Source: Eledone cirrhosa (Eukaryota). Taken from it: a DNA stretch of 64,000 bases. The DNA lies in NCBI GenBank assembly GCA_964016885.1, contig CAXHJY010000913.1, positions 1 to 64,000 of the forward strand, in the 5' to 3' direction. Position numbers and translations under genes: made by a program. The notes under the pieces are model-generated. The model saw only the letters and a list, made by a program, of their open reading frames with translations. It had not been told where the DNA came from and did no database searches. Every line of letters starts with the position of its first letter. Within the stretch, counting starts at the first letter, position 1. This document shows, in pieces, positions 1 to 64,000 of the stretch.

Positions 1-259
1 CTAACTGTTGTGTTACCACTTCTACCAAACTCGTCCCATGGACTGAGTGCTCTACCACTACGGATATTACCTTCCAGTGTTCCACCACTACGGTAACCCT
101 TCTACCTTTGTTTTGTTTTCATTTTATTTATTTTTTCGTTTCTCTCAATTTTCACTTTTCTCCTATTTCTCACTCACTTCCTACCTCGAGATTTCCCATC
201 TGCATTGTTGTGGCTTTCTAAACTACATATTATATATATATATATATTTCGAACGATTC

Positions 260-301
<42 letters not shown>

Positions 302-480
302 GAATCGTTCGAAACCACTCAACACTCATCATCGAAATTCTAGATCTAGTCGATTCCATGCCATTGATGTTGACTGGTTTGCTTGGTTCTTTTTGATTTT
401 ACTCCCCCTATAGGGAATGTAGTCTCGTAATTGTCAGGGCCATCCCAGTTGGTCTAAGACTTTCACCTTAGTATATATAT

Positions 481-670
481 AACTGTTTCTATTTTAGGCA
501 CAAGGCCAGGAATTACCCAGTACATTACTGGTACTTTATTTTATCGACCCCGTAAGGATGAAAGGCAAAGTTAACCTCGGAGGGATTTGAACTCAGATCA
601 TAAAGGGACGTAACTCTATGCTTCAAAGCATAGTGTCCGACTCTCTCCCGATACTGCCAATCCACCTCCT
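481..670 (-). mobile_element. tRNA-derived SINE, full length
   Basis: A box TGGCAGTATCGG, B box GAGTTCAAATCC, conserved core GCCTTTCATCCTTACGGGGTCGATAAAATAAAGTACCAG. Confidence 0.9.
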
Positions 671-1272
671 TAGTATATATAGCATGTGTGAGACCCTACT
701 GTTATGTTTTTATTTAATATCTTAGCGTCCCCGTCTCCCCATCACCACCACCAGACATCTTGTCGATGTCTTCGAAATAAGAGTTTACATATTTTTTGTT
801 TTCATTTGTCCTGTATGACTCACAGCTTTATTGCATTTGACCTCATGAAATAGCCAGGGTCAAACATAATGTGCTACAACAGGTGAAATATAGTAGAAGG
901 ATGTGAGAGTATGAGGGGAGGGAGAGTATATGAGAGTTATGGAGGGCGGAGGATGGGTGTGTGGGGTGGGGTGGGAGTTATGAAGGTGTGAGTGGAGGAG
1001 GAGTATCTGGAGAAGCGGATGGGGAGTAGGTGGAAGTACGGAGGGAGGTGGACGGGGAAATATGTGGAGGTGTGAGTGAGTGTGGGGTGGAGGTTGCGAG
1101 AGTGTTAGGGGTGAAGGATGAGGGAGGATGGTGAGTACGTGGGAGGAGGATGGGGAGGAGGGCAGTAATGAAGAGAATGACGGAAAATAAATAAATAATG
1201 ATTGAGGCACGCCCAATAATTCATTAGAACTAATTACAGTTGTTGTTGTAGTTGTTGTTGCTTTTTTAAATG

Positions 1273-1414
1273 AAGTTCACTCGTGTGTGAATGTCATTAA
1301 TTATTTCTACTTTAGGCACAAGGCCAGCAATTTTCCAGTGCATTACTGGTACTTTATTTTATCGACCCCGTAAGGATGAAAGGCAAAGTTCACTCGTGTG
1401 TGAATGTCATTAAT
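1273..1414 (-). mobile_element. 5'-truncated SINE with 29-bp direct repeats (target-site duplication)
   Basis: AAGTTCACTCGTGTGTGAATGTCATTAAT occurs at 1273-1301 and 1386-1414. Confidence 0.85.
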
Positions 1415-1569
1415 GTTGAATAAACGGTTGCCTTTTGATAAGAGGGAAACACAATAGGTGAAGATGGCGGCGGCAGTGTCGATCTTGGATGAGTTGGGGT
1501 GGGGTAATTAGTGGAATAGAAATACGAACAGGAATGGTGGTATATAACGAAGACTTGTAGATTAATGAG

Positions 1570-4110
1570 TATGGTAGAGTGATGGTGGTGGAGTGATGGT
1601 GGCGGTGGAGTGGTGGTGCGATGGTGGTAGAGTGATGGTGGAGTGGTGGTGGTGGTGGTAGTGGTAGAGTGATGGTGGTGGTGGTAGTGGTGGTGGTGGT
1701 GGAGTGATGGCGGTGGTGGTGGTGTGATGGTGGTAGTGGTGGTGTGATGGTGGTGGAGTGATGGCGGTGGTGGTAGTAGAGTGATGGTGATAGTGGTGGA
1801 TGAGTGGTGGTGTTTGGGGGGGGGGGGGTGGAGTGATGGTGGTGTCGGTAGTGAAGTGACGGTGGTCGTGGAGTGATGATGGTGGTGGAGTGATGGTGGT
1901 GGTGGTGTTTATGGGGGTGGAATGGTAGTGGTCGTGGAGTGATGTTGGTGGTGGAGTGGTGATGGTCCTGGTGGAGTGATGGTGGCGGTGGAGTGATGGT
2001 GATGGTGGTGGTGGAGTGATGATAGTGGTGGAGGTAGGAAGGAGAATATGGAAGAAATGGGGTGGGGCGGGGGTCAGTCAGGGTGATAATTGTTTCTAAA
2101 TTTGGCACAAGGCCAGCAAATTATCCAGTACATTACTGGTACTTTATTTTATCGACCCCGTAAGGATGAAAAGCAAAGTTGACCTCGGCGGGATTTGAAC
2201 TCAGAATGGAAAGGGCCGTAACTCTATGCGTCAAAGCATGGCGTCCGACCCTCTACCGATACTACCAATCCAGTGATAATGATATGGAGGAAGGCGATGA
2301 TGGTCATCATTGATGGTGATGATGATGGTGATGATGTTCATAATGACCATAAAGCTATTATGACAATACTACTATTGCTGATGACGATGCTGATGATGAT
2401 GAATATGCTGATGATTATGATGATGATGATGGTGATGGTGATGATTATGATTATGATGATGATGGTGATGCTGATGGTGATGCTGATGATTATGATGATG
2501 ATTATGATGATGACGGTGATGATGATGATGACGGTGATGCTGATGATTATGATGATGTTGGTGATGCTGATGGTGATGATTATGATGATTATGGTGAAGC
2601 TGATGATTATGATGACTATGACGATGTTACTACTGCTACTGATGATTATGATGATGATGATAACGATAATATTAATGGTCATTACCGATGGTGATGGTGA
2701 TGGTGATGGTGATGGTGTGGTTGATAATGAAGATACCAGGAATAATGACACTACTTCCGGTGTTACTGATGGTGGTGGCGGTGGTGGTGATAATGGTGTG
2801 AGTCATGATTAATGGCGATGACAATAGTGACGATGATGATGATGATGATGATGATGATGACGATGATGATGATGATGCCGTTGCAGCTGCTTCTACAGCT
2901 ATTAATGATGATGGAGGTGGTGGTGGTGGTGGTGAATAGTGGTTATACTGCATTGGTAACAGTAGGTGGTGTTGGTGGTGGTGATGGTAATGTTGATGGT
3001 GGTGGTGGTGGTGGTGGTGATGGTAATGGTGGTGGTGGTGGTGGTGATGGTAATGGTGGTGGTGGTGGTGGTGTTGGTGGTAATGTTGGTGGTGGTGGTG
3101 GTGGTGAATAGTGGTTATACTGCATTGGTAACAGTAGGTGGTGTTGGTGGTGGTGATGGTAATGTTGATGGTGGTGGTGGTGGTGATGGTAATGGTGGTG
3201 GTGGTGGTGGTGATGTTGGTGGTGATGGTAATGGTGGTGGTGGTGGTGGTGTTGGTGGTAATGTTGGTGGTGGTGGTGGTGATGGTGGTGTTGGTGGTGG
3301 TGAATGGTGATGTTGGTGTGGTGGTGATGGAGGTGGTGATGGTGATGTTGGTGGTGGTGATGGTGGTGATGGTGATGTTGGTGGTGGTGGTGGTGGTGGT
3401 GGTGGGGGGGGGGGGGGGATGGTGATGGTGATGTTGGTGGTGGTGATGGTGATGATGGCGATGTTTGTGGTGGTGGTGGTGATGGTGGTGGTGGCGGTGA
3501 TGGTGATGGTGATGATGGTAATGTTGGTGGTGGTGGTGAATGGTGATGATGGTGATGGTGGTGATGGTGATGATGGTGATGTTGGTGGTGGTGGTGATGG
3601 TGATGTTGGTATAATGGTGGTGGTGATGGTGAGGATGATGTTGGTATAATGTTGGTGGTGGTGGTGATGGTGATGTTGGTATAATGTTGGTGGTGGTGGT
3701 GATGATGTCGGTGAAAGTGATGGTGATGTTGGTGGTGGCGATGTTGGTGTAATGGTGGTGGTGGTGGTGGTGGTGCTAACGGTGATGGTGACGGAGATAC
3801 TGGCAGTGACGGTGATGGTGAAAATGATGCACTGATGATGATGATGATGATGTACTGATGATGTTCATGGTAATTATGATGTCGTTTGAAGATGATGGTG
3901 ATACTTATGAATTTGTTTGATGATAATGATGATGATGATGGAAACGTTGGTGACGGTGATGATATTTTATGATGCTGACGATAATTTGATGATGATGATA
4001 ATGAAATAATGATGTTGTCTCTATAAAGATTACGGTGATGACTGTGATAATGATCATTATCTACAAAACGATACACACTGTAATGATGATTGAGATTGTG
4101 GTGGTGATGT
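1570..4110. repeat. Compound (GGT)n/(GAT)n low-complexity array with an internal duplication of about 172 bp
   Basis: Trinucleotide runs throughout. GAATAGTGGTTATACTGCATTGGTAACAGTAGG occurs at 2934 and 3106. A SINE interrupts the array. Confidence 0.9.
2088..2272 (-). mobile_element. tRNA-derived SINE
   Basis: Same family as 481-670. Confidence 0.9.
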
Positions 4111-4578
4111 AGGAGAAATGTATTCGATTTCTAATTAACCTGCTCTCTTAATTAAATGCAGGCCATTATATATGGTTTACAAGCTAACAGCAGCCATTGC
4201 AAATGAATAATTAAGTGGCAACCCATACTGTGTTTAAAATGGTTGACTCCTTTCTTGGTATCATGTGTGGTTGATGATGGGTGTGTGTAGAGGGCGTCAT
4301 TTCAATTGACACGAAAATTTTAATTCCTGGTGTTTTAACATCCGCTCCCCCTAAGGGTTTTTTTTTTTGCATTGACGAGTCGGTAGAAGGTTAGTAAGAA
4401 AATATGCCTTACAGTATTTAGTTACGTAGTCAGGGCCCTTGTAATTTTATTCCGATTCCCGCTCAGGTCAACGTTGTCTTCAATCCTTTCGGGGTCTAAA
4501 GGAAAATTATGGGTTCAGTGAGGTGGGTTTGCTGGATTCTTAAGGCATTATGCGAAATGCGCCCGCATGCACACACAT

Positions 4579-4669
<91 letters not shown>

Positions 4670-4786
4670 AGTCAGGACCCCGACGGCTGAGCTCCGGCCG
4701 TTTCGACAGTTAGATCTACTACCCTAAGTATCGAGTACTCTGGTGCGTTATGGTCCACCTGGTTTCTTACCATACTTCCTTCGTTA
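4670..4786. mobile_element. Copy of the 54327 family (inverted HHR half joined to the forward tail)
   Basis: GGACCCCGACGGCTGAGCTC...TTTCGAC is followed by TCTACTACCCTAAGTATCGAGTACTCTGGTGCGTTATGGTCC, between (GA)n and (TA)n. Confidence 0.7.
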
Positions 4787-5087
4787 TATATATATATATA
4801 AACAATATTTGGCTGGCTTATGAAGCATTTGGAAGTTTGAAATTTGAAAATATAGTCACCACAATGCGAATAACTATAATAATATTTGATAGCTGTACAT
4901 AATAGTTAAAAAAATCGGGTAAAAAGCCTAGAGATAAACAAATAGGTGGCCAGCACAGCTAAATAGAATTGAACTTTGTCCCTTTCAAATTCTGGTTGAG
5001 TGCTGTGTGCTATGGAGCTAAACGCCCCCCCCCCCCCCCTCTCTCTCTCTCTCTCTCTTATTTATATATATATATATATATATATAA

Positions 5088-5390
5088 TTTTTTTTTGTCG
5101 TTTTGGAAGCCTCAACAATGCAGATGGGTAAATCTCCGGGTGACAGAATCCGGTGGTGAAGAGAGAGATGTAAGGGAATGTAGAATGCGTTGTATAGTGT
5201 GTAGAGGAACGTCTCTACACACTATACAACGCATTCTACATTCCCTTACATCTCTCTCTTCACCACCGGATTCTGTTACCCGGAGATTTACCCATCTGCA
5301 TTGTTGAGGCTTCCAAAACGACAAAAAAAAAAAAATGTATTATTCCACAATGCTTCAAGCAAACTTCAATACTCTCTCATATATATATTA
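5088..5390. mobile_element. 119-bp-arm palindrome of a (TA)n-associated short element
   Basis: Arms 5088-5206 and 5213-5331 with a 6-nt loop. An unrearranged homologue lies at about 45165-45340 and a fragment at about 181-225. Confidence 0.8.
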
Positions 5391-6154
5391 TATATATTTA
5401 TATACATGTGCATGTATGTGTGTGTGTAGGCACGCCTGTATGTATCTCAATATACACGCATCAGTACAAGCATTAAGATTAATTAACCATCAGCATGTCC
5501 AACATACGTGTTGCTAACACATAAACTTAACATTTATCACTGCTGCGTCTCAGCATCATTTAATTATGAACATCACTTCTATTATCAGTAATTATATACT
5601 GCGTCTCAATCGACATCACCAACACCAACACCACCAGCATCACCAGCATTGATAACACCATCACCACCACCAGCAACATCACCATCACCACCATCATCAC
5701 TACCGCTACCACCGACACAACCACCATCACTAACACCAGCATACCTACCACTTGAAACACCTGCGTAACTAACTCCACTAACACTAACACCTGCATACCT
5801 AACATGACAACTAGTAAAAGTAAAACCCTCACCACTAACACCACCACCACCGCTAACATGGCCAACCCAACTAACCCCGCTATCACCATTAACTCCGTTA
5901 CTACGACTAACACCACCACCACCGCGAAAACGGCTACCAGCACGAACCCCTTTCTACTGCCATGAAAGCCCCTACCACTAACACCACCACTCATAACACC
6001 AACACTGCTAAAACTACCACCGTTAATACCCGAACCATTAAAACAAGAGCCACTAACGCCACCTCTACCCACAGAAGTAATACCATTCATAACAGCGCCA
6101 GCAACACCACAAACATCACCATCACAAAACCATGGACATTATTCTTGGGCATTA

Positions 6155-6330
6155 GTGGATTGGCAGTATCGGTAGAGGGTCGGGCGCCATGCTTTGACGC
6201 GCTTTCGATTCTGAGTTCAATGCCGCCGAGGTTAACTTAGCCTTTCATCCTTACGGGGTCGATAAAATAAAGTACCAGTAACGTACTGGAATAACTGCTG
6301 GCCTTGTGCCAAAAGTAGAAACAATTATTA
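6155..6330 (+). mobile_element. tRNA-derived SINE
   Basis: Same family as 481-670. Confidence 0.9.
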
Positions 6331-7321
6331 GTCTTCATCCTCACATTCTATGCAGTGGAATGAATAAGTTTAACAAAACCTGCACCAAGCCACACCATCA
6401 CACTCTTCTATGACGTATTAATCGCACCATCTATACAGACACACAGAGCCTATTTCGATAAAAAAAAACAACAGATGGCTATCTAATTCTCTCTGCATAA
6501 ATTACTTTTGACGATGTAAACGTGACAAAAAATAAAACAAGTTAACGGAAAACAAATATACTTTGTAGTAAACATTTTCTATGCGACGATCTTGTCACAG
6601 ACTTAAAATATTCTTCAAAGCACCATTGATTTGAATAATTACAGTACGAATATAATATCTTCCTTTATCTAGATAGATGCAAGCAGCATCTCAAATGTGT
6701 ATTTACACTTACAAAGACAACATTTAGTTTTCCATGGAACTTACACTATGGATTGGAGGCTTCCGGTCTAGTAGTTTGTGTGTCGGGCTTGCGAACCTAA
6801 TGCCATTGGGTCGATTCCAGGACCGAGAGGCGCGTTTCGTTGTTGAACAAACTACGTCATTTCATGATACTTCAGTCCACTTAACTGAAAATGATTATCA
6901 GCAGCAGCTGGGTCTTAGCTCTGCAATGGTCTAGCGTTCTGCGCAGAGGTGAGTTTGTACTAAAATGGCCCTAAACCGTCAAGTAATGACATCCTCCAAT
7001 GAATAGTTCGGTATATGTTTCCATATATACCGGAGTAGCTTTATTTTTTGTATATCCACATGTACATAGAGCGTTCAAAAGTTAATTGAATAAATAGTCA
7101 AAAAGTTGTATTTTCCGAAAAATATCAAAATAAAGTAGATATATCAAATTCTCGCCGCTGTTGCTTCTTCGGACAGCAAGTTCAAATCTTTCTGTGATTT
7201 ATTTATATTTACTTATAGTGGAGTTATCATTTATGAGTGGGTTCAGTTGTTGTATGATATTGATAGATGTTCGTCTATGAATGTGTTTGTATGTGTGTTT
7301 AGAAATACAGATGAAGAGTTC

Positions 7322-7364
7322 ATTACATGAAGAAGCACCAGCGGCGAAACTTCAAAGTCACTGC
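7322..7364 (+). ncRNA. Decayed hammerhead motif
   Basis: Reads AUGAAGA-AGCACCAGCGGC-GAAACUUCAAAGUC-ACUG. A partial inverted copy lies at about 7151-7176 and a related tail at about 33553-33580. Confidence 0.45.
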
Positions 7365-7496
7365 CAATTTCCCCCCTTTTTCTTCAGAAAATAATCCTTT
7401 AAACTTAGTTTAATATTTTGTATTACAATAATATAAAGAACATTTTTCTACCATCATATCTATATAATTTGAATGTAAAGCATAATGGCTGCTCAG

Positions 7497-7532
<36 letters not shown>

Positions 7533-8304
7533 CGAAAGCTTCTAGTTCAATTTATCTACATATATAATGCGTGTGCGTATGAGTACATAAAGAATTATGA
7601 ATACATTTGTCTGTGTACATTTGTGTGTATGTGTGTTGTGTAACTATATAAAGTGCTATAAATACATACATATGTTTGTGTACATTTGTGAGTGTGTGAA
7701 TGTATATATCTATGTATTTCTATGTATTGTGTATTCGTCTTTTAGTGCACGAGTGCAGATAATGCTTAATGCTTAGAACTAGTTAAATGTTTGTACTGAA
7801 AATAGTTACAAGGTCAATACGGTTAAGTAGGTGTACGTCCCGAATAAACTTCATGGTTCAGTGAAATATCTCAGTGCAAAACTCTTTCATAACATAAACA
7901 GCCATGTTTCTACAGTTGTCATCATATTTTATATCAAAAAATGATTTTCAGATATCGTTTTATTCACCAGTTCTCTCTGTGTGTCATACATATTTTCTAT
8001 ATAATGATACCCAATTAACAGTTGCAACTGTTCACTTAGAGAAGTTTTATACGTGTTTATAGTTTATATACAGATTGTTTTCTATGTCTTGTGTAGCCCC
8101 GTGGCAGGGTGGTAAGCGTGTTTGACTCGTCATCATAAGGTTGTGGCTTCGATTTTTGAACCAAACAATGCGTTGCTTCTTTTTCCATGCGTTGCGACCG
8201 GCAGTTGATATGCAAAGACTAATGGAAAGATGGTTTCCTTGATCTGACTTGAAAACCGATAGAAAACAACAACAAAACCACCACCTCTTACACATTATTT
8301 CACA

Positions 8305-8485
8305 TGGCAGTATCGGTAGAGGGTTGGACGCCATACTTTCTAGCATAGTTACGTCCCTTTACAGTCTGAGTTCAAATCCCGCCGAGGTTAACTTTGCCTT
8401 TCATCCTTACGGGGTCGATAAAATAAAGTACCAGTAATGTACTGGGTAATTGCTGGCATTGTGCCTAAAGTAGAAACAATTATTT
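8305..8485 (+). mobile_element. tRNA-derived SINE with target-site duplication ATTATTTCACATG
   Basis: Same family. Direct repeat at 8294-8306 and 8479-8491. Confidence 0.9.
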
Positions 8486-8900
8486 CACATGTTGGACATT
8501 AAGGTGATAAATCATCTGAATGCTCATCCTCGAAACCAACGGAGGATCCATCATTAGTTCATCAAATATTTTCACTTCGTGCAGTCTTGTTATGTAAATT
8601 AGGGCAGACCAATATATATCTATCTGAGATTGCGAGAGCCATAATTAGCTATGTGGTAGTATTATCTATGTAGTCAAGTGACTGAGTTACCTTTCTCTGA
8701 TAAAGAGGTAAAGATAGACACAATCTTTTTTAATTGAACTCATTCTTGTTTAAACTGAGAATAACGTGTTGTTTTAAATGTGAGGCTAAAACGTGTGTGT
8801 ACTAAGATCGCACTCGTAAGTTCACCTTACAACTCTATCTGTGCTAACGGCAAAGATATGGACTCTATTACACACACATACACACACGTGTATCAAAACG

Positions 8901-8934
<34 letters not shown>

Positions 8935-9081
8935 AGGAGTTGACGGACCGAGCATATTTATCAATGCCAGGACTGGTTGTATCTCAGCTTACTCAATAGG
9001 CAATGTAAGATACATTCCCAGAGAATACACATAGTTATTTGCCTCAACACAACACACGTAAAACGGGTGCCTATAATAGTT

Positions 9082-9192
9082 CCCGGACTCGAGTTTCGGC
9101 CACACTTAATGCAGCAGTAAGGTGCACTGTACCCTCCGTCTGCATATATTATGCAACAATGCATAATCGGCGTATGCAGCTTCATCAGCGGG
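9082..9192 (-). ncRNA. Type I hammerhead ribozyme, intact core, long branched stem II
   Basis: Minus strand reads CCCG-CUGAUGA-[about 85 nt stem II domain]-GAAAC-UCGA-GUC-CGGG. Stem I is CCCG/CGGG, stem III is the palindrome ACUCGAGU, and the cleavage triplet is GUC. Confidence 0.85.
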
Positions 9193-9546
9193 TATCGCCT
9201 AATCAATAACCAATCGATCGACAGAAACATAATAGCACCACTGACGATGTTGCAGATGTGCAACGAAAGAACTTTGTTAGACTATATATATGTGTTTGTG
9301 ACTATATTATATCTGTATTTTTGACCGTTGGTCAGTCAATGGTAACATTGAGGACCGAATAAATTAAATTAACCGATATAAAAGACACAGAAGCGAAAAC
9401 CAACGAAACAGTGAGTGTGTTCTGTTATTAATTCTGGCAATATTATTATACAAATATGACCCTCCCCAAGTATAACAATATTTGTTTCGACACACGATTT
9501 CATATCAAAAACCTCGCATAACTAATTCATCGCCCTTATATGTATG

Positions 9547-9649
<103 letters not shown>

Positions 9650-10149
9650 TTCATGTATGAATATAGTTGTCGTACACACTCGCACATGTTTCTACACTTG
9701 GGTTTTTACTATTTGAAAGGCAAGGAAAATGAAAAGGAACTTCAGAAATGTTCACATTTACTCATAAGCCCTTTATGTTTAGTTTCCAACAAGAATTAAT
9801 ACCCTAAAAAAACATATCAAGCGAAATATGAAAGGAAATTTCACAATTTTTCTTTAATGAAAAAGAAAACATAAACTCAAGGAGAAAGAAAAGGGGGAAA
9901 TAAGAATTGAAAGGAAAGTACAAAATAAATAAATAAAAACGGAAACAGGAAAAACAATAACAAACGCTTGAAATGGGTTGGGTGGTGGTTCATTTCACAC
10001 GCTTCATCTGTGCCCTACAGAAATTCTGTCCCCTTATAACACAGGCATTTGAACAGTACTCAATGGCATTGCTGCTGTTGTAATACACAGGATAAGTAGA
10101 TTAGGTGGTCGGGCACTCAATGGGAAATTGTATTGGGCAGATTAGTAGC

Positions 10150-10182
<33 letters not shown>

Positions 10183-11540
10183 CGGGATGGGGTTTCTGGT
10201 AATAAAAATGCAAGCATCATCATCATCATAGCCACTGATAAGGTACAGAATTAAGAATATATGTCATCTATGTCTAGCACGTCAAGCGGCTACATGGGGA
10301 CTGTCTCATTGGCTCCTGTTTTTGTTGATCATCTTACGGTCGAAGTAGAATGTCGTTGTTGGTGTTGGTGGTGCTCAGGATCAGATTAATGTAACTAGGG
10401 AACTAGGGACCCTTGGCCAGAGAACATTTATGCTCTCCACCTGTGGTGTTGTATTTGTTCTTTTGTTCCAACGCACTTCCTAACCACGTCAGAGCTGGCT
10501 TTTAACGTTAAGTTCCGTTCATGGACATGCAACTCCTGACAGAGTCGTAGAACCGGCGTCGATACAATTTAATCCTGACGTAGCCCACAGCTCGTTTTCT
10601 TCCAGAGAGAGAGAGAGAGAGAGAGAGAGATGGGAGGGGGGATTTATTTTCGACCTGAAAATTATAAAAGGTCAAGTTGAACGCGGCTGAATTTGAACCC
10701 TGAGTGCAGAGAACCAACACAAATACCACGAAACATTCTATCCGGTTTTCTAACAACTCTGCTACATCGCCGCCTGGTTGATAAGGGCTGGTATGTATCA
10801 TTGGCCACTTAACACCTCATCCTTTAGTGTTATTGACGGGGAATAAAACTCCTAATTAGGAGATTAGAGGAGTAGCAAGAGGGGAAGTTGAAGGGGGAGG
10901 CAAGGAAGACGATGTTTACGTTAATCAAAACTAGAAGCTTTAAAGATGATAATTATCATCTTAGTGACCACACTGTTGATGATGACCATGGGGATGATGA
11001 TGATGATCATTATAGTGATGACGATATCGACAACGGCAACGTTGACGATGATAGTGATGATGATGATGATGATGTGTAGGAGTGTTGGTAATGATATTTC
11101 GATGTAATGGGTATGATGGTAATAATGGCAATTATGATAAAAATGATAACGATGATAGCCACAACGATGGTTAGTAGAGGTTGATGAGAGTTTTCTTGAA
11201 GGTAGTGATGATGGTCAGGATGATAATAATGAAGATGATGATTCGTGTAACTGATACAAGAGTTACCATAGAAGTAGGCTCCATACCAATCAATACCTCC
11301 CTATTATGTGCATTGCTAATAGCAAAGGCTTATTGATATCCATTAACATCCCTTTGCATTTTACTTTCATCATTCTAGCCCTTTGGGAACCTGTTAAATG
11401 TAACATAAAATCATCCCTCCTCTGCTACTAATATGTTGGATTTTGGTGGGATTTATATGTCGGAAGAGCTAAGGTGTATTAAACATCCAAATTCACTGAC
11501 CGTGTTCTATCTTCAGTTTATGCTATTTTAGTTCATATAT

Positions 11541-11591
<51 letters not shown>

Positions 11592-12264
11592 AAGAGGCAT
11601 GGGTTATAAGACCCGTCCCAGCAGGGTCACTAGTCAATCCCTGAGTTAATCCCTTACTGTAAATGTACATAATTTCATACCTGAGTGGGATGGAACATTT
11701 AAAATAAAATGTCTTGATCTAGGAATCGAATTCACAGCCGTAATCTCGACACCCTAACCAATTACTATGAAGATAAGAGAATGTTTTATTTCGACTAGAT
11801 CTAAAACACATATACACACAAACACGCACGCACAGTTACGTTTTATAGCCTACCAGTATTTTTTTTCGAAGGAGTATTTGGAAAATAAATCTATAAGACA
11901 GAATTGTTACTTCCATATTTAATCCGAACATAGACTCTAGAAACATGGCCATGTTATCTATCACATTGGATGACAGGGAACTGGAAATAGAATCATAAAA
12001 GGTCACAATAAATTCTTTTACTTGTCAGATTATGAATTCCATAAAACATTTTAAGAGTCCATTCTAGCTGAAGGTTTATTATATGACAACGGAAACTTGT
12101 TGCAAAACAGAACCTATAATATTTATACTTAAAGCCATCAGAAAAGCTATGTGTTGCATATATTAATATTATTGTCTGTACTATACTAAATATAAATTCA
12201 AAAATAATCCTCCACCTGTCGTTATGTTTTAATCTAGGATTCGCAGTCCATATTCTAATCCTTT

Positions 12265-12532
12265 TTTTCTTGGCCCACTTATTCCTGGGAGGGTCAAGAG
12301 AGCAGAATCCTCAAACATGTCTTCCAGCTGGTGCTGTCAGAAGTAACCGTCTCCAATTGATCCGATTGGATCCCCAAGCGAAGCCAGCCGAGTTAATGGA
12401 TGTTAGCCAAACATCTTATTAGGGGGTCTACCGATGGGTCTTCTGTCGGTTGGTTTTGCCCCGAAAATCACTTCAACGATTCTTTCCTGAGACATTCTAA
12501 ACACATGCCTGTAGTATCGGAGCTGTGATCTC
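12265..12532 (-). mobile_element. RTE-type LINE 3' fragment
   Basis: Minus strand translates as RSQLRYYRHVFRMSQERIVEVIFGAKPTDRRPIGRP, typical of the RTE C-terminus; it is disrupted downstream. Confidence 0.75.
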
Positions 12533-13697
12533 TATTTATGCATACAAACATATAAACATATACATATATGTACTTATATATCCACACCCACACACACATA
12601 CACATATACACACACATACCTTTTTAATAACTGTTTCAGATAGAAAACCTCTTCCCTGCTTTACCATGAAAAAAAAGAAAAGAAAGCAGTAAATTCCTCG
12701 TTGTTCCATTACCTCTTTTATGAGTTTCTGAAGAGTAAAATAAAACCTGTCACAATTCATCATAAAATAGCATTTCAACTGAATCACTGTTCCAAATATT
12801 CAAATATCTTTCTGACCTAAATCTAGGCGGACGTCCGGCGGTCACGACGACGATTGTTCCAGGTGTTCGAGTAACCGAATAACCATCTCGTGAAATTGGT
12901 TAGCATGGTTGAGCCCCCCCCCCCCACCCACAGACGTGTACACCCTTAACGTAGTTCGCAGTGTGAATCTCCGTGATGCATTTTGTGACTAGGTGGTCCC
13001 TTTCAAATACATACAGTCCAAGTTTTATTTTAGTTTAAGTAGCTGACCATTCCAGAGACACACGTAACACTATCGTAATTCTCAGGAAGATTCAGGGTGA
13101 GACAAGTCCATTCAATTACATTTGCATCTCATTTTTTTCAAGTTGCTTTGACTGGAGCAGCATGAAATGAAGAGTCTTGTTCAAAGACAGGACGCACGGT
13201 CAGGCTCGGCAATCGAACTGAAGGCATTGTCTTGAGCCAACCCCCTTAACCATTCAGTCAGGTTAAGTCTTCAGGACTTCAATACATGCTTTGGGCAAGA
13301 ATAAATACAAACCACCGAGCTAAAATAAAATAGGAAACTAGGATCTGCTTTTATATGTGATTTTCACGAATGAAGCTGCGTAGCTTAGTGACTAGGGTGC
13401 TCTGTTCACAATCGTAAAGTCATCATCTCCATTTTCGGTGGTTTTATTTCACAACAACTCAGATGAAAAAGAAAATGAGTTGCACCTATAATTCCAAATG
13501 CCAGCTTTTGAACACATTGCATCACGCTGGATCATGTGTATGGAATGCTCAGTCACTTACCCTATAATGCAACATGGGCTGTACACGCTGTCAAGGTGAA
13601 TAGGTGAATCTTCTCGGGAATTATATCAGAAGTGTACGTGGAATCAACTGAAACACTCGCCGTAGGAACCGACGGAGTTTCTTGACACACACACACG

Positions 13698-13788
<91 letters not shown>

Positions 13789-14117
13789 GTGCAATGCTCA
13801 CCCTCATGCGCGTTGATTCCATGAACATGCTGTCCGTTGTTCGAAACAACTGGTACACGCACTGTCGCAACCGACGGAGGTCCAGCCACATGCACACTCA
13901 CACGCATACACACACTACCACACATATATAAGCAATGTTCATTGAAGACAGCTGTTCTAATCTATCTTTTTCTGATGACTTGGGATTTCATTTCTGAGCA
14001 GCATAATTAACTGTACCTCCTTAGCTTACAGAAAAAATATTGCTTTTTTATTTTCTCTAGTTGTCTATCTATTCATCCTAATCTGTCAATCTACTTCCAT
14101 ATATATACGTGTATATA

Positions 14118-14182
<65 letters not shown>

Positions 14183-14343
14183 CGTGTGTGTGTATATATA
14201 TGATTTTGTGCTCGCGTGTATGGGTATACATATATGTATGCATACATATGTATGTATATGCACACACACACACACATACACACACATAATATAATATATA
14301 TATGTATATATATTAATTAATTCTCTATCTCTCTCTCTCTCTC

Positions 14344-14377
<34 letters not shown>

Positions 14378-14681
14378 AGTACATTATCGGAGAAAGCTAA
14401 TAGCGATACTCCGGCCAAATCCCAACTCACTCAACAAACATTAGGAAATAAGTGAATATATTCCTAATTAAACGTTCGTGGTGCTAACTAATTGTATTGT
14501 GTGGAAAATTTGCTGTATCATTTCATATTAGATATATCAAATATATCTCTTCCCAGGTGGACGTCTCATTTCATTATAAGATTTCTACAGGTTGGGTGAA
14601 ATTATACCAATTTATATAGAAGCTTGTATAAGATCAACAGGAACTTATTCAAGTGGGCTCTTATAATTCTTCAGTGGGTGC

Positions 14682-14774
<93 letters not shown>

Positions 14775-16007
14775 AGTTAATGATTGACCCCAGAATAAAA
14801 TACTTTTTGAATGAAGGGCACTATACACTATATATACATTGAGGAAAATTTAAACTATCCTAACGCCATAAATAGTCATCTTTGATAAAACTGAACTATC
14901 AGACAAGAAGTGGTGAATTAATTTGGTCGTTAGAACATTGGCTAGAATACTTTAGGGTATTTGGTCCGTCTCTCAACGTTCTGAGCTCAAAATCCTCTGG
15001 GGTGACCTTTGCATTTCATCGTTTCGACATCAATGAAGTAAGTACCAGTGAAATGTTATAGTCGATTCGTCGTCTGTATATATTTCTCTCACCCTCCAAT
15101 CTATCTATCTACCCCCCTCCCCTCCTCTCTCTATCCTCTATATATATCTCTCCCTATCTATCTCTTCAATGTTCATACCTGGTTTTAAGTTGATTAGAAA
15201 GAGTTATTTTTGTAATATTTTATTAGTTTCTCCCAGAGAAATTGTTGACCTTATCTGTGTTTATCCGTCCGTTTAACATGTCCTTTTCCTCTTGTGTGTG
15301 TACTGTTTCGAACAACCCTTACATTGTCATCACTCTTGAAATATTTTGCTGACCAATTTTAACATACGAACTCCATTAAGTGTACTTATATTTTTATTAC
15401 AAGTGTAGCTAGGAAAATTTAATTGCAATACGGTTTTGTTTATTTCATTTCAATAGTTATGTTCTATTGACAGATAAAATATAATTCTATTTAAACACAT
15501 AAATCATTCAACAGGTTTCATGATATACAATTGAACATTTGAGAAAGTTATTGTGCTCATTTGCATATTTTAGATTTAAATATATAATTAACTAATTTGC
15601 ATATTTAATTAAATATTGAATTGGTTACAGCTTAGCATATGTTGCCAGCATATTTGGCTTAATTATTCTGTTACTTACACAACTTGAGTTACTTCATTTA
15701 AACTTCTTAATTAGCTGAAATTCAAACTTCAGTTCTCAATATTTGAAGATAAATCGTTTTCTCAATGTTGCCTTTTGAAGACACCGTTGTACACACACGC
15801 AGAGACGTACACAAATTATTTCGTTATAACCTGAGAGCTTTGTGGAAGATATGATAACTGGGGTGTTCTGTAGTCAATCTATGAACCAAATATATAAAAT
15901 ACAAGAATTTAACTCATTCGTTACCATATTTCTAATGAAAAGTTTTGCCTTTTATTTTCAAATAATTTTGAAAAGAATTAGGAGTTTGAAAACTTATTAT
16001 TATTTCC

Positions 16008-16189
16008 GGCAGTATCGGTAGAGGGTCGGACGCCATGCTTTCCAGCATAGTTACGTCCCTTTACGATCTGAGTTCAAATCCCGCCGAGGTTTACTTTGCC
16101 TTTCATCCTTACGGGGTCGATAAAATAAAGTACCAGTAATGCACTGGGTAATTACTGGCCTTGTGCCTAAAGTAGAAACAATTATTTCC
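16008..16189 (+). mobile_element. tRNA-derived SINE
   Basis: Same family, with a flanking ATTATTTCC direct repeat. Confidence 0.9.
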
Positions 16190-16588
16190 TTTAAGGAGGA
16201 GGAAGGGCAAGCAGTCTTCATCTGCCTGGTGACCATGACCAAAGAGATTGTGTGGTGGACAGGGTTGAAAGGGTTGAAATAGAGGTATATATAATTGGTC
16301 ATATAGTAACAAACACTCATAAATGTTGTTAGAATTCCTTCGTTACCGGCCACCAGTTTTCCCGTTGATTGAATCAAGGCAGCTGCCTGCTTGTAAAGTT
16401 AACCCGCAAGTAATTGAACATTTCACACACGGTTTGTGAGCTAAAAAGCATTACTAGCGAACCACGCACCATATCTATCTATGTCTCTTTCACTCTCTGT
16501 CTCCCCCTCCCCCACTTCCTCTTTCTGCTCCCCCCCCCCATTTCTCTTTCTCTCTCTCCCTCTCTTTACATATATATATTTGCATTCA

Positions 16589-16649
<61 letters not shown>

Positions 16650-16823
16650 GTAATTGCATCAATCATTTCAGAAACTGTAAGTAATATAGTGAAATATATC
16701 TTTTTCCTGCTATCTCTACCTTGTACCATAGAAGAAAATGGCAATTGTAAAGAATTCGAGAGCATACCAGAGATTAAACTTATTCTACACTTCTACCTAA
16801 TGAGCTAGATTAACGAACACACG

Positions 16824-16854
<31 letters not shown>

Positions 16855-17825
16855 ATGCATATATTTGTACGTGTATGTGTATGTATATGTGAATATATAT
16901 GTCTATATGTGTGTATATATCTGCATATATGTATGTATATATGTGCATATATGTATGTATATATGTGTGTGTATGTATATATATGTATATATATATATGT
17001 ATATCTGTGTGTATATATATATATGTATATATGTGTGTGTGTGTGTGTCTGTATGTATATATATGTGTGTATAGATATATGTCTGTATATATATATATAT
17101 ATATATATACATACATATACATGTGTGTGTGTATGGTGTGTGTCTTTCTGAGTAAAGATTATATATATAATCAGCATTTAATGTGTATCGAGGTTGATAG
17201 AAAACACTGGTAATTGGATTTAAAAAAAAAAAAAAAATTGAAAACCGATTACTTTAGGTTAATAGAAAAAAAGAAAACAAATTTCTGTATCATTAGCAAT
17301 AATTGATAAAATTAATCACATTGCTAGAGTCCTACTTTGTTAATGGCAGGTAGTTTGAACATCCTTGCACTATATATTATCTTGTAAAATGTAATTAGTC
17401 TTTCTGTCTTTACTACTGCGGGATTTCAAATCAGAGGACTTACCGTGACAGAACAACTATCAAGTCTTTTATTAAATGGGTATATGCTAACAACCCTACC
17501 ACTTCACCTATTTCAAATGCTGGTTTTATTCGATATGAACATGGTATTAATAACGTTGAGATGGCGTAAACCACTACAATTGACCCCATGGTTTGATCTC
17601 CGACCTCTTCTGGAAGTTGTTAAATCACAATGTTCATCATATAAACTTATTTCGTAGTTAATCTAGCAGTAATATTTAATGTAAATGTAAAGAGCCCTTA
17701 ACTTATTGTGGAGTGCCATAGAGGTGGTGTCCTGAGACACACTGTGATCCTTCGGTATTTTAAACCTGGTGGTGTCCGCTCTTCTCTGCAACTGGTCACA
17801 TCCGGTTACTGTGAGGGTTAGAGAA

Positions 17826-17974
17826 AGAAAAACCCCTATACTTAATTGGCACTTATTTTTTCTTCATATTGAATTGGTGAAAGTCAAAGTTGACCTGAGA
17901 AAAACCCTTATACTTAATTGGCACTTATTTTTTCTTCATATTGAATTGGTGAAAGTCAAAGTTGACCTGAGAAA
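17826..17974. repeat. About 72-bp tandem duplication inside a decayed SINE
   Basis: TATACTTAATTGGCAC...AAAGTTGACCTGAGAAA occurs twice. Confidence 0.85.
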
Positions 17975-18225
17975 TTTAAACCCTGGTCGCAATGAGCCGC
18001 TCTTAAGAAGCCGGCATTTTTAATCTAACTTTTAGCACTTACAATAACGAAAGCAATATCTGTAGGAAATTAGAAGAGTGAAAAAAGATGCAAATAGATG
18101 TTACTGCAATGTCTTTCACTATACAGACGGCTACCAGAGGGCAGGCTAATCAATGGGAGAAAAAGACAATCAAACCATGGAATGTCGTGATAGCTTAACA
18201 GAAAAAAGTAACCGGCCGTTATGTA

Positions 18226-18285
<60 letters not shown>

Positions 18286-18304
18286 CACACACATACACAC
18301 ACAT

Positions 18305-18366
<62 letters not shown>

Positions 18367-18534
18367 AAATGTTACAGTATCGTGAGAGAGAATAGAGAGA
18401 AGAAGAGTTATAGAAGGAGACGATACAGATAATTAATTGGCATAAGCAGGTGCATTCGTGCTCGATGCTTGTGGAAACAGGGTTAATTATTAGAAGCGTT
18501 AATATTTAGTGTGCGAATTTAAGCAGAGCAATTA

Positions 18535-18792
18535 TAATCGAAGACATTGATGAAAGAGAAGCCAGTCGTTAAAATATATTTATAAGAAGCTCTTACACAT
18601 GTTACGCTCAAGAGGGTCTCTTCAGAGGCACACAAGGAAATAAAGGATTTAATAGGGATTTACATGGTTCCTTATTAAATCCTTTATTTCCTTGTGTGCC
18701 TCGGAAGAGCCCTTCTTGGGCGTAACAGGTGTAAGTGCTTCTTATAAATATATTTTAACGGCTTGCTTCTCTTTCATCAATTTCTTCGATTA
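18535..18792. mobile_element. About 124-bp-arm inverted repeat carrying decayed hammerhead motifs (pLTR-like fold-back)
   Basis: Arms 18535-18658 and 18669-18792. Each carries a CUGAAGA-like core, a GCCC/GGGC-like stem II, and GUAAC in place of GAAAC. Confidence 0.6.
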
Positions 18793-19027
18793 CACACACA
18801 CACACACGCGCGCACGCACGCACGCACGCATGCACGCACGCACGCGCGCGACTGATTGTCAACGTAATGCAGATCTCGGACACGAGTCTTTCGTAAACTT
18901 TGACCTATTGTAACCCAGAGCAAAGCAGAGCTAATTATTCCTAATATTGCCCGTAGCCGCTTCACGTGGGAAACTCCACTGATATACAGACAGACAGACT
19001 AATAACACGTAGAGAATGGAAAACTAG

Positions 19028-19063
<36 letters not shown>

Positions 19064-19257
19064 CACCACACCACCACCACCACCACACCTACTACTACTA
19101 CTACAACTACTACTACTACTACTACGGATTAGTTCAAGGCAACATATTCAGATGAGCAGCAAACGGTTGATTACATTTATCCTACAGATACTTTATTATC
19201 CAGCGGAATATTTCCTCTTCACTACAATGAAAAGGATAGGAACCGATCGTGAAATCG

Positions 19258-19878
19258 GAGCAAGGAAACTATGTTTCTATTGATCTTTCCATTGCTGATA
19301 CTGTCTTTAAATCAAGGAAACTATTATGTTTCTATTGGTCTTTCCATTGCTGATACTGTCTGTCTTCAGATCAGACCAAGGAAACTATGTTTCTATTGGT
19401 CTCTCCATTGCTGATACTGTCTGTCTTCAGATCAGACCAAGGAAACTATGTTTCTATTGGTCTCTCCATTGCTGATACTGTCTGTCTTCAGATCAGACCA
19501 AGGAAACTATGTTTCTATTGGTCTCTCCATTGCTGATACTGTCTGTCTTCAGATCAGACCAAGGAAACTATGTTTCTATTGGACTCTCCATTGCTGATAC
19601 TGTCTGTCTTCAGATCAGACCAAGGAAACTATGTTTCTATTGGTCTCTCCATTGCTGATACTGTCTGTCTTCAGATCAGACCAAGGAAACTATGTTTCTA
19701 TTGGTCTCTCCATTGCTGATACTGTCTGTCTTCAGATCAGACCAAGGAAACTATGTTTCTATTGGACTCTCCATTGCTGATACTGTCTGTCTTCAGATCA
19801 GACCAAGGAAACTATGTTTCTATTGGACTCTCCATTGCTGATTCTGTCTCTCGTAATATCAGACCAAGGAAACTATGT
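19258..19878. repeat. 61-bp minisatellite, about 10 units
   Basis: Unit CCAAGGAAACTATGTTTCTATTGGTCTCTCCATTGCTGATACTGTCTGTCTTCAGATCAGA. Inner units are nearly identical and edge units are degenerate. Confidence 0.95.
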
Positions 19879-21087
19879 ATTAGTCTTATAAATGCTAATA
19901 CTATCTGTCAGTTACAAATCCTGGCAGAAGGAGCAACGTAAAAATAAAGTAATTTGTTGTAAAACAAAATGCGCCGCTCGTCCCAGGAATCGAACCTTAC
20001 GATCGTGAGGTTAATGCCGTAACAACTAGACCACGTGCCTTCACTAAAGTTATCAGTCAAATGACCCTGAAATTGCACATAAAATACCCTGCTCCCTAAA
20101 AAGCACATTGTTTATTACAGTTCTGAATGTATTATGTCTGTAACCAAATACGAGTGTGTGATAACTGGAATGCTTTTGATCTTTTTGATATAGATCATAG
20201 ATCCTCCATCAGACAATAAATGCGCAAGAGACCGAGTATTACATTGAAGCATATACCCTTAACCCTTTTGATACCCCCACTACCACCCCGAGAGACCCTT
20301 TGTTCTATGAAACAAATCATCTCATTCACATCGTTTATATCTAAATGGAATTGTAATCATTACGGGCCTCGAAACTAGTGATTTCGTTTTAACAATTACT
20401 TGACCTGAAGAATTTCGTCATACATCTATATACTACTCGGTTTTGTTTTTATTACCAGTAAGATCTAATACACTTCTAAGCGTATTTTATCAAGCACAGG
20501 AACATAATAGTAATGGTGACTAGGTATGTATTGTACGAAAACCAAATTATATGACATTAAGATATGAATACAAACAGGAGAATAAACAATAGAATGTTTG
20601 TATTAAAATTACGAAAACTACAACTATATCGGTCTGAATAGCCGATTTTAGATTAAATCTTATATCCTACATAATATACACAAAGCAATGATTTTAAGAA
20701 ACCAGACAATGTTGCTGTGATAAGTTATTTTATTTCATATCATCACTCAGTTCAAAATTCCGAAAAATGAAAATAAAAATAGTACACGAAGGATGTGTGT
20801 AATTTTCCTTTTTCCTTTGTAGTATGTTGCTGGTGAGTGTGGTCGATAACATTTCCTTATGTACGTGGATGGCTTTGGTTTGTTCTAGATCTATTCAAGT
20901 TCAGATTAAGACAATTGATGGTCTTATGCACACACACACACTGAATACGGCAAGGAGTGGAAGAGAGGGGAGAGATTTGGCTCCAGTACTAGACTGGTAT
21001 TTTTTCGATCTCGTAAAGATTAGCCAGACAAATAATAGGTGTAGTCATGGTTATGTGTTTAAAGTGCTTGATGCACAATTACATGGC

Positions 21088-21120
<33 letters not shown>

Positions 21121-21133
21121 CCACGCACCCACG

Positions 21134-21194
<61 letters not shown>

Positions 21195-21466
21195 GCGGAA
21201 GAATAAAATAAGTGATATATAAACATCTAAAGAAGGGCATAACTCGTTAAGTTGTTAACAGACTTTCACAACTGACTGATAGAGCATTTTCCGTTTTTTG
21301 TTTTTTTTTTCAATTCCTCGCATCCTATGGGTGACCTTTATCCAATCCTCTGCGAAACGCACGTAACAGGTCGATACACAATAAAAACCTAAATACATCT
21401 AAACGAAAGTTCATTGTTTTTCTTAGTGCATGAAACAGTTCTAGTCCTGTAGAAGCCATTTCTATA

Positions 21467-21851
<385 letters not shown>

Positions 21852-22125
21852 AAACCCATAAACCATCCAAAAAATTAAAGTAACTATTAACTTGTCGAGT
21901 CTCATTATCTATTTGTAAATATCTTCCTGACGAAAATTAGAAAATTTAGACTACATTTAACCAAAGTTATATTTGATTATATATCAGAATGTGTGTGTAA
22001 ATCAATCTCCTCTCACTCTCTCTGTCTCCTTTTCTGTACATGCATACACGCAAACACATACACATAAGTATACACACACACACATGCCCGTATACAATGC
22101 ATATATATTATACTTCATTCTTTGA

Positions 22126-22159
<34 letters not shown>

Positions 22160-22802
22160 TAGACTTAATGATTAATTGATTAATTTAATTAGACAATTCT
22201 ATTGATTGGTTAATTGTTTATGTTTGTTTAATAACATGTAGTTGAGAGCTTTTATTCGGTTTGTGTAAAGGAATTTGACCGCCAAAACCGGGGGTTACCT
22301 CCCTTCGGAGAAACCACGTGACTACTAGCAGTGTTTACTACTAGTTCTTGCAACAGGCGGCGGCAGAACGAAAACTTGTTGACGAAGTAAATTCCACTGT
22401 TCTATCTTCCAAAGACCAATTAACTTGCAGGCCCCTGCAATTGGATTTTGTTGATTTCGGATATACAGAAACCTAGTGGAGATGTTATATAATATTATGT
22501 AATATATCCACGATGGTCTAGGTAACTGTCAAACATTTCCCAGAGTCGGGTTTTTCGTTGTTCTGGTCCTAGCGGCTCGCATTTCGGTTGCTGGCTTCAA
22601 TTTGCAGAGGTGTCTAAACGTAATGTTATAACTCTAAGGTAAAATTCTTTATTGAGTGCTTTTGGCTGCACTTCCCGACAGCATTCGTTAGCTTGCCCGC
22701 AACCAGAGCTTCGATTATGCTGCACTACCTTCTTGTATATATATATATATACAAGACTGGAATTGAACCATCAGCACAGTTGAGGTATGTCAGACATCAA
22801 TT

Positions 22803-22849
22803 TATTTTATCTGATGAGGACGTACTGATGAAACAGCTCAGTACCTCTG

Positions 22850-22856
<7 letters not shown>
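22803..22856 (+). ncRNA. Truncated hammerhead copy (3' strand of stem I replaced by (TA)n)
   Basis: Inverted copy of the 23095-23160 motif. It runs CUGAUGA...GAAAUA and then directly into (TA)n. Confidence 0.6.
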
Positions 22857-22891
<35 letters not shown>

Positions 22892-23010
22892 TTTGCTTAA
22901 ACTTTAATCTGTTATTTTAATAAATATTTGCTCTACGGTTCTTATACATTTGATATATATTTATCCTTATCGAGCCCTCTTTGGATTTTAGTCTTCAAAT
23001 TTATTATTAT

Positions 23011-23052
<42 letters not shown>

Positions 23053-23094
23053 CTTCAAAATATTAATAAATATAGACATTCATGTGATCAAATA

Positions 23095-23160
23095 TATTTT
23101 ATTATACGTATTTCAGAGGTACTGAGCTGTTTCATCAGTACGTCCTCATCAGATAAAATA
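23095..23160 (-). ncRNA. Type I hammerhead ribozyme, intact core
   Basis: Minus strand reads UAUUUUAU-CUGAUGA-GGACGUACUGA(UGAAACAGC)UCAGUACCUCU-GAAA-UACGUA-UA-AUAAAAUA. Stem I is 8 bp and stem III is the palindrome AUACGUAU. Confidence 0.8.
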
Positions 23161-23269
23161 AATTGATGTCTGACATACCTCAACTGTGCTGATGGTTCAA
23201 TTCCAGTCTTGGCAGTGATTAGTTATGACAAAACTCAATATTTATATACCATAAGTAGTAACATGATAG

Positions 23270-23342
<73 letters not shown>

Positions 23343-23894
23343 AATTCTATTTCATTTTCATTTTAATTATTCTATCTGTACATGTATGTATGCTATGACT
23401 GTGCTTTGTTTCAATAATTATTATTATTTGAGATTCCCTCTTAGCACCTGTAATTAAGAACGGATATAAGGTGGAAATTTTCTCTTCTATGAACTCTGGT
23501 AAGAGGTTTTATTATATGTGTATGTATATATACATACACACGCATATATATACACATACATGCACATAAATACACACGCACACACACACATATATGTATG
23601 TATACATATGTGTCTGTGAATGAAATTCATTCCTTGTAAGAGAGTCTTCATTAGTAGTTCTTTGTGTGGGATTCTTTTAAATATATTTCTAGATTTCTAG
23701 ATTTGCGCTCATTCAATATGTTTCTATACCTTTTTCAACCTGGCATCTACGTCATAAGTATGTTCTTACTTTTACTCACACACCTTCACATATATGGGAA
23801 TTAATTACCTCCCATCCTTTCTGTCGCATTTTTGTCTTACGAGAACATATATTTACATATTTACAATTGCATATATATATATATTTACAAATAT

Positions 23895-23965
<71 letters not shown>

Positions 23966-25426
23966 TCATACATCATACATACATACATACATACATACAT
24001 ACATACATACATACATACATACATACATACATACATACACACTTATGTGAAGAAAATGTTCATATATAATAGCATAAACATAAGAAAAGCAAATAAGCCT
24101 CCTGTTGTTTCCATTGTATTGGTAAGAAACGCTTTGTATGGCGGGGCAATAGGTCCTCAGTGAAGAGATCCCACACAAACAAGTGTTTCAGCCCTTAACT
24201 TCTTAGACTGTAAGTGGGCTGGACCACATCCAGATCATGAGTGCTGGTGGCCCTTTTGCTGATATTTTGCCATTTTGGATATCGGAGACTTATGTATGGA
24301 GATTTTGTTGAAAGTATCTAGCTGGAATTCCTCTCAGTTGCCTCTACTTTCAAACCTTTATCTAAACATTTTCTTGAGTTTGGTAGCCATAGTAGCGGTG
24401 AGACGTCAATAGTGTCACCGCTGACATCAACACTACAACCATAACTTACTCAGAGTTACTTCCTTTATAAAATATAAACATAATGCCCTCTAATAGTATG
24501 GGGTTCGTTTTTTCCTCCTCGATCCGATCTAGCTGGAACACCACTTCCCTGCCTCAGATATTGTCTTCAGCGTTTTGGTCCTGTTTTTCCCAGCGTCTGA
24601 AAGTTGTTTCATGAGATTGTTGGCAGATTTGCATCAAATTCTGTGGTGAGAAGTTTGACCTGGAAGTTTAGCTTCACTCAGGTTGTTGGCCAAACTTTCC
24701 ACTTTGCTGAAAGATCTCTTTTATTAACTAAGCATACAAAGAGATGTGACTCAATTGAACGTGTTCATGTGTCACCGTTATATCTCCCTATTTTTAAAGG
24801 CAATATTTGATTGAATCCTTTTCGAAATATTTATATCTGCATCCACGTATTGATATATCTTAATCTCAGAAGATCCCATTGCAGGGGGAAAGCGGAAATT
24901 ATTTCTGTACGCTAATTTCACAAGCGGGCTGTTTCATTGAAAAAATGGAACGTTCCGAATCGGAACCCATGGAGATCCAAAGCAATACACAATGTATGTG
25001 TTATTGAGGATGTACATTTATATATAAGTGACTCTGTGTGTGAGTACGGTCATATTATCTGTGTTTGCTCAACGAATGTGCCATGTAGACAAGAGATTTA
25101 TGTATCTACAGCTTACTACTATGGAAATAAGATACAAGAACTAAACAGCGGCACTAATGAATCTTTGGGATTTAAAGAAATGTAGGTGAACAGTTACTAA
25201 TTACCGTAACAAATTGAAAACATTCCTCTACTCCGATATACGTACGAAAGAGATAAATATCAATCCTAATTATTTAATCAACGCCCGGTACAGCTATTTG
25301 GGAAATACAGAGACATGAGTTTCATAGAATTTAGGAGAACATCGATAAAAGAAGTAATGAATAAACAGCTTTTCTCCATTAAGTAACGAATGTGAGACTT
25401 TAACTTAGAATATCTATCTATCTATC

Positions 25427-25457
<31 letters not shown>

Positions 25458-25480
25458 CTATACACATGTACACACACACA

Positions 25481-25565
25481 CGAGAGTAGGCTGAAAAGTA
25501 CATAGGCGGACCAAGATACTCTCATGGAATGACCAAATGAAGTTTATTAGTCAACATATTCCCTG
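25481..25565 (+). mobile_element. Possible mariner-type terminal fragment
   Basis: CGAGAGTAGGCTGAAAAGT... resembles the start of a mariner TIR (TACGAGGG...AAAAGT). No partner TIR was found. Confidence 0.35.
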
Positions 25566-25657
25566 GAAAAAAAACACAGCAGTTATTCATGAGGAGATTT
25601 GAAATTAATACATGCAAGATTTCACAGCTCTAGTATCACTCCTTCATATTTATCCTC

Positions 25658-25697
<40 letters not shown>

Positions 25698-25797
25698 TGC
25701 TGACAACATCAAAATATTCCTAACAAGCTCATATGTCCCAAGGCTCTGATACCATCAACACTATACACACAGAGCTGGCATATCTAAGAACTGACTA

Positions 25798-25843
25798 ACT
25801 GCCTGATGAGGTCATAGGCTATCATCGAAATATATATAGCAGT
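25798..25843 (+). ncRNA. Minimal type I hammerhead ribozyme, intact core
   Basis: Reads ACUGC-CUGAUGA-GGUCAUAGGCUAUCAUC-GAAA-UAUAUA-UA-GCAGU. Stem I is ACUGC/GCAGU, stem III is palindromic, stem II is weak. Confidence 0.8.
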
Positions 25844-25927
25844 AAATACAGGATTATGAGTTCATGCAATTGACTTATGTTTCGTCACTATATATATATA
25901 TATATATATATACACGTGTGTGTATGT

Positions 25928-25984
<57 letters not shown>

Positions 25985-26144
25985 TATAGTTTCACTTTAA
26001 ACACACACATAATCCAATGCATCCATTGTATTTTGAGACCGGTGTGTAATTTGACTCATACAATATCTAGTTACTGACAGTAGCAATTGATTTTGCAACA
26101 TCCTCTGTATGTAAAACAATCTGTAAATTGCGCTCAAAATATAT

Positions 26145-26228
26145 AATTGTTTCTACTTTAGTCACAAGGCCAGCAATTAACCAGTACATTACTGGTACTT
26201 TATTTTATCGACCCCGTATGGATGAAAG
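26145..26228 (-). mobile_element. 5'-truncated SINE
   Basis: 3' half of the same family. Confidence 0.85.
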
Positions 26229-29200
26229 AATGTATAATGATGAATGAAAAGAACGTAGATTCGACAGAAGAGACATACAAAGTCACAACGTTGTACAGAC
26301 AAACTACGAAGAAAATATATGTAATGTTATTCACCAATCCACTTGTTTTTGTTATACATACAACATCTATCATAGCTAGAACATTCTAGAACGTTTGTAA
26401 ATACAAATATCGCAGACAACTCAACAGACATAATGTAAAGGTAGTGTATTGAAAATTTCAGCATCTCGACAGCTAACATCTATGAAATAAAAACAAGCTA
26501 ACCACCATTCTAATGCAAATACGGTACAAAACATCCATTTTTCAACGACTGATTATCATGGAGTTTTGTACTTGTTGCTTATATTTTAATATCCCCTGTG
26601 ACGCTCGAGGCTAACCACCTCTTCTTTTGTTAAATTATATATATATATATATATATAAGAGAGAGAGAGATTAATTTGAATATTTGAGTGTGTGTGTATT
26701 TGTATTGCATTACAACACTTTTCACAGATTGAATTTCTATTTCCTTGTTAGTTGTTTAAGTTTAGTTTGGAAGAGTAGCGTCCCTAAATCCATGTGTAAT
26801 AACGTTTCGAAGCTTTAGGTTCTCCATTTTCAGAACCGAAATGTTTATACAGTGGCGTATAGTTCACGTGTTGACCATTGGTCGTAAACTATCATGGGAA
26901 TGGTAGCGAATCAAGGACGGTTGATTTATAATTTCCCAATGGCTGAAGCATGGCTGTTTTAATAATTGGTTTCAAGAATGCGGTAGCTGTATGTTAGGTT
27001 TTATTTTATATTCTGATATTAGTAGAGCCATAATAATTGTTTACCTTCTTCTGTATGGAAATCTATATAGAATTGCAAAATTGTAGTTATCGTCCAATGA
27101 GACCTGATATATATATATATATATATATATGTGTATGTGTGTGTGTGTGTACTTCATGGAAATATGTTGTCATTGCTCTTGATTGTAAGTGCATAGTTAA
27201 ACAACAGGAACGTGTAGTGCTTGTGTGACTGATATTTCGGCCATGAATTTCGTAACGCTCATATTTGTAGTGAAACCAATAAATCACATTTGTCATTTGC
27301 AGCAGGTTCTGCGGTTTGCCAGTCTGTGGTTGCATGTTAATGTGAAGATTATATATATATATATATATATATACATACATGTGTGTGTAAGACTATTTTG
27401 GGGAAGCGTAACGTCATACAGAGCTAGACAGGATGAGTGAGGTAATTTGTTAAGAAGTCCCTGTGAGAACGACACGAGAAATGATATGATATTCGCTGTA
27501 AGGAAATGGCAGCTATCTAGTTAAGCAAGAGAGACCTATGTGTTTTGGGAGACCCATCGATCAGATACAATTATATGGCTGCGACATGAATGGCGAAAAT
27601 GATTTATAGGGTCCCTACTGCTAACTGGGATAATATGATGAGGTGACTGTGGAGCTGTTTTCAATGTGGTTTTAATGATTCTTTTCTTGTTGTTGTGGTT
27701 GGTGTTGGACTTACTGTTTTTGTTGTTCTTCTTCTTCGTGGTGGATTTACTTTACTACTGTTGTTGGTGGTGTTGTTGTTGTTGTTAGTGCTGGTATTAA
27801 TTATTCTGTTGTTAAGGTGGTGTTGCTGTTTTTGGTGGTCGTAGTGGTGTTGCTGTTGTTACTCTTGGTGCTGCTGTTGTTGTTGGTGTTGGTGCTGGTG
27901 GTGGTGGTGGTGGTAGTGTCAGTGTGTTACTGTTGTTTATGCTGGTATTGCAGTTGTGGTTGTTAGCAGTGGTGTTGCTATTGTCGCTGATGTTGCTATT
28001 ACTGTTGTTGTTGATATTACTATGTTGTTATCGATGGTGGAACTATTGCTGCTACTGTGGTTGTTGTTATTGTTGTTGGCTGTGTTTATGGTGGCGGTGT
28101 TGTTGGAGCTGCTATTGCAAATGTTGTTTATAGTGGCGCCATTGCTGGGATGTTGTTTTGTTGTTGGAGTTGGCGTTAGCTGTGTTTCTAGTCATAGTGA
28201 TGACGCCGGTGTGGTGTTGATAGGGGATGTTCTTAATATGCGATGTTGTCAATGTTGTTGATGGTTGTGGTGGTTTTGATGATGATGTTGTTGGTAATGG
28301 TGGTGGTAGTGGTCGTGGTGGTGAGGTTGATAGTGGGATTCTTAATATAATGTTGTGAACGGTGTCACCCTTGTTAGGCGCATTCATAACAGTTTTTAAG
28401 AAGTGAGGACCCGGTTTCGATCTCACTACCAGTTGCTTTGGCCAAGTGTCTTTACCATAGATTTAACTCAAATAAAGCTTTGTGAGGTAAATTGTGAAGG
28501 CGGAGACGGAAGCTGCGTAGAAGCTCGTTGGGTGTAATATACCAGCATTGTCACATATCACGTTGATCTTGTCTGATAATTAATTTAAGGGCACAGGTGT
28601 TTTGAGAAGACAAACGTTCAGTGGATCGGACTATTACATGCTCATCGTTGAAAACTGAAGGAAAATCTATCAGCACCGTAGTTGTGGTGTTAATAGTGGT
28701 AAATGTATTGTAAATGTCAACGATATTGGTGATGGCTTTGACGGTACTAATAGTATGGCTGCATATGGTGCTGCATCATGCTGCGCTCACTACGACTAAT
28801 AAATGAAACAGCGTTAATTAGCTTAGAGATACAATTACTAGGACAATATATATCTACACACAAAAGAGTCCATCCAAAATGGCAGAACTTGAATCCCAAA
28901 CCAGAATTAACAAGAACAAGCGAGATAGGTGTGGTAGAACGGAGGTCACAGCAATAAATTTATATGAATTAAAAGTGACAAAGGCGCTGTGTGGTTACTA
29001 ATAAATATTGTTTAGTAAACGTAAGAGAAACACAAACACAAGGACACACACACACACACACACATAAACAAACACACACATACACACACACACACACATA
29101 AACACACACACACATATATATAGTCACGTATTGATCCAATCATTCCGTGTGAAAATGGATAGACGGATCTGTTTTGAATCCCGTTGGATTGACCGTACCA

Positions 29201-30017
29201 GTAATTCTAAGGGTCAGGTTTGGTTCACACTAAATATTTACGTGAAATAAGTGTACATGCGTCTGTGGAATGTTAAGTAACTTTCACGTTATTTTTATGA
29301 GTAGACTGTTCCGGTGTGTTATAACAAGAAAATTCATCATCGAAACTGAAGCAGGTTCATACAATTTGCATTTAATTTTGGCTCGCATTTTGGAATGCAA
29401 ACGTTATTTTCATCGTTTTCTTAAAGACTTTAAACAATAATTTTCTCATAGTTTTCTAAAGCTCAATGTTCCAAGATTGATACCGCATCAGTAACATAGC
29501 CATGTATTTAAATAAATGTAGTAATTAATCTAAACCAATAAAGCGATAATTCTACGTGAAATATTTCTCATTAGTTCCGCATTGATGTTTCTTTAATATT
29601 GGTAACATCTGCTAGGCAGATTTGCACAATATTATGTCTGGTTACATGTATTGTTATATTTTACTACGGTTTTGACACGAACATCCTACTCGTATTTTTT
29701 TTCTTCATATTGATACTAATTCTACGGATTACATTGTGTAACGTTTTGTCCACCATATCATGCCTCATAGGCTAATAGTATAATAATGACATTTTCAGAC
29801 TTATGATATGGTTGGTGATTTTTGTGTTGTTGTTTCTACACACTCTGCATCACGATAGGTTTTTTTCAAAACGTCTTCAACAAATAAGTAGCAGCGCAAA
29901 CTGCATTCGAAGAATTAGTCGATACGCCGGTTCCAGAGTTCTATGCCACCATAATAGTTTTGTTCCTCGTTAGCAAGAGTATGCTGTTTCTGCTGGTTAT
30001 TATTACAAGGCAGTGAG

Positions 30018-30430
30018 GGCGGAGGATTGGCAGTATCGGTAGAGGGTCGGACGCCATGCTTTGCCGCATAGAGTTACGGCCCTTTATGATCTGAGTTCAA
30101 ATCCCGCCGAGGTTAACTTTGCCTTTCATCCTTACGGGGTCGATAAAGTACCAGTCACGCACTGGGGTCGTTTCATTGACTTTTCCTCCTCCCCCAAATT
30201 GCTGACCTTGTGCCTACATAAGAACCATTATTACAAGGTGGTGGATTGGCAGTATCGGTAGAGGGTCGGACGCCATGCTTTGCAGCAAAGAGTTACGGCC
30301 CTTTATGGTCTGAGTTCAAATCCCGCCAAGGTTAACTTTGCCTTTCATTCTTACGGAGTCGATAAACTAAAGTACCAGTAATGTGCTGGTGATTTGCTGG
30401 CCTTGTGCCAAAAGTAGAAACAATTATTAC
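30018..30430 (+). mobile_element. Two tandem SINE copies
   Basis: Heads at about 30025 and 30243. The first copy has a different (older-type) tail. Confidence 0.9.
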
Positions 30431-32041
30431 AATGAATAATCTCTTTTAGCTGCGATATATTTTAAAATGGACAATTAAAACCGCAATTAGTTTCACATCA
30501 ACTTGATGAATATATTTATGTATGTAGGTAGCTTTATATACATTCACACACACAGATCCCCCCCCCCCTATATATATATATATGATTTTCCACCTTTCTT
30601 CTCTATCTGTCGATCGCTCTGTTAATATATATACGTACATACATCTTAAGAAAAACCATCAGTGAATCAAAGTGTTTGGCAACATAAAAGTGTGCCTTTC
30701 CCTTGCTCTCATTTCTCCGATAACTAGGTTTTGGGATTTGCATGGTTCATTTTCAACAGCAACGATATTTGTGTATTATATTGTCTAAATTGTTTGTGAT
30801 TCGCTGTTGTTAATAAGATAATATATAGCACTTCGACAAAAATGCTGAATAAAATAAGTGCCAGAACTGAAAAAAAATATGTACTGGAGTCGATGCGATC
30901 GACTAAATCAAAGCAGTACTCAAGCATGGTCGCAGTATACTAACTAATATGTACTAACTTATATATATATATATAATGTTGTCAAACCCAATATTTTAAG
31001 GTCTTATTGTTCCTTCATGCTTGTCATGAGTTGTGTCGTAGCAATGATAAATGAATACAATGACACAGCAAAACGATACCAGTAATATGATTAAAACAAA
31101 AAATAATGTTATATATACGACACACGTTGTTTATGGTAATATCGTGCCTTAGGCGTTAAATACAGAAAGGACCACACAGCTTGCGCTTATATACCTCCTC
31201 CTCTACGAAGCATTCACGTCGTCACCAAATTTTTCCAACCAGCTCCCTCCCCAATATGTTTTTTACCAAATTTTACACAACTACTCTCATCACCGCCACC
31301 ACAAAATTCCACACTCCCGTCGAACGTTATCACCGCTCCCACCGCCGTCATTAATATAAACATACCTCTTTCCCCCACACACTACGCACACATTCTTTTA
31401 GCTACGGCGGCTATCATCGGTCTCTTCTTACCATCTGCGTGGGTGGGTGCATCACGGCTCTAATTTACATCTATACCGCATAGATTTCATACCACCATCA
31501 CTGTCATCACCAACAACGGAATCACCGCCACCACTATTACTACGTCTACCAACAACCACAACAAACCACTAATGCCTGCACACCTACCAGCACCACCATC
31601 AACAACATCGTCACCACAGCCACCACCACCATCGTTGCTGTCGCTGCCACCACCACCACCACTACAACTAAATGCTGTAATTTACATCTTTACTGCAGAC
31701 ATATCGTGCTACATGTATTTCTGAAAGAATTTAAACGACGACTACAACAAAACCAACAATTCAAAATGAAAGCAAAAATTATAGAAAACAAAAATAATTG
31801 GAAACATGAAAAAGGAAGTGATAATTTGATTCGTCCATGTTAGTTTTATATCCAGCTGTTACGGTGAAACTGTCATGGCGTAGTGAGATTCTGTCTCGTT
31901 TCCTCAAATAAAACATATTTATGGTAATGCCATTCTTCATATATGTATAACGCATACACACACACACACACATATATATATAGATCATATTATAATATTA
32001 TAATACCATATCTTTTGTTAAAGACGTATATACACATACAT

Positions 32042-32133
<92 letters not shown>

Positions 32134-32188
32134 TCGAATAAAAAAAAAAGCGAAGTAGTTTCAGATGTTAAAGTCCTTTAATGATAAT

Positions 32189-32271
32189 GCTGTGATACAT
32201 ATTTCAATGTTTCAATGACGACAGTGCTCACCCGCTTCGGTGTGCCCAGTGCCGTGACATCGTCAGACAGC
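32189..32271 (-). ncRNA. Type I hammerhead ribozyme, intact core
   Basis: Minus strand reads GCUGU-CUGACGA-[extended stem II]-GAAA-UAUGUA-UC-ACAGC. Stem I is GCUGU/ACAGC and the cleavage triplet is AUC. Confidence 0.8.
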
Positions 32272-33147
32272 TTCTTACATAAGAAGGTTATGTTTCCGAG
32301 GCAATCAAAATTGAATCGACATGGGAACGGACAAAGCGTGTGCTCTTGAATTCTTCGCCTGTTCCCTTGTGAGTCCCAATTCACCCCCACCGGTCTGCGC
32401 AGGCGCAAGTCCGAATGAAGTTGACCATTAACTACCCCAAAGTTCTACGAAAACTCGCCTAGGCAGGTCCCGCTGTCATCCAAACAATCACCCCATCCAG
32501 GTCTGTAATATGACACGGTTATAGTTTACTGCAAGACACCCTGCCAGTGGCATTTGGCCGAAAGCTAGTGGGGGTGGGAGAGTATGAGTTTCAATATGTC
32601 TCAATACTACTCCTAAATTAAGCATGGACAGTAGGATTGACCATCACCCGCTAAGAGAATATATACTTATTTCTAGATATTATGGAAAATTATGATTGAG
32701 ACATAGAAATTAGAACTAAAAATTAAAAATCAAAAATTAAAAACATTACAAGTTAAAATCTTGATTGAAGTAAGTAAAAAAAAATATATGTACATATAAT
32801 AACTAATAAATAGGGAGATGTTTAAATTATAGTAAGAAGGATCAATATTACAGATATATTATCCATATATTGAACGATAGTACCGTACAGTAGAACGGGC
32901 GGGTGGGGGGTGGGGTGTAAATTACAGTATGAAACGTACGAGTTAGGCTAATACATAGTTAATATCTCTATCACATGAATCAAAACAAATAATACAAAAT
33001 ATAAAATACACAAAAAATACAAAAAATACATAGATGCGAAATGAGAGGAGATATATATGAGAAACATATACGAGGAAGGTAAACTATGGAAATGAGGGTA
33101 TAAATGGTTAAGATGATTGTCAATTTTGTCCATTTAAATTGCATATA

Positions 33148-33179
<32 letters not shown>

Positions 33180-33226
33180 GCATTCACATGCACATATTTA
33201 TATATATATATATACACACACACCCG

Positions 33227-33280
<54 letters not shown>

Positions 33281-33282
33281 TG

Positions 33283-33313
<31 letters not shown>

Positions 33314-34254
33314 ATAAATATTCTCAGGGAGTTTCGTCGCGACGGATGATTGTTTAAATCACATATACAACTCAGTTTTGCAAACAGATGAATTAACGTG
33401 CCTTGCTCACAAACACAATATGCGGTCATGAATGGATCTCACGACTTCATGACCGGACCTTAAACCCTGAGGTCCCTGAAACGCACGTCTTCAAGATGCA
33501 CACACACACATACACACACACATATGAGAGGGAGAGAGAGAGATGGCAATAATCTTCAAGTCACTGCCACCATTCTCTTCAGAAAATAAACATTATAGCT
33601 CACATCATACCTTAATGTTTGAAATCTCTCTACACCTTTGTACATAAAATACCCACTTTACTTTATATATATATATATAAAGTATATGTGGGTGGGTCTG
33701 CTATTTATGTGTGTATTATAGGTGCATGTATATCGATAGGGTCATCCTCGTACTTACACCACAGGATAGAAAGCGCTCGAGAGGTAAATTTTAGTATCTT
33801 GTTGCTGGCAAATTCACTCTAGAAAAGTTGTACTTGTCGTAACTTTTCATTTTTCTATGAATGATTACCGTATAACAAAAAGATAATTTATTCAATCACA
33901 ATGATTACGCATAATGCTCCTTTATTTTCAAGGTATGAACAAGACCGTTTAGTTGTTGTTTAACTCCAGGTCAACTCTGATCGAGTAGACCTATGACCCT
34001 CAGAGTTTTCCAGTTGTCACACAATCTCATTTTTATGTTTTAAAGGTAGAGATCACTACATTATTTAACGTGTTATTTTAGTATTTAAGGCGGCAAGGGG
34101 AGATTTAGGAAATATTTGATTGATATTTCTATAATGTCGAGCACCAAGTTTGCGGACACTTCGTTTTGTAGCCGAGTATTTATATAGAAATATACACAGG
34201 TGCATACATTCATACGTATACACATTCTCAAACACATGCCTAAATGTGTGTGTG

Positions 34255-34311
<57 letters not shown>

Positions 34312-36002
34312 GTGTGTGTGTGTATTGAAATCCCGATGTAAATCGGGAGGCGACTGCTTTTAAAAAAAGGTACTCAATACGCTAGTAGAATTTTGGCATA
34401 TTCAGTCTATTAGAGAAATTACTTCGATGTGAAATCTTACGAATGAAACAGATCTAGTCCTGTAGATGTCATTTATATAATAAAATGAACACACACACAA
34501 AGGCAGGGGTATGAGATAGACATAAACACAGATACGTATCGAAAATGGTCGATGTACATGGGTATAAGTATGACTATGTAATGTGTATGTAGCATACGGT
34601 GGCGAGCGAAAATTTGAAAAATTGAATTAGAAGCTTTTCGCTGTATTATAGTATTACAGAAAATAGTCTAATAACAGGTCACATAAGCCCCCACAACGGA
34701 AAAAAAAGGGGCATCAGTTTTCACAGAAGGTAATCACTTTAACTTGTATAAATGAAATAGGAAAGAATTCAACAATTCGGCCGGTGGTCGTTTGTAAAGA
34801 AGAAGAAAAAATATTTCCGGTGGTGCAGAGTTTCAAGTTGAAAACTGGATATAAATAACATGACTGGCGTAAAAATTTAGAAGTGGATAATATTTTTTGA
34901 TTCGAAAAAACGTTTTTAAATTGAGGTGATAATGTGTGATCTCCATGTTGGATGTCTCAAACACGCAGCTATTCAGAAATCAGATTACACATTGAGAGAA
35001 GTAAAAGTAGTCTTCTGTTCTTAGTATTATTCTATGTTGCACTTTTAAACGGATTTTTGTCCACTTCTGTTTCACTGAGAAGTCAGCAGCGAGGCCCGTA
35101 ATGTAGTAATAAATTCACACAAATCTATTTAAATGTACAGCAGTTAGTGGTTCTTTTCGACACTAATTATATTTTGATGTATATGGTGTAATATAACAAG
35201 TAATGATGCTCTCTATAACTCTGTGTGTGTGTGTGTGTGTGTATGCCTAGGACGGTTGGAGGGCCACTGATGAAGGACTTACTTTTTCATATGTAACCCA
35301 TTTGCAACGCCGCAGCTCCATTATTATCATATTTACATATATATATATATACAGGGGTGGTGGAACTGGGGGGGGGGGGGGGCATGGACCCCGCAATAAT
35401 TATATTTTTCTCCCCAAACTACCAAAACATACATCTATTTGTATATGCGCTACAATTTATGTACGTGTTATGTAGCGACAGATGGAAGAGATAGATAGAG
35501 AGGGGGAGGGTTTGGTGGTAATTGATATAGAGAGGATGGTTGGGAGAGTGTGTTGTATATTAGATATAGAGAGTGGGGGAGATTAATGTTTATTGATATA
35601 GAGAGAAGAATTTGAAGAAGATATAGAGATGGGGAGAGTTTGGTATTAATTGATATATAGAGGGGGGATTGGGAGAGATAAGTGTTGATATTTATAAAGA
35701 GTGAGAGAATGTATTAATCTTAGATATAAAGAGTGTGATAAGAGAGGCTATGTCGTGGTTGATATAGAGAGGGGTAGAATTTGGTTTTACTAGATACAGA
35801 GAGGGGGATTAAAAGAGAGTTTTGTCTGATAGACATAGTGCGCGGAGGGGGAGTTTGGTAGCACTGTTGGGTCCCAAATGATAGGAGAGTGGCAATAATG
35901 GGAGGGGAGGGGCTTGGGAAATCAATAACTGTATAATGTACGTTCGTAAATATGGGATTAATTGTCATATATGTTTTTTTAATGTAAAATAACATTATTA
36001 TT

Positions 36003-36293
36003 AGTAACTTTGCCTTTCATCCTTACGGGGTCGATAAAATAAAGTACCAGTAATACACTGGGTATTTGCTGGCCTTGTGCCAAAAGTAGAAACAATTATT
36101 ATTAGTTTGGATTGGCAGTATCGGTAGAGGGTCGGACGCCATGCTTTGACGCAAAAAGTTACGGCCCTTTATGATCTGAGTTCAAATCCTACTGAGGTTA
36201 ACTTTGCCTTTCATCCTTACGAGGTCGATAAAATAAAGTACCAGTAATACACTGATATAATTGCTGGCCTTGTGCCAAAAGTAGAAACACTTA
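36003..36293 (+). mobile_element. Truncated plus full SINE in tandem
   Basis: Same family as 481-670. Confidence 0.9.
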
Positions 36294-36584
36294 TGAGTAT
36301 CTCGACCTGCTGTATCAATATAAATCCCTTACAATAAAGTTTCGCCGGAGATCGATTAGCAAAATTGAATTAGTGGGTGGAATAAAAACCGGGTGTGGGT
36401 GTCTGACAAATTAATAAGCGAGGGTGGGGACGATTATTCAAAACCTGAGAGTATGTGAATTATTGACGGACGTAAGAATGAATACCGAAATAGTGTGTGT
36501 GCGGAAATGTAGTACGTGATACAGGGGAAGAATCGACTTATCGGACTGGTGCTTTATATATCGATATCTAAATGCTGAAAGGCA

Positions 36585-37035
36585 AGTGTATGGCTTGGAC
36601 GCCGCAGGCTTCCCTTCCCAGCTCGAGTCGGTGGGGCTGGACTGAGGGGACGGACGGCAAAAGGCCAGATGGCATGACCATCTTCCCGTTCCGCGGTCTG
36701 TAAACCCCTCCTCTGGGATGCCACCTGTACCGACACTTTCTGTAGCCGCAACCTGGTGCAGTCTGTGATTAACCCGGGTTCTGCTGCACGTCCGGCTGAG
36801 GAAGTTAAATTCCTCAAATACCCGTCGCTTTCCGACAGGTTTGCGGTTGCACCCCTGGCAGTGGAGACTTCTGGTGTCCTTGGCCCGAGGGCTACCTCCT
36901 TACTCACCACCATAGGCGCTGAGCTGGCTAGCCGCACGTGTGAGCCCCACGAGTTGGAGTGGCTTTTCCAGCGCATCTCCCTTGCTGTCCTCCGGGGAAA
37001 CGCCTTCTCCATTCTGACCGCCGGGGCTGTGGTGG
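36585..37035 (+). mobile_element. 3' fragment of an RLE-type (CRE-like) non-LTR retrotransposon: restriction-like endonuclease domain
   Basis: Frameshifted GLDAAGFPSQLE..GKRPDGMTIFPF..LLWDATCTDTF..AEEVKFLKY..PLAVETSGVLG..LFQRISLAVLRGNA. Confidence 0.85.
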
Positions 37036-38802
37036 GGCCCCATCGCGTATCATTCCATATTTAGTTGTGGTCGGTGTGTGCGTGTGTTCGTATATATTGC
37101 TTTTGTTTACATTCTGCATCATGTCATTCTTCATGGTTTTTCTCTAGTTTAATTTGTGGCACAGTAAGCTGAAATAAAAACTGCGAAGTATTTCATCCGA
37201 CGCTCTAACAACTCTTCTAACTCGCCGCTTATATCAAGCGAAAGTATGCGCATGTAAATATTTGAGCTCCAACCAATGAATCTAACATATGAAAGGTTCT
37301 AATGTTGCAGGTAGGAGCATACTACTCATAAAGCTATTACAGCATAGTTGGATACCGACAGAGCAGAATCTACCCCACGTAGTCATGCACTCCTTCGAAC
37401 AGTTTAATGGGGGGTATCATTTCAAAATAGTTCTACAGCCGTCATTACCCATTAGTATCATAACCTTCAAGCAGACTAGGAAACATCTGCGTCGTCACTT
37501 AACCTAACATGTTAGAAACAGCAGCTAAATCTACACCAATTCACTCACAAGTTTTACTTTGTTTGGCACCAGCCGGCGTGTATATGCCTTTCGGTTTATT
37601 ATGCAAAACAACTCACTTTAAATTATTCATATTTATATTAAGACCTATATAGGATGTTTCCTAAGTAATGTTCCAAACAGCAGTTTAATAAAGGAAGTGC
37701 TAGTTATATTACTAAATTCTTCCATAATTTTATATAAGAACTTTTTGTTCCAAATACCATTTTAGTAATGAAAACGCCCCACCCCCTCCTCAGATTGCTG
37801 ACCTTGTGCCCAAAATAGAGAGAAACTCAAAAACAATTTACTATCTAGAGACACGAAGGCTGGGAGGTTAGTAGAATGATGATAGTGTCGGAAGAAATGT
37901 CTTGCAGTGTTTGTGATATTTTATATTTTCCTTGAGCTAAAATTTGTTTTTTATCCCCTTATTGAGTTGATAAAATATATTACCAATCAAATACTGGCGT
38001 CGTTCTAATCAACTTCCTCTTCCCTTTCAATTTTGAGGTTTGGTGTTTTTTTTTAATATTACGTTGTATATCGCGTGACTCTCTTTTCCCGAGCCTTACG
38101 TAGACTAAGATATTTTACTTGTAATTCAAATGTACACGTAGTGTTTGTGGAATATTCAGCCACGTCGACATTATTTTAATGAAAAAATAAAGTACCAGTA
38201 ATACACTGCGTTATTTTCTGGCCTTGTGCCAAAAGTAGAAACAAGTATTTTAATGAATCGGATGTTTAGTTGATTTAACAAATAATCATCAATCGTCGAA
38301 AGAGATGGAAGATCTTACAAACATGTTTGTAAACATTCTTTCAAACAACGAAGATTTATAACTGAAGTTTGTAGGAACAAATGTATATTTAAAAGATGTA
38401 TGTTTATAAAAATTGTAATTTTAATCTTGTCTATGTATATTGTGTAATAGAATGGGAATCTGTTGGAACATGAATTATAAATAAATGTTATAATACAGAT
38501 ATAGGATAAACGAAAAGCAGTCAACTAGATCAGCGCTTAGTTATTTATCGCCCTAAGTTTGTTCTACAACATGCGCCGCATTCTCCCAAATAAAATAATC
38601 ACCACTTACAAATTTGACAAGCAGACAATTCTATTTTTGACATCTTTATCTTACCAAAATAATAAAATTACTAACGACATTCACCAAGACGAATGACATG
38701 TGACAAGTCATACCATCATACGGCCCTTTTCGCCATTTTGGATCATCGCACGACTTGACTACGTGACAAAGATGTTTATTGACTGCAGTAATGATACTAT
38801 TT

Positions 38803-38984
38803 GTAGAATCGTTAGAGCGTCTGACGCCATACTTTGCAGCATGGAGTTACGGCCCTTTCCATTCTGAGTTCAAATCCCGCCGAGGTTAACTTTGCCTTTC
38901 ATCCTTACGGGGTCGATAAAATAAAGTACCAGTAATGCACTGGGTAATTGCTGGCCTTGTGCCTAAAGTAGAAACAATTATTAG
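38803..38984 (+). mobile_element. tRNA-derived SINE
   Basis: Same family as 481-670. Confidence 0.9.
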
Positions 38985-39189
38985 TGATGGTGCGTTGCTT
39001 AGATGCCAGAGAATTGGATTTGCAATCGTCAGGCTGTGTAGACACGTAACTTCTGCAGGACTTGTAAGACTGTCGAAAAGACAAACATGTCATGGTCATT
39101 TTTAAATCATGATGCCTGTCACTCTAATCTCCATGTCTAAACACAGTCAATTTCTTCTTCTTCTTCTTCTCCTTCTTCGAAAGAGAAGG

Positions 39190-39885
39190 GAAGAATTGAC
39201 CCCAGTACTGAACTGGTACTTTTTTGTTATCAATCTCGAATGGAAGAAAGGCAAAGTTGACTTCAGCTCGATTTGAACATAGAATGCAGAAAGGGGGAAC
39301 GAACAGCGCAAGGCAGTCACCGATGACTCTACCAATTCGCTGCCTAGTATAACAGAATAAGTAATGATATTATTGATATATAAGGATAAGGTTCAGCTTT
39401 TTCTCTTTCCCGATGACGTAATTTCTCTTTAACCCGTTTATAACACTTCTACCACAGAACACGACATGAAACATTAATCACAATTGTAGAAAAGATATTT
39501 ATTAACTGACAGTTTTCTTGCAAGATAGTTTCTAAGAGGGATGTAAATATCAGTGAATTAACAACCTCTACTTGCTTTAAATAATAATTTCTAACTTAAG
39601 CAGAATACCAGCAAATTGTGGGGAGGGGGAAATCGATTATATCGGCTCAATAATTTACTGCTACTTGTTTTAAATAATTGTTTCTGATTTCGGCATAATA
39701 ACAGTCATTTATGGGGAGGGGAAAGTCGATTAAATCTACCCCCAGTACGTTACTTGTACTTTATTTTTACGATCTTATTAGGATGCACGACAAAGTTAAC
39801 CTCGGCGAGATTGGAATTCTGAACGTAAAAGGACCTACCTATATGCCACAAAGCATATTTTCCAAGGCTCTACCGATACTAACTT
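39190..39885 (-). mobile_element. Older diverged SINE copies (about 39190-39350 and 39590-39885)
   Basis: Degenerate GGCAAAGTTGAC...GATTTGAAC motifs. Confidence 0.65.
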
Positions 39886-40440
39886 ATTAGTATCAACTTC
39901 TTATTTTAATTGCGGATGCCTAGGGGTGCCGTATTAATATACGCGTGACTATGTCTCATAACTCATAACTCACACAAACATTCTTATGCGACATTATGTG
40001 GGTGGCGAACTGCAACGTAGTTAGGGCGTTACACAACTCATACTATATTTGGGATGAGTGAATCGGCAGTTTGTCCTTGTTTTCTCATGTTAGGTCCCGT
40101 TCACAAAAGAAAATGAAAGAAAAACAAGATTACTTGAGCTTTCTTTTTCCTCGGGTCTTTGTTCCTCATAATTCTAATTTTCTTTTATTTTACTTCTGAC
40201 CACCGGCCAGCATCTGCTTGATCACTTGTTTCTTTCTTTGAGGTATTTTAAGGGGCTCTTCGTATTACCATTGCACTTGTTTTATTTGGCTCGCCTCCTT
40301 TGTGCCCTATATATAAAAAAAAATATATATATATATATATTTTTTTTTTTTTAGTATATGCTGGTTGTTACCGACACCTCAGTATGCAGATGGAGCACTC
40401 GACGAAGTGCGCAGGTTGGTTCGGTTACTCAGGAGTAATG

Positions 40441-40682
40441 TAAAATCAAATAAATAAGTCAAATATTTAAAATTTGGCTTCGTTTATTACTGCTATATAT
40501 ATTTCGGTGGCAGCCATCTTTGGATGTGACCTCTACAGGCAGTCCGAATTGGTGTGGTAGAGACGTCTCTACCACATAATTTCGGACTGCCTGTAGAGGT
40601 CACATCCAAAGATGGCTGTCACCGAAATATATATAGCAGTAATAAACGAAGCCAAATTTTAAATATTTGACTTATTTATTTG

Positions 40683-40689
<7 letters not shown>
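40441..40689. mobile_element. About 250-bp near-perfect palindrome with two opposed HHR-like motifs, ending at (TA)n
   Basis: The arms mirror around the spacerless centre GGTAGAGACGTCTCTACC (40556-40573). Confidence 0.8.
40586..40640 (+). ncRNA. Hammerhead-like motif with variant core (CUGUAGA); same family as 25798-25843
   Basis: Reads ACUGC-CUGUAGA-GGUCACAUCCAAAGAUGGCUGUCACC-GAAA-UAUAUA-UA-GCAGU. A mirror copy lies at 40489-40543 on the minus strand. Confidence 0.65.
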
Positions 40690-40719
<30 letters not shown>

Positions 40720-41249
40720 AGAGGGGTGGGAAGAACGGTAACGGGCGTGATGATTAAAAGAAAAAATCATAACATTGGGAAGAAGAGAGATATTATTGGA
40801 GATGATCTGAGACAAACGAATGTAATAAGGAATAAATAAAGAAATATTTCAGTATTATAGTATTTGATATGTTTATGCACACAACGAATAATATTCAAAG
40901 TTAGAGAAAAACGAATAATATGATCATAACTCTCGCTATCTTCTATGCACACCTTTACAAACACACAAGTAAGCACTGATAAATATATACACACATATAC
41001 ATATGCCAAGCGATTTCCAGCATATAAGAAACATGGAGGTAAGGAAAATAATAGATTTCACCTTGAAGTAATTTTCCCCAATATTTCCGATTGTAAATAA
41101 ATAAATGGAGGTTATTTCAGGATTTCGACATTTACAAAGAAAATTATAGAAACTTATTTCAAACATTTCATGTATCAAATATACTTGTAATATATGAAAG
41201 ATGTCAGTATATAAGTCCCATTCTTTTCAGTTGCGTTCTGGATACATTA

Positions 41250-41548
41250 TTTTAACTTTACCTTTCATCCTAACAGGGGGCGATAAAATAAAGTACCAGT
41301 AATACACTGGATATTTGCTGGCCTTGTGCCTATTGTAGAAACAATTATTAGATACAAAAGGGCGGTGAATTGGCAGTATCGGTAGAGGGTCGGACATGCT
41401 TTCCAGCGTAGTTAGTCCCTTTACATTCTGAGTTCAAATCCCGCCGAGGTTAACTTTGCCTTTCATCCTTACGGGGTCGATAAAATAAAGTACCAGTAAT
41501 GTACTAGTTTATTGCTGGCCTTGTGCCAAAAGTAGAAACAATTATTAG
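41250..41548 (+). mobile_element. Truncated plus full SINE in tandem
   Basis: Same family as 481-670. Confidence 0.9.
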
Positions 41549-41647
41549 ATATAATTTCCTATTGACAGTAGATTAAGTCTAACTTGAGAATAAAATCTGA
41601 CAGCGACGGAAAACAACACATACAGTCAACACTGTGGTTATCAGAGT

Positions 41648-41692
<45 letters not shown>

Positions 41693-41889
41693 GGTCCTGG
41701 AATCAAATTCAACGCTCTAACCAATAAGCCATGCGCCTTCACTATGTATATTTATATGTGTATCTATGTGTACACAGAAACTCATATATTATTGAGTGTG
41801 ATGTATGTTAAGGGTGTTCAGCTACTTATAGTTTGATTTCTTGCGAAGGCAGTTCCGTTTATTGAATCAACTGAAAAATACGACGTATA

Positions 41890-42152
41890 TTAAGTCCTCG
41901 TCGAGGCACAAATGTGGGTATGCTTGTGTTGTGGAAGACCATATTGGTCACTCCTCGTCACTGATGTTGTCAAAGGGAAAAGCATTGGCCAATAGAGCTT
42001 GTCACCAGTGATGTTACAACTCATTTCTACAGCTGTGTAAAGAGGAGCAACGTGAAATAAAGTATGTTGTGCAAGGATACAACACATCAGCCAGGAATCA
42101 AACTCAAAACCCTACGATTTCAAGCTCTAACCACTAAGCCATGTGGCCTCAC
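41890..42152 (-). mobile_element. Second tRNA-derived SINE family, degraded
   Basis: Minus-strand head GGCCACATGGCTTAGTGGTTAGAGC...TGAGTTTGATTCC. Similar relics at about 13130-13260, 13375-13560 and 28400-28560. Confidence 0.6.
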
Positions 42153-42269
42153 TATGTATATAGATATATGTATGTATGCATGTATGTTGTGTATGAATAT
42201 ATGTATATATATGTACGCATATATGTATATATACTTGTATATGTGTAGATACACGTGTGTGTAGATACA

Positions 42270-42310
<41 letters not shown>

Positions 42311-42313
<3 letters not shown>

Positions 42314-42907
42314 CAGTTGGTGCTACTGGTAACATGTATCCAAGTACAACCTGTCTCATGGTCGGGTCGTAGGCGACTAAACTGGCAACACCACTAAGGT
42401 TTCTTGGTGAGGAGGGTGACTTTGGACATCCTGCAGGACTAAAAACAAAACCTGTCAAAGGAGCTCTTAAGAGTCAATGGCCATCCAAAATCACCGGGAG
42501 AGATGACCCCTTAGCCTTTGTCAAGGCAGAATTCTAGGAGAAGGAAAACTCTGATATAACACCTGCAACCCTGATGGTATCCAATGATGTTGACTTGTTC
42601 TTCTTTTTTGGTAAATATCATCTTGGTTAAGAGAGTGGGACTGGCTTTGTGCAGTGCCTTTGCTCACTATAAAAGCTTCACAGCACAGGCATTGCTTTAT
42701 ATCTGGAGATCTCTCTGCACTTGTCATCACATGGTACCATGTGCCCAGCACTATGTGTCAATAATTGTCACAAGTGTAGTGTTTGTACCAGAGTTTTCAA
42801 GTTGCTGGCCGGACTAAAAAGTCACATTCGTTCAGCACATCGGTAGGGGTTCTCCTACATGGATATAAAGTAGTGGCCGTACTCGAAAACGAGTAGGCAG
42901 CCATCAT
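42311..42907 (+). mobile_element. Bipartite non-autonomous RTE derivative
   Basis: 5'UTR-like motif CTAGGAGAAGGAAAACTCTGA. The 3' part encodes a C2H2-like remnant [22 protein letters not shown] and ends in the hairpin TACTCG-AAAA-CGAGTA. No RT. Confidence 0.7.
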
Positions 42908-42953
42908 ATGTACGCATATATGTATATATACATGTATATGTGTAGATACATGT

Positions 42954-43013
<60 letters not shown>

Positions 43014-43227
43014 GTATAACTGTATAACAACGCTTCATACGTTGACGGCGTGATATGGTTAGGTCAAGTTAACCGAAATCAAGTATCAACGTAACCTAGC
43101 TCAGTTACCTATTGTGAAAAGCAGAGCAGCTGAAACAACTCTATTTACGTTCATTGAATATTTCCAAGATTCGTCCATCTTTCCTCCATGCAGTCGTTGG
43201 ACTTTTCATAAATGAATAGCCGCCATG

Positions 43228-43284
<57 letters not shown>

Positions 43285-43291
43285 CTATCTG

Positions 43292-43328
<37 letters not shown>

Positions 43329-43355
43329 CTATCTCTCTATCTCTCTATCTCTCTA

Positions 43356-43386
<31 letters not shown>

Positions 43387-43477
43387 CTCCACCCTCTTTC
43401 TCATTCTCCCATCTTCTCTTATTCTTACTCTACAATAGCCTCCCTAATACAAGGCAACCGCGAAAATGAAAACCGCA

Positions 43478-44520
43478 TTCCAACACCACACTACCACCAA
43501 CACCACACTACCACCACCAATACACTACCACATACCACCAACACCATACCACCACATACCACCAACACCACACTACCACCACCAATACACTACCACATAC
43601 CACCAACACCATACCACCACATACCACCAACACCACACTACCACCACCAACACACTACCACATACCACCAACACCATACCACCACACTACCACCAACACC
43701 ACACTACCACCACCAACACACTACCACATACCACCAACACCATACCACCACATACCACCAACACCACACTACCACATACCACACTACCACCACCAACGCA
43801 CTACCACCAACACCACATTACCACATACCACCACATACCACCAACACCACACTACCACACTACCACACTACCACCACCAACACACTACCACATACCACCA
43901 ACACCACACTACCACATACCACCAACACCACACTACCACATACCACCACATACCACCAACACCACACAACCACATACCACCAACACCACACTACCACCAC
44001 CAACACCACACAACCACATACCACCAACACCACACTACCACCACCAACACACTACCACATAACACCACCACCACACTACCACATACCACCACACTACCAC
44101 CACCACACTACCACCACCACACTACCATCACCACACTACCACCACCATATCACCACACTAGCGCCACCATACTACCACTACCGCCACACCACCACTACCA
44201 CCACCACCACACCACCACCACCACACTACCATCATCATATCACCACATTAGCGCCACCACCACTACCACCACCACCACACTACCACCACCACACTACCAC
44301 CACCACACTACCACCACCACCACCACCACCACCACACTACTACCACCACCACCACTACCACCACACTACCACCACCACACTACCATCATCATATCACCAC
44401 ACTAGCGCCACCACCACCACTACCACCACCACCACACTACCACCACACTACCACCACTACCACCACCGCCACCACCACTACCACCACCACCACCACCACC
44501 ACACTACCATCACCACCATC
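43478..44520. repeat. CAC-based complex satellite
   Basis: Repeated CACCACACTACCACATACCACCAA-like units grading into (CAC)n. Confidence 0.92.
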
Positions 44521-44594
44521 AATATACCAACATACACTCAACTGTAATTTTACAGCTAAAGTTGAAATCAAATACTTTCAATTATACACAAGTT

Positions 44595-44647
<53 letters not shown>

Positions 44648-45028
44648 ATGTATGTGTGTTTGGTGTATGTATGCATGTGTGTGTGTTTGGTGTATGTATG
44701 CATGTGTGTGTGTTTGGTGTATGTATGCATCTTTTTGTGTGTTGTTTATGTTTGTATATATGTATATCTCAGTGCTTGCATTTTGTCCTGGACATTTATG
44801 TATGTATGTGATGATGTGTTTCAATGTGTATGTGGATAGATATATGTTAGGTGTATGTGTTTGTGTATGTATGAGCGTGTGTGTGAAAATATGTGTGTAT
44901 GGATATGACTATGTATACATGTATATGTATTTAACTTCACATTATCATTTACAAACAATTACTATACACCCTCCGTATATAAGTATGGAAACACTCATCT
45001 GCTTATACATATTACACACACACACACA

Positions 45029-45052
45029 CTAACCCTAACCCTAACCCTAACC
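45029..45052 (-). repeat. Interstitial telomeric repeat (TTAGGG)4
   Basis: (CTAACC)4 read directly. Confidence 0.8.
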
Positions 45053-45074
45053 AAAACTACCAGTTATATATATA

Positions 45075-45336
45075 AACCCCCAGTTGATGGATGCGAAATC
45101 CGAAATATAGGGACAATTAAATCTCTTCCAAGGTAACTCTATCTCGTGTTAGTAATTTACACTCTTTCCTACGTTCCTCTACACACTATACGTCTCATTC
45201 TACATTTCCTCTTACATCTCTCTCATTACCACCTGATTCTGTTACCCGGAGATTTACCCATATGCATTGTCGAGGCTTCCCAAAACGACCAAATGTTTTA
45301 TTATTCCACAATGCTTCAAGCAAACTTCAATACTTA

Positions 45337-45340
<4 letters not shown>
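45075..45340 (+). mobile_element. Non-inverted homologue of the 5088 element
   Basis: Shares CTCTACACACTATAC...GATTCTGTTACCCGGAGATTTACCCAT...TATTCCACAATGCTTCAAGCAAACTTCAATACT and ends in (TA)n. Confidence 0.7.
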
Positions 45341-45399
<59 letters not shown>

Positions 45400-46142
45400 A
45401 CTAGTCTTCGTGGGTCGGAGAAAATTGCCAAATTGGTGATTGGCTCGAATATGACCACAAAAACTGTATTATAATCAGGTGAAAGCAATGTTACCATTTC
45501 ACCATTTGTTCAGGGTGAAAAGGGACTCGTGTGGGCCTTATATATTGGGGCTCTTTCGAAAGATATATTACAGTCTCCATTTATTACCGACAAAACTGGC
45601 GAAAGGCCTGTGGCCTATTCTCGGGGGATGGACGTGGGATGGACGCTCAATTCTTGCGTATCACGTGACCTGAAAAAATATCCAGATCGGGTCGAATGTT
45701 GACAATATATCTATCTACCTCTGTCTATCTATCTATATCCATCTAGCTATCTCTATCAATATATATGTCTGACTATCTGTCTATCCATCTATCTCTATAT
45801 AGACCTATCAAGGAAGCAAGAAGATACATTAACATAAAGTCATATTAGTTTCACGATTAAAAGAAAACGTGAGTTACACAGTCAACATCTCGGGCATTTG
45901 ACCTTCATCAGGAAAACCATACAAGTGGATGAATAACCAAAAGTGTGAAAAGTAATAAATCTCGAATGTAGAGCTGGAAAATGTAACCTTTATATCATAT
46001 CACTACACGTGTTTCCTATTTTCCCAAAAGGACTTTAAAGCTACTTGTTGAATTGGAGCAATAAATCATAAGCAGAATTTTAAAAAGGAATGTTTCGAAG
46101 AAAATAGGTGACAAAACAACGTTAACTTACAACATTTTTTTA

Positions 46143-46335
46143 GCGGTGGATTGGCAGTATCGGTAGAGGGTCGGGCGCCATGCTTTGAAGCATAGAGTTA
46201 CCTCCCTTTATGATGTGAATTCAAATCCCGCCGAGGTTACCTTTGCCTTTCATCCTTACGGGGTCGATAAAATAAAGTACCAGTAATGCACTGGGATAAT
46301 TGCTGGCCTGGTGCCAAAAGTAGAAACAATTATTT
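46143..46335 (+). mobile_element. tRNA-derived SINE
   Basis: Same family as 481-670. Confidence 0.9.
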
Positions 46336-46917
46336 TAGCAGGAACCATATCTGAGTGCATCGGTTCGTTCAATTTTTTATTCTTCCTCTTTTAGTTCTGG
46401 CAGGTGTTCGCCAATTTTGAATCTTTACGTTGAATACATATTACATAACACCCACAGTCCTACTACTACTACTACTACTACTACTACTATTAGTACCACT
46501 TGTTTCTTCTTCTTTGTCTTTTTTTACATTTTCTCCAATAAGGTGTATGTGACAAGCTGTGGTTTATGAAATGATTTTCAATCTGAGGTGGTGGTATGTT
46601 ATTCTTTTTTTCTCTGTTTCCTTCTACTGTTAATGATGATGATGATGGTGGTAGTAGTGATTGGCCTTGAACCGTTAAGGTATTTTTCTTGGTTATGTCA
46701 AAATTTATAAAACAACCTTTGTATTTTATCTGATAAAAGCGAACCAAAGTTTTGGTACCCTTGAAATATATATAATAGAATAAATTTGTCTTTATAAATA
46801 TAGTTTCCATTTATTTAATATCATTGAATATTATATTCCAGAAAACTGTTGAGTGTTCTAAATCAGTTATAAACATTTATATTTGTTGAATTACCAACAC
46901 ATTGAATAGCCCTTTTG

Positions 46918-46961
<44 letters not shown>

Positions 46962-46965
46962 TATA

Positions 46966-47023
<58 letters not shown>

Positions 47024-47187
47024 GGGTTGACAGCTGCGATAAAAGAGTACTCAATACTGGGGCAGAGCTTTGGTATTCATTATTATCAAGGATGAATAGT
47101 CTTGTTACTCGGGACTTTCGCCTGAAATGTCTGGTGACCCTGTGATAAATAGGTGAAACTCCAGATACCCTTAATGAAAATGAATGA

Positions 47188-47245
<58 letters not shown>

Positions 47246-47426
47246 CTGTGTGTATGTGTGTGTGTCTGTGTGTGTGTGCATACACATTTCGAGCTATCGA
47301 AGATCGAAGAGCTCAGAGATTATGAGGTTCATATTTTATCATATAGATTCCAGTACTTATATTGGAAATTATTCTGGTAATTATTTTATCGATCTAGACA
47401 CAGACGAAATCATACGCCCTCCCCCA

Positions 47427-47485
<59 letters not shown>

Positions 47486-47493
47486 TTATCCCG

Positions 47494-47544
47494 GGCTTCC
47501 TGATGATTTCTCCCGAATGAAACAGTTCTAGTCCTGTAGAAGCC
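47494..47544 (+). ncRNA. Type I hammerhead ribozyme, intact core, monomer-type stem III
   Basis: Reads GGCUUC-CUGAUGA-UUUCUCCCGAAU-GAAACAG(UUCUAGUC)CUGUA-GAAGCC, on a 70-bp island between two (TA)n tracts. Confidence 0.85.
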
Positions 47545-47589
<45 letters not shown>

Positions 47590-47752
47590 GTATAATAAAC
47601 AATACAATATAATTACCTCATTACCAGAGGTCTCCCGAATAAGACGAATACAAGAAACGTCCTCATTCGTTCGTCGGACAAGGCAATTTAAAACATAGTG
47701 AAATATTTGAAAAATCTCCTCATGTTATCAATTTTCAACGGAAACTTCAATA

Positions 47753-47816
<64 letters not shown>

Positions 47817-48512
47817 AACATATTTGTGTTGGTATTGCTATATTTGTACATATCTTTGCTTGCTTGATTGTCTCTATCTACTACACTTGTAGCTCTTCAA
47901 TACCTCTTGTATTTGTTCTCTAATTACTTTCTCTTGATCTCTTACTCTTCACCTTTCTCCCACCTCATGTAATAACCCTTTACGTTCTCTTCCCAATTCA
48001 TATATTATGTAACACTTTCATTTCCACAATTTGTCATGACCTCCACAAACAGGTATTGACATAGCACATTCTCTCACTCTCTCCTACCTCTCCTCTCTCT
48101 TTTTTCATCCCTATCAATGGTTTACCCTTACTGGCTCACACACACTCACACACACACACACATACACTCACACACGCACACTCACACACACACACAGATA
48201 GACAGACACACACTCACACATACATACATACACTCATAGAGAGAGAGACACACACACATTTATACACACACACACTCGCACAGATACACACATACACACA
48301 CTCTCACACACATATTTATACGCACATGTACACACACATATATATAGACACACACACACACTTCCCTATCAATGTTTTACCCTTAGTGAATCACACACAC
48401 ACACATACACAAATAGAGTGAGACACACACACATATTTATATACACACACATATGCAGAGATACACATATATATAGAGACACACACAAAAATATGTATAT
48501 AGACACTCACAC

Positions 48513-48590
<78 letters not shown>

Positions 48591-48594
<4 letters not shown>

Positions 48595-48710
48595 ATAATA
48601 ATAAATTTGAAGACTAAAATCCAAAGAGGGCTCGATAAGGATAAATATATATCAAATATATAAGAACCGTAGAGCAAATATTTAACTTTAATCTGTTATT
48701 TTAATAAATA
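48591..48710. mobile_element. Rearranged fragment of the 22.9-kb element
   Basis: Reverse complement of about 22925-23013 fused to forward about 22899-22926, between (TA)n tracts. Confidence 0.7.
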
Positions 48711-48924
48711 TATATATATATATATATATCTTAAGGTTTGTTTGTTCACTACTGGATAGAACTGGTCATTCCCTATGGTCAATCCTGGTGTAATATTGTG
48801 AAGAGTACTCAACGCAGTGCAGTTTACCCATCTTCGTTTGTGTAGTTGGTGGTGCGAATAGGGAGTTAATTATAAAGAAAAATAACAGGAGGCTGGACTG
48901 GTGTGAATCCTTGAATGGTTTATT

Positions 48925-48982
48925 ATACTATAGTCATTTCAATGACCGGGTTCCATATAAATCCGGTGATATCATCAGGTAT
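48925..48982 (-). ncRNA. Type I hammerhead ribozyme, intact core
   Basis: Minus strand reads AUAC-CUGAUGA-UAUCACCGG...CCGGUCAUU-GAAA-UGACUA-UA-GUAU. Stems I and III are short. Confidence 0.7.
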
Positions 48983-49412
48983 TCGAAATATAACAAAGGA
49001 ATATGTAAAAACCATGAGTCCGGAAATAAACCTTTCAAGGATTTACACCAGTCCAGCCTCCTGTTATGTTTATATATATATATGTGTATATATACATACA
49101 CGTATATAGAGAGTGAGAGAATGTGTGCCTATGTAATGATACAAAGTGGGGGAAATCGAGATATCTCATTACAATTGTTTCCGTAAAATACTCTTCTGCT
49201 TTCCATAGTGAAATTATCCAAATATCTTACTCAGCTCCCACCCCTCTCTCTCTCTCGCTCTCTGTTACACTTTCATACACCCTTTCTCTGTCTCCCTCTC
49301 ACACACCCCTCTCTATGTCTCTCTCTCACACACCCCTCTCTCTGTCTCTTTCTCACACACGCCTCACTTCGACTCCATCTCACCTATATATATATCTCTC
49401 TCTCTAAATCTC

Positions 49413-49456
<44 letters not shown>

Positions 49457-49647
49457 AACATATATATATATATTATATACACATACATATATATATATTA
49501 TATACACATACATATATATATATTATATACACATACATATATATATATTATATATACATACATATATATATATACATATATATATACATATATATATATA
49601 TATACATATATATATACATATATATATATACATACATATATATATAT

Positions 49648-50258
49648 ATGGTGGCTGCCAACTCGTTTTCGAGTACGGCCACTACTTTATATCCATGTAG
49701 GAGAACCCCTACCGATGCGCTGAACGAGTGTGACTTTTTAGTCCAGCCAGCGACTTGAAAACTCTGGTACAAACACTACACTTGTGACAATTACTGACAC
49801 ATAGTGCTGGGCCCATGGTACCATGTGACGACAAGTGCAGAGAGATCTCCAGATATAAAGCAATGCCTGTGCCGTGAAGCTTTTATAGTGAGCAAAGGCA
49901 CTGCACAAAGCCAGTCCCACTCTCTTAACCAAGATGATATTTACCAAAAAGAAGAACAAGTCAACATCATTGGATACCATCAGGGTTGCAGGTGTTATAT
50001 CAGAGTTTTCCTTCTCCTAGAATTCTGCCTTGACAAAGGCTAAGGGGTCATCTCTCCCGGTGATTTTGGATGGCCATTGACTCTTAAGAGCTCCTTTGCC
50101 CTTTGACAGGTTTTGTTTTTAGTCCTGCAGGATGTCCAAAGTCACCCTCCTCACCAAGAAACCTTGGTGGGGTTGCCAGTTTAGTCGCCAACGACCCGAC
50201 CATGGGACAGGTTGTACTGGGATACATGTTACCAGTAGCACCAACTGGTGACCTGACA
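49648..50258 (-). mobile_element. Second copy of the bipartite RTE derivative
   Basis: Highly similar reverse complement of 42311-42907. Confidence 0.75.
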
Positions 50259-51397
50259 TACATATATATATACATACATATATATATACATACATATATA
50301 TGTACATACATACATATGTACATACACATATATATACATACATATATATATACATACATATATATATACATACATACATACACATATACATACATACACA
50401 TATACATACATACATACATACAGACATACACATACATACATATATATAATATATATATACATATAATACATACATACATACATATATATATACATATAAT
50501 ACATACATACATACATATATATAATATATATATACATATAATACATACATATATATAATATATATATACATATAATACATACATACATATAATATATATA
50601 TACATATAATACATACATATATATAATATACATATACATATAATACATACATATACATACATATACATATATATATACATACATATACATATATATATAC
50701 ATACACACACACACACACATACATATACATACATACACACATATACATACACATATATATACATACATATTATACACATGTACATACATATACACACATA
50801 CATATATAGACATATATATATGTGTGTACATACATATATATATATATACACACACACACACACTATATATATATATATATATATACACCCATGTAAAAGT
50901 CATCACAATTTTGGCCAATGCATCTAAATTGTTCTATGTAAAAGTTGACCGTCGTTCTTGGTCAACGAAAGTATTATTCTGACATAGAAATGTATTTTCT
51001 TGTACTGTTACGTTCTGAAACATATACATATATATATACATATATATATATACATACATATATATATACATATATACATACACATATATATATATATATA
51101 CATATATACATACACATATATATATATATATACATATATACATACACACATATATATATACATATATACATACACATATATATATATACATATATATATA
51201 CATATACATACATATATATATAGACATACATATATATATATATACATATACATACATACATATATGTATATATATATATATATATGTATATATAGTATAT
51301 ATACATGTGGTTACATCCGACTCAACCCGTATATATAGTATATATATATATATATAGTATATATATATGTGGTTACCTCAGATTCAACCCGGAATAA

Positions 51398-51455
<58 letters not shown>

Positions 51456-51500
51456 GTATACATATAGTGTATATATATATATATTTATATGTACGTGTGT
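50256..51500. repeat. (TA)/(CATA) compound microsatellite field
   Basis: Direct reading of the sequence. Confidence 0.92.
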
Positions 51501-54277
51501 GTCAGTACGATATATAGAGAACCGTAAACAGTACAATCGCCGCCAAAGATTCAGTTGCATGGGTGAATACTACTCTCAATATTATTCCGATGAATATATT
51601 CCGAGAAAAATTTCCATATGCAAATCTTAAAGAAATGTGGCTAAGTTCTGAAGATTATCTTCTCTTGTATCCAATCTTGGATGGTCTGATGTGGTGTAGT
51701 TATTCCATCTCCGTCTCTCCTGCTGTTTCATTTTCTATTTTTTTTGTAGATAACTTATGAATATTGATGATTAATTCGATAAATTCACTGTGTATGGTTG
51801 TGTGTATTATATATATCTATATATTAAATTCAACAATGTCAGTATTCCGTGTGTCATGATTCTCGATTATCATTGGTTCATATGTTTCAAACGACTCCGA
51901 CCACCTCAACGACGCCAAACTTAAATTAATATGCATAATGTCAATGAGGGAGTGAGAGCGGAGAGTAAGAAACAGGGAGGCAAAGTGAACGCTGTGTTGG
52001 ATACACTATGTATATGTGTCAGTGTAGAGACATGTGTGATGTGTTTGGAAATAGGGGAAGGAAAGCAATAACTATTAACATGTGTGCGTGTGTATGTACA
52101 TGCGCGTATGTTTATGTGTGTGTGCGTGCGTGCAGCGTTCCACAGAAAGTAAAAACTATCAACATGTGTGAGTGTGTGCGTGTGTGTAAGTGCACGGGTG
52201 CGTGTGTAATTTTGCGTGCGTCGTTTCTGTTTGCGGTGGTAATACGACCTCATCATATGCTGAGTCTGGCAAAAAGGTTGGATCCTATGGCCTGCCAGGG
52301 CTAGAGTAATATTGAAAAACGATTCTATTCTCGATGTAGAAGGAACCGCCATTTGGAGTTCAAACCAGCTCCCCCCCCCCCCCAGTTGAACTCTGGACAA
52401 CATTGACTGTCTATTACTCAGTGGCTAAGAGCCTGGAAATTACTGAATAAATTTGTGTGTCGTATAATTTGTTGTTTTATTATTATAGCTGACCACTTAT
52501 AGATAAGCATGTTATCCATATCCATATTAATTTGGCATTTGTATAAACCATTTCAAGTAAATAGGGACCTTTTTTACATTGACGGACATCTTTTATATTA
52601 ATTATCTATATCTACATCTACATAAAATATAAAAGATTGGAACTTCCATTATTCTTTTGAGAAACGTGGAACAACCACGTCTCTGCAATGATACACGTTT
52701 TACAGTCAGGCAGATGATGAACCATCTCCTAGAGGTCGCTATTCTAGGTGGGAGCACCTAGAATTATTCATATACTATGCACAAACGGTACAACGAAGAA
52801 TCTAGTATATCTGGAAGATTTTTTTTACTGTTTTTTTTTGTATCACACAGACACCACGGACTCGCCTCATACTGTAATCAGACAAACATCCAATACAGTC
52901 ATTTTCTCTTTTACCTGTCTTCTCTTAATATCTGTTTACCCGGGCGAAGATCTTTAGTCTATCATTTTCTTTTCTTATATATATATATGTGTGTGTGTGT
53001 GTCTGTGTGTGTGTGTGTGTGTGTGTGTATAATTAAAAGACGAAGATTATCGAATAGAATGGACACAGCTTTAGTCGTTTCCTCACTAATTCAATAATCT
53101 AATTAAGTCTGTATTATTAAAATTCGAGCCCAACCGATCAGTGTCCACACGTTAATCAGCGAGGAAGACCACTTCGTGTGGGTAGGAAATACCTTTTCCC
53201 TAGTATCTCAATCTTTAAACTTAATAGATCAGCATTTTACTATATTGTTCTCCCATGTTTTCCTTTTCGTATGTGTGTGTGTGTTTACATTTGTGTCTAC
53301 AGAAAAAGATTGATAAAATAAGTACCCGATTTGAGAAAATTACTAAAGGCGATATGATCGACTAATTCCGTTTGAGCCGTTGCCACAGCATGGTCGCAGT
53401 CTAATGATGGAAACCAGTAGAAGAATAAAAGAATGCCGCTGCTTCATTTTGTGTATCGCCAGAATCAATCACACGTATCATGTTAGGAACATTTGATAAA
53501 CGTTAAATTTGATAAGCTCGCTTTAGAAGTCAATTGAATTACCAGTGCTCTAATGGATAAATCTGTTGCAAATGTTCGAGTAATCTATCAAATATTTATT
53601 ATTGTTGAGTGATATCGATGAAATAATATTGAAATAAGATCAAACAAGACATTAGTCTCGCTTGAATATCGACAAGCTAAATATCATTTGTAATTAATTT
53701 AAATGTCAATTTAGTTATAACGTGAACGTGATGTAAACCATATTTGTTCGTGTCTTTAAAAATAAAAACATGTAATTGAGAATTTATTAAGGCATAAATA
53801 TTAATTTTATACAGTTTCACGGTTACTTGACGTCACTTCAACATAGTGAGAAAATATACTAATGATATTACATCGTTTCCATATAGTGAGAAAATATTCT
53901 GTTGATATAAGCTTTCAACGATATGCCTACACAACAATAAGCCAACCGAGTCAGATGTTTGCTTCTCGATTATCAAGCCCCAACTTCGATCCCACTGAAT
54001 GGATTCTTGGTCAGGTGCCATTTATCATATCCTCGTGTTGACCCATCAGTTTTGAGTGAAACTGGGAAGACGGAAACTGTTTGGAAGCCCGTCATATGAA
54101 CTGTAGCTGTATCTCAAAGGCCCAGCCGTTTCACATACTGTAACACGCTGAATCTCCCTAAGAATTATGTTAATTATGTACGTGTTTATAGAACGTTTTG
54201 TCAGTTACGATATCATAAGTACGGTAGTCTCACTATGAATGTTTTAAGCTCTGATCAATCCATATTTTCCAACGTAG

Positions 54278-54326
<49 letters not shown>

Positions 54327-54331
<5 letters not shown>

Positions 54332-54530
54332 GGAACGGGTAGGACCCCGACGGCTGAGCTCAAGCCGTTTCGACGGCTAATTCTGGACTAGCCGTCGAAT
54401 TAGCCGTCGAAACGGCTTGAGCTCAGCCGTCAGGGTCCTACTCGTTCCTATTACCCAATCTACTACCCTAAGTATTGAGTACTTTGGTGCGTTATGGTCC
54501 ACCTGGTTCCTTACGACATTTCCTTCGTTA
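54327..54530 (+). mobile_element. (TA)n-embedded short element with 5' fold-back and the 3' half of an HHR
   Basis: Arms 54327-54383 and 54397-54453. Contains the stem II strand UAGCCGUC followed by GAAACGGCU(UGAGCUC)AGCCGUC. Homologues at 4670-4786, 57501-57746 and 60990-61118. Confidence 0.75.
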
Positions 54531-54689
54531 TATATATATATATATATATATATGCGCATAATAAAATACATGGAACTCTTTTAACCATCTTTTGATTTTA
54601 TATTATTTACACTCCAGTCCTATAAAACATTGAGTGCTACTTATTCGATATTTGCATTGCTTTATTGGGCTACAATAAAACTTACCTCC

Positions 54690-54721
<32 letters not shown>

Positions 54722-55079
54722 CTGTTGTACAATGGTCTAACTACTTAGAAACTCGTTCAATGCTGATATATACACACACATGCATACATACACACATATA
54801 TATATATATATATATACATAGAGAGAGAGAGAGACGAGTGAGAGGGGCAATGTTTCAACTAGAGAAGATTTAAATTCTAACATCTGTTTAAAGAATGTTA
54901 AAATGGATTTGGCTTCTTTATTATTAATAGAAACATACCAGTTTGAGGATCTTTCGTAGTAATTTGGACAGATATAGTTTGAGGTTAACTAAATATAGAT
55001 ACAAATATACACGTATAGACACAGATATATGTCTAACTATATATTTATAATCATATACATTCATTTTAAATATAAGCTT

Positions 55080-55348
55080 ATGTCAGGGCATTCTTCTTGG
55101 AGAAGGCAACTTAGAAAACTGGGTTAACTCCGATATAAAACATGCGGCTCAGTAGTTACCAATGATGTTGATCTTTTCTTCTTTTCGGGTTATAGCTACT
55201 GTCGCTCAGAGAGTGGGATTGGCTCAGTGCACAGTCTTTCTTCACTTTAAAAATATCTTCACGCACAGGCATTGCACGATAGAATTAATAATTGTTAATA
55301 ATGGTATAACGTGCAATGGCCATATTCGATAACGAGGGGGCAGCCATC

Positions 55349-55350
<2 letters not shown>
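55080..55350 (+). mobile_element. Diverged shorter relative of the bipartite RTE derivative
   Basis: Shares GGAGAAGG, CCAATGATGTTGA, AGAGAGTGGGA, GCACAGGCATTGC and the 3' end GGCAGCCATCAT. Confidence 0.6.
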
Positions 55351-55389
<39 letters not shown>

Positions 55390-55440
55390 TTCCTACAGAT
55401 AAATTATTATACACTAACATAATATTCACACATACATTTA

Positions 55441-55506
<66 letters not shown>

Positions 55507-55550
55507 TATACATATATATACATATATATATATACATATATATATACATA

Positions 55551-56030
55551 TATTTCTCTGGGACACCGTAGAGTCTTACAATCTTCCACAATGACTCTCG
55601 ATGAACACTGTCGAAAGCTTTCCTGAAGTCAATGTAGTTGACAACAAGTGACTTGTGGAACTCCCGACACTGTTCAATGATATTTCGGAGAGTGAAGATC
55701 TGCTCTGAACAAGACCTTCCACTGCGGAAGCCAGCCTGTTCGTCTCGAAGATGACGATCTACTTCAGCCGGTTCAGGATGACTGTGCAGAATATCTTCCC
55801 TGGCACTGATAGCAAAGTGATCCCTCTCCAGTTGTTGCAGTCGCTGAGACAGCCCTTCTTCAGTAGTGGTACAATCACTCCATTTCGCCAGTCCTACGGC
55901 ACTCCTCTTCTTGCCAAATCACATTGCATAAATGGGTGAGCTGCTCCTCTATTACATCTATTACATCTTTGCTCCTCTATTACATCTTTGCTCTTGATTG
56001 GCAAACTGCTTCCACTTCATCCTCCAGTTA
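55551..56030 (-). mobile_element. RTE-type LINE reverse transcriptase fragment, inverted
   Basis: Minus strand translates as [67 protein letters not shown], with stops and frameshifts. Confidence 0.92.
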
Positions 56031-56083
56031 GCTCTCTATAACGTGCAATGGCCATACTCGATAACGAGGGGGCAGCCATCATG

Positions 56084-56151
<68 letters not shown>

Positions 56152-56194
56152 TTCCTACAGATAAATGATTATACACTAACATAATATTCACTCA

Positions 56195-56774
56195 TATTGA
56201 CGATGGGGATGCTGAGGTGGATGTGCGCACAAGGCTGGGAAAAGCAGCGGCGGTCTTCCAGCGACTCCGTCCGGTATGGTCCAGGTGTTCCATCGGCAAC
56301 GCCGTCAAACTCCGTGTTTACATGTCCATTGTAGTACCAACAGCGATATATGCCTGTGAGACATGGAAGAGTACGGAAAGTGTATGTAACAAGCTTGATG
56401 TATTCCACCGTCGTTGCATTCGGACCATATTGAAAATTTCATGGAGAGACCAAGTTAGCAACGAGGAAGTGATGAGGAGGTCAGGATTGGAGAAGTTAAG
56501 GGACATTGTCCGGAAAAGGGGGACGGCCGTTCGCGGGCCACATCCTTCGTTTGCCGGCAGATCGAGCTGCTCATATTGCCATGGATTGGGTACCAGAAGG
56601 TGGCAGGGGGGAACGGGGAAGACTACGAAAAACATGGCGGAGCACATTCAGGGAGGACTTGCAGGAGATGGGAATTACCTGGAGAGGTGCTAGTAGGGCC
56701 GCCAGTGACATGATCAAGTGGAGGAAGCTCGTCGCCCAATGTTCCACAAGGGACTGGAGGAACTAAGACTAAGA
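56195..56774 (+). mobile_element. RTE-type LINE 3' end
   Basis: DVRTRLGKAAAVF..KLRVYMSIVVPTAIYACETW..LDVFHRRCIRTILKISWRD..FAGHILRLP..RGRLRKTWR, with an (ACTAAG)2 tail. Confidence 0.92.
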
Positions 56775-56789
56775 TATATACATATATAT

Positions 56790-56902
<113 letters not shown>

Positions 56903-57500
56903 CACGCATATCTTCACAACTATTAGCCTATATACTACACATCTATGATTTATTACAGACATAATTTGGTTTACATGCACATCTAACTCTTCTGTTAATC
57001 AAGTGAAAGACAAGAACTTGATTTAATTAAAGGAATAAAGTTGAGCAGTCACCTCGTCTGAAAGTTCACTAAAGCGTCAAGCAGCTAATCATAAATATAT
57101 GCACGAAAACATAAAACATATATACAGTTATATATGTATACGTATACATTTAAATATAGAGGAAGATATATAGGTATAAAGATAGATAAATATATAGATA
57201 CACATCACATTATATACGTTCATATTGTATAACATCCCTGTCTGATATAGATTACATTTATAACCATGTTTTATCCATGCCCCCCTTTTCTATAAAGGTC
57301 GGATCATATTCTTTATAAGGAACTAATGACAAACAGCCTCTTTTTCCGCCACATAACACGTTCAGAAATTTTTTTATTTCATCGAATTATCTTTGGCTTA
57401 TCGGGTAACAACCTACTTCACATTATCACAACATCTATGAACTTCAAATTTATTGGTCGACTAAATTTTATAGTTGCTCGCATATATATATATATATATA

Positions 57501-57744
57501 TAGGAACGAGTAGGACCCCGACGGCTGAGCTCAAGCCGTTTTGACGGCTAATTCTGGACTAAAAAAAAAAAAATTCTGGACTAAAAAATAAATTTTTTTC
57601 TTTTTTTAGTCCAGAATTAGCCGTCGAAACGGCTTGAGCTCAGCCGTCGGGGTCCTACTCGTTCCTATTACCCACTCTACTACCCTAAGTATTGAGTACT
57701 TTGGTGCGTTATGGTCCACCTGGTTCCTTACCACATTTCCTTCG

Positions 57745-57746
<2 letters not shown>
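57501..57746 (+). mobile_element. Second copy of the 54327 family, with fold-back and A/T-rich centre
   Basis: Arms about 57501-57567 and 57601-57669, with (TA)n on both sides. Confidence 0.75.
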
Positions 57747-57796
<50 letters not shown>

Positions 57797-57823
57797 TTAT
57801 ATATGTATATATATATATATATA

Positions 57824-57975
57824 TAGTGTTAGAAAGTAAAGGGACACAAACAAAAGATGGACATTTTTCCTTCATCAGTTGTCTAAATACGCTGAAAAAT
57901 CTGTGACCTGTAGTAGACAACTGATGAAGGAAAAATGTCCATCTTTTGTTTGTGTCCCTTTACTTTCTAACACTA
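57824..57975. mobile_element. About 62-bp-arm inverted repeat in (TA)n carrying CTGATGAAGG
   Basis: Arms 57824-57885 and 57914-57975. Only the 5' half of the HHR core is present. Confidence 0.65.
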
Positions 57976-57994
57976 TATATATATATATATATAA

Positions 57995-58050
<56 letters not shown>

Positions 58051-59039
58051 AAGAGAGTGAAGGACAGCGGCATGGTGAAAATATTTTTATTTACTCACAC
58101 ACTGTAACAAGTTTTTATTGAAGCGGGTACTAAGAGAGTGAGTGTGTGTATGTGAGATAGAAATAAAGTATTTTATGTGTTATGCTGCTCTTTTAAATCT
58201 GATGGCCATTTCTAATTAAATCATGTCAATTATCAAAGGACCAGCTAATTTATCATAAAACACATAAGAGCAATAGAAAATAATGAGAGAACATTACGTA
58301 TGAGATTTTGAGTCTCAAGATGCTGAAGGTATGTGTTAATGATCGATATTCTATGAGCAAATCTACCTCATTAAACAGTAATATCACTTTATAATACGAG
58401 CTTTAAGGTCCCATGGCTACATTGCATTCGGAAAATTAATTTCTTAGAAAGTCTATAAACTGTTTATAAATACCTCAGAAGACATGGCACATTAAACTAG
58501 GAGGTTATTTAGAGGTCCCAATTTCAATTCCTGTTTTTAACTATTTATTTCCTTACTGGTTCTCCCATTCTCTCAAATTTCATCATCAATAATCTTGAGG
58601 AAAATTCATCAAAATCAAAATAGCCGTTTCACCTTACCCTAAAGAAATGTATGAATGATTTTTGTTACAGATGTGACCGAGAAAAGAGGAAACTATTTCA
58701 ATGTTATAAGGTAGAATCGTTAGAATATCAGATAGAATGCTTCACATTATAGGTCTCGGCTTCTTGCATAGTTTAAAACCTGCATGCGTAAAAGTTGCCT
58801 TACATAATTGTTGTGGTCTATAAAGTACCTGTACCTTCCTGGGATAGACTCTCTTTAAGTAAAGGAGCTGATCGTAATATCGAACTATCGAATCTACGTT
58901 TCCATTATTGATGATATCTTGCCGGTCTTAAATCCTGCCAGAGGGTGGCTAGGATTTTAACTCAGAAATCACAGAGCACGATTAGACACTGCAAAGCACC
59001 CCATCCAGCTCATTAACTATTCTGTGCATAAACCTTCAT

Positions 59040-60420
59040 TGGACAGTTATTATATTCATCGATGCCGAAAGGATGGTGAAGACCAAAGTTAACCGCAGCA
59101 GGATTTGAACACAGGGAGTATTGAACCAGAATAAATGATGTGTAATTTAATACGAAACTCTGACGACTCTGCCAATTCGCCGTTTTCTTTATAAGTGTTC
59201 CCTCTATTAGTAGTAAGTGATGAGTGAGAGCTATTTTCCTTTTGAAACTAAACAGTTCTCGCGTTAAAAGTTCAAGTGGAAAATTAAAACGTTTATCGAC
59301 AGCTGGGTCGTTTGCTGACGTTTTCTCCACAGAAATATATTTACAAAGATACATCATACTTTAACCCACCAGACAGCAATACTCTCAACAGAACGATCAG
59401 CCCTCTCCCACCATTAACACCTATGCCCTACCCATCATATCCAGGTCTGTTCCAGCATTTAATGGCGACAGTAAACTAAAACAAATATAATATGAATCAG
59501 ACAAAACTGTCGAAAGAAATATATTAGACGGATACGTTTCTTTTGTAGTGTTGATCGTCATCGTTGTTGTTGTAGTAGTAGTAGCAGTAGTAGTTCTAGT
59601 TGTTGTTGTAGTGGTGGAGAAGCTACGAAACGGTAGAATCGTAAAATCTTCGACTTGAATGCTTCGCCGTATTCGTTCTGTCTCTCTGCGGTCAAATCTC
59701 TCCGAGTTAGTTTGTGAAATATATACCAGCCCAGTACTGGAGTCGATTCTTCATCTGTATTTCGTCCTCACACCCTCTCACTCTCTTTCTTTCTGTGGAA
59801 GAAATTAGCTATAGGCTGACTTGGAGAAGGATGGAGCGCCACCTTCGCGATATATGATTACGGTCCTTTTTGTTCTGAGTTCTAATCCCACCGAGGTCAA
59901 CTTTCCTTTTAACATATTCAGGGTTGATGAAGTAAAGTACCAGTCTAAAGTAAAGTACTAGAATCAATTTAATCGCCTTTCCCCTACCACAATAAAATAA
60001 AATATATATTTCTAGTTATGTGTCTAAATTAGGAATTATTGTCTATTGATTTATACTTTTGTGATGGTGGGGTGAATATTTCGTCATTCTTCCAGCGCCG
60101 TGTGCTTTCCTTGTCTAAAAACCAAAAACTTAAAAAATAAGAAAAGGAAAGGGGGGAAAAATGTGGATTGACAGATTAGATAAAGGGTCGGACATGGTGG
60201 CATCTTTTCATGTATCTTTGCATCGTGAGTTCAAATTCCACCGATGTCAACATTTTATCCTTCAAGAGTTGATGAAATAAAATAATATATTAGTTCAAAT
60301 TCCTCTGAGAAGATCATTATTTTTCATTCTTTAAGAAGTGTTAAAATGAAATACTAGTATCATTGTCTTTCCAACGTTCTTTCTAAATTCCTTGGCCTTC
60401 TGCTTAAATTATAAACACGT
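59040..60420. mobile_element. Cluster of old degraded SINE relics
   Basis: Degenerate B box and core motifs at about 59040-59190 (-), 59860-60040 (+) and 60160-60420 (+). Confidence 0.55.
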
Positions 60421-60989
60421 ATTTGTTGTTCGATATTGTTAATCTATCGTTGGTGTTGCCCGATTTTCATTGCCTGAATAAAATTAAGAAATAAATAAAA
60501 AAAAGTTTTAAAAAATATATAGAATACAAGAAAGGGGTGGGCGAGGAGAATATGAATGAAGAAAAAGAGAAGAAAACTATTTACCAAAAGTTCTTGACGT
60601 GTAAACATAAGAGTTCTGGCGGTTAAGACGTTTACCTTTGCGACGCCAGTGTTAATATATACAAGGGATAAACATTAACGTGTGTAATTGCTTAATAAAT
60701 TAAATGCACTGAGTTAGAGAATTGTATCGAAGGAGTCGCTTTATGTGGTTTCGTTATTCTAATGTGTTTGTTCAATTTAGGTTAAGCCTGCAAGGTATAT
60801 GGATAGATATACATACAGACATGAAGCTAGATAGATCGATAGATATAATTATTAGAGCTATGAATCTATATCAGTGGCACATACACATGTATCTTATAAT
60901 ATAGACTAAATCTATGTTCCACAAAACAGCAAAAACGGTTTAAAATATACATATTTACACTAATATATATATATATATATATATAATAT

Positions 60990-61118
60990 AACAAAGGAAT
61001 CGTGGTAAGGAACCAGATGGACCATAACGCACCAGAGTACTCAATACTTAGGGTAGTAGAGTGGGAAGTAGGAAAAAGTGTGACCCCAACGGCAGAGCTA
61101 TAGCCGTTTCGACGGCTA
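60990..61118 (-). mobile_element. Copy of the 54327 family without inversion
   Basis: Reverse complement of the same tail and of the GAAACGGCT motif, flanked by (TA)n. Confidence 0.7.
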
Positions 61119-61190
61119 TATATATGTATGTATGTATATATATATATGTATGTATGTATATGTATATATATATATGTATGTATATGTATG

Positions 61191-61223
<33 letters not shown>

Positions 61224-61260
61224 ATGTATGTATATATATATATATATATATATGTATATG

Positions 61261-61301
<41 letters not shown>

Positions 61302-61308
61302 ATGTATG

Positions 61309-61341
<33 letters not shown>

Positions 61342-61348
61342 ATGTATG

Positions 61349-61381
<33 letters not shown>

Positions 61382-61388
61382 ATGTATG

Positions 61389-61419
<31 letters not shown>

Positions 61420-61426
61420 ATGTATG

Positions 61427-61475
<49 letters not shown>

Positions 61476-61478
61476 ATG

Positions 61479-61533
<55 letters not shown>

Positions 61534-61763
61534 ATGTATGTATGTATGTATATATATATAGAGAGAAAGGGTATATATGTGTGTGTGTGTGCATACAAAT
61601 GAAATAATATACATGCATTCAAACAAATGCACACATACAAATTGACATATGCGTATATGTATGGATATATATACATACATATATTATAATATAGATGTAT
61701 TCCAACAAATACACAAGCACGCACATACAAATTGATATATATATGTGTGTGTGTATATATATA

Positions 61764-61805
<42 letters not shown>

Positions 61806-61872
61806 AAAGGCAAACAGAAATAACAAAACAAACTCAGAGTACAATGATGAAATGCATTATTAGTTTTGCGCT

Positions 61873-61933
<61 letters not shown>

Positions 61934-62153
61934 CAAATACGTAAATATTCCACATATATGAACATTTTAATGTTTCCTTTGTACCTAGAAGAGAGCACGT
62001 GCCAATATATCAACAAAAAGATTCTTTCTAAACAATGGACATGACCAGAGGGGACATTTGTATAAATAAAAACAAACACGTGTGAGAGACATGTATATAT
62101 ATATATATATATATATACAGTATATATGTATATATATATATATATATATTACA

Positions 62154-62218
<65 letters not shown>

Positions 62219-62280
62219 TATATATATATATATATACAGTATATATATATATATATACAGTATATATATATATATATACA

Positions 62281-62352
<72 letters not shown>

Positions 62353-62380
62353 TATATATATATATATATATATATATACA

Positions 62381-62432
<52 letters not shown>

Positions 62433-62456
62433 TATATATATATATATATATATACA

Positions 62457-62537
<81 letters not shown>

Positions 62538-62570
62538 CAGTATATATATATATTCTATTCTATTCGCTAT

Positions 62571-62639
<69 letters not shown>

Positions 62640-62640
62640 T
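61118..62640. repeat. (TA)n fields with periodic TG or CAG interruptions
   Basis: Direct reading (61118-61560 and 62090-62640). Confidence 0.92.
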
Positions 62641-62951
62641 GTATATATAATCTTAATGGCACTAGTATATATATATATATAATTTTAATGGCACTAGTAT
62701 ATATCTGTCAGTGTTGAGATGTCTCCCGATAGACATCAACTGCTGAAGTAAACATAGAAAACATAATTATCTCCCCTCAGGTTATATAACTATTATATAA
62801 TTGGTTTAAACTTGATGTCTTACATATGTCTATTTTTGTTAAATACCTACTTCCTTCACTTATCCCTGCCAATCTTACTGACCCCTAGAGATTCACAGCC
62901 CACATTCTTCACACACAAACACACATATATGTATATATATATATATATATG

Positions 62952-62982
<31 letters not shown>

Positions 62983-64000
62983 CCATTGTACCATACAAGC
63001 GCACACAAACAAAAATATATATTTATGTATGTAAAAATACATATATATATATATATATATACAATTGTGTGTGTATGTGTGTGCGTGCGTGTGTGTGTGT
63101 ATGCCTGCATGTGTTTGTGCATATACTACATGTCGTAAACACTCCACCATTTTTGTGTCTTGTCTTGTATGTGCTTCAGGGCATCTATGTTTGTGTGTAC
63201 GTATGTTATATATTCGTGTGTATTTGTGTATAACATCCTCTATAATTAAAAATTGTAGATATCAAGGCACGGTAGACTCCATAAGTGCATAGATTAGGTA
63301 TGTGCATAGAATCAGCATGTTGATTACTTTCAACCACGAAGACAAAAACAGAGATTTTGGACCATGTACTAGATGACTCCTGCTTATCAAATTAATATGG
63401 ATGTGGCTGAGTATTTCATATTCACATCTACTCATAACGTGGCCCTCGGGGAGATTCAGCATGACGCAATGTGTGACATGGCTAGCCCTTTGAAATACAA
63501 CTTATTTTTGCCACCTGAGTGGACTAGAGCAACGTTAAAAAGGATCGAACTGGTAATCTTTTGATCTTTATATCAACTCTCTAACCACTACGCTATGTAC
63601 TTTCACACATCTGTCACTCAAATAAAAAATGGATCACCCAAATAAAAAATTGATCCATCAAATAAAAAAATAGCAAATTGTGACTGAAGAAACGCCGGAC
63701 ACTCTGTCCAACTTTAAAACATTTGTAGACACGAAGACACGTACACACATACACATAGACATACACATACATGTGGAAAAAGAAAGAGCATGCATGCGTG
63801 AGTGTGTGTATGTTTGATCACGTGTGCATGTAAAAGAAACTGGATAAAAGGACAAAGAGATGTTCTGATGACATCTTAATGGTGCTTGCCAAAGATTTAT
63901 AAGTATTTTCACAAGAGAACTAATCTCATCGGGGAACAAAAAAATAAATAAATAAATAAAATATTATCCAGTCCACCACATGGCTCATTTTCCTTTTAAA

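Follow-up and report, generated by a model that had tools for sequence, protein, structure and literature searches.

We identified a type I hammerhead motif with an oversized stem II on the minus strand of the window, by which we mean the whole 64,000-nucleotide stretch of Eledone cirrhosa DNA that was analysed (contig CAXHJY010000913.1, positions 1 to 64,000). At 9192-9082 the motif consists, in order, of CCCG, CUGAUGA, 84 nt, GAAA, the palindrome ACUCGAGU, GUC and CGGG. In the reading that we prefer and consider probable, the region is the 5'-truncated tail of a high-copy, non-coding repeat of about 845 bp that resembles Penelope-type elements (PLEs), and its hammerhead has a three-way-junction stem II and is likely to be dimer- or protein-dependent. 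That the host element is a non-autonomous PLE parasite is a part of this reading that we hold with high confidence. The features discussed below are as follows.

9189..9192, minus strand: 5' strand of stem I, CCCG; each of the four pairs of stem I is intact in 106-110 of 116 copies
9182..9188, minus strand: core CUGAUGA, the majority state in all three subfamilies
9098..9181, minus strand: stem II domain, 84 nt, with a predicted fold and lineage-level covariation
9180-9174 with 9105-9099, minus strand: basal helix of stem II, 7 bp, with A.C at its base
9167-9148, minus strand: hairpin 1 of stem II, AUUAUGCA-UUGU-UGCAUAAU, predicted fold
9145-9109, minus strand: hairpin 2 of stem II, longer than hairpin 1, which completes the predicted three-way junction
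9097-9094, minus strand: GAAA, the 3' half of the core
9094-9087, minus strand: palindromic stem III, ACUCGAGU; self-duplex of 8 bp, -10.7 kcal/mol
9088-9086, minus strand: GUC triplet, with C17 at 9086 and the predicted cut at 9086/9085
9085-9082, minus strand: 3' strand of stem I, CGGG, which doubles as the 5' arm of a local, competing hairpin at 9064..9085
8991..9024, minus strand: bulged hairpin of the ACUC...NN-GAGU type, ending 46 nt before the terminal GTCAAC; its first pair is broken in the window copy
8930..9226, minus strand: 5'-truncated copy, the last 297 bp of the non-coding Penelope-type repeat of about 845 bp; 93-95% matches end at the common 3' end
8902..8931, no strand: (TA)15, the microsatellite target, at the element's 3' end; TA runs lie at the 3' ends of most copies
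9223..9538, plus strand: 5'-truncated 3' end of a protein-coding PLE, separate from the repeat, 96% identical over 302 bp to locus L182

The identity of the host was established by a DNA search of the 3.0-Gb, microsatellite-rich genome. This search gave 3493 first-look candidates, and among the 40 that were scored, the 39 other than the window copy itself matched window positions 9226-8930 at 93-95%. Exact patterns spanning both core halves occurred at 550 and 818 genomic places, and the reversed controls at none. The copies have variable 5' ends and one fixed 3' end, which lies 156 nt past the hammerhead cut and is followed by (TA)n; the window copy thus consists of 141 nt before the cut and 156 nt after it. 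A TA run was found within 30 nt of the 3' end in 100 of 127 distinct copies and at the 5' end in 62 of them. The sequence-only reading had let a host segment begin right after (TA)n. This must be reversed, since the (TA)n tract at 8902-8931 marks the 3' end of the element in the sense of the ribozyme. The interval which that reading had drawn, 8930..9290, is accurate for 8930-9226, whereas 9227-9290 belongs to a different element.

In 21 of 30 loci picked on the 5' part of the unit, the unit is directly preceded by a 5'-truncated copy of the 3' end, and inverted arms were seen in L059, L212 and L213. The last of these contains a two-armed inverted insertion (L213:1726-1997), both arms of which start at the same base inside the palindromic stem III. 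In copies of the hammerhead repeat the sequence continues through the cut site, and in L211 and L086 it runs 93-119 nt beyond the 3' end into the start of the unit. PLEs are described as marked by partial tandems, by truncated copies in inverse orientation, by insertion into microsatellites and by a hammerhead close to the 3' end (PMC8557442), and the repeat shows what is expected of a non-autonomous PLE, namely 5' truncation, partial tandems forming pLTRs, inverted truncated arms and microsatellite targets. The unit contains no conserved long open reading frame and gave no match to two PLE protein families (best E 0.02), so that RT/EN coding capacity is absent. The bulged hairpin at 8991..9024 is a candidate reverse-transcriptase signal: its basal helices are predicted in all three subfamilies described below, with z from -2.4 to -3.5 in the A-type consensuses and -0.07 in B.

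In at least eight loci a short interspersed repeat, also present in the window at about 8305-8484 and about 6161-6329, occupies precisely the ATT-rich tandem junction. Those with this repeat at the unit start are L036, L041, L057, L058, L127, L141, L145 and L018, and they belong to more than one subfamily; the junction may be an insertion hot spot, or the master may be composite. Some 30 nt from the start of the unit (e.g. L024:950-1000), subfamilies A and B have GAGAGTAAG conserved; candidate roles for it are a splice donor like those of PLE 5' introns and one side of a weak hairpin spanning the tandem junction.

Next, we compared 116 near-full-length ribozyme regions, a set that excludes copies with short or partial matches as well as 20 short-gap loci. 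They fall into subfamilies A1 (48 copies), A2 (43) and B (20), with five singletons, and the mean divergence from the respective consensus is 4.6%, 3.8% and 7.5%. Subfamily B was reached via contigs from one study and then by a 21-nt pattern (49 places), and its copies, like many of A2, were picked by core-containing patterns; the 5' core half, which was unused for picking B, is intact in 14 of the 20 B copies. B and A are 70-75% identical over the unit. Across the ribozyme, A1 and B have 102 of 112 positions in common, as against 64-78% upstream, and they are also 88% identical in the 41 nt before the ribozyme and in part of the 3' region, so that the flanks are almost as conserved. B carries GUA instead of GUC, which is an allowed change. 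Among 53 similarity-picked copies the whole motif is intact in 21, as expected of decaying insertions.

The sequence-only reading had proposed canonical core nucleotides, a GUC triplet and a minus-strand cut at 9086/9085. The core nucleotides and the triplet were found at the claimed place, with the same predicted cut, and both core halves are matched genome-wide. The CUGANGA...GAAA core, an NUH triplet and the A15.1-U16.1 pair, which together define a hammerhead, are all present. The helices able to form are an open stem I of 4 bp, a basal stem II of 7 bp and a stem III of 2 bp in the monomer or 8 bp in the dimer. A short stem I, an extra nucleotide after A9 and a palindromic stem III, the features of minimal PLE hammerheads, are present as well, and the motif fits the consensus CUGANGAH-G...C-GAAAN-palindrome-NUH given in the text and supplement of PMC4209133. 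The description of the core as canonical holds for its nucleotides but not for position 10.1-11.1, where there is no clean G-C: A.C occurs in 42 of 48 A1 and 17 of 20 B copies, and A.A in 27 of 43 A2 copies. From the sequence, A.C can be read as an extra A plus a G-C pair with a slipped C. A lengthening of stem I by GAUA/UAUU was ruled out, since GAUA varies to GAAA and GAGA without compensation.

A descriptor combining a 4-bp stem I, the core and a palindromic stem III had three matches in the window, not itemised here, and none in each of 300 Markov simulations. An Rfam scan of the window returned no match at the gathering score and no hammerhead family among 22 weak matches with E up to 10, so that the motif is invisible to the standard family library; the models presumably do not accommodate an 84-nt stem II. 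Elsewhere in the window, at 22764-22852 (plus strand) and about 23111-23212 (minus strand), there is an inverted pair of another repeat, whose hammerhead core has a stem II of 31 nt; the copy at 23152 passes the full descriptor. Fragments of a reverse transcriptase frame, which we take to be LINE-like from its motifs, lie at 55295-56693 (minus strand), broken up by TA repeats.

Whether such a hammerhead cleaves depends on the fold that its RNA adopts. For the window copy, the active three-helix arrangement differs from the predicted minimum-energy fold. According to the predictions, the active fold lies above the minimum-energy fold by 3.6-11 kcal/mol in the monomer and by 2-19 kcal/mol in the dimer; two active monomers come out about 12-13 kcal/mol less stable than the active dimer. 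Hairpins formed locally on either side are predicted to capture the stem I strands, both in the window copy and in each of the three subfamily consensuses, with different pairs used in B. The A.C or A.A mismatch and these competing hairpins argue for weak or assisted activity, and the hammerhead is likely, as modelled, to cleave only as a dimer or with the help of a protein. The palindrome at 9094-9087 is indeed of the dimer-cleaving kind that had been proposed; however, this idea is inapplicable in cis to the window copy, which is a lone 5'-truncated remnant with no partner hammerhead and the only copy of the hammerhead repeat in the window. With neither an upstream unit nor a second hammerhead, and with a stem II that is predicted to fold more weakly than the consensus, the window copy is likely to be inert, that is, dead on arrival. 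For the family as a whole, we consider real cleavage somewhat more likely than its absence.

We also considered the possibility that the hammerhead is vestigial, with the core and stem II kept as a structure recognized by a PLE protein and with new copies made from uncut, linear tandem transcripts. The A.A mismatch at 10.1-11.1 in a successful subfamily and the predicted locking of both stem I strands in local hairpins are in line with this. So is the distribution of 5' ends, which do not pile up at the cut among the matches listed. Among those matches (100 of 165), 31 places, minus one internal deletion, gave 30 TA-flanked truncation points near the ribozyme; one of these lies exactly at the cut and 17 lie 4-12 nt upstream of it, inside stem III, a cluster that could be explained by TA microhomology or by a reverse-transcriptase stall before stem II. 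One additional arm, in L036, starts at the cut. Furthermore, no upstream partial copy extends beyond unit position 350 in the loci of both tandem surveys, hence no full multimer was seen. Two intact cores were found in only three of 40 pattern-picked loci (drawn from the 100 listed of 550 places, all on contig C1), which counts against the preferred reading; in the L142 type of natural two-hammerhead locus the cores are separated by 839 nt.

The ribozyme mutants of an Anolis PLE (PAc), whose hammerhead needs a protein, were reported to have no effect on in vitro insertion (PMC11167929), and this too would fit a vestigial motif. Against it, the core, the palindrome and an allowed triplet are retained in all lineages, across subfamilies that are about 70% identical overall. 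Moreover, further hammerhead families in this genome likewise have A.A or U.U mismatches where stem II begins; U.U exceptions are described as natural (PMC3088659; PMC7229834), and a U.U-based hammerhead cleaves in axolotl (PMC7229834). Weak cleavage, as dimers, is what has been published for PLE hammerheads (PMC4209133), and eight of nine Xenopus retrozyme dimers tested did not cleave in vitro according to a preprint (bioRxiv 10.64898/2026.07.22.740005). Lower private mutation rates in the core were dropped as evidence of selection, because many copies had been picked by core patterns. On balance, we regard a vestigial hammerhead as unlikely.

Returning to the preferred reading of an assisted, PLE-mobilized hammerhead, we propose the following course of events, for which PAc (PMC11167929) serves as the model. 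A tandem master copy would be transcribed, and two hammerheads would pair via the 8-nt palindrome while a protein, plausibly the RT/EN of a PLE, frees the stem I strands from the two local hairpins. Slow cleavage would then yield unit-length RNA, which may circularise, and leave much RNA uncut. Finally, the PLE enzyme would nick (TA)n and prime reverse transcription internally, always at the point 156 nt downstream of the cut, and this would produce both 5'-truncated copies and [partial]+[unit] tandems. The RNA copied in this way could be either a circle or an uncut linear tandem.

The mobilising element was not found among the loci and families examined. No PLE frame continuous with the unit was found in the 40 pattern-picked loci (the 5' end of L164 was not covered), and the two coding PLE families that were sampled have 3' ends unlike the unit. 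One coding family, reached through L071, was rejected as a partner, since its hammerhead is of the ordinary short-stem type and its sequence does not resemble the unit. A Pfam search with the PLE fragments gave no match. A very abundant coding PLE family (L095-L124; 17,222 first-look candidates) carries a standard minimal hammerhead several hundred bases past its open reading frame.

A coding PLE lies directly beside the repeat. The 9223..9538 element has longer copies in L182, L191 and L198 with RT- and GIY-YIG-like frames upstream, and from its motifs we assume it to be Nematis-like. It joins the hammerhead repeat head to head at 9223-9226 with a 4-nt AGAA overlap, and both outer ends of the fused pair run into (TA)n, so that the pair looks like one of the family's two-armed insertions in which one arm is foreign. 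The fused element carries a short-stem hammerhead-like motif of its own at about 9237-9278 (plus strand, opposite to that of the repeat), with an imperfect stem I; a clean version of this motif was seen in a sister family (L033, L113, L157, L211 and L212).

One could imagine a protein-gated switch made up of the branched stem II and the hairpins on its two flanks, in which the RNA would be locked and dimer cleavage would follow the docking of a helper PLE protein on the three-way junction domain, and that the fusion at 9223-9226 records a single event in which the RNAs of parasite and helper were both copied into the two nicked strands of one (TA)n. If so, RNA processing would be coupled to mobilisation, and the fusion would identify the helper. 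However, the head-to-head fusion was found in none of 29 other loci of the coding PLE and at no other junction of the loci surveyed. The fused neighbour is therefore unsupported as a helper, and a fusion met only in the window is a lead rather than evidence. We rate the gated switch as quite unlikely.

We then examined stem II, for which the sequence-only reading had suggested a large branched domain of about 85 nt with a UUGU hairpin. The domain measures 84 nt, and a second hairpin completes a predicted three-way junction. Folded alone, the 84 nt of the window copy reach -29.3 kcal/mol (z -1.89; 11 of 200 shuffles were equally good), and the opposite strand has a z of -0.65. The consensus stems II of the three subfamilies are predicted to adopt a common three-way junction with z of -6.4, -3.8 and -3.7; the window copy differs from the A1 consensus at five stem II positions, and its fold compares with -41.8 kcal/mol for that consensus. 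RNAalifold recovered the basal helix and hairpin 1, paired the core with stem III and drew hairpin 2 differently.

The pattern of changes among copies gave modest support to selection on the shape of this domain. By a hand tally, pairing was kept or restored in 11 of 14 lineage-level changes at paired sites, as against 58 of 195 private changes (binomial p 0.0002), and without the register-shift sites the former count is 8 of 11 (p 0.004). One basal pair is A-U, G-U or G-C in 56, 13 and 42 of 116 copies and never A.C, and its neighbour passes from C-G through C.U to A-U in a few A2 copies; in subfamily B, hairpin 2 is re-paired with a shifted bulge. In a 40-copy alignment the covariation score exceeded that of all 500 shuffles, whereas the number of double-changed pairs (5) was not above the shuffles (113 of 500). 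The check for covariation among homologues that had been suggested earlier thus succeeded in the pairing-preserving lineage changes but not in the double-change count, and all of the signal comes from a few, related lineages.

We also considered whether a fold-back insertion was simply fixed in a founder, with no selection on its shape. The small number of independent changes, the exclusively one-sided changes in hairpin 1 and the occurrence in this genome of several unrelated families with long, differently shaped stems II would all accord with such a neutral origin. On the other hand, the compensatory paths in the basal helix and the re-paired hairpin 2 of B are difficult to reconcile with it, and so are the short-stem versions. 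Four places with gaps of 4-34 nt and 16 with gaps of 35-65 nt were found, and among those listed 17 of the 20 were classified: one of the four and 15 of the 16 are individual deletions, each different, and one is a chimera with a neighbouring hammerhead. No amplified short-stem version, which might have been an ancestor, was present among these gap-pattern places. We thus regard a neutral stem II as improbable. It is likely that the big stem II was selected in master copies, and its most plausible role is to help the template RNA fold or bind a protein, rather than to take part in catalysis.

The unrelated hammerhead families just mentioned have stem II regions of 92-116 nt with differing shapes. 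With a palindromic stem III and stems II that are rod-like in some and branched in others, they were seen in L154:2875, L155 and L117 (105, 101 and 116 nt), L004 (minus strand, 1016; 95 nt) and L021 (minus strand, 628; 92 nt), and a further one, in L052:493, has 53 nt. The L154 family is young, with 98-99% identity among scored copies. Coding PLEs were rejected as the carriers of such oversized hammerheads for one long-stem family, in which 25 loci with 1.5-kb flanks showed no sense-strand PLE frame upstream.

Finally, we compared the repeat with known systems. The minimal hammerheads of metazoan PLEs (Cervera & de la Pena 2014, PMC4209133) are likewise type I, with a stem I of 4-5 bp, an extra nucleotide after A9, a palindromic stem III, a position near the 3' end of a PLE-structured repeat and a predicted dimer dependence. 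As described there, they have a stem II of 6-8 bp with a small loop, whereas ours has 84 nt with a predicted three-way junction, an A.C, A.A or slipped G-C at its base, and a non-coding host. Non-autonomous PLEs such as MRC1 of Chlamydomonas (Craig et al. 2021, PMC8557442) are also non-coding, with pLTRs, head-to-tail insertions and microsatellite targets. Their 3' sequence is common with an autonomous family, in contrast to the repeat described here, for which no such partner was found in the families sampled, and that account reports most Chlamys elements to be without a canonical hammerhead. PAc (Poseidon, Anolis; PMC11167929) is similar in its internal start of reverse transcription, which gives a fixed 3' end, in its AT-rich target and in a hammerhead that is inactive without protein, as assumed in the model used here. 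It is autonomous, however, and its open reading frame begins in stem II, whereas the large stem II domain of our repeat is non-coding.

Animal non-LTR retrozymes (Cervera & de la Pena 2020, PMC7229834; Li, Clavereau & Pollet 2026, bioRxiv 10.64898/2026.07.22.740005) are also non-coding, hammerhead-bearing head-to-tail repeats with many monomers, and in these two sources they are proposed to be non-autonomous PLE derivatives. Their units measure 170-400 nt in the former and 51-972 bp in the latter, compared with about 845 bp here, and the present repeat differs from them in having, among the loci examined, partial tandems only and no long arrays, and in having a PLE-type instead of a canonical hammerhead. 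A classical retrozyme, in which efficient cleavage and ligation give a circle of about 845 nt along which reverse transcription, always begun at one point, runs for more than one turn, would explain the [partial]+[unit] structure with its fixed 3' end, the copies that read through the cut and the extension of L211 and L086 past the 3' end, and its length would fall within the consensus lengths of up to 972 bp on record in the preprint, but we consider it very improbable given the absence of full dimers or longer arrays of the unit in the loci examined, the short stem I with no recognisable loop 1-loop 2 contact, unlike in canonical retrozyme hammerheads, and the unfavourable predicted fold.

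The class of element, a non-autonomous PLE or non-LTR retrozyme, is already known, and it is the oversized branched stem II that sets this variant apart; neither this hammerhead family nor a three-way-junction stem II in a PLE hammerhead is described in the literature searched, though repeat databases may hold one. As the class is known, the copy is probably a dead fragment and similar long-stem families exist in the same genome, the surprise is moderate. The case indicates that animal hammerheads are undercounted by family libraries and short-stem descriptors. Hammerheads of PLEs cleave poorly, may depend on a protein and, in the one system that has been reconstituted, could be dispensed with for insertion. 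A non-coding parasite with a core kept across diverged subfamilies, an apparently selected stem II domain and locking hairpins offers a substrate for the question of whether selection acts on cleavage or on the shape of the RNA.

Follow-up and report, generated by a model that had tools for sequence, protein, structure and literature searches.

Neither ribozyme cleavage nor microhomology in stem III sets the end points in a Penelope-like element (PLE) family of Eledone cirrhosa, whose copies end instead at two fixed internal sites, E1 and E2, downstream of the predicted cut of their hammerhead motif. The inverted pair of hammerhead-bearing pieces found in the window (the whole stretch of 64,000 nt analysed here) belongs to this family. 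Both pieces derive from the pseudo-LTR (pLTR) of a PLE whose protein motifs are those of the Hydra clade. The piece on the minus strand is an ordinary E1 insertion. The piece on the plus strand stops inside stem III, and we interpret it with moderate confidence as a local copy of its neighbour, probably produced when a break in the nearby (TA)n was mended by snap-back repair.

The inverted pair, its hammerhead and its family

The window is the beginning of a small contig in a 3.0-Gb, microsatellite-rich assembly. The plus copy (22752–22854, plus strand) is identical at 103 of 103 nt to positions 23211–23109 of the minus copy. This pLTR fragment begins 5 nt past a predicted transcription start site, carries the core CUGAUGA at 22811–22817 and GAAA at 22849–22852, and stops at GAAAUA in stem III (22854), from where (TA)n continues to 22889. 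The minus copy (23047–23266, minus strand) is a 5'-truncated pLTR fragment ending at E1, +52 to +56 from its predicted cut, where ATAT is common to the copy and the tract. The preliminary description had reported an inverted hammerhead pair at 22752–23260, with a plus copy passing from GAAAUA into (TA)n and a complete minus copy cut at 23103/23102, and all of this was exact. Absent from it were the tail-to-tail geometry of the pair and the two other repeat families that lie between and beside the copies.

Between the copies are a (TA)19 tract (22852–22889), which may have been the site of a break or of priming, a 124-nt fragment of family X (22890–23013, plus strand) and a (TA)18 tract (23014–23050), the target tract where the minus copy has its 3' end. 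Left of the pair are a unit of family Y (22158–22735, plus strand) and (TA)8, and on the 5' side of the minus copy there is a (TA)36 tract (23271–23342). Five nucleotides at 23269–23273 (plus strand) resemble E2 ends and could be a remnant of an inverted arm ending at E2, although the match is weak. Family Y, whose 3' end abuts the plus copy, is an unrelated (TA)n-inserted repeat with partial head-to-tail tandems; among 3,373 candidates the best matches are 86–95% identical and nearly all share one 3' end. Its unit is about 590 nt long, with a 13-nt tail, and ends in (TA)n. The family X piece represents the 3' part of a third PLE-like family, its 5' portion being truncated. The 3' end of this family is fixed at (TA)n, and other copies of X have inverted 5' arms. 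X is young and very abundant, possesses two 3' end sites and has inverted 5' arms of the PLE type. It is found repeatedly next to the hammerhead family and to Y, with a TA tract in between; junctions between X and the hammerhead family also occur at loci L044 and L054. No canonical hammerhead core was found in the window fragments of X and Y.

Elsewhere the window contains a 402-nt inverted repeat (42605–43006 and 49549–49950; 92% alike, 6.5 kb apart), a tandem array of about nine 61-nt units that are 98% alike (19254–19878) and a long near-perfect hairpin of a short repeat (57508–57658). The hairpin also occurs beside family copies at L035, L136 and L139, and its scores against miRNA models fall below their thresholds. 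Two more hammerhead-core-like strings, at 48978 (minus strand) and 9241 (plus strand), belong to other families.

The motif of the minus copy (23095–23160, minus strand) has all the elements of a type I hammerhead, namely CUGANGA, GAAA, UH and stems I–III, with a predicted cut at 23103/23102. Stem I pairs 23160–23153 with 23102–23095, the core lies at 23152–23146, and stem II extends over 11 positions with a single C–C mismatch and an R.U pair at its base. Stem III is palindromic (AUACGUAU). The pattern of core plus stems I and III has 14,384 matches genome-wide and none in the reversed control; consequently, the motif is not due to chance. An exact 19-nt anchor gave 2,496 matches genome-wide. 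Stem II also covaries: five positions were chosen in each of 80 distinct stems, and 375 of these 400 cells pair, against 98/400, 176/400, 222/400 and 160/320 in slid controls, and pairs 2 and 3 alternate between G–C and A–U among subfamilies. Rfam returned no hammerhead model among eight matches for the local region, even at E 10, and none among the 150 matches listed of 258 for the whole window. The lowest-energy fold of the monomer differs from the ribozyme fold (−13.2 and −10.7 kcal/mol, a gap of 2.5; z −1.9). The hammerhead of the plus copy is predicted to be inactive because the 3' strand of stem I is missing, with four of eight pairs possible.

A long stem II, a palindromic stem III suited to dimers and thousands of solo motifs are shared with the PLE hammerheads described by Cervera and de la Pena in 2014 (PMC4209133), where opposite-strand pairs 100–700 bp apart have already been reported. 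Unlike those, which are described as having a highly conserved G10.1–C11.1 pair, none of the 80 distinct stems has this pair at the base of stem II; R.U was found there in 77 of them (G.U in 60, A–U in 17) and three are unpaired. Stem I has 8 pairs. Non-LTR retrozymes are described as tandem arrays in head-to-tail order, every unit carrying a type I hammerhead (10.64898/2026.07.22.740005); we rejected this identity for the window copies, which are inverted single fragments of an ORF-bearing element and not head-to-tail tandems. One locus elsewhere (L135, G000:C3:149686977-149690002) does carry nine head-to-tail 81-nt units consisting of little beyond the family hammerhead core and a TA linker. 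The last unit terminates at the predicted cut, and the array could be a minimal retrozyme-like element or a product of slippage.

Longer copies of the family contain a broken ORF with reverse transcriptase (RT) and GIY-YIG motifs, upstream of and collinear with the pLTR. Locus L253 is a collinear pLTR–ORF–pLTR unit of about 3.8 kb. One ORF holds RT together with a C-terminal GIY-YIG in six copies (L253, L254, L256, L257, L096 and L097), every examined frame being broken, and four ORF fragments of the family gave no Pfam match. A 399-aa frame with Pfam matches to RVT_1 and GIY-YIG (L094:269-1465), located upstream of a family copy, belongs to a different PLE. With pLTRs on both sides of the ORF, 5' truncation, an inverted 5' arm and a one-armed tail, the family fits an EN+ PLE, an assignment that rests on motifs.

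The definition of the Hydra clade given by Craig et al. in 2021 (PMC8557442) was applied to the six copies as a motif comparison. The linker motif CxCx5C, which replaces CX2-5CxxC, is present in five of the six, as is CxxC before the conserved endonuclease E; CxH is found in four, and a single Cys in the GIY-YIG core, without a CCHH motif, also in four. DKT takes the place of DKG in three copies, one has EKT and two have no match. The N-terminal motif reads RWR, a form of RW[K/R], in two of the six copies and in L252, whereas the clade is defined by RWK. The Neptune and Nematis clades were rejected, as neither the CX2-5CxxC linker finger nor the CCHH endonuclease motif was found. The C-terminal EN+ PLEs of the Hydra clade, including Hydra-1_Obim, are described as having the same single ORF with RT followed by GIY-YIG, the same DKT and CxCx5C linker, CxxC and CxH beside E and N, and likewise a pLTR hammerhead, (TA)n targets (most of the 100 copies of our census run into (TA)n), 5' truncation, a head-to-head inverted arm and a tail on one arm (PMC8557442). 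The present unit is longer than the generally <3 kb of that clade, a tendency and not a strict criterion, and the family tail of about 97 nt exceeds the 30–40 nt given there for PLEs; the window pair, being tail-to-tail, differs from the head-to-head arms. Hydra-1_Obim (2,507 bp, listed without a pLTR in PMC8557442) was compared only by its description, and we regard the present elements, from these motifs, as a new family of a known clade.

End sites of the family

The census comprises the first 100 of the 2,496 anchor matches by position, all of them on contig C1. Since the last bases of the anchor fall within stem III, it imposes no selection on downstream sequence; ends were mapped against two real copies. 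Sixty-four copies end at +52 to +62 from the predicted cut (E1) and 32 at +146 to +153 (E2), while the four others end at +7, +39, +72 and +126. None of the 100 position-ordered copies ends in stem III. The preliminary description had suggested target annealing or template switching near the cleavage site and proposed such a mapping; the ends are indeed non-random, but they mark E1 and E2 and not stem III.

Genome-wide, eight copies, including the one in the window, run into TA at stem III or at the cut, and five of them carry the full 19-nt anchor, that is about 0.2% of 2,496. For comparison, three copies end at an unrelated AT site lying 10 nt beyond the cut, the two patterns not being exactly length-matched. 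Copies of a TG variant end exactly at the predicted cut in three cases (L135, L138 and L140), no more than at the AT site. In 148 copies genome-wide, stem III is a perfect 9-nt TA run. Such a stem should mis-prime most, yet only one of 30 examined copies ends there, the rest continuing past it, two with short internal deletions; stem III microhomology thus does not set the end point. It is from these three results (no stem III ends among 100 copies, eight genome-wide against three at the AT control, and one in 30 TA variants) that we exclude both cleavage and stem III microhomology as determinants of the family end points.

TA-like microhomology alone does not choose the start either: among ten ATAT or TATA stretches between stem III and +250, two take 96 of the 100 ends and the eight others almost none. 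In read-through copies, from which the context was established at 4 of 20 loci, E1 and E2 each fall at an ATAT common to the (TA)n target, 3–5 nt before a small hairpin with a 2-nt bulge. These hairpins are weak (−0.9 to −5.7 kcal/mol).

The two sites also define the arms of paired insertions. All ten close pairs among the 100 copies are head-to-head and combine one E1 with one E2 arm (chance about 3e-4). Upstream of the 64 E1 copies there is an inverted E2 arm in 27 cases, another arm in three and none in the fetched flank in 34; the 32 E2 copies have an E1 arm in 11 cases and none in 21, pairs being counted from both sides. No E1–E1 or E2–E2 pair was found in this arm survey of the 100 copies. 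The pairing matches the one-sided tail described for PLEs (PMC8557442, PMC3846280). Public contigs (three runs of one sample) show a depth step of about 50- to 200-fold and loose TA ends at E2, and no start, splice or cut signal. Close to the predicted start, the head-to-head 5' junctions of L069/L070, L072 and L080 contain short stretches of the element's own first 25 nt, repeated or inverted, which resemble templated repair scars.

A similar organization is described for the Poseidon element PAc of the green anole (Frangieh et al. 2024, PMC11167929), in which two internal RT start sites were shown in vitro. As in the present family, two fixed internal sites 3' of the ribozyme define the tail, the target is AT-rich, and the ribozyme cut does not mark genomic ends; ribozyme mutants are reported to insert normally, with no reads ending at the cut. 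The PAc starts lie inside the ORF and are reported not to be homologous to the cut DNA, whereas both sites of the present family are upstream of the ATG, each at the ATAT and ahead of the bulged hairpin.

Predicted start site and a possible 5' UTR intron

Upstream of the hammerhead, the minus copy contains a predicted transcription start (23211–23246, minus strand), with a TATA-like box at 23246–23241 located 30 nt above an initiator-like TCACT whose A is at 23216. The same arrangement is described in a rotifer pLTR (PMC3846280). In 45 of the 100 copies the sequence reaches 140 nt or more above the TATAAA and TCACT motif. The 5' ends of the other 55 concentrate near it: 28 lie within 11 nt of the initiator-like A and 21 at 12–86 nt below it, while only six fall in the 128 nt above. 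This pile-up has a p value of 4e-14 against a uniform distribution, for an interval chosen after seeing the data.

A splice-donor-like GTATGT, whose function we infer from sequence, is located 38 nt past the predicted start (23173–23178, minus strand). In the wider family, GGTAYRTC occurs at most 50 nt above the hammerhead pattern match at 25 of 30 position-ordered loci. In the read-through copy L253, all four upstream ATGs fall between the donor and candidate AG acceptors located shortly after E2, and the ORF begins at the ATG that follows; a second subfamily has ATGs before the donor, which weakens this argument for an intron. Drosophila Penelope is described as having an intron 46 nt after its start (PMC2377424). 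We mention, as a tentative possibility, that the hammerhead, E1 and E2 may all lie inside a predicted 5' UTR intron, and that splicing may decide the fate of the RNA. A pattern covering two candidate acceptors in the subfamily of the window gave no match to spliced genomic copies, which fits intron retention and equally the absence of an intron. For Penelope, another explanation of intron retention has been given, the poor expression of intronless copies (PMC2377424).

If this were so, spliced RNA would lose the upstream ATGs and be translated, and priming at the 5' end would be possible on unspliced RNA only. Many short copies would then be run-off cDNAs extending from E1 or E2 to the capped start, and genomic 5' ends would form a fossil map of the start site. 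Intron retention in PLEs would be tied to the choice of template. A narrow search of the PLE literature did not find the idea of an intron holding RT start sites.

Origin of the plus copy

The plus copy is odd in three ways: its tail-to-tail orientation, its end in stem III and its identity to its neighbour. The 103-nt string occurs five times in 3.0 Gb; two of these occurrences are the present pair and the other three are all normal E1 copies. Inverted relatives downstream of a copy are found at six of the 100 census loci and are all only 67–89% alike. Since the string is present at just three other places and other inverted relatives are so divergent, the two copies very likely share one origin. 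The exact identity, together with a layout opposite to that of normal PLE pairs, makes a local origin of the plus copy likely.

The scenario we favour, snap-back repair, requires ribozyme cleavage at no step. A break would have occurred in the TA tract between Y and X. Its resected 3' (TA)n end would have folded back over about 250 nt onto the ATA(T) of stem III on the sense strand of the minus copy, synthesis would have copied about 100 nt back toward the start site, and the new end would have joined the left side through a 5-nt match produced by fold-back over (TA)8. The 5' junction of the plus copy coincides with a perfect 26-nt palindrome (22731–22756), which is made of 5 nt of Y, (TA)8 and the first 5 nt of the plus copy and is possibly the scar of this event; at least 5 palindromic nt beyond the TA tract are seen at 87 of 2,509 tracts in the fetched loci (3.5%), so the palindrome alone is weak evidence. 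Snap-back synthesis is described in SD-MMEJ (PMC5728401), as are fold-back inversions (PMC11724301) and the repair of TA-repeat breaks by MMEJ (PMC13645644). With the first two the present case shares an inverted nearby copy and short microhomology at each of the two junctions. Another tail-to-tail pair of near-identical copies (L200, G000:C3:378328592-378331623; 97.7% over 88 nt) has its arms joined by a short TA tract and one arm cut short at the AT site 10 nt past the predicted cleavage site, and is likely a fold-back duplication. Near-identical tail-to-tail pairs number 2 of 11 against 0 of 100 (p 0.009, a post hoc comparison that includes the present locus); without this locus the figure is 1 of 10 (p about 0.09, by hand).

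Several observations speak against snap-back. The insertions described are mostly <15 bp (PMC5728401) or 5–34 bp (PMC11724301), thus mostly <35 bp, and arose at engineered breaks, whereas here 103 nt would come from about 250 nt away, as inferred from one fixed locus. The priming match is only 3–4 nt, the CG stem III of the minus copy giving a 3-nt match to TA, and a TA primer pairs better at +11 to +16. The 5' end of the plus copy lies inside the retrocopy start-site hot spot that holds 28 of the 55 short copies; this fits an RNA template and is a coincidence under the snap-back model. No allele lacking the plus copy was found in the assembly.

The main rival is a same-event retrocopy. It holds that the RT of the element copied the same RNA as for the minus copy, primed at the next TA tract and mis-started at the stem III microhomology, which would explain both the 103-nt identity and a 5' end at start +5; the anole PLE protein, moreover, cuts and extends both target strands in vitro (PMC11167929). 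We nevertheless consider it unlikely: two-strand priming gives head-to-head E1 and E2 arms in ten pairs of ten, not tail-to-tail arms around a 200-nt spacer, starts in stem III concern about 5 of 2,496 copies with the same 19-nt anchor, and the plus copy has no partner arm beside it. An end originally at E1 could also have been shortened, the 52-nt tail being lost by slippage or by a microhomology deletion between stem III and (TA)n. Such losses, or mis-starts, do occur, as L134, L137 and L140 resemble normal two-armed insertions with a tailless forward arm, but the private identity and the tail-to-tail layout would need a second rare event, which makes this history improbable.

Little probability attaches to two insertions made independently into neighbouring TA tracts, or to a misassembly at a TA tract. 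The locus does hold a stack of four PLE-like pieces, and divergent tail-to-tail neighbours are found at those 6 of 100 loci, yet the subfamilies, with at least 2,496 copies, include only three more exact copies; similarly, the contig is small and no public contig spans the TA tracts, but the flank of the locus is single-copy. The reading of the preliminary description, that ribozyme-cut RNA or target annealing near the cleavage site sets the end as a regular step of the element cycle, could call upon the three TG-variant ends at the cut, and with a TA-variant template the end of the plus copy could formally lie anywhere up to the cut. Set against the census, the AT control, the TA variants and the normal insertion of the anole ribozyme mutants (PMC11167929), this reading is largely refuted and, in our opinion, very improbable. 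Its proposal of microhomology and template switching fares better for this single copy, for which microhomology is plausible and probably explains the end, at the DNA level; there is no sign that the cleavage site matters.

The pair in the window is an exception and reveals little of the way these elements move; more is gained from the census. For a clade far removed from the one examined in vitro, it supports the view that PLEs are copied from two fixed internal sites, and not from the ribozyme cut. It also yields a link between start site, intron and choice of template that can be tested.

Follow-up and report, generated by a model that had tools for sequence, protein, structure and literature searches.

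The region analyzed here, referred to as the window, is a 64,000-nt stretch of Eledone cirrhosa DNA (contig CAXHJY010000913.1, assembly GCA_964016885.1). Positions 25696..25890 on the forward strand are assigned to the end of a Penelope-like element (PLE), designated family A, and are the only family A sequence in the window. The features of this copy, and of a second PLE insertion with which it has been compared, are as follows.

25659..25695, no strand: (TA)18 microsatellite on the 5' side of the insertion (target; repeat listing)
25696..25890, +: 5'-truncated 3' end (3' UTR or pseudo-LTR) of PLE family A; 195 nt, with a family form of 205 nt
25798..25802, +: hammerhead stem I, 5' strand ACUGC (descriptor scan; covariation between families)
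25803..25809, +: catalytic core CUGAUGA, C3 to A9 (95% pairwise identity in six families)
25810..25826, +: stem II, 17 nt, short through a private 10-nt deletion behind 25816 (predicted misfold)
25827..25830, +: core GAAA, G12 to A15.1 (invariant in six families)
25830..25837, +: stem III palindrome AUAUAUAU, A15.1 to U16.1, for which an 8-bp helix between the two molecules of a dimer is predicted
25838..25838, +: A17, with predicted cleavage 3' of A17, triplet AUA (position from the descriptor scan)
25839..25843, +: stem I, 3' strand GCAGU (descriptor scan)
25844..25890, +: 3' tail to the fixed family end (...TTTCGTCAC-TA), approximately 50 nt beyond the cut site
25889..25966, no strand: (TA)n or mixed microsatellite on the 3' side of the insertion
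40354-40690: family B insertion in (TA)n, a 127-nt perfect fold-back (palindrome) with a tail on one side only
40489..40543, -: family B hammerhead, inverted arm, core CUGUAGA; this arm runs on into the one-sided tail
40586..40640, +: family B hammerhead, plus arm, damaged core CUGUAGA

The descriptor scan identified 25798-25843 (+) as a type I hammerhead, with the CUGANGA, GAAA, and UH core elements and three helices, open at stem I. The order is ACUGC, CUGAUGA, the 17-nt stem II, GAAA, UAUAUA, UA, and GCAGU. With the strict descriptor (stem I of at least 5, stem II of at least 3, stem III short), the window yielded two canonical type I hammerheads, at 25798-25843 (+) and 23152-23103 (-), and none of the 100 block-wise dinucleotide shuffles used as the control gave a match. 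A looser descriptor gave a mean of 0.03 matches per shuffled window. When one core substitution was allowed, three further motifs with the same short stem III appeared at 40591 (+), 40538 (-), and 46730 (+), together with one loose match. The preliminary description had proposed a hammerhead within 25696..25890, a stem III and a cleavage triplet built from the same TA dinucleotide as the flanking microsatellites, and a cut after 25838. The scan bore out these points: stem I, the core, and stem III are as originally read, (TA)n lies on both sides, and the predicted cleavage site falls at A25838. Rfam models returned no hammerhead match at the gathering score in five loci, and no hammerhead family was among the matches listed for the window (150 of 424). 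A match to an Rfam model is not what defines PLE hammerhead variants. The microRNA matches from Rfam in the window were rejected as microsatellite artefacts.

Several other repeats were noted in the window. A family D end lies between TA runs at 23052-23268 (-), and its hammerhead (23160-23095) has an intact core and the palindrome AUACGUAU; it is predicted to be the best-folding intact hammerhead of the window. Among the 13 other relatives that matched, stem III is AUAUGUAU in nine and AUAUAUAU in four. A second family D fragment at 22753-22852 (+) stops at GAAA and continues as (TA)19; it faces the 23.1-kb copy, from which 124 nt of a different repeat separate it. At 46722-46782 (+), a family C hammerhead has a damaged core, CUGAUAA (family form CUGAUGA), and the stem III AUAUAUAU; a related nuclease was found upstream in 3 of 15 family C loci. 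A long near-perfect inverted repeat at 57508-57658, which matches several miRNA models below the gathering score, is probably another fold-back insertion. Two young tandem arrays are located at 19254-19878 (nine copies of a 61-nt unit, 98%) and 17826-17974 (72-nt units).

Family A is abundant in the genome. A search of the 3.0-Gb assembly (1,796 contigs) gave 840 candidates, and the 40 that were scored all matched essentially the whole query at 94-100% identity. The 3' half of the normal family A hammerhead occurs in 2,673 exact copies. All 29 other family A loci fetched share a common 3' end, and the 5' ends range from approximately 200 to more than 750 nt. The 5' junction of the window copy is a truncation point, and most of its relatives extend further upstream. 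The 3' junctions show an insertion preference for (TA)n (50 of 59), and in 6 of the 59 the start of the next unit follows. In L043:5081-6260, L021, and L028, the 3' UTR includes a degenerate TA/TG microsatellite, several hundred bases long, which is copied as part of the element. In families A, B, and C, a putative ACTC...GAGT stem begins a few bases past the end of the element (L021:1706-1765, L053:2841-2900, and the B and C tails).

Long family A copies continue into an open reading frame (ORF) that encodes, as judged by motifs, a reverse transcriptase (RT) plus a GIY-YIG nuclease at the C terminus. In L043, an open frame of 847 aa ends approximately 1.3 kb before the cut site and contains HADKTN (ADKT), LYRDD, CNCRDPSLC (CxCx5C), VVYRC...YIG, ICNLC, and CRH; the ORF start with RMRWRA lies upstream in another frame. 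Frameshifts occur near the ORF start in the copies examined. The hammerhead end is present on both sides of the ORF, the location of a pseudo-LTR, in L043, L052, and L053, with a spacing of 4,164, 5,363, and 3,863 nt, respectively. L052 contains internal duplications, and the upstream hammerhead of L043 carries damage of its own. Also found were tandem and inverted copies, truncated at the 5' end and with a tail on one side, a layout characteristic of nuclease-bearing (EN+) PLEs. The nuclease query gave 44,694 candidates in the genome, a figure that is not a copy number. Pfam gave no match for the 847-aa frame and a sub-threshold GIY-YIG match for the nuclease piece (E 0.007, 17.1 bits against a cut-off of 22.6). 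Directly downstream of one family A copy, at L045:6178-8004, a 608-aa frame belongs to another type of PLE, which we take to be Neptune-like by its motifs (KEADKG, CDRPNCGIC, YIGQT).

The accessible text of PMC8557442 characterizes the Hydra clade by RWK and DKT motifs, a CxCx5C linker, CxxC and CxH in the nuclease, canonical hammerheads, and (TA)n insertion. The L043 frame has RMRWRA (R in place of K) and HADKTN with no DKG, the CxCx5C linker, and CxxC and CxH in the nuclease with no Cx2-5CxxC. A CCHH motif was not seen in the L043 nuclease on inspection by eye. A block-wise comparison by eye showed agreement between the L043 frame and the Hydra-1_Obim protein as published. From these motifs and the published alignment, the parent is likely a Hydra-clade PLE.

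The stem II of the window copy is unusual for its family. Among the 29 other family A loci, stem II is 27 nt in 27, 26 nt in one, and 22 nt in one. The window copy differs from L005 by a 10-nt stem II deletion and one substitution, and the short form occurs once in the 3.0-Gb assembly. The long form was present in the public contigs of three of the four runs examined, a comparison that speaks to presence only. Folding predicts that the deletion lets the core pair with stem II and thereby buries the catalytic core (G5-A9 paired at 91-98%). In cofolding, the active dimer of the window copy (-10.4 kcal/mol) lies 17 kcal/mol above the minimum (-27.4 kcal/mol). The window copy is thus likely to be inactive.

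The preliminary description had named in advance, as the finding that would count against it, a family alignment in which the core is no more conserved than the flanks. Such an alignment was made from 46 unique sequences among 48 family A copies, chosen by nuclease or upstream sequence and including one 3'-truncated, misaligned row (L048). The 13 core bases carried 10 substitutions in 580 positions and the unselected flanks 46 in 2,587 (P=1.0), and on this point the outcome went against the description. The core is intact in 37 of the 46 copies. Flat conservation within a family would be expected from the neutral decay of dead inserted copies.

Conservation of the structure does hold among related families. 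Between six families, each with one representative, the core is 95-100% identical and the flanks are 41-49% identical; 98% of the cells are paired, and the stems are compensatory, 13 of the 19 pairs having changed on both sides. The pairing score was reached by none of 500 shuffles, and slid controls pair at 30-50%. Two choices inflate these pair counts: likeness in stems I and III partly guided which families were taken, and the same sequences supplied the structure. The six-family signal represents real structure, and its significance is overstated owing to that choice of families. In stem II, a C at position 4 (after the third pair) is invariant and faces C in five of the six families. Three positions beyond this mismatch is an invariant A-U pair, and the two features may mark a tertiary contact.

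We considered three other explanations of what lies at 25696..25890. A chance motif from AT-rich, microsatellite-rich DNA would be in keeping with the 127 (TA)6+ runs in the window and with the flat conservation within family A; since none of the 100 shuffles produced the motif and the pairs covary across families, we give this explanation practically no weight. The many short top matches with (TA)n on both sides might suggest a stand-alone retrozyme or SINE-like element of approximately 200 nt in place of a truncated PLE. However, the 5' ends are variable and continuous with the RT-nuclease ORF, and no tandem 200-nt arrays were present in the loci examined, which makes a stand-alone element extremely unlikely. 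Family A also lacks what defines a non-LTR retrozyme, namely, a fixed-length non-coding unit in tandem arrays. The third explanation concerns the short stem II of what the preliminary description had called a minimal hammerhead; it had taken the difference in stem II length as a sign of structural conservation within a family. All 13 core bases and stems I and III of the window copy are intact, and a stem II of 3+3 bp may still be drawn, as a functional minimal variant would require. However, this form exists in one copy in 3.0 Gb, its G5-A9 bases are predicted to be unpaired with a probability of only 0.02-0.09, and its active dimer is far from the minimum. We therefore consider a conserved minimal variant to be very unlikely. 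The 27-nt stem II is the family A form, the deletion is private, and the length difference reflects damage in the window copy.

The same description had reported that stems I and III are shared with a copy at 40.5 kb. They are identical to those at 40586-40640, but the 40.5-kb copy does not belong to the same family. Judged from sequence, the 40.5-kb motif is a member of a different, sister family (family B; 823 candidates in the genome). The core of family B is normally CUGAAGA, and both window arms have CUGUAGA, which also occurs in at least one further family B insertion among those listed. The normal stem II is 26 nt in family B and 27 nt in family A. The alignment between A and B starts only at stem I (71% over 116 nt), and the 5' flanks do not align. 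Both motifs compared in the preliminary description were damaged copies, because the window B arms carry CUGUAGA and the window A copy has a short stem II. What truly separates the A and B hammerheads is one base in the loop, a U-A pair that becomes C-G, and a G.U pair that becomes G-C. Family B loci contain only scattered nuclease and RT fragments. The layout of inverted PLE copies has been described in the literature, and the 127-nt fold-back of family B fits it.

Families A and B are identical at 18 of 18 nt in stems I and III and at 17 of 20 nt in stem II. In families C-F, stem I is 94% identical (90/96) versus 49% (59/120) for stem II. For mixed dimers within a group, cofolding predicts the same stability as for like dimers; across groups, it predicts that 4-5 pairs break. 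Stems I and III could thus act as a shared docking code, through which PLE families, including thousands of truncated copies, might cut each other's RNA in trans in two networks. We consider this unlikely; descent, AT-richness, tertiary contacts, and the choice of families can explain the sharing. Should dimers between families prove real, the truncated copies would count not as debris but as regulators of active elements.

The preliminary description also implied a short palindromic stem III of the dimer-dependent type, and folding supports this prediction. The intramolecular pair probability of stem III is 0.00-0.02 (below 0.03 in all five motifs folded), the stem III duplex has a predicted energy of -3.2 kcal/mol, and palindromic stem III sequences occur in most families among the fetched loci. 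Short palindromic stems of this kind are predicted to be unstable in a monomer, as is typical of dimer-type hammerheads. Cofolding places the double hammerhead at the energy minimum in families B and D and within 2.8 kcal/mol of the minimum in family A; in families C-F at a fixed register, the active dimer is 2-3 kcal/mol above the minimum. Normal family A copies are also predicted to have a competing fold that pairs the core. The flanking (UA)n was rejected as a dimer partner by reasoning, since H17 and the 3' strand of stem I have to come next in the partner. Palindromic stem III, dimers, and low activity are described for PLE hammerheads in the available text of Cervera and de la Pena (2014, PMC4209133), with no monomer cleavage and weak dimer cleavage in vitro (PMC4209133; review PMC6765202).

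The TA make-up of stem III might be purposeful. A cleaved RNA end in (UA)4 could anneal to nicked (TA)n and prime reverse transcription, so that stem III would mimic the target. In nine family A copies, the sequence stops exactly at stem III and passes into (TA)n with no tail, against one at a control site with 4-nt microhomology (P=0.02, with an assumed rather than counted control denominator), and one family D copy in the window ends likewise at 22852. These nine belong to 17 family A copies with at least seven TA units at stem III; the other eight are slippage expansions followed by the normal tail. However, nine ends against 2,673 intact copies represent 0.3%, and the normal family A end lies approximately 50 nt past the cut site. 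Family D with AUAUGUAU has two cut-site ends against 4,049 exact copies, the same rate as the control site (P=1.0, again with an assumed denominator). Since the family D ends match the control-site rate, cut-site ends track the length of microhomology and not the cut site. Furthermore, all 26 published Hydra hammerhead rows in the accessible part of PMC8557442 have AC...GU stems, and nearly all of those families insert in (TA)n. Target mimicry is therefore very improbable, and the tie between stem III and the flanking microsatellites hinted at in the preliminary description does not stand: Hydra stems are non-TA in 26 of 26 rows, family D uses AUAUGUAU, and the junctions are driven by microhomology. 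The stem III of other hammerheads in the fetched loci is ACUAAUUAGU, ACUAGU, AGUACU, ACCGCGCGGU, or ACAUGU, and an (AU)3 stem III is found in six Drosophila rows, the original Penelope among them (PMC4209133, available text). The TA identity of stem III is probably not special, but that of an AT-rich dimer palindrome. As a side effect of its TA content, stem III undergoes slippage, as a microsatellite does, and now and then it merges with the target repeat. The genome-wide count, in which a DNA copy hardly ever terminates at the cut site of the ribozyme, bears on what PLE hammerheads do.

We conclude with high confidence that 25696..25890 is the 5'-truncated end of an abundant, likely Hydra-clade PLE inserted in (TA)n, with a type I hammerhead predicted to act as a dimer, and that this copy is likely inactive. 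Intact tandem elements would consist of pseudo-LTR, ORF, and pseudo-LTR, and in three loci the hammerheads are spaced by approximately 3.9-5.4 kb. Within a single transcript, two hammerheads may associate by way of stems I and III and cleave 3' of AUA, and cleavage would release a unit-length RNA, as published work on PLEs suggests. The RT and GIY-YIG nuclease may then start copying approximately 50 nt downstream of the cut site at nicked (TA)n. Copying would usually stop early and leave short ends such as the window copy. The AU-richness of stem III follows from the lineage's use of an AUAYRUAU palindrome, for which self-complementarity and not a match to the target would be needed. The 10 nt missing from stem II of the window copy would have gone during insertion or later, and this copy has no family A partner in the window.

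As it stands, the locus is the decayed end of a known retrotransposon clade and means little. Family A contributes a sub-lineage of Hydra-type hammerheads, present in thousands of copies, in which stem III is AUAYRUAU, the cut site is AUA, and stem II has a conserved C.C mismatch. No description of family A was found in the literature on PLEs, hammerheads, and cephalopod genomes available without subscription, and the literature search returned no paper on an AUA cleavage triplet (NUH) in hammerheads. Lunse, Weinberg, and Breaker reportedly described dimer-cleaving PLE hammerhead variants (RNA Biol, 2016). We regard family A as a separate, new family of the known Hydra clade, and the examples of Lunse et al. 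may already include such cephalopod motifs.

Family A resembles the Hydra clade, e.g., Hydra-1_Obim (Craig et al. 2021, PMC8557442, accessible text), in its RWx/DKT RT, CxCx5C, and GIY-YIG with CxxC and CxH, and also in its (TA)n insertion, a type I hammerhead near the 3' end, tandem and inverted copies, and a one-sided tail. In contrast, the family A unit is approximately 4.2 kb, with approximately 1.3 kb from the stop codon to the cut site, and the Hydra families in that text are generally smaller than 3 kb. Its stem III AUAUAUAU has U15.2-A16.2, whereas all 26 listed Hydra hammerhead rows have C15.2-G16.2, and its long stem II, where a C.C mismatch follows pair 3, is unlike the Hydra hammerheads published there. 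Metazoan non-LTR retrozymes share the type I hammerhead and a proposed PLE origin (bioRxiv 10.64898/2026.07.22.740005, in the part available; see also PMC7229834); however, retrozymes are tandem non-coding repeats, and the window feature is a single truncated end of a coding element. The dimer-cleaving PLE variants covered by the accessible part of the review PMC6765202 have a short palindromic stem III and dimer cleavage, which are predicted from folding in family A. The PLE hammerheads in the available text of PMC4209133 are likewise type I, with a long helix II, a short helix I, a palindromic helix III, and a predicted dimer. In that text, Drosophila virilis Penelope and its relatives have an (AU)3 helix III, in six rows that read GAAA-U-AU-AU-H, with the GAAA column displaced in the text copy; the window family has an 8-nt AU palindrome, against 6 nt in those rows. 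It also differs from the PMC4209133 hammerheads in the absence of an extra base between A9 and stem II and in having A as H17. The window motif is not a strict 'min-HHR' as defined there because loop 3 is present.

What the first reader, a model, noticed from the sequence alone, without database searches (positions are those of the whole stretch)
47481..47551. A 70-bp island that is essentially only a hammerhead, between two (TA)n tracts
It has a 6-bp stem I, a stable stem III and a GUA triplet (predicted cut after 47538). Partial homologues at about 21429-21465 and 34440-34475 end at the same point just after stem I, which defines an element terminus next to the ribozyme.
Basis: partly seen in the sequence, partly recalled or inferred. 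Interest (0 to 1): 0.7.

Follow-up and report, generated by a model that had tools for sequence, protein, structure and literature searches.

The report
Jumping-gene leader that is a hammerhead
This 68-base island is a scrap of a Penelope-type jumping gene whose pieces occur about ten thousand times in this genome; it is likely a copy of the first 60 or so letters of the element's messenger RNA, which carry a predicted self-cutting (hammerhead) motif that would, if active, cut off the RNA's own cap.

Summary
The hammerhead motif, its coordinates and the flanking (TA)n tracts are real, but the island is not a free-standing ribozyme. It is a two-armed insertion of a Hydra-clade Penelope-like element (PLE): a 12-base inverted stub of the element's tail joined at GGG to a 58-base hammerhead arm. 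A family 20-mer has 9,988 exact hits, and a sister subfamily has intact 713-aa RT/GIY-YIG parents. The end after stem I is one of two termini. Two-armed copies carry one short and one long end (105 of 112 classifiable; no long-long), and the arms share sequence variants, as if both target ends primed on one RNA. This layout is known, and the scan has noted it before on other DNA. Not found in the papers or notes searched: arms start at the first base of stem I, 30 bases behind a TATA box, often with an extra non-native G (62 of 95; 43 of 95 in A-starting subfamilies). That points to a capped transcript beginning with the ribozyme, 180 bases before the start codon. Copies do not start preferentially at the cleavage site (29 versus 27 control). 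Monomer cleavage is untested and doubtful.

The parts
47430..47481 (.). (AT)26 tract, left side of the target microsatellite
47482..47483 (.). two bases that match neither the tract nor the usual tail end (substitutions or untemplated)
47484..47495 (-). inverted stub of the element's long end (tail); its last three bases are the GGG shared with the other arm
   Evidence: L001 partner arm = unit 125-136; same junction exact at 4 places
47493..47493 (+). extra G in front of stem I; parents have C here; inferred copy of the mRNA cap (in this copy it also lies in the microhomology, so it cannot be assigned here alone)
47494..47499 (+). stem I 5' strand; its first base is the inferred transcription start (+1)
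47500..47506 (+). hammerhead core CUGAUGA
47507..47518 (+). stem II: U.U, 3 bp, 4-nt loop that varies freely between subfamilies
47519..47538 (+). GAAA, stem III (4 bp, 8-nt loop with CUAG palindrome), GUA; predicted cut after 47538 (+45)
47539..47544 (+). stem I 3' strand
47545..47554 (+). short end of the family; merges with the TA tract between 47549 and 47554
47550..47587 (.). (TA)19 tract, right side of the target microsatellite
21430..21463 (+). 5'-truncated short arm of the same family, without CUGAUGA
34440..34484 (+). short arm of a diverged relative, core decayed
34324..34410 (-). inverted, diverged tail belonging to the 34440 arm (14-base exact match at 34367-34380; limits read by eye)
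51306..51404 (+). two tail (long-end) fragments of the same family, 51306-51329 and 51368-51404

Best explanation
The island is a fragment of a Hydra-clade Penelope-like retroelement inserted in a (TA)n tract, likely made by reverse transcription of the 5' leader of the element's mRNA, which is inferred to be capped and to begin at the first base of a predicted hammerhead ribozyme. Shown: in parents the order is TATA box, 22 bases, stem I, a short end near +60, a long end near +135, and the ATG of an RT/GIY-YIG ORF near +180. Inferred steps: the element's enzyme cuts (TA)n on both strands; one end primes at the short site and the other at the long site of the same uncleaved RNA; a cDNA that reaches the 5' end copies the cap as an extra C; its 3' CCC pairs with a G run in the other cDNA; the two cDNAs then template each other's second strand. 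Here the short cDNA paired with the GGG ten bases inside the long end, so 12 bases of the other arm remain. Both priming sites lie upstream of the ORF, so transcripts from the element's own promoter would yield only leader copies, and ORF-bearing copies would need read-through into a downstream terminal repeat. This would account for thousands of dispersed hammerhead scraps. The island has no TATA box and is probably inert. In the parent the ribozyme is under structural selection; its most likely role is a slow, dimer- or protein-assisted cut at +45 that would remove the cap from the mRNA, and in a read-through RNA would separate the ORF from the downstream priming sites.
For: Parent: EN upstream and RT downstream of family hammerheads; 4 of 4 checked loci hold a 713-aa ORF, and L353 is direct repeat / ORF / direct repeat ending at the short end in (TA)18; the window's own subfamily runs into the same ORF start in L408, L410 and L413. 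5' end: TATA 29-32 bases before stem I in 5 of 5 parents with differing spacers; letter before stem I in TATA-bearing copies C 87, T 8, G 1 of 96 genuine rows (100 listed of 294; 4 dropped as inverted-arm matches); in arms directly after (TA)3, extra G 62, none 31, C 2 of 95 places (100 rows listed of 103); in subfamilies whose stem I starts with A, G 43, C 22, neither 30 of 95 places (100 rows listed of 305). An untemplated 5' G is read as a cap mark for L1 (PMC6425141, 2 passages). Two ends: short+long 49, 41 and 15, short+short 1, 3 and 3, long+long 0 in three samples of 73, 70 and 29 loci. One template: loop II identical in both arms in 40 of 73 pairs (shuffles: mean 12.4, max 22 of 5,000); shared minority letters 85 (shuffles: mean 24.5, max 41). 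A tail variant occurs with the three main junction types and both polarities, so junctions form anew. Non-overlapping arms, as in classical twin priming: L031 (unit 1-56 and 62-136). Selection on the fold: stem I haplotypes GGCTTC/GAAGCC 49, AGCTTC/GAAGCT 26, AGATTC/GAATCT 18 of 201 motifs. Biochemical precedent: a PLE enzyme cuts both strands of AT-rich DNA, starts at two internal RNA sites and uses uncleaved RNA (PMC11167929).
Against: No RNA data: no transcript, cap or cleavage was observed. 31 of 95 and 52 of 95 arm starts lack the extra G, and in A-starting subfamilies 22 of 95 show the native C, so the start is not single-valued. An RT can add C without a cap (recalled). The first sample was selected for CGGG and overstated the fixed start; only 75 of some 3,759 subfamily hits have it. 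18, 19 and 8 loci had no detected partner arm and 5, 7 and 3 had an intermediate end; these were left out of the short/long count. The least biased sample is only the first 100 hits on one contig. No intact ORF was seen for the window's own subfamily. In the anole PLE the priming sites lie inside the ORF and are not homologous to the target (PMC11167929), so details differ. The role proposed for the ribozyme is pure inference: arm starts are not enriched at the cleavage site (29 against 27).
Confidence: 0.78

Rival explanations
1. Same PLE origin, but the window copy began as a full fold-back insertion and later lost one arm by deletion between two CCCGGG-like repeats.
For: Near-perfect hairpin centres exist (L029, L030, L154/L155); the tail has CCCGGG; palindromes are unstable (established knowledge).
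Against: Junctions of this and the other types all use G runs next to an intact stem I start, and occur across sequence lineages. One deletion end would have to sit at the hairpin apex. The window arm carries the majority haplotype at every part, so it is little decayed.
Confidence: 0.12
2. The fixed 5' start is a processed RNA end or an RT stop, and the extra G is terminal-transferase addition, not a cap.
For: A third to a half of starts lack the G; no RNA evidence.
Against: TATA at -29 to -32 with drifting spacers, and a pyrimidine-purine step at the start; no AG acceptor before the start; the added letter is G whether stem I begins with G or A.
Confidence: 0.12
3. Hairpins form by self-priming on an antisense template (proposed in PMC3846280) or are copied as ready-made hairpin masters.
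For: The two arms of an insertion share variants, which masters would also give.
Against: In 34 or more of the CGGG-set pairs the arm that reaches the 5' end is the short one and its partner the long one, so the partner cannot be a copy of it. Junction type and polarity assort freely on a tail variant.
Confidence: 0.08
4. One reading: a stand-alone minimal ribozyme element that works as a monomer and ends just after stem I.
For: Intact core; stems I and III form in the minimum-energy fold of the isolated 51-mer; 10-12 short solo arms per larger sample.
Against: Parent with ORF found; second terminus; exact island junction at only 4 places. The strict hammerhead fold has probability 0.03 alone and 0.005 in the island, where the inverted stub competes for the 3' strand of stem I; a loop III dimer gives -12.8 against -1.4 kcal/mol (secondary-structure model, no Mg). 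Metazoan PLE hammerheads are reported as weak and dimeric (PMC4209133) or protein-assisted (PMC11167929).
Confidence: 0.05
5. A non-LTR retrozyme: a monomer copied from a ribozyme-cut circular RNA.
For: Type I hammerhead in a non-coding repeat; retrozymes are linked to PLE terminal repeats (10.64898/2026.07.22.740005, part 1 of 5 read).
Against: No regular head-to-tail arrays of the unit were seen in the loci printed (one search was cut in the middle); ends do not map to the cleavage site; the unit is the leader of a coding element.
Confidence: 0.03

Closest known systems
Hydra clade of C-terminal EN+ Penelope-like elements (Craig et al. 2021, PMC8557442; section 11 and passages read)
   Same: Single ORF with C-terminal GIY-YIG; DKT; RW-basic motif; CxCX5C linker; CxxC and CxH in EN; canonical hammerhead; (TA)n targets; inverted 5'-truncated copy with a tail at one end only.
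   Different: RWR rather than RWK; unit about 4.8 kb in L353 because of a microsatellite-rich 3' region (described members under 3 kb); tail about 70 bases rather than 30-40. That paper attributes the tail to endonuclease resolution; here it tracks two priming sites. A start site at the ribozyme is not described in the text read.
Poseidon_Ac in vitro system (Frangieh et al. 2024, PMC11167929; parts 1-2 of 4 read)
   Same: Two internal RT starts that define the tail; AT-rich targets cut on both strands; hammerhead upstream of the starts; uncleaved RNA is the template.
   Different: There the ORF begins inside the ribozyme and the starts lie 111-118 bases into the ORF with no target homology. 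Here ribozyme and both starts lie in a 180-base untranslated leader next to AT-rich stretches.
PLE hammerheads of metazoans (Cervera and De la Pena 2014, PMC4209133; parts 1-2 of 4 read)
   Same: Type I motif in terminal repeats; most copies dispersed singly or as close opposite-strand pairs; palindromic loop 3.
   Different: Longer stem III (4 bp), shorter stem II (3 bp), no G10.1-C11.1 pair. That paper only supposed dispersed motifs to be truncated PLEs; here they map to the transcript's 5' leader.
Twin priming and the cap-derived 5' G of LINE-1 (twin priming recalled; cap G from 2 passages of PMC6425141)
   Same: Both target ends prime on one RNA; junction by microhomology; untemplated 5' G.
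   Different: Priming sites are fixed and internal, and the arms usually overlap, duplicating the ribozyme.

Membership tests
Type I hammerhead ribozyme | CUGANGA and GAAA core with NUH triplet | tested here: met
   N7 is T in 191 and position 17 is A in 198 of 201 motifs
Type I hammerhead ribozyme | three helices, stem I open, supported by covariation | tested here: met
   two compensatory pairs in stem I across subfamilies; loop II variable between fixed stem strands. Stems II and III barely vary, so they show no covariation.
Type I hammerhead ribozyme | G10.1-C11.1 pair closing stem II | tested here: not met
   U.U at 47507/47518; same in the common family haplotypes
Type I hammerhead ribozyme | match to an Rfam hammerhead model | tested here: not met
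Type I hammerhead ribozyme | self-cleavage after NUH | not testable with these tools
   folding only
EN+ Penelope-like element | single ORF with RT and C-terminal GIY-YIG between terminal direct repeats | tested here: met
   713-aa ORF with YRDD and YIG, repeats 9-1168 and 4802-5965 in L353. Pfam support is weak: GIY-YIG E 2e-4, 22.0 bits against a 22.6 cut-off, on L319; E 0.13 on the whole ORF and no RT family hit.
EN+ Penelope-like element | inverted 5'-truncated copy, tail at one end only | tested here: met
Hydra clade | DKT in place of DKG; CxCX5C linker; CxxC and CxH in EN | tested here: met
   read from the ORF against section 11
Hydra clade | RWK motif | tested here: inconclusive
   RWR at that place
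Hydra clade | insertion in (TA)n and canonical hammerhead | tested here: met
Hydra clade | length under 3 kb (described as general) | tested here: not met
   repeat period about 4.8 kb in L353; about 1 kb from EN to ribozyme in L302 and L311
Hydra clade | placement in an RT tree with reference elements; absence of the CCHH motif | not tested
   no reference sequences were fetched
Non-LTR retrozyme | tandem non-coding units, ends at the cleavage site | tested here: not met

The most novel reading that the evidence does not exclude
In this PLE family the hammerhead is the first 51 bases of the capped mRNA. Cleavage at +45 is a self-decapping switch on the element's own translation, and the cap, copied as an extra C, supplies the microhomology that joins two cDNAs primed from both ends of the cut on one RNA. 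The thousands of dispersed PLE hammerheads in animal genomes would then be obligatory by-products of priming upstream of the ORF.
Probability: 0.35. Interest if true: 0.65.

Novelty: new member of a known kind. Interest (0 to 1): 0.42.

Why it matters
The island itself is an ordinary PLE scrap. The family around it bears on two questions that the papers read call open: what PLE hammerheads do, and how inverted repeats with a one-sided tail form. The genomic marks give a start site, two priming sites and a joining rule to single-base precision, and intact 713-aa ORFs make them testable in the in vitro system already published for another PLE.

Tried and rejected
Rfam: no hammerhead hit; only TA-driven microRNA matches. 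The apparent extension of L066 beyond the long end was another abundant repeat, not the parent. GIY-YIG frames in L013, L049, L059 and L128 belong to other PLE families or arms. 'CGGG is the fixed 5' end' was my first reading; it was a selection effect of the pattern, and the C comes from the partner arm or flank. Snap-back of one cDNA on itself was rejected because the 5'-complete arm is often the shorter one. A 3' splice site at the start was rejected because no AG precedes it. I first took the ORF for Neptune-like from memory; the motifs fit Hydra. The first count of native-type starts covered too few letter combinations and was replaced. An extended stem I with upstream bases was considered by eye only and is not established. 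Sequencing runs: no RNA holder listed; no reads were laid. The protein atlas did not answer. Lunse et al. 2017 is not held and was seen only as cited in PMC6765202 (passages). PMC6431247 (passages) and PMC2377424 (passages: the Drosophila Penelope promoter is internal and TATA-less, unlike this one) gave no start-at-ribozyme statement.

Full report
Observation. Between (AT)26 at 47430-47481 and (TA)19 at 47550-47587 lie 68 bases. From 47494 to 47544 they form a type I hammerhead motif: a 6-bp stem I, CUGAUGA, a 3-bp stem II under a U.U opposition, GAAA, a 4-bp stem III with an 8-base loop, and GUA with the predicted cut after 47538. A loose descriptor gave 4 hits in the window, and Rfam had no hammerhead match, so the motif alone proves little. 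The homologues at 21430 and 34440 are real but lack the CUGAUGA half.

The family. The genome is 3.0 Gb and animal-like; earlier notes call it a cephalopod, which I did not test. A 20-mer from stem III and stem I has 9,988 exact hits (control 0) and a 16-mer from the 5' half has 3,759 (control 7). Copies are arms of a unit of about 135 bases with two 3' ends: a short one in an AT-rich stretch 5-20 bases after stem I, and a long one about 70 bases further. Most insertions are head-to-head pairs in (TA)n. In three samples (73 loci picked by a 15-mer, 70 from the first 100 hits of the 20-mer on contig C1, 29 from another subfamily), pairs with two classifiable ends were short+long 49, 41 and 15, short+short 1, 3 and 3, long+long 0 (binomial P 4e-14, 7e-10 and 3e-3 against independent choice). 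Left out were 18, 19 and 8 loci without a detected partner and 5, 7 and 3 with an intermediate end; one locus is in two samples. The window copy is such a pair: 47484-47495 is the inverted long end, joined through a shared GGG to a short arm. This exact junction stands at 4 places.

The parent. A few arms extend 5' of stem I. Following them led to GIY-YIG upstream and RT downstream. A search with the ORF's first 79 residues scored 150 of 8,631 candidates, 18 of them in 758-codon open frames. Four of 4 fetched hold a 713-aa ORF, and L353 is a complete repeat-ORF-repeat unit that stops at the short end in (TA)18. These intact copies belong to a sister subfamily. The window's own subfamily runs into the same ORF start in L408, L410 and L413, but those frames break early. 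DKT, a CxCX5C linker, CxxC and CxH in the endonuclease, and TA targets fit the Hydra clade (against PMC8557442 section 11). Pfam support is weak and no tree was built.

The 5' end. In 5 of 5 parents examined a TATA box lies 29-32 bases before stem I although the spacers differ, and the ATG lies about 180 bases after it. In TATA-bearing copies the letter before stem I is C in 87, T in 8 and G in 1 of 96 genuine rows (100 listed of 294; 4 were inverted-arm matches). Arms that begin straight after (TA)3 instead show an extra G in 62, nothing in 31 and C in 2 of 95 places (100 rows of 103 listed). In subfamilies whose stem I begins with A the figures are G 43, C 22 and neither 30 of 95 places (100 rows of 305). 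I counted these rows by hand from the outputs. An untemplated 5' G is taken as the mark of a capped template for L1 (PMC6425141, two passages). I infer that the mRNA starts at the first base of stem I. In two-armed junctions from the less biased samples the letter before stem I was G in 16 of 29 and C in 3, all 3 in arms with native upstream sequence.

One RNA, two primers. The arms of one insertion share loop II in 40 of 73 pairs that have it in both arms (of 127; shuffles: mean 12.4, maximum 22), and differ at 3 or more letters in 2 (shuffle mean 24.7). They still differ at about 8% of sites, so they have not been homogenised recently. A tail variant occurs with the three main junction types and both polarities, which argues against ready-made hairpin masters. 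The 5'-complete arm is often the short one, which excludes fold-back of one cDNA on itself. L031 has abutting arms, as in classical twin priming (the L1 model is recalled). The model that fits is priming of both target ends at two fixed sites of one uncleaved RNA, with joining at G runs. It agrees with the in vitro behaviour of the anole PLE (PMC11167929, parts 1-2 of 4). PMC8557442 (passages) describes the one-sided tail but ascribes it to endonuclease resolution, and PMC3846280 (passages) proposes self-priming on antisense RNA.

The ribozyme. Of 201 motifs, the three commonest stem I haplotypes differ by two compensatory pairs, loop II varies freely, and the CUAG in loop III is largely kept, so the fold was under selection in active lineages. 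Activity is another matter. The strict hammerhead fold has computed probability 0.03 in the isolated 51-mer, 0.005 in the island and nil in a full fold-back copy, and a loop III dimer is much more stable than the monomer hairpin (-12.8 against -1.4 kcal/mol; no tertiary contacts or Mg in the model). Metazoan PLE hammerheads are reported as weak, dimeric (PMC4209133, parts 1-2 of 4) or protein-assisted. Arms starting at the cleavage site (29) are no commoner than at a control TA site (27), so cut RNA is not a favoured template. A cut at +45 would remove the cap; that role is inferred only.

Novelty. PLE hammerheads, inverted repeats and one-sided tails are in print. Earlier notes of this scan report the one-of-each end rule and twin priming in this and other genomes; they are unchecked notes, and my counts were made before I read them. 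One note reported arms from different parents in another genome; here the test went the other way. Paper searches for a start site or cap mark at a PLE hammerhead, or twin priming in PLEs, and a search of the scan's notes found nothing on it. The library lacks most subscription papers, and supplements were not read. Verdict: an ordinary remnant of a new Hydra-clade family, with one useful and testable addition, the capped start at the ribozyme. Interest 0.42.

Noticed in passing
L398, L399, L400, L402, L404, L406, L414, L415 (about 1540-1560 in element orientation): Of 16 copies that continue past the long end, 8 stop at nearly the same point about 10-15 bases before the ATG and are followed directly by an arm starting at stem I. 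This looks like a fixed template-jump site that would build the partial tandems typical of PLEs.
   Followed up: partly
L323, L326, L335, L336, L342 leaders: Each of the two ends is followed within about 10 bases by a T run and a small hairpin; predicted for the long end in 5 of 5 and for the short end in 4 of 5. Fits earlier notes on twin hairpins.
   Followed up: partly
window 23095-23160 (-): A complete hammerhead motif of another repeat family, with 8-bp stem I and a minimal palindromic stem III.
   Followed up: no
window about 54380-54530 (+), 57600-57745 (+), 60990-61120 (-): Three copies of another TA-flanked family: a half hammerhead with a long stem III ending in GUC, and the same tail motif as this family.
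   Followed up: no
window about 47020-47150 (-) and 1-85 (+): Tail-like ends of two further families with the same or a similar motif; the one at 1-85 matches the 3' end of the PLE in L013.
   Followed up: no
L261, L263, L268, L283; L351, L353: The region between ORF and promoter contains a long mixed TA/TG microsatellite that is shared between copies, so it travels with the element.
   Followed up: partly
window 55298-56690: Broken frames resembling a non-LTR retrotransposon RT on both strands (family judged from memory).
   Followed up: no
window 19254-19878: 61-bp tandem array, 9 copies at 98% identity.
   Followed up: no
L085-L086: Four near-identical two-armed copies 2.3-3 kb apart, carried in a local duplication, not separate insertions.
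   Followed up: partly
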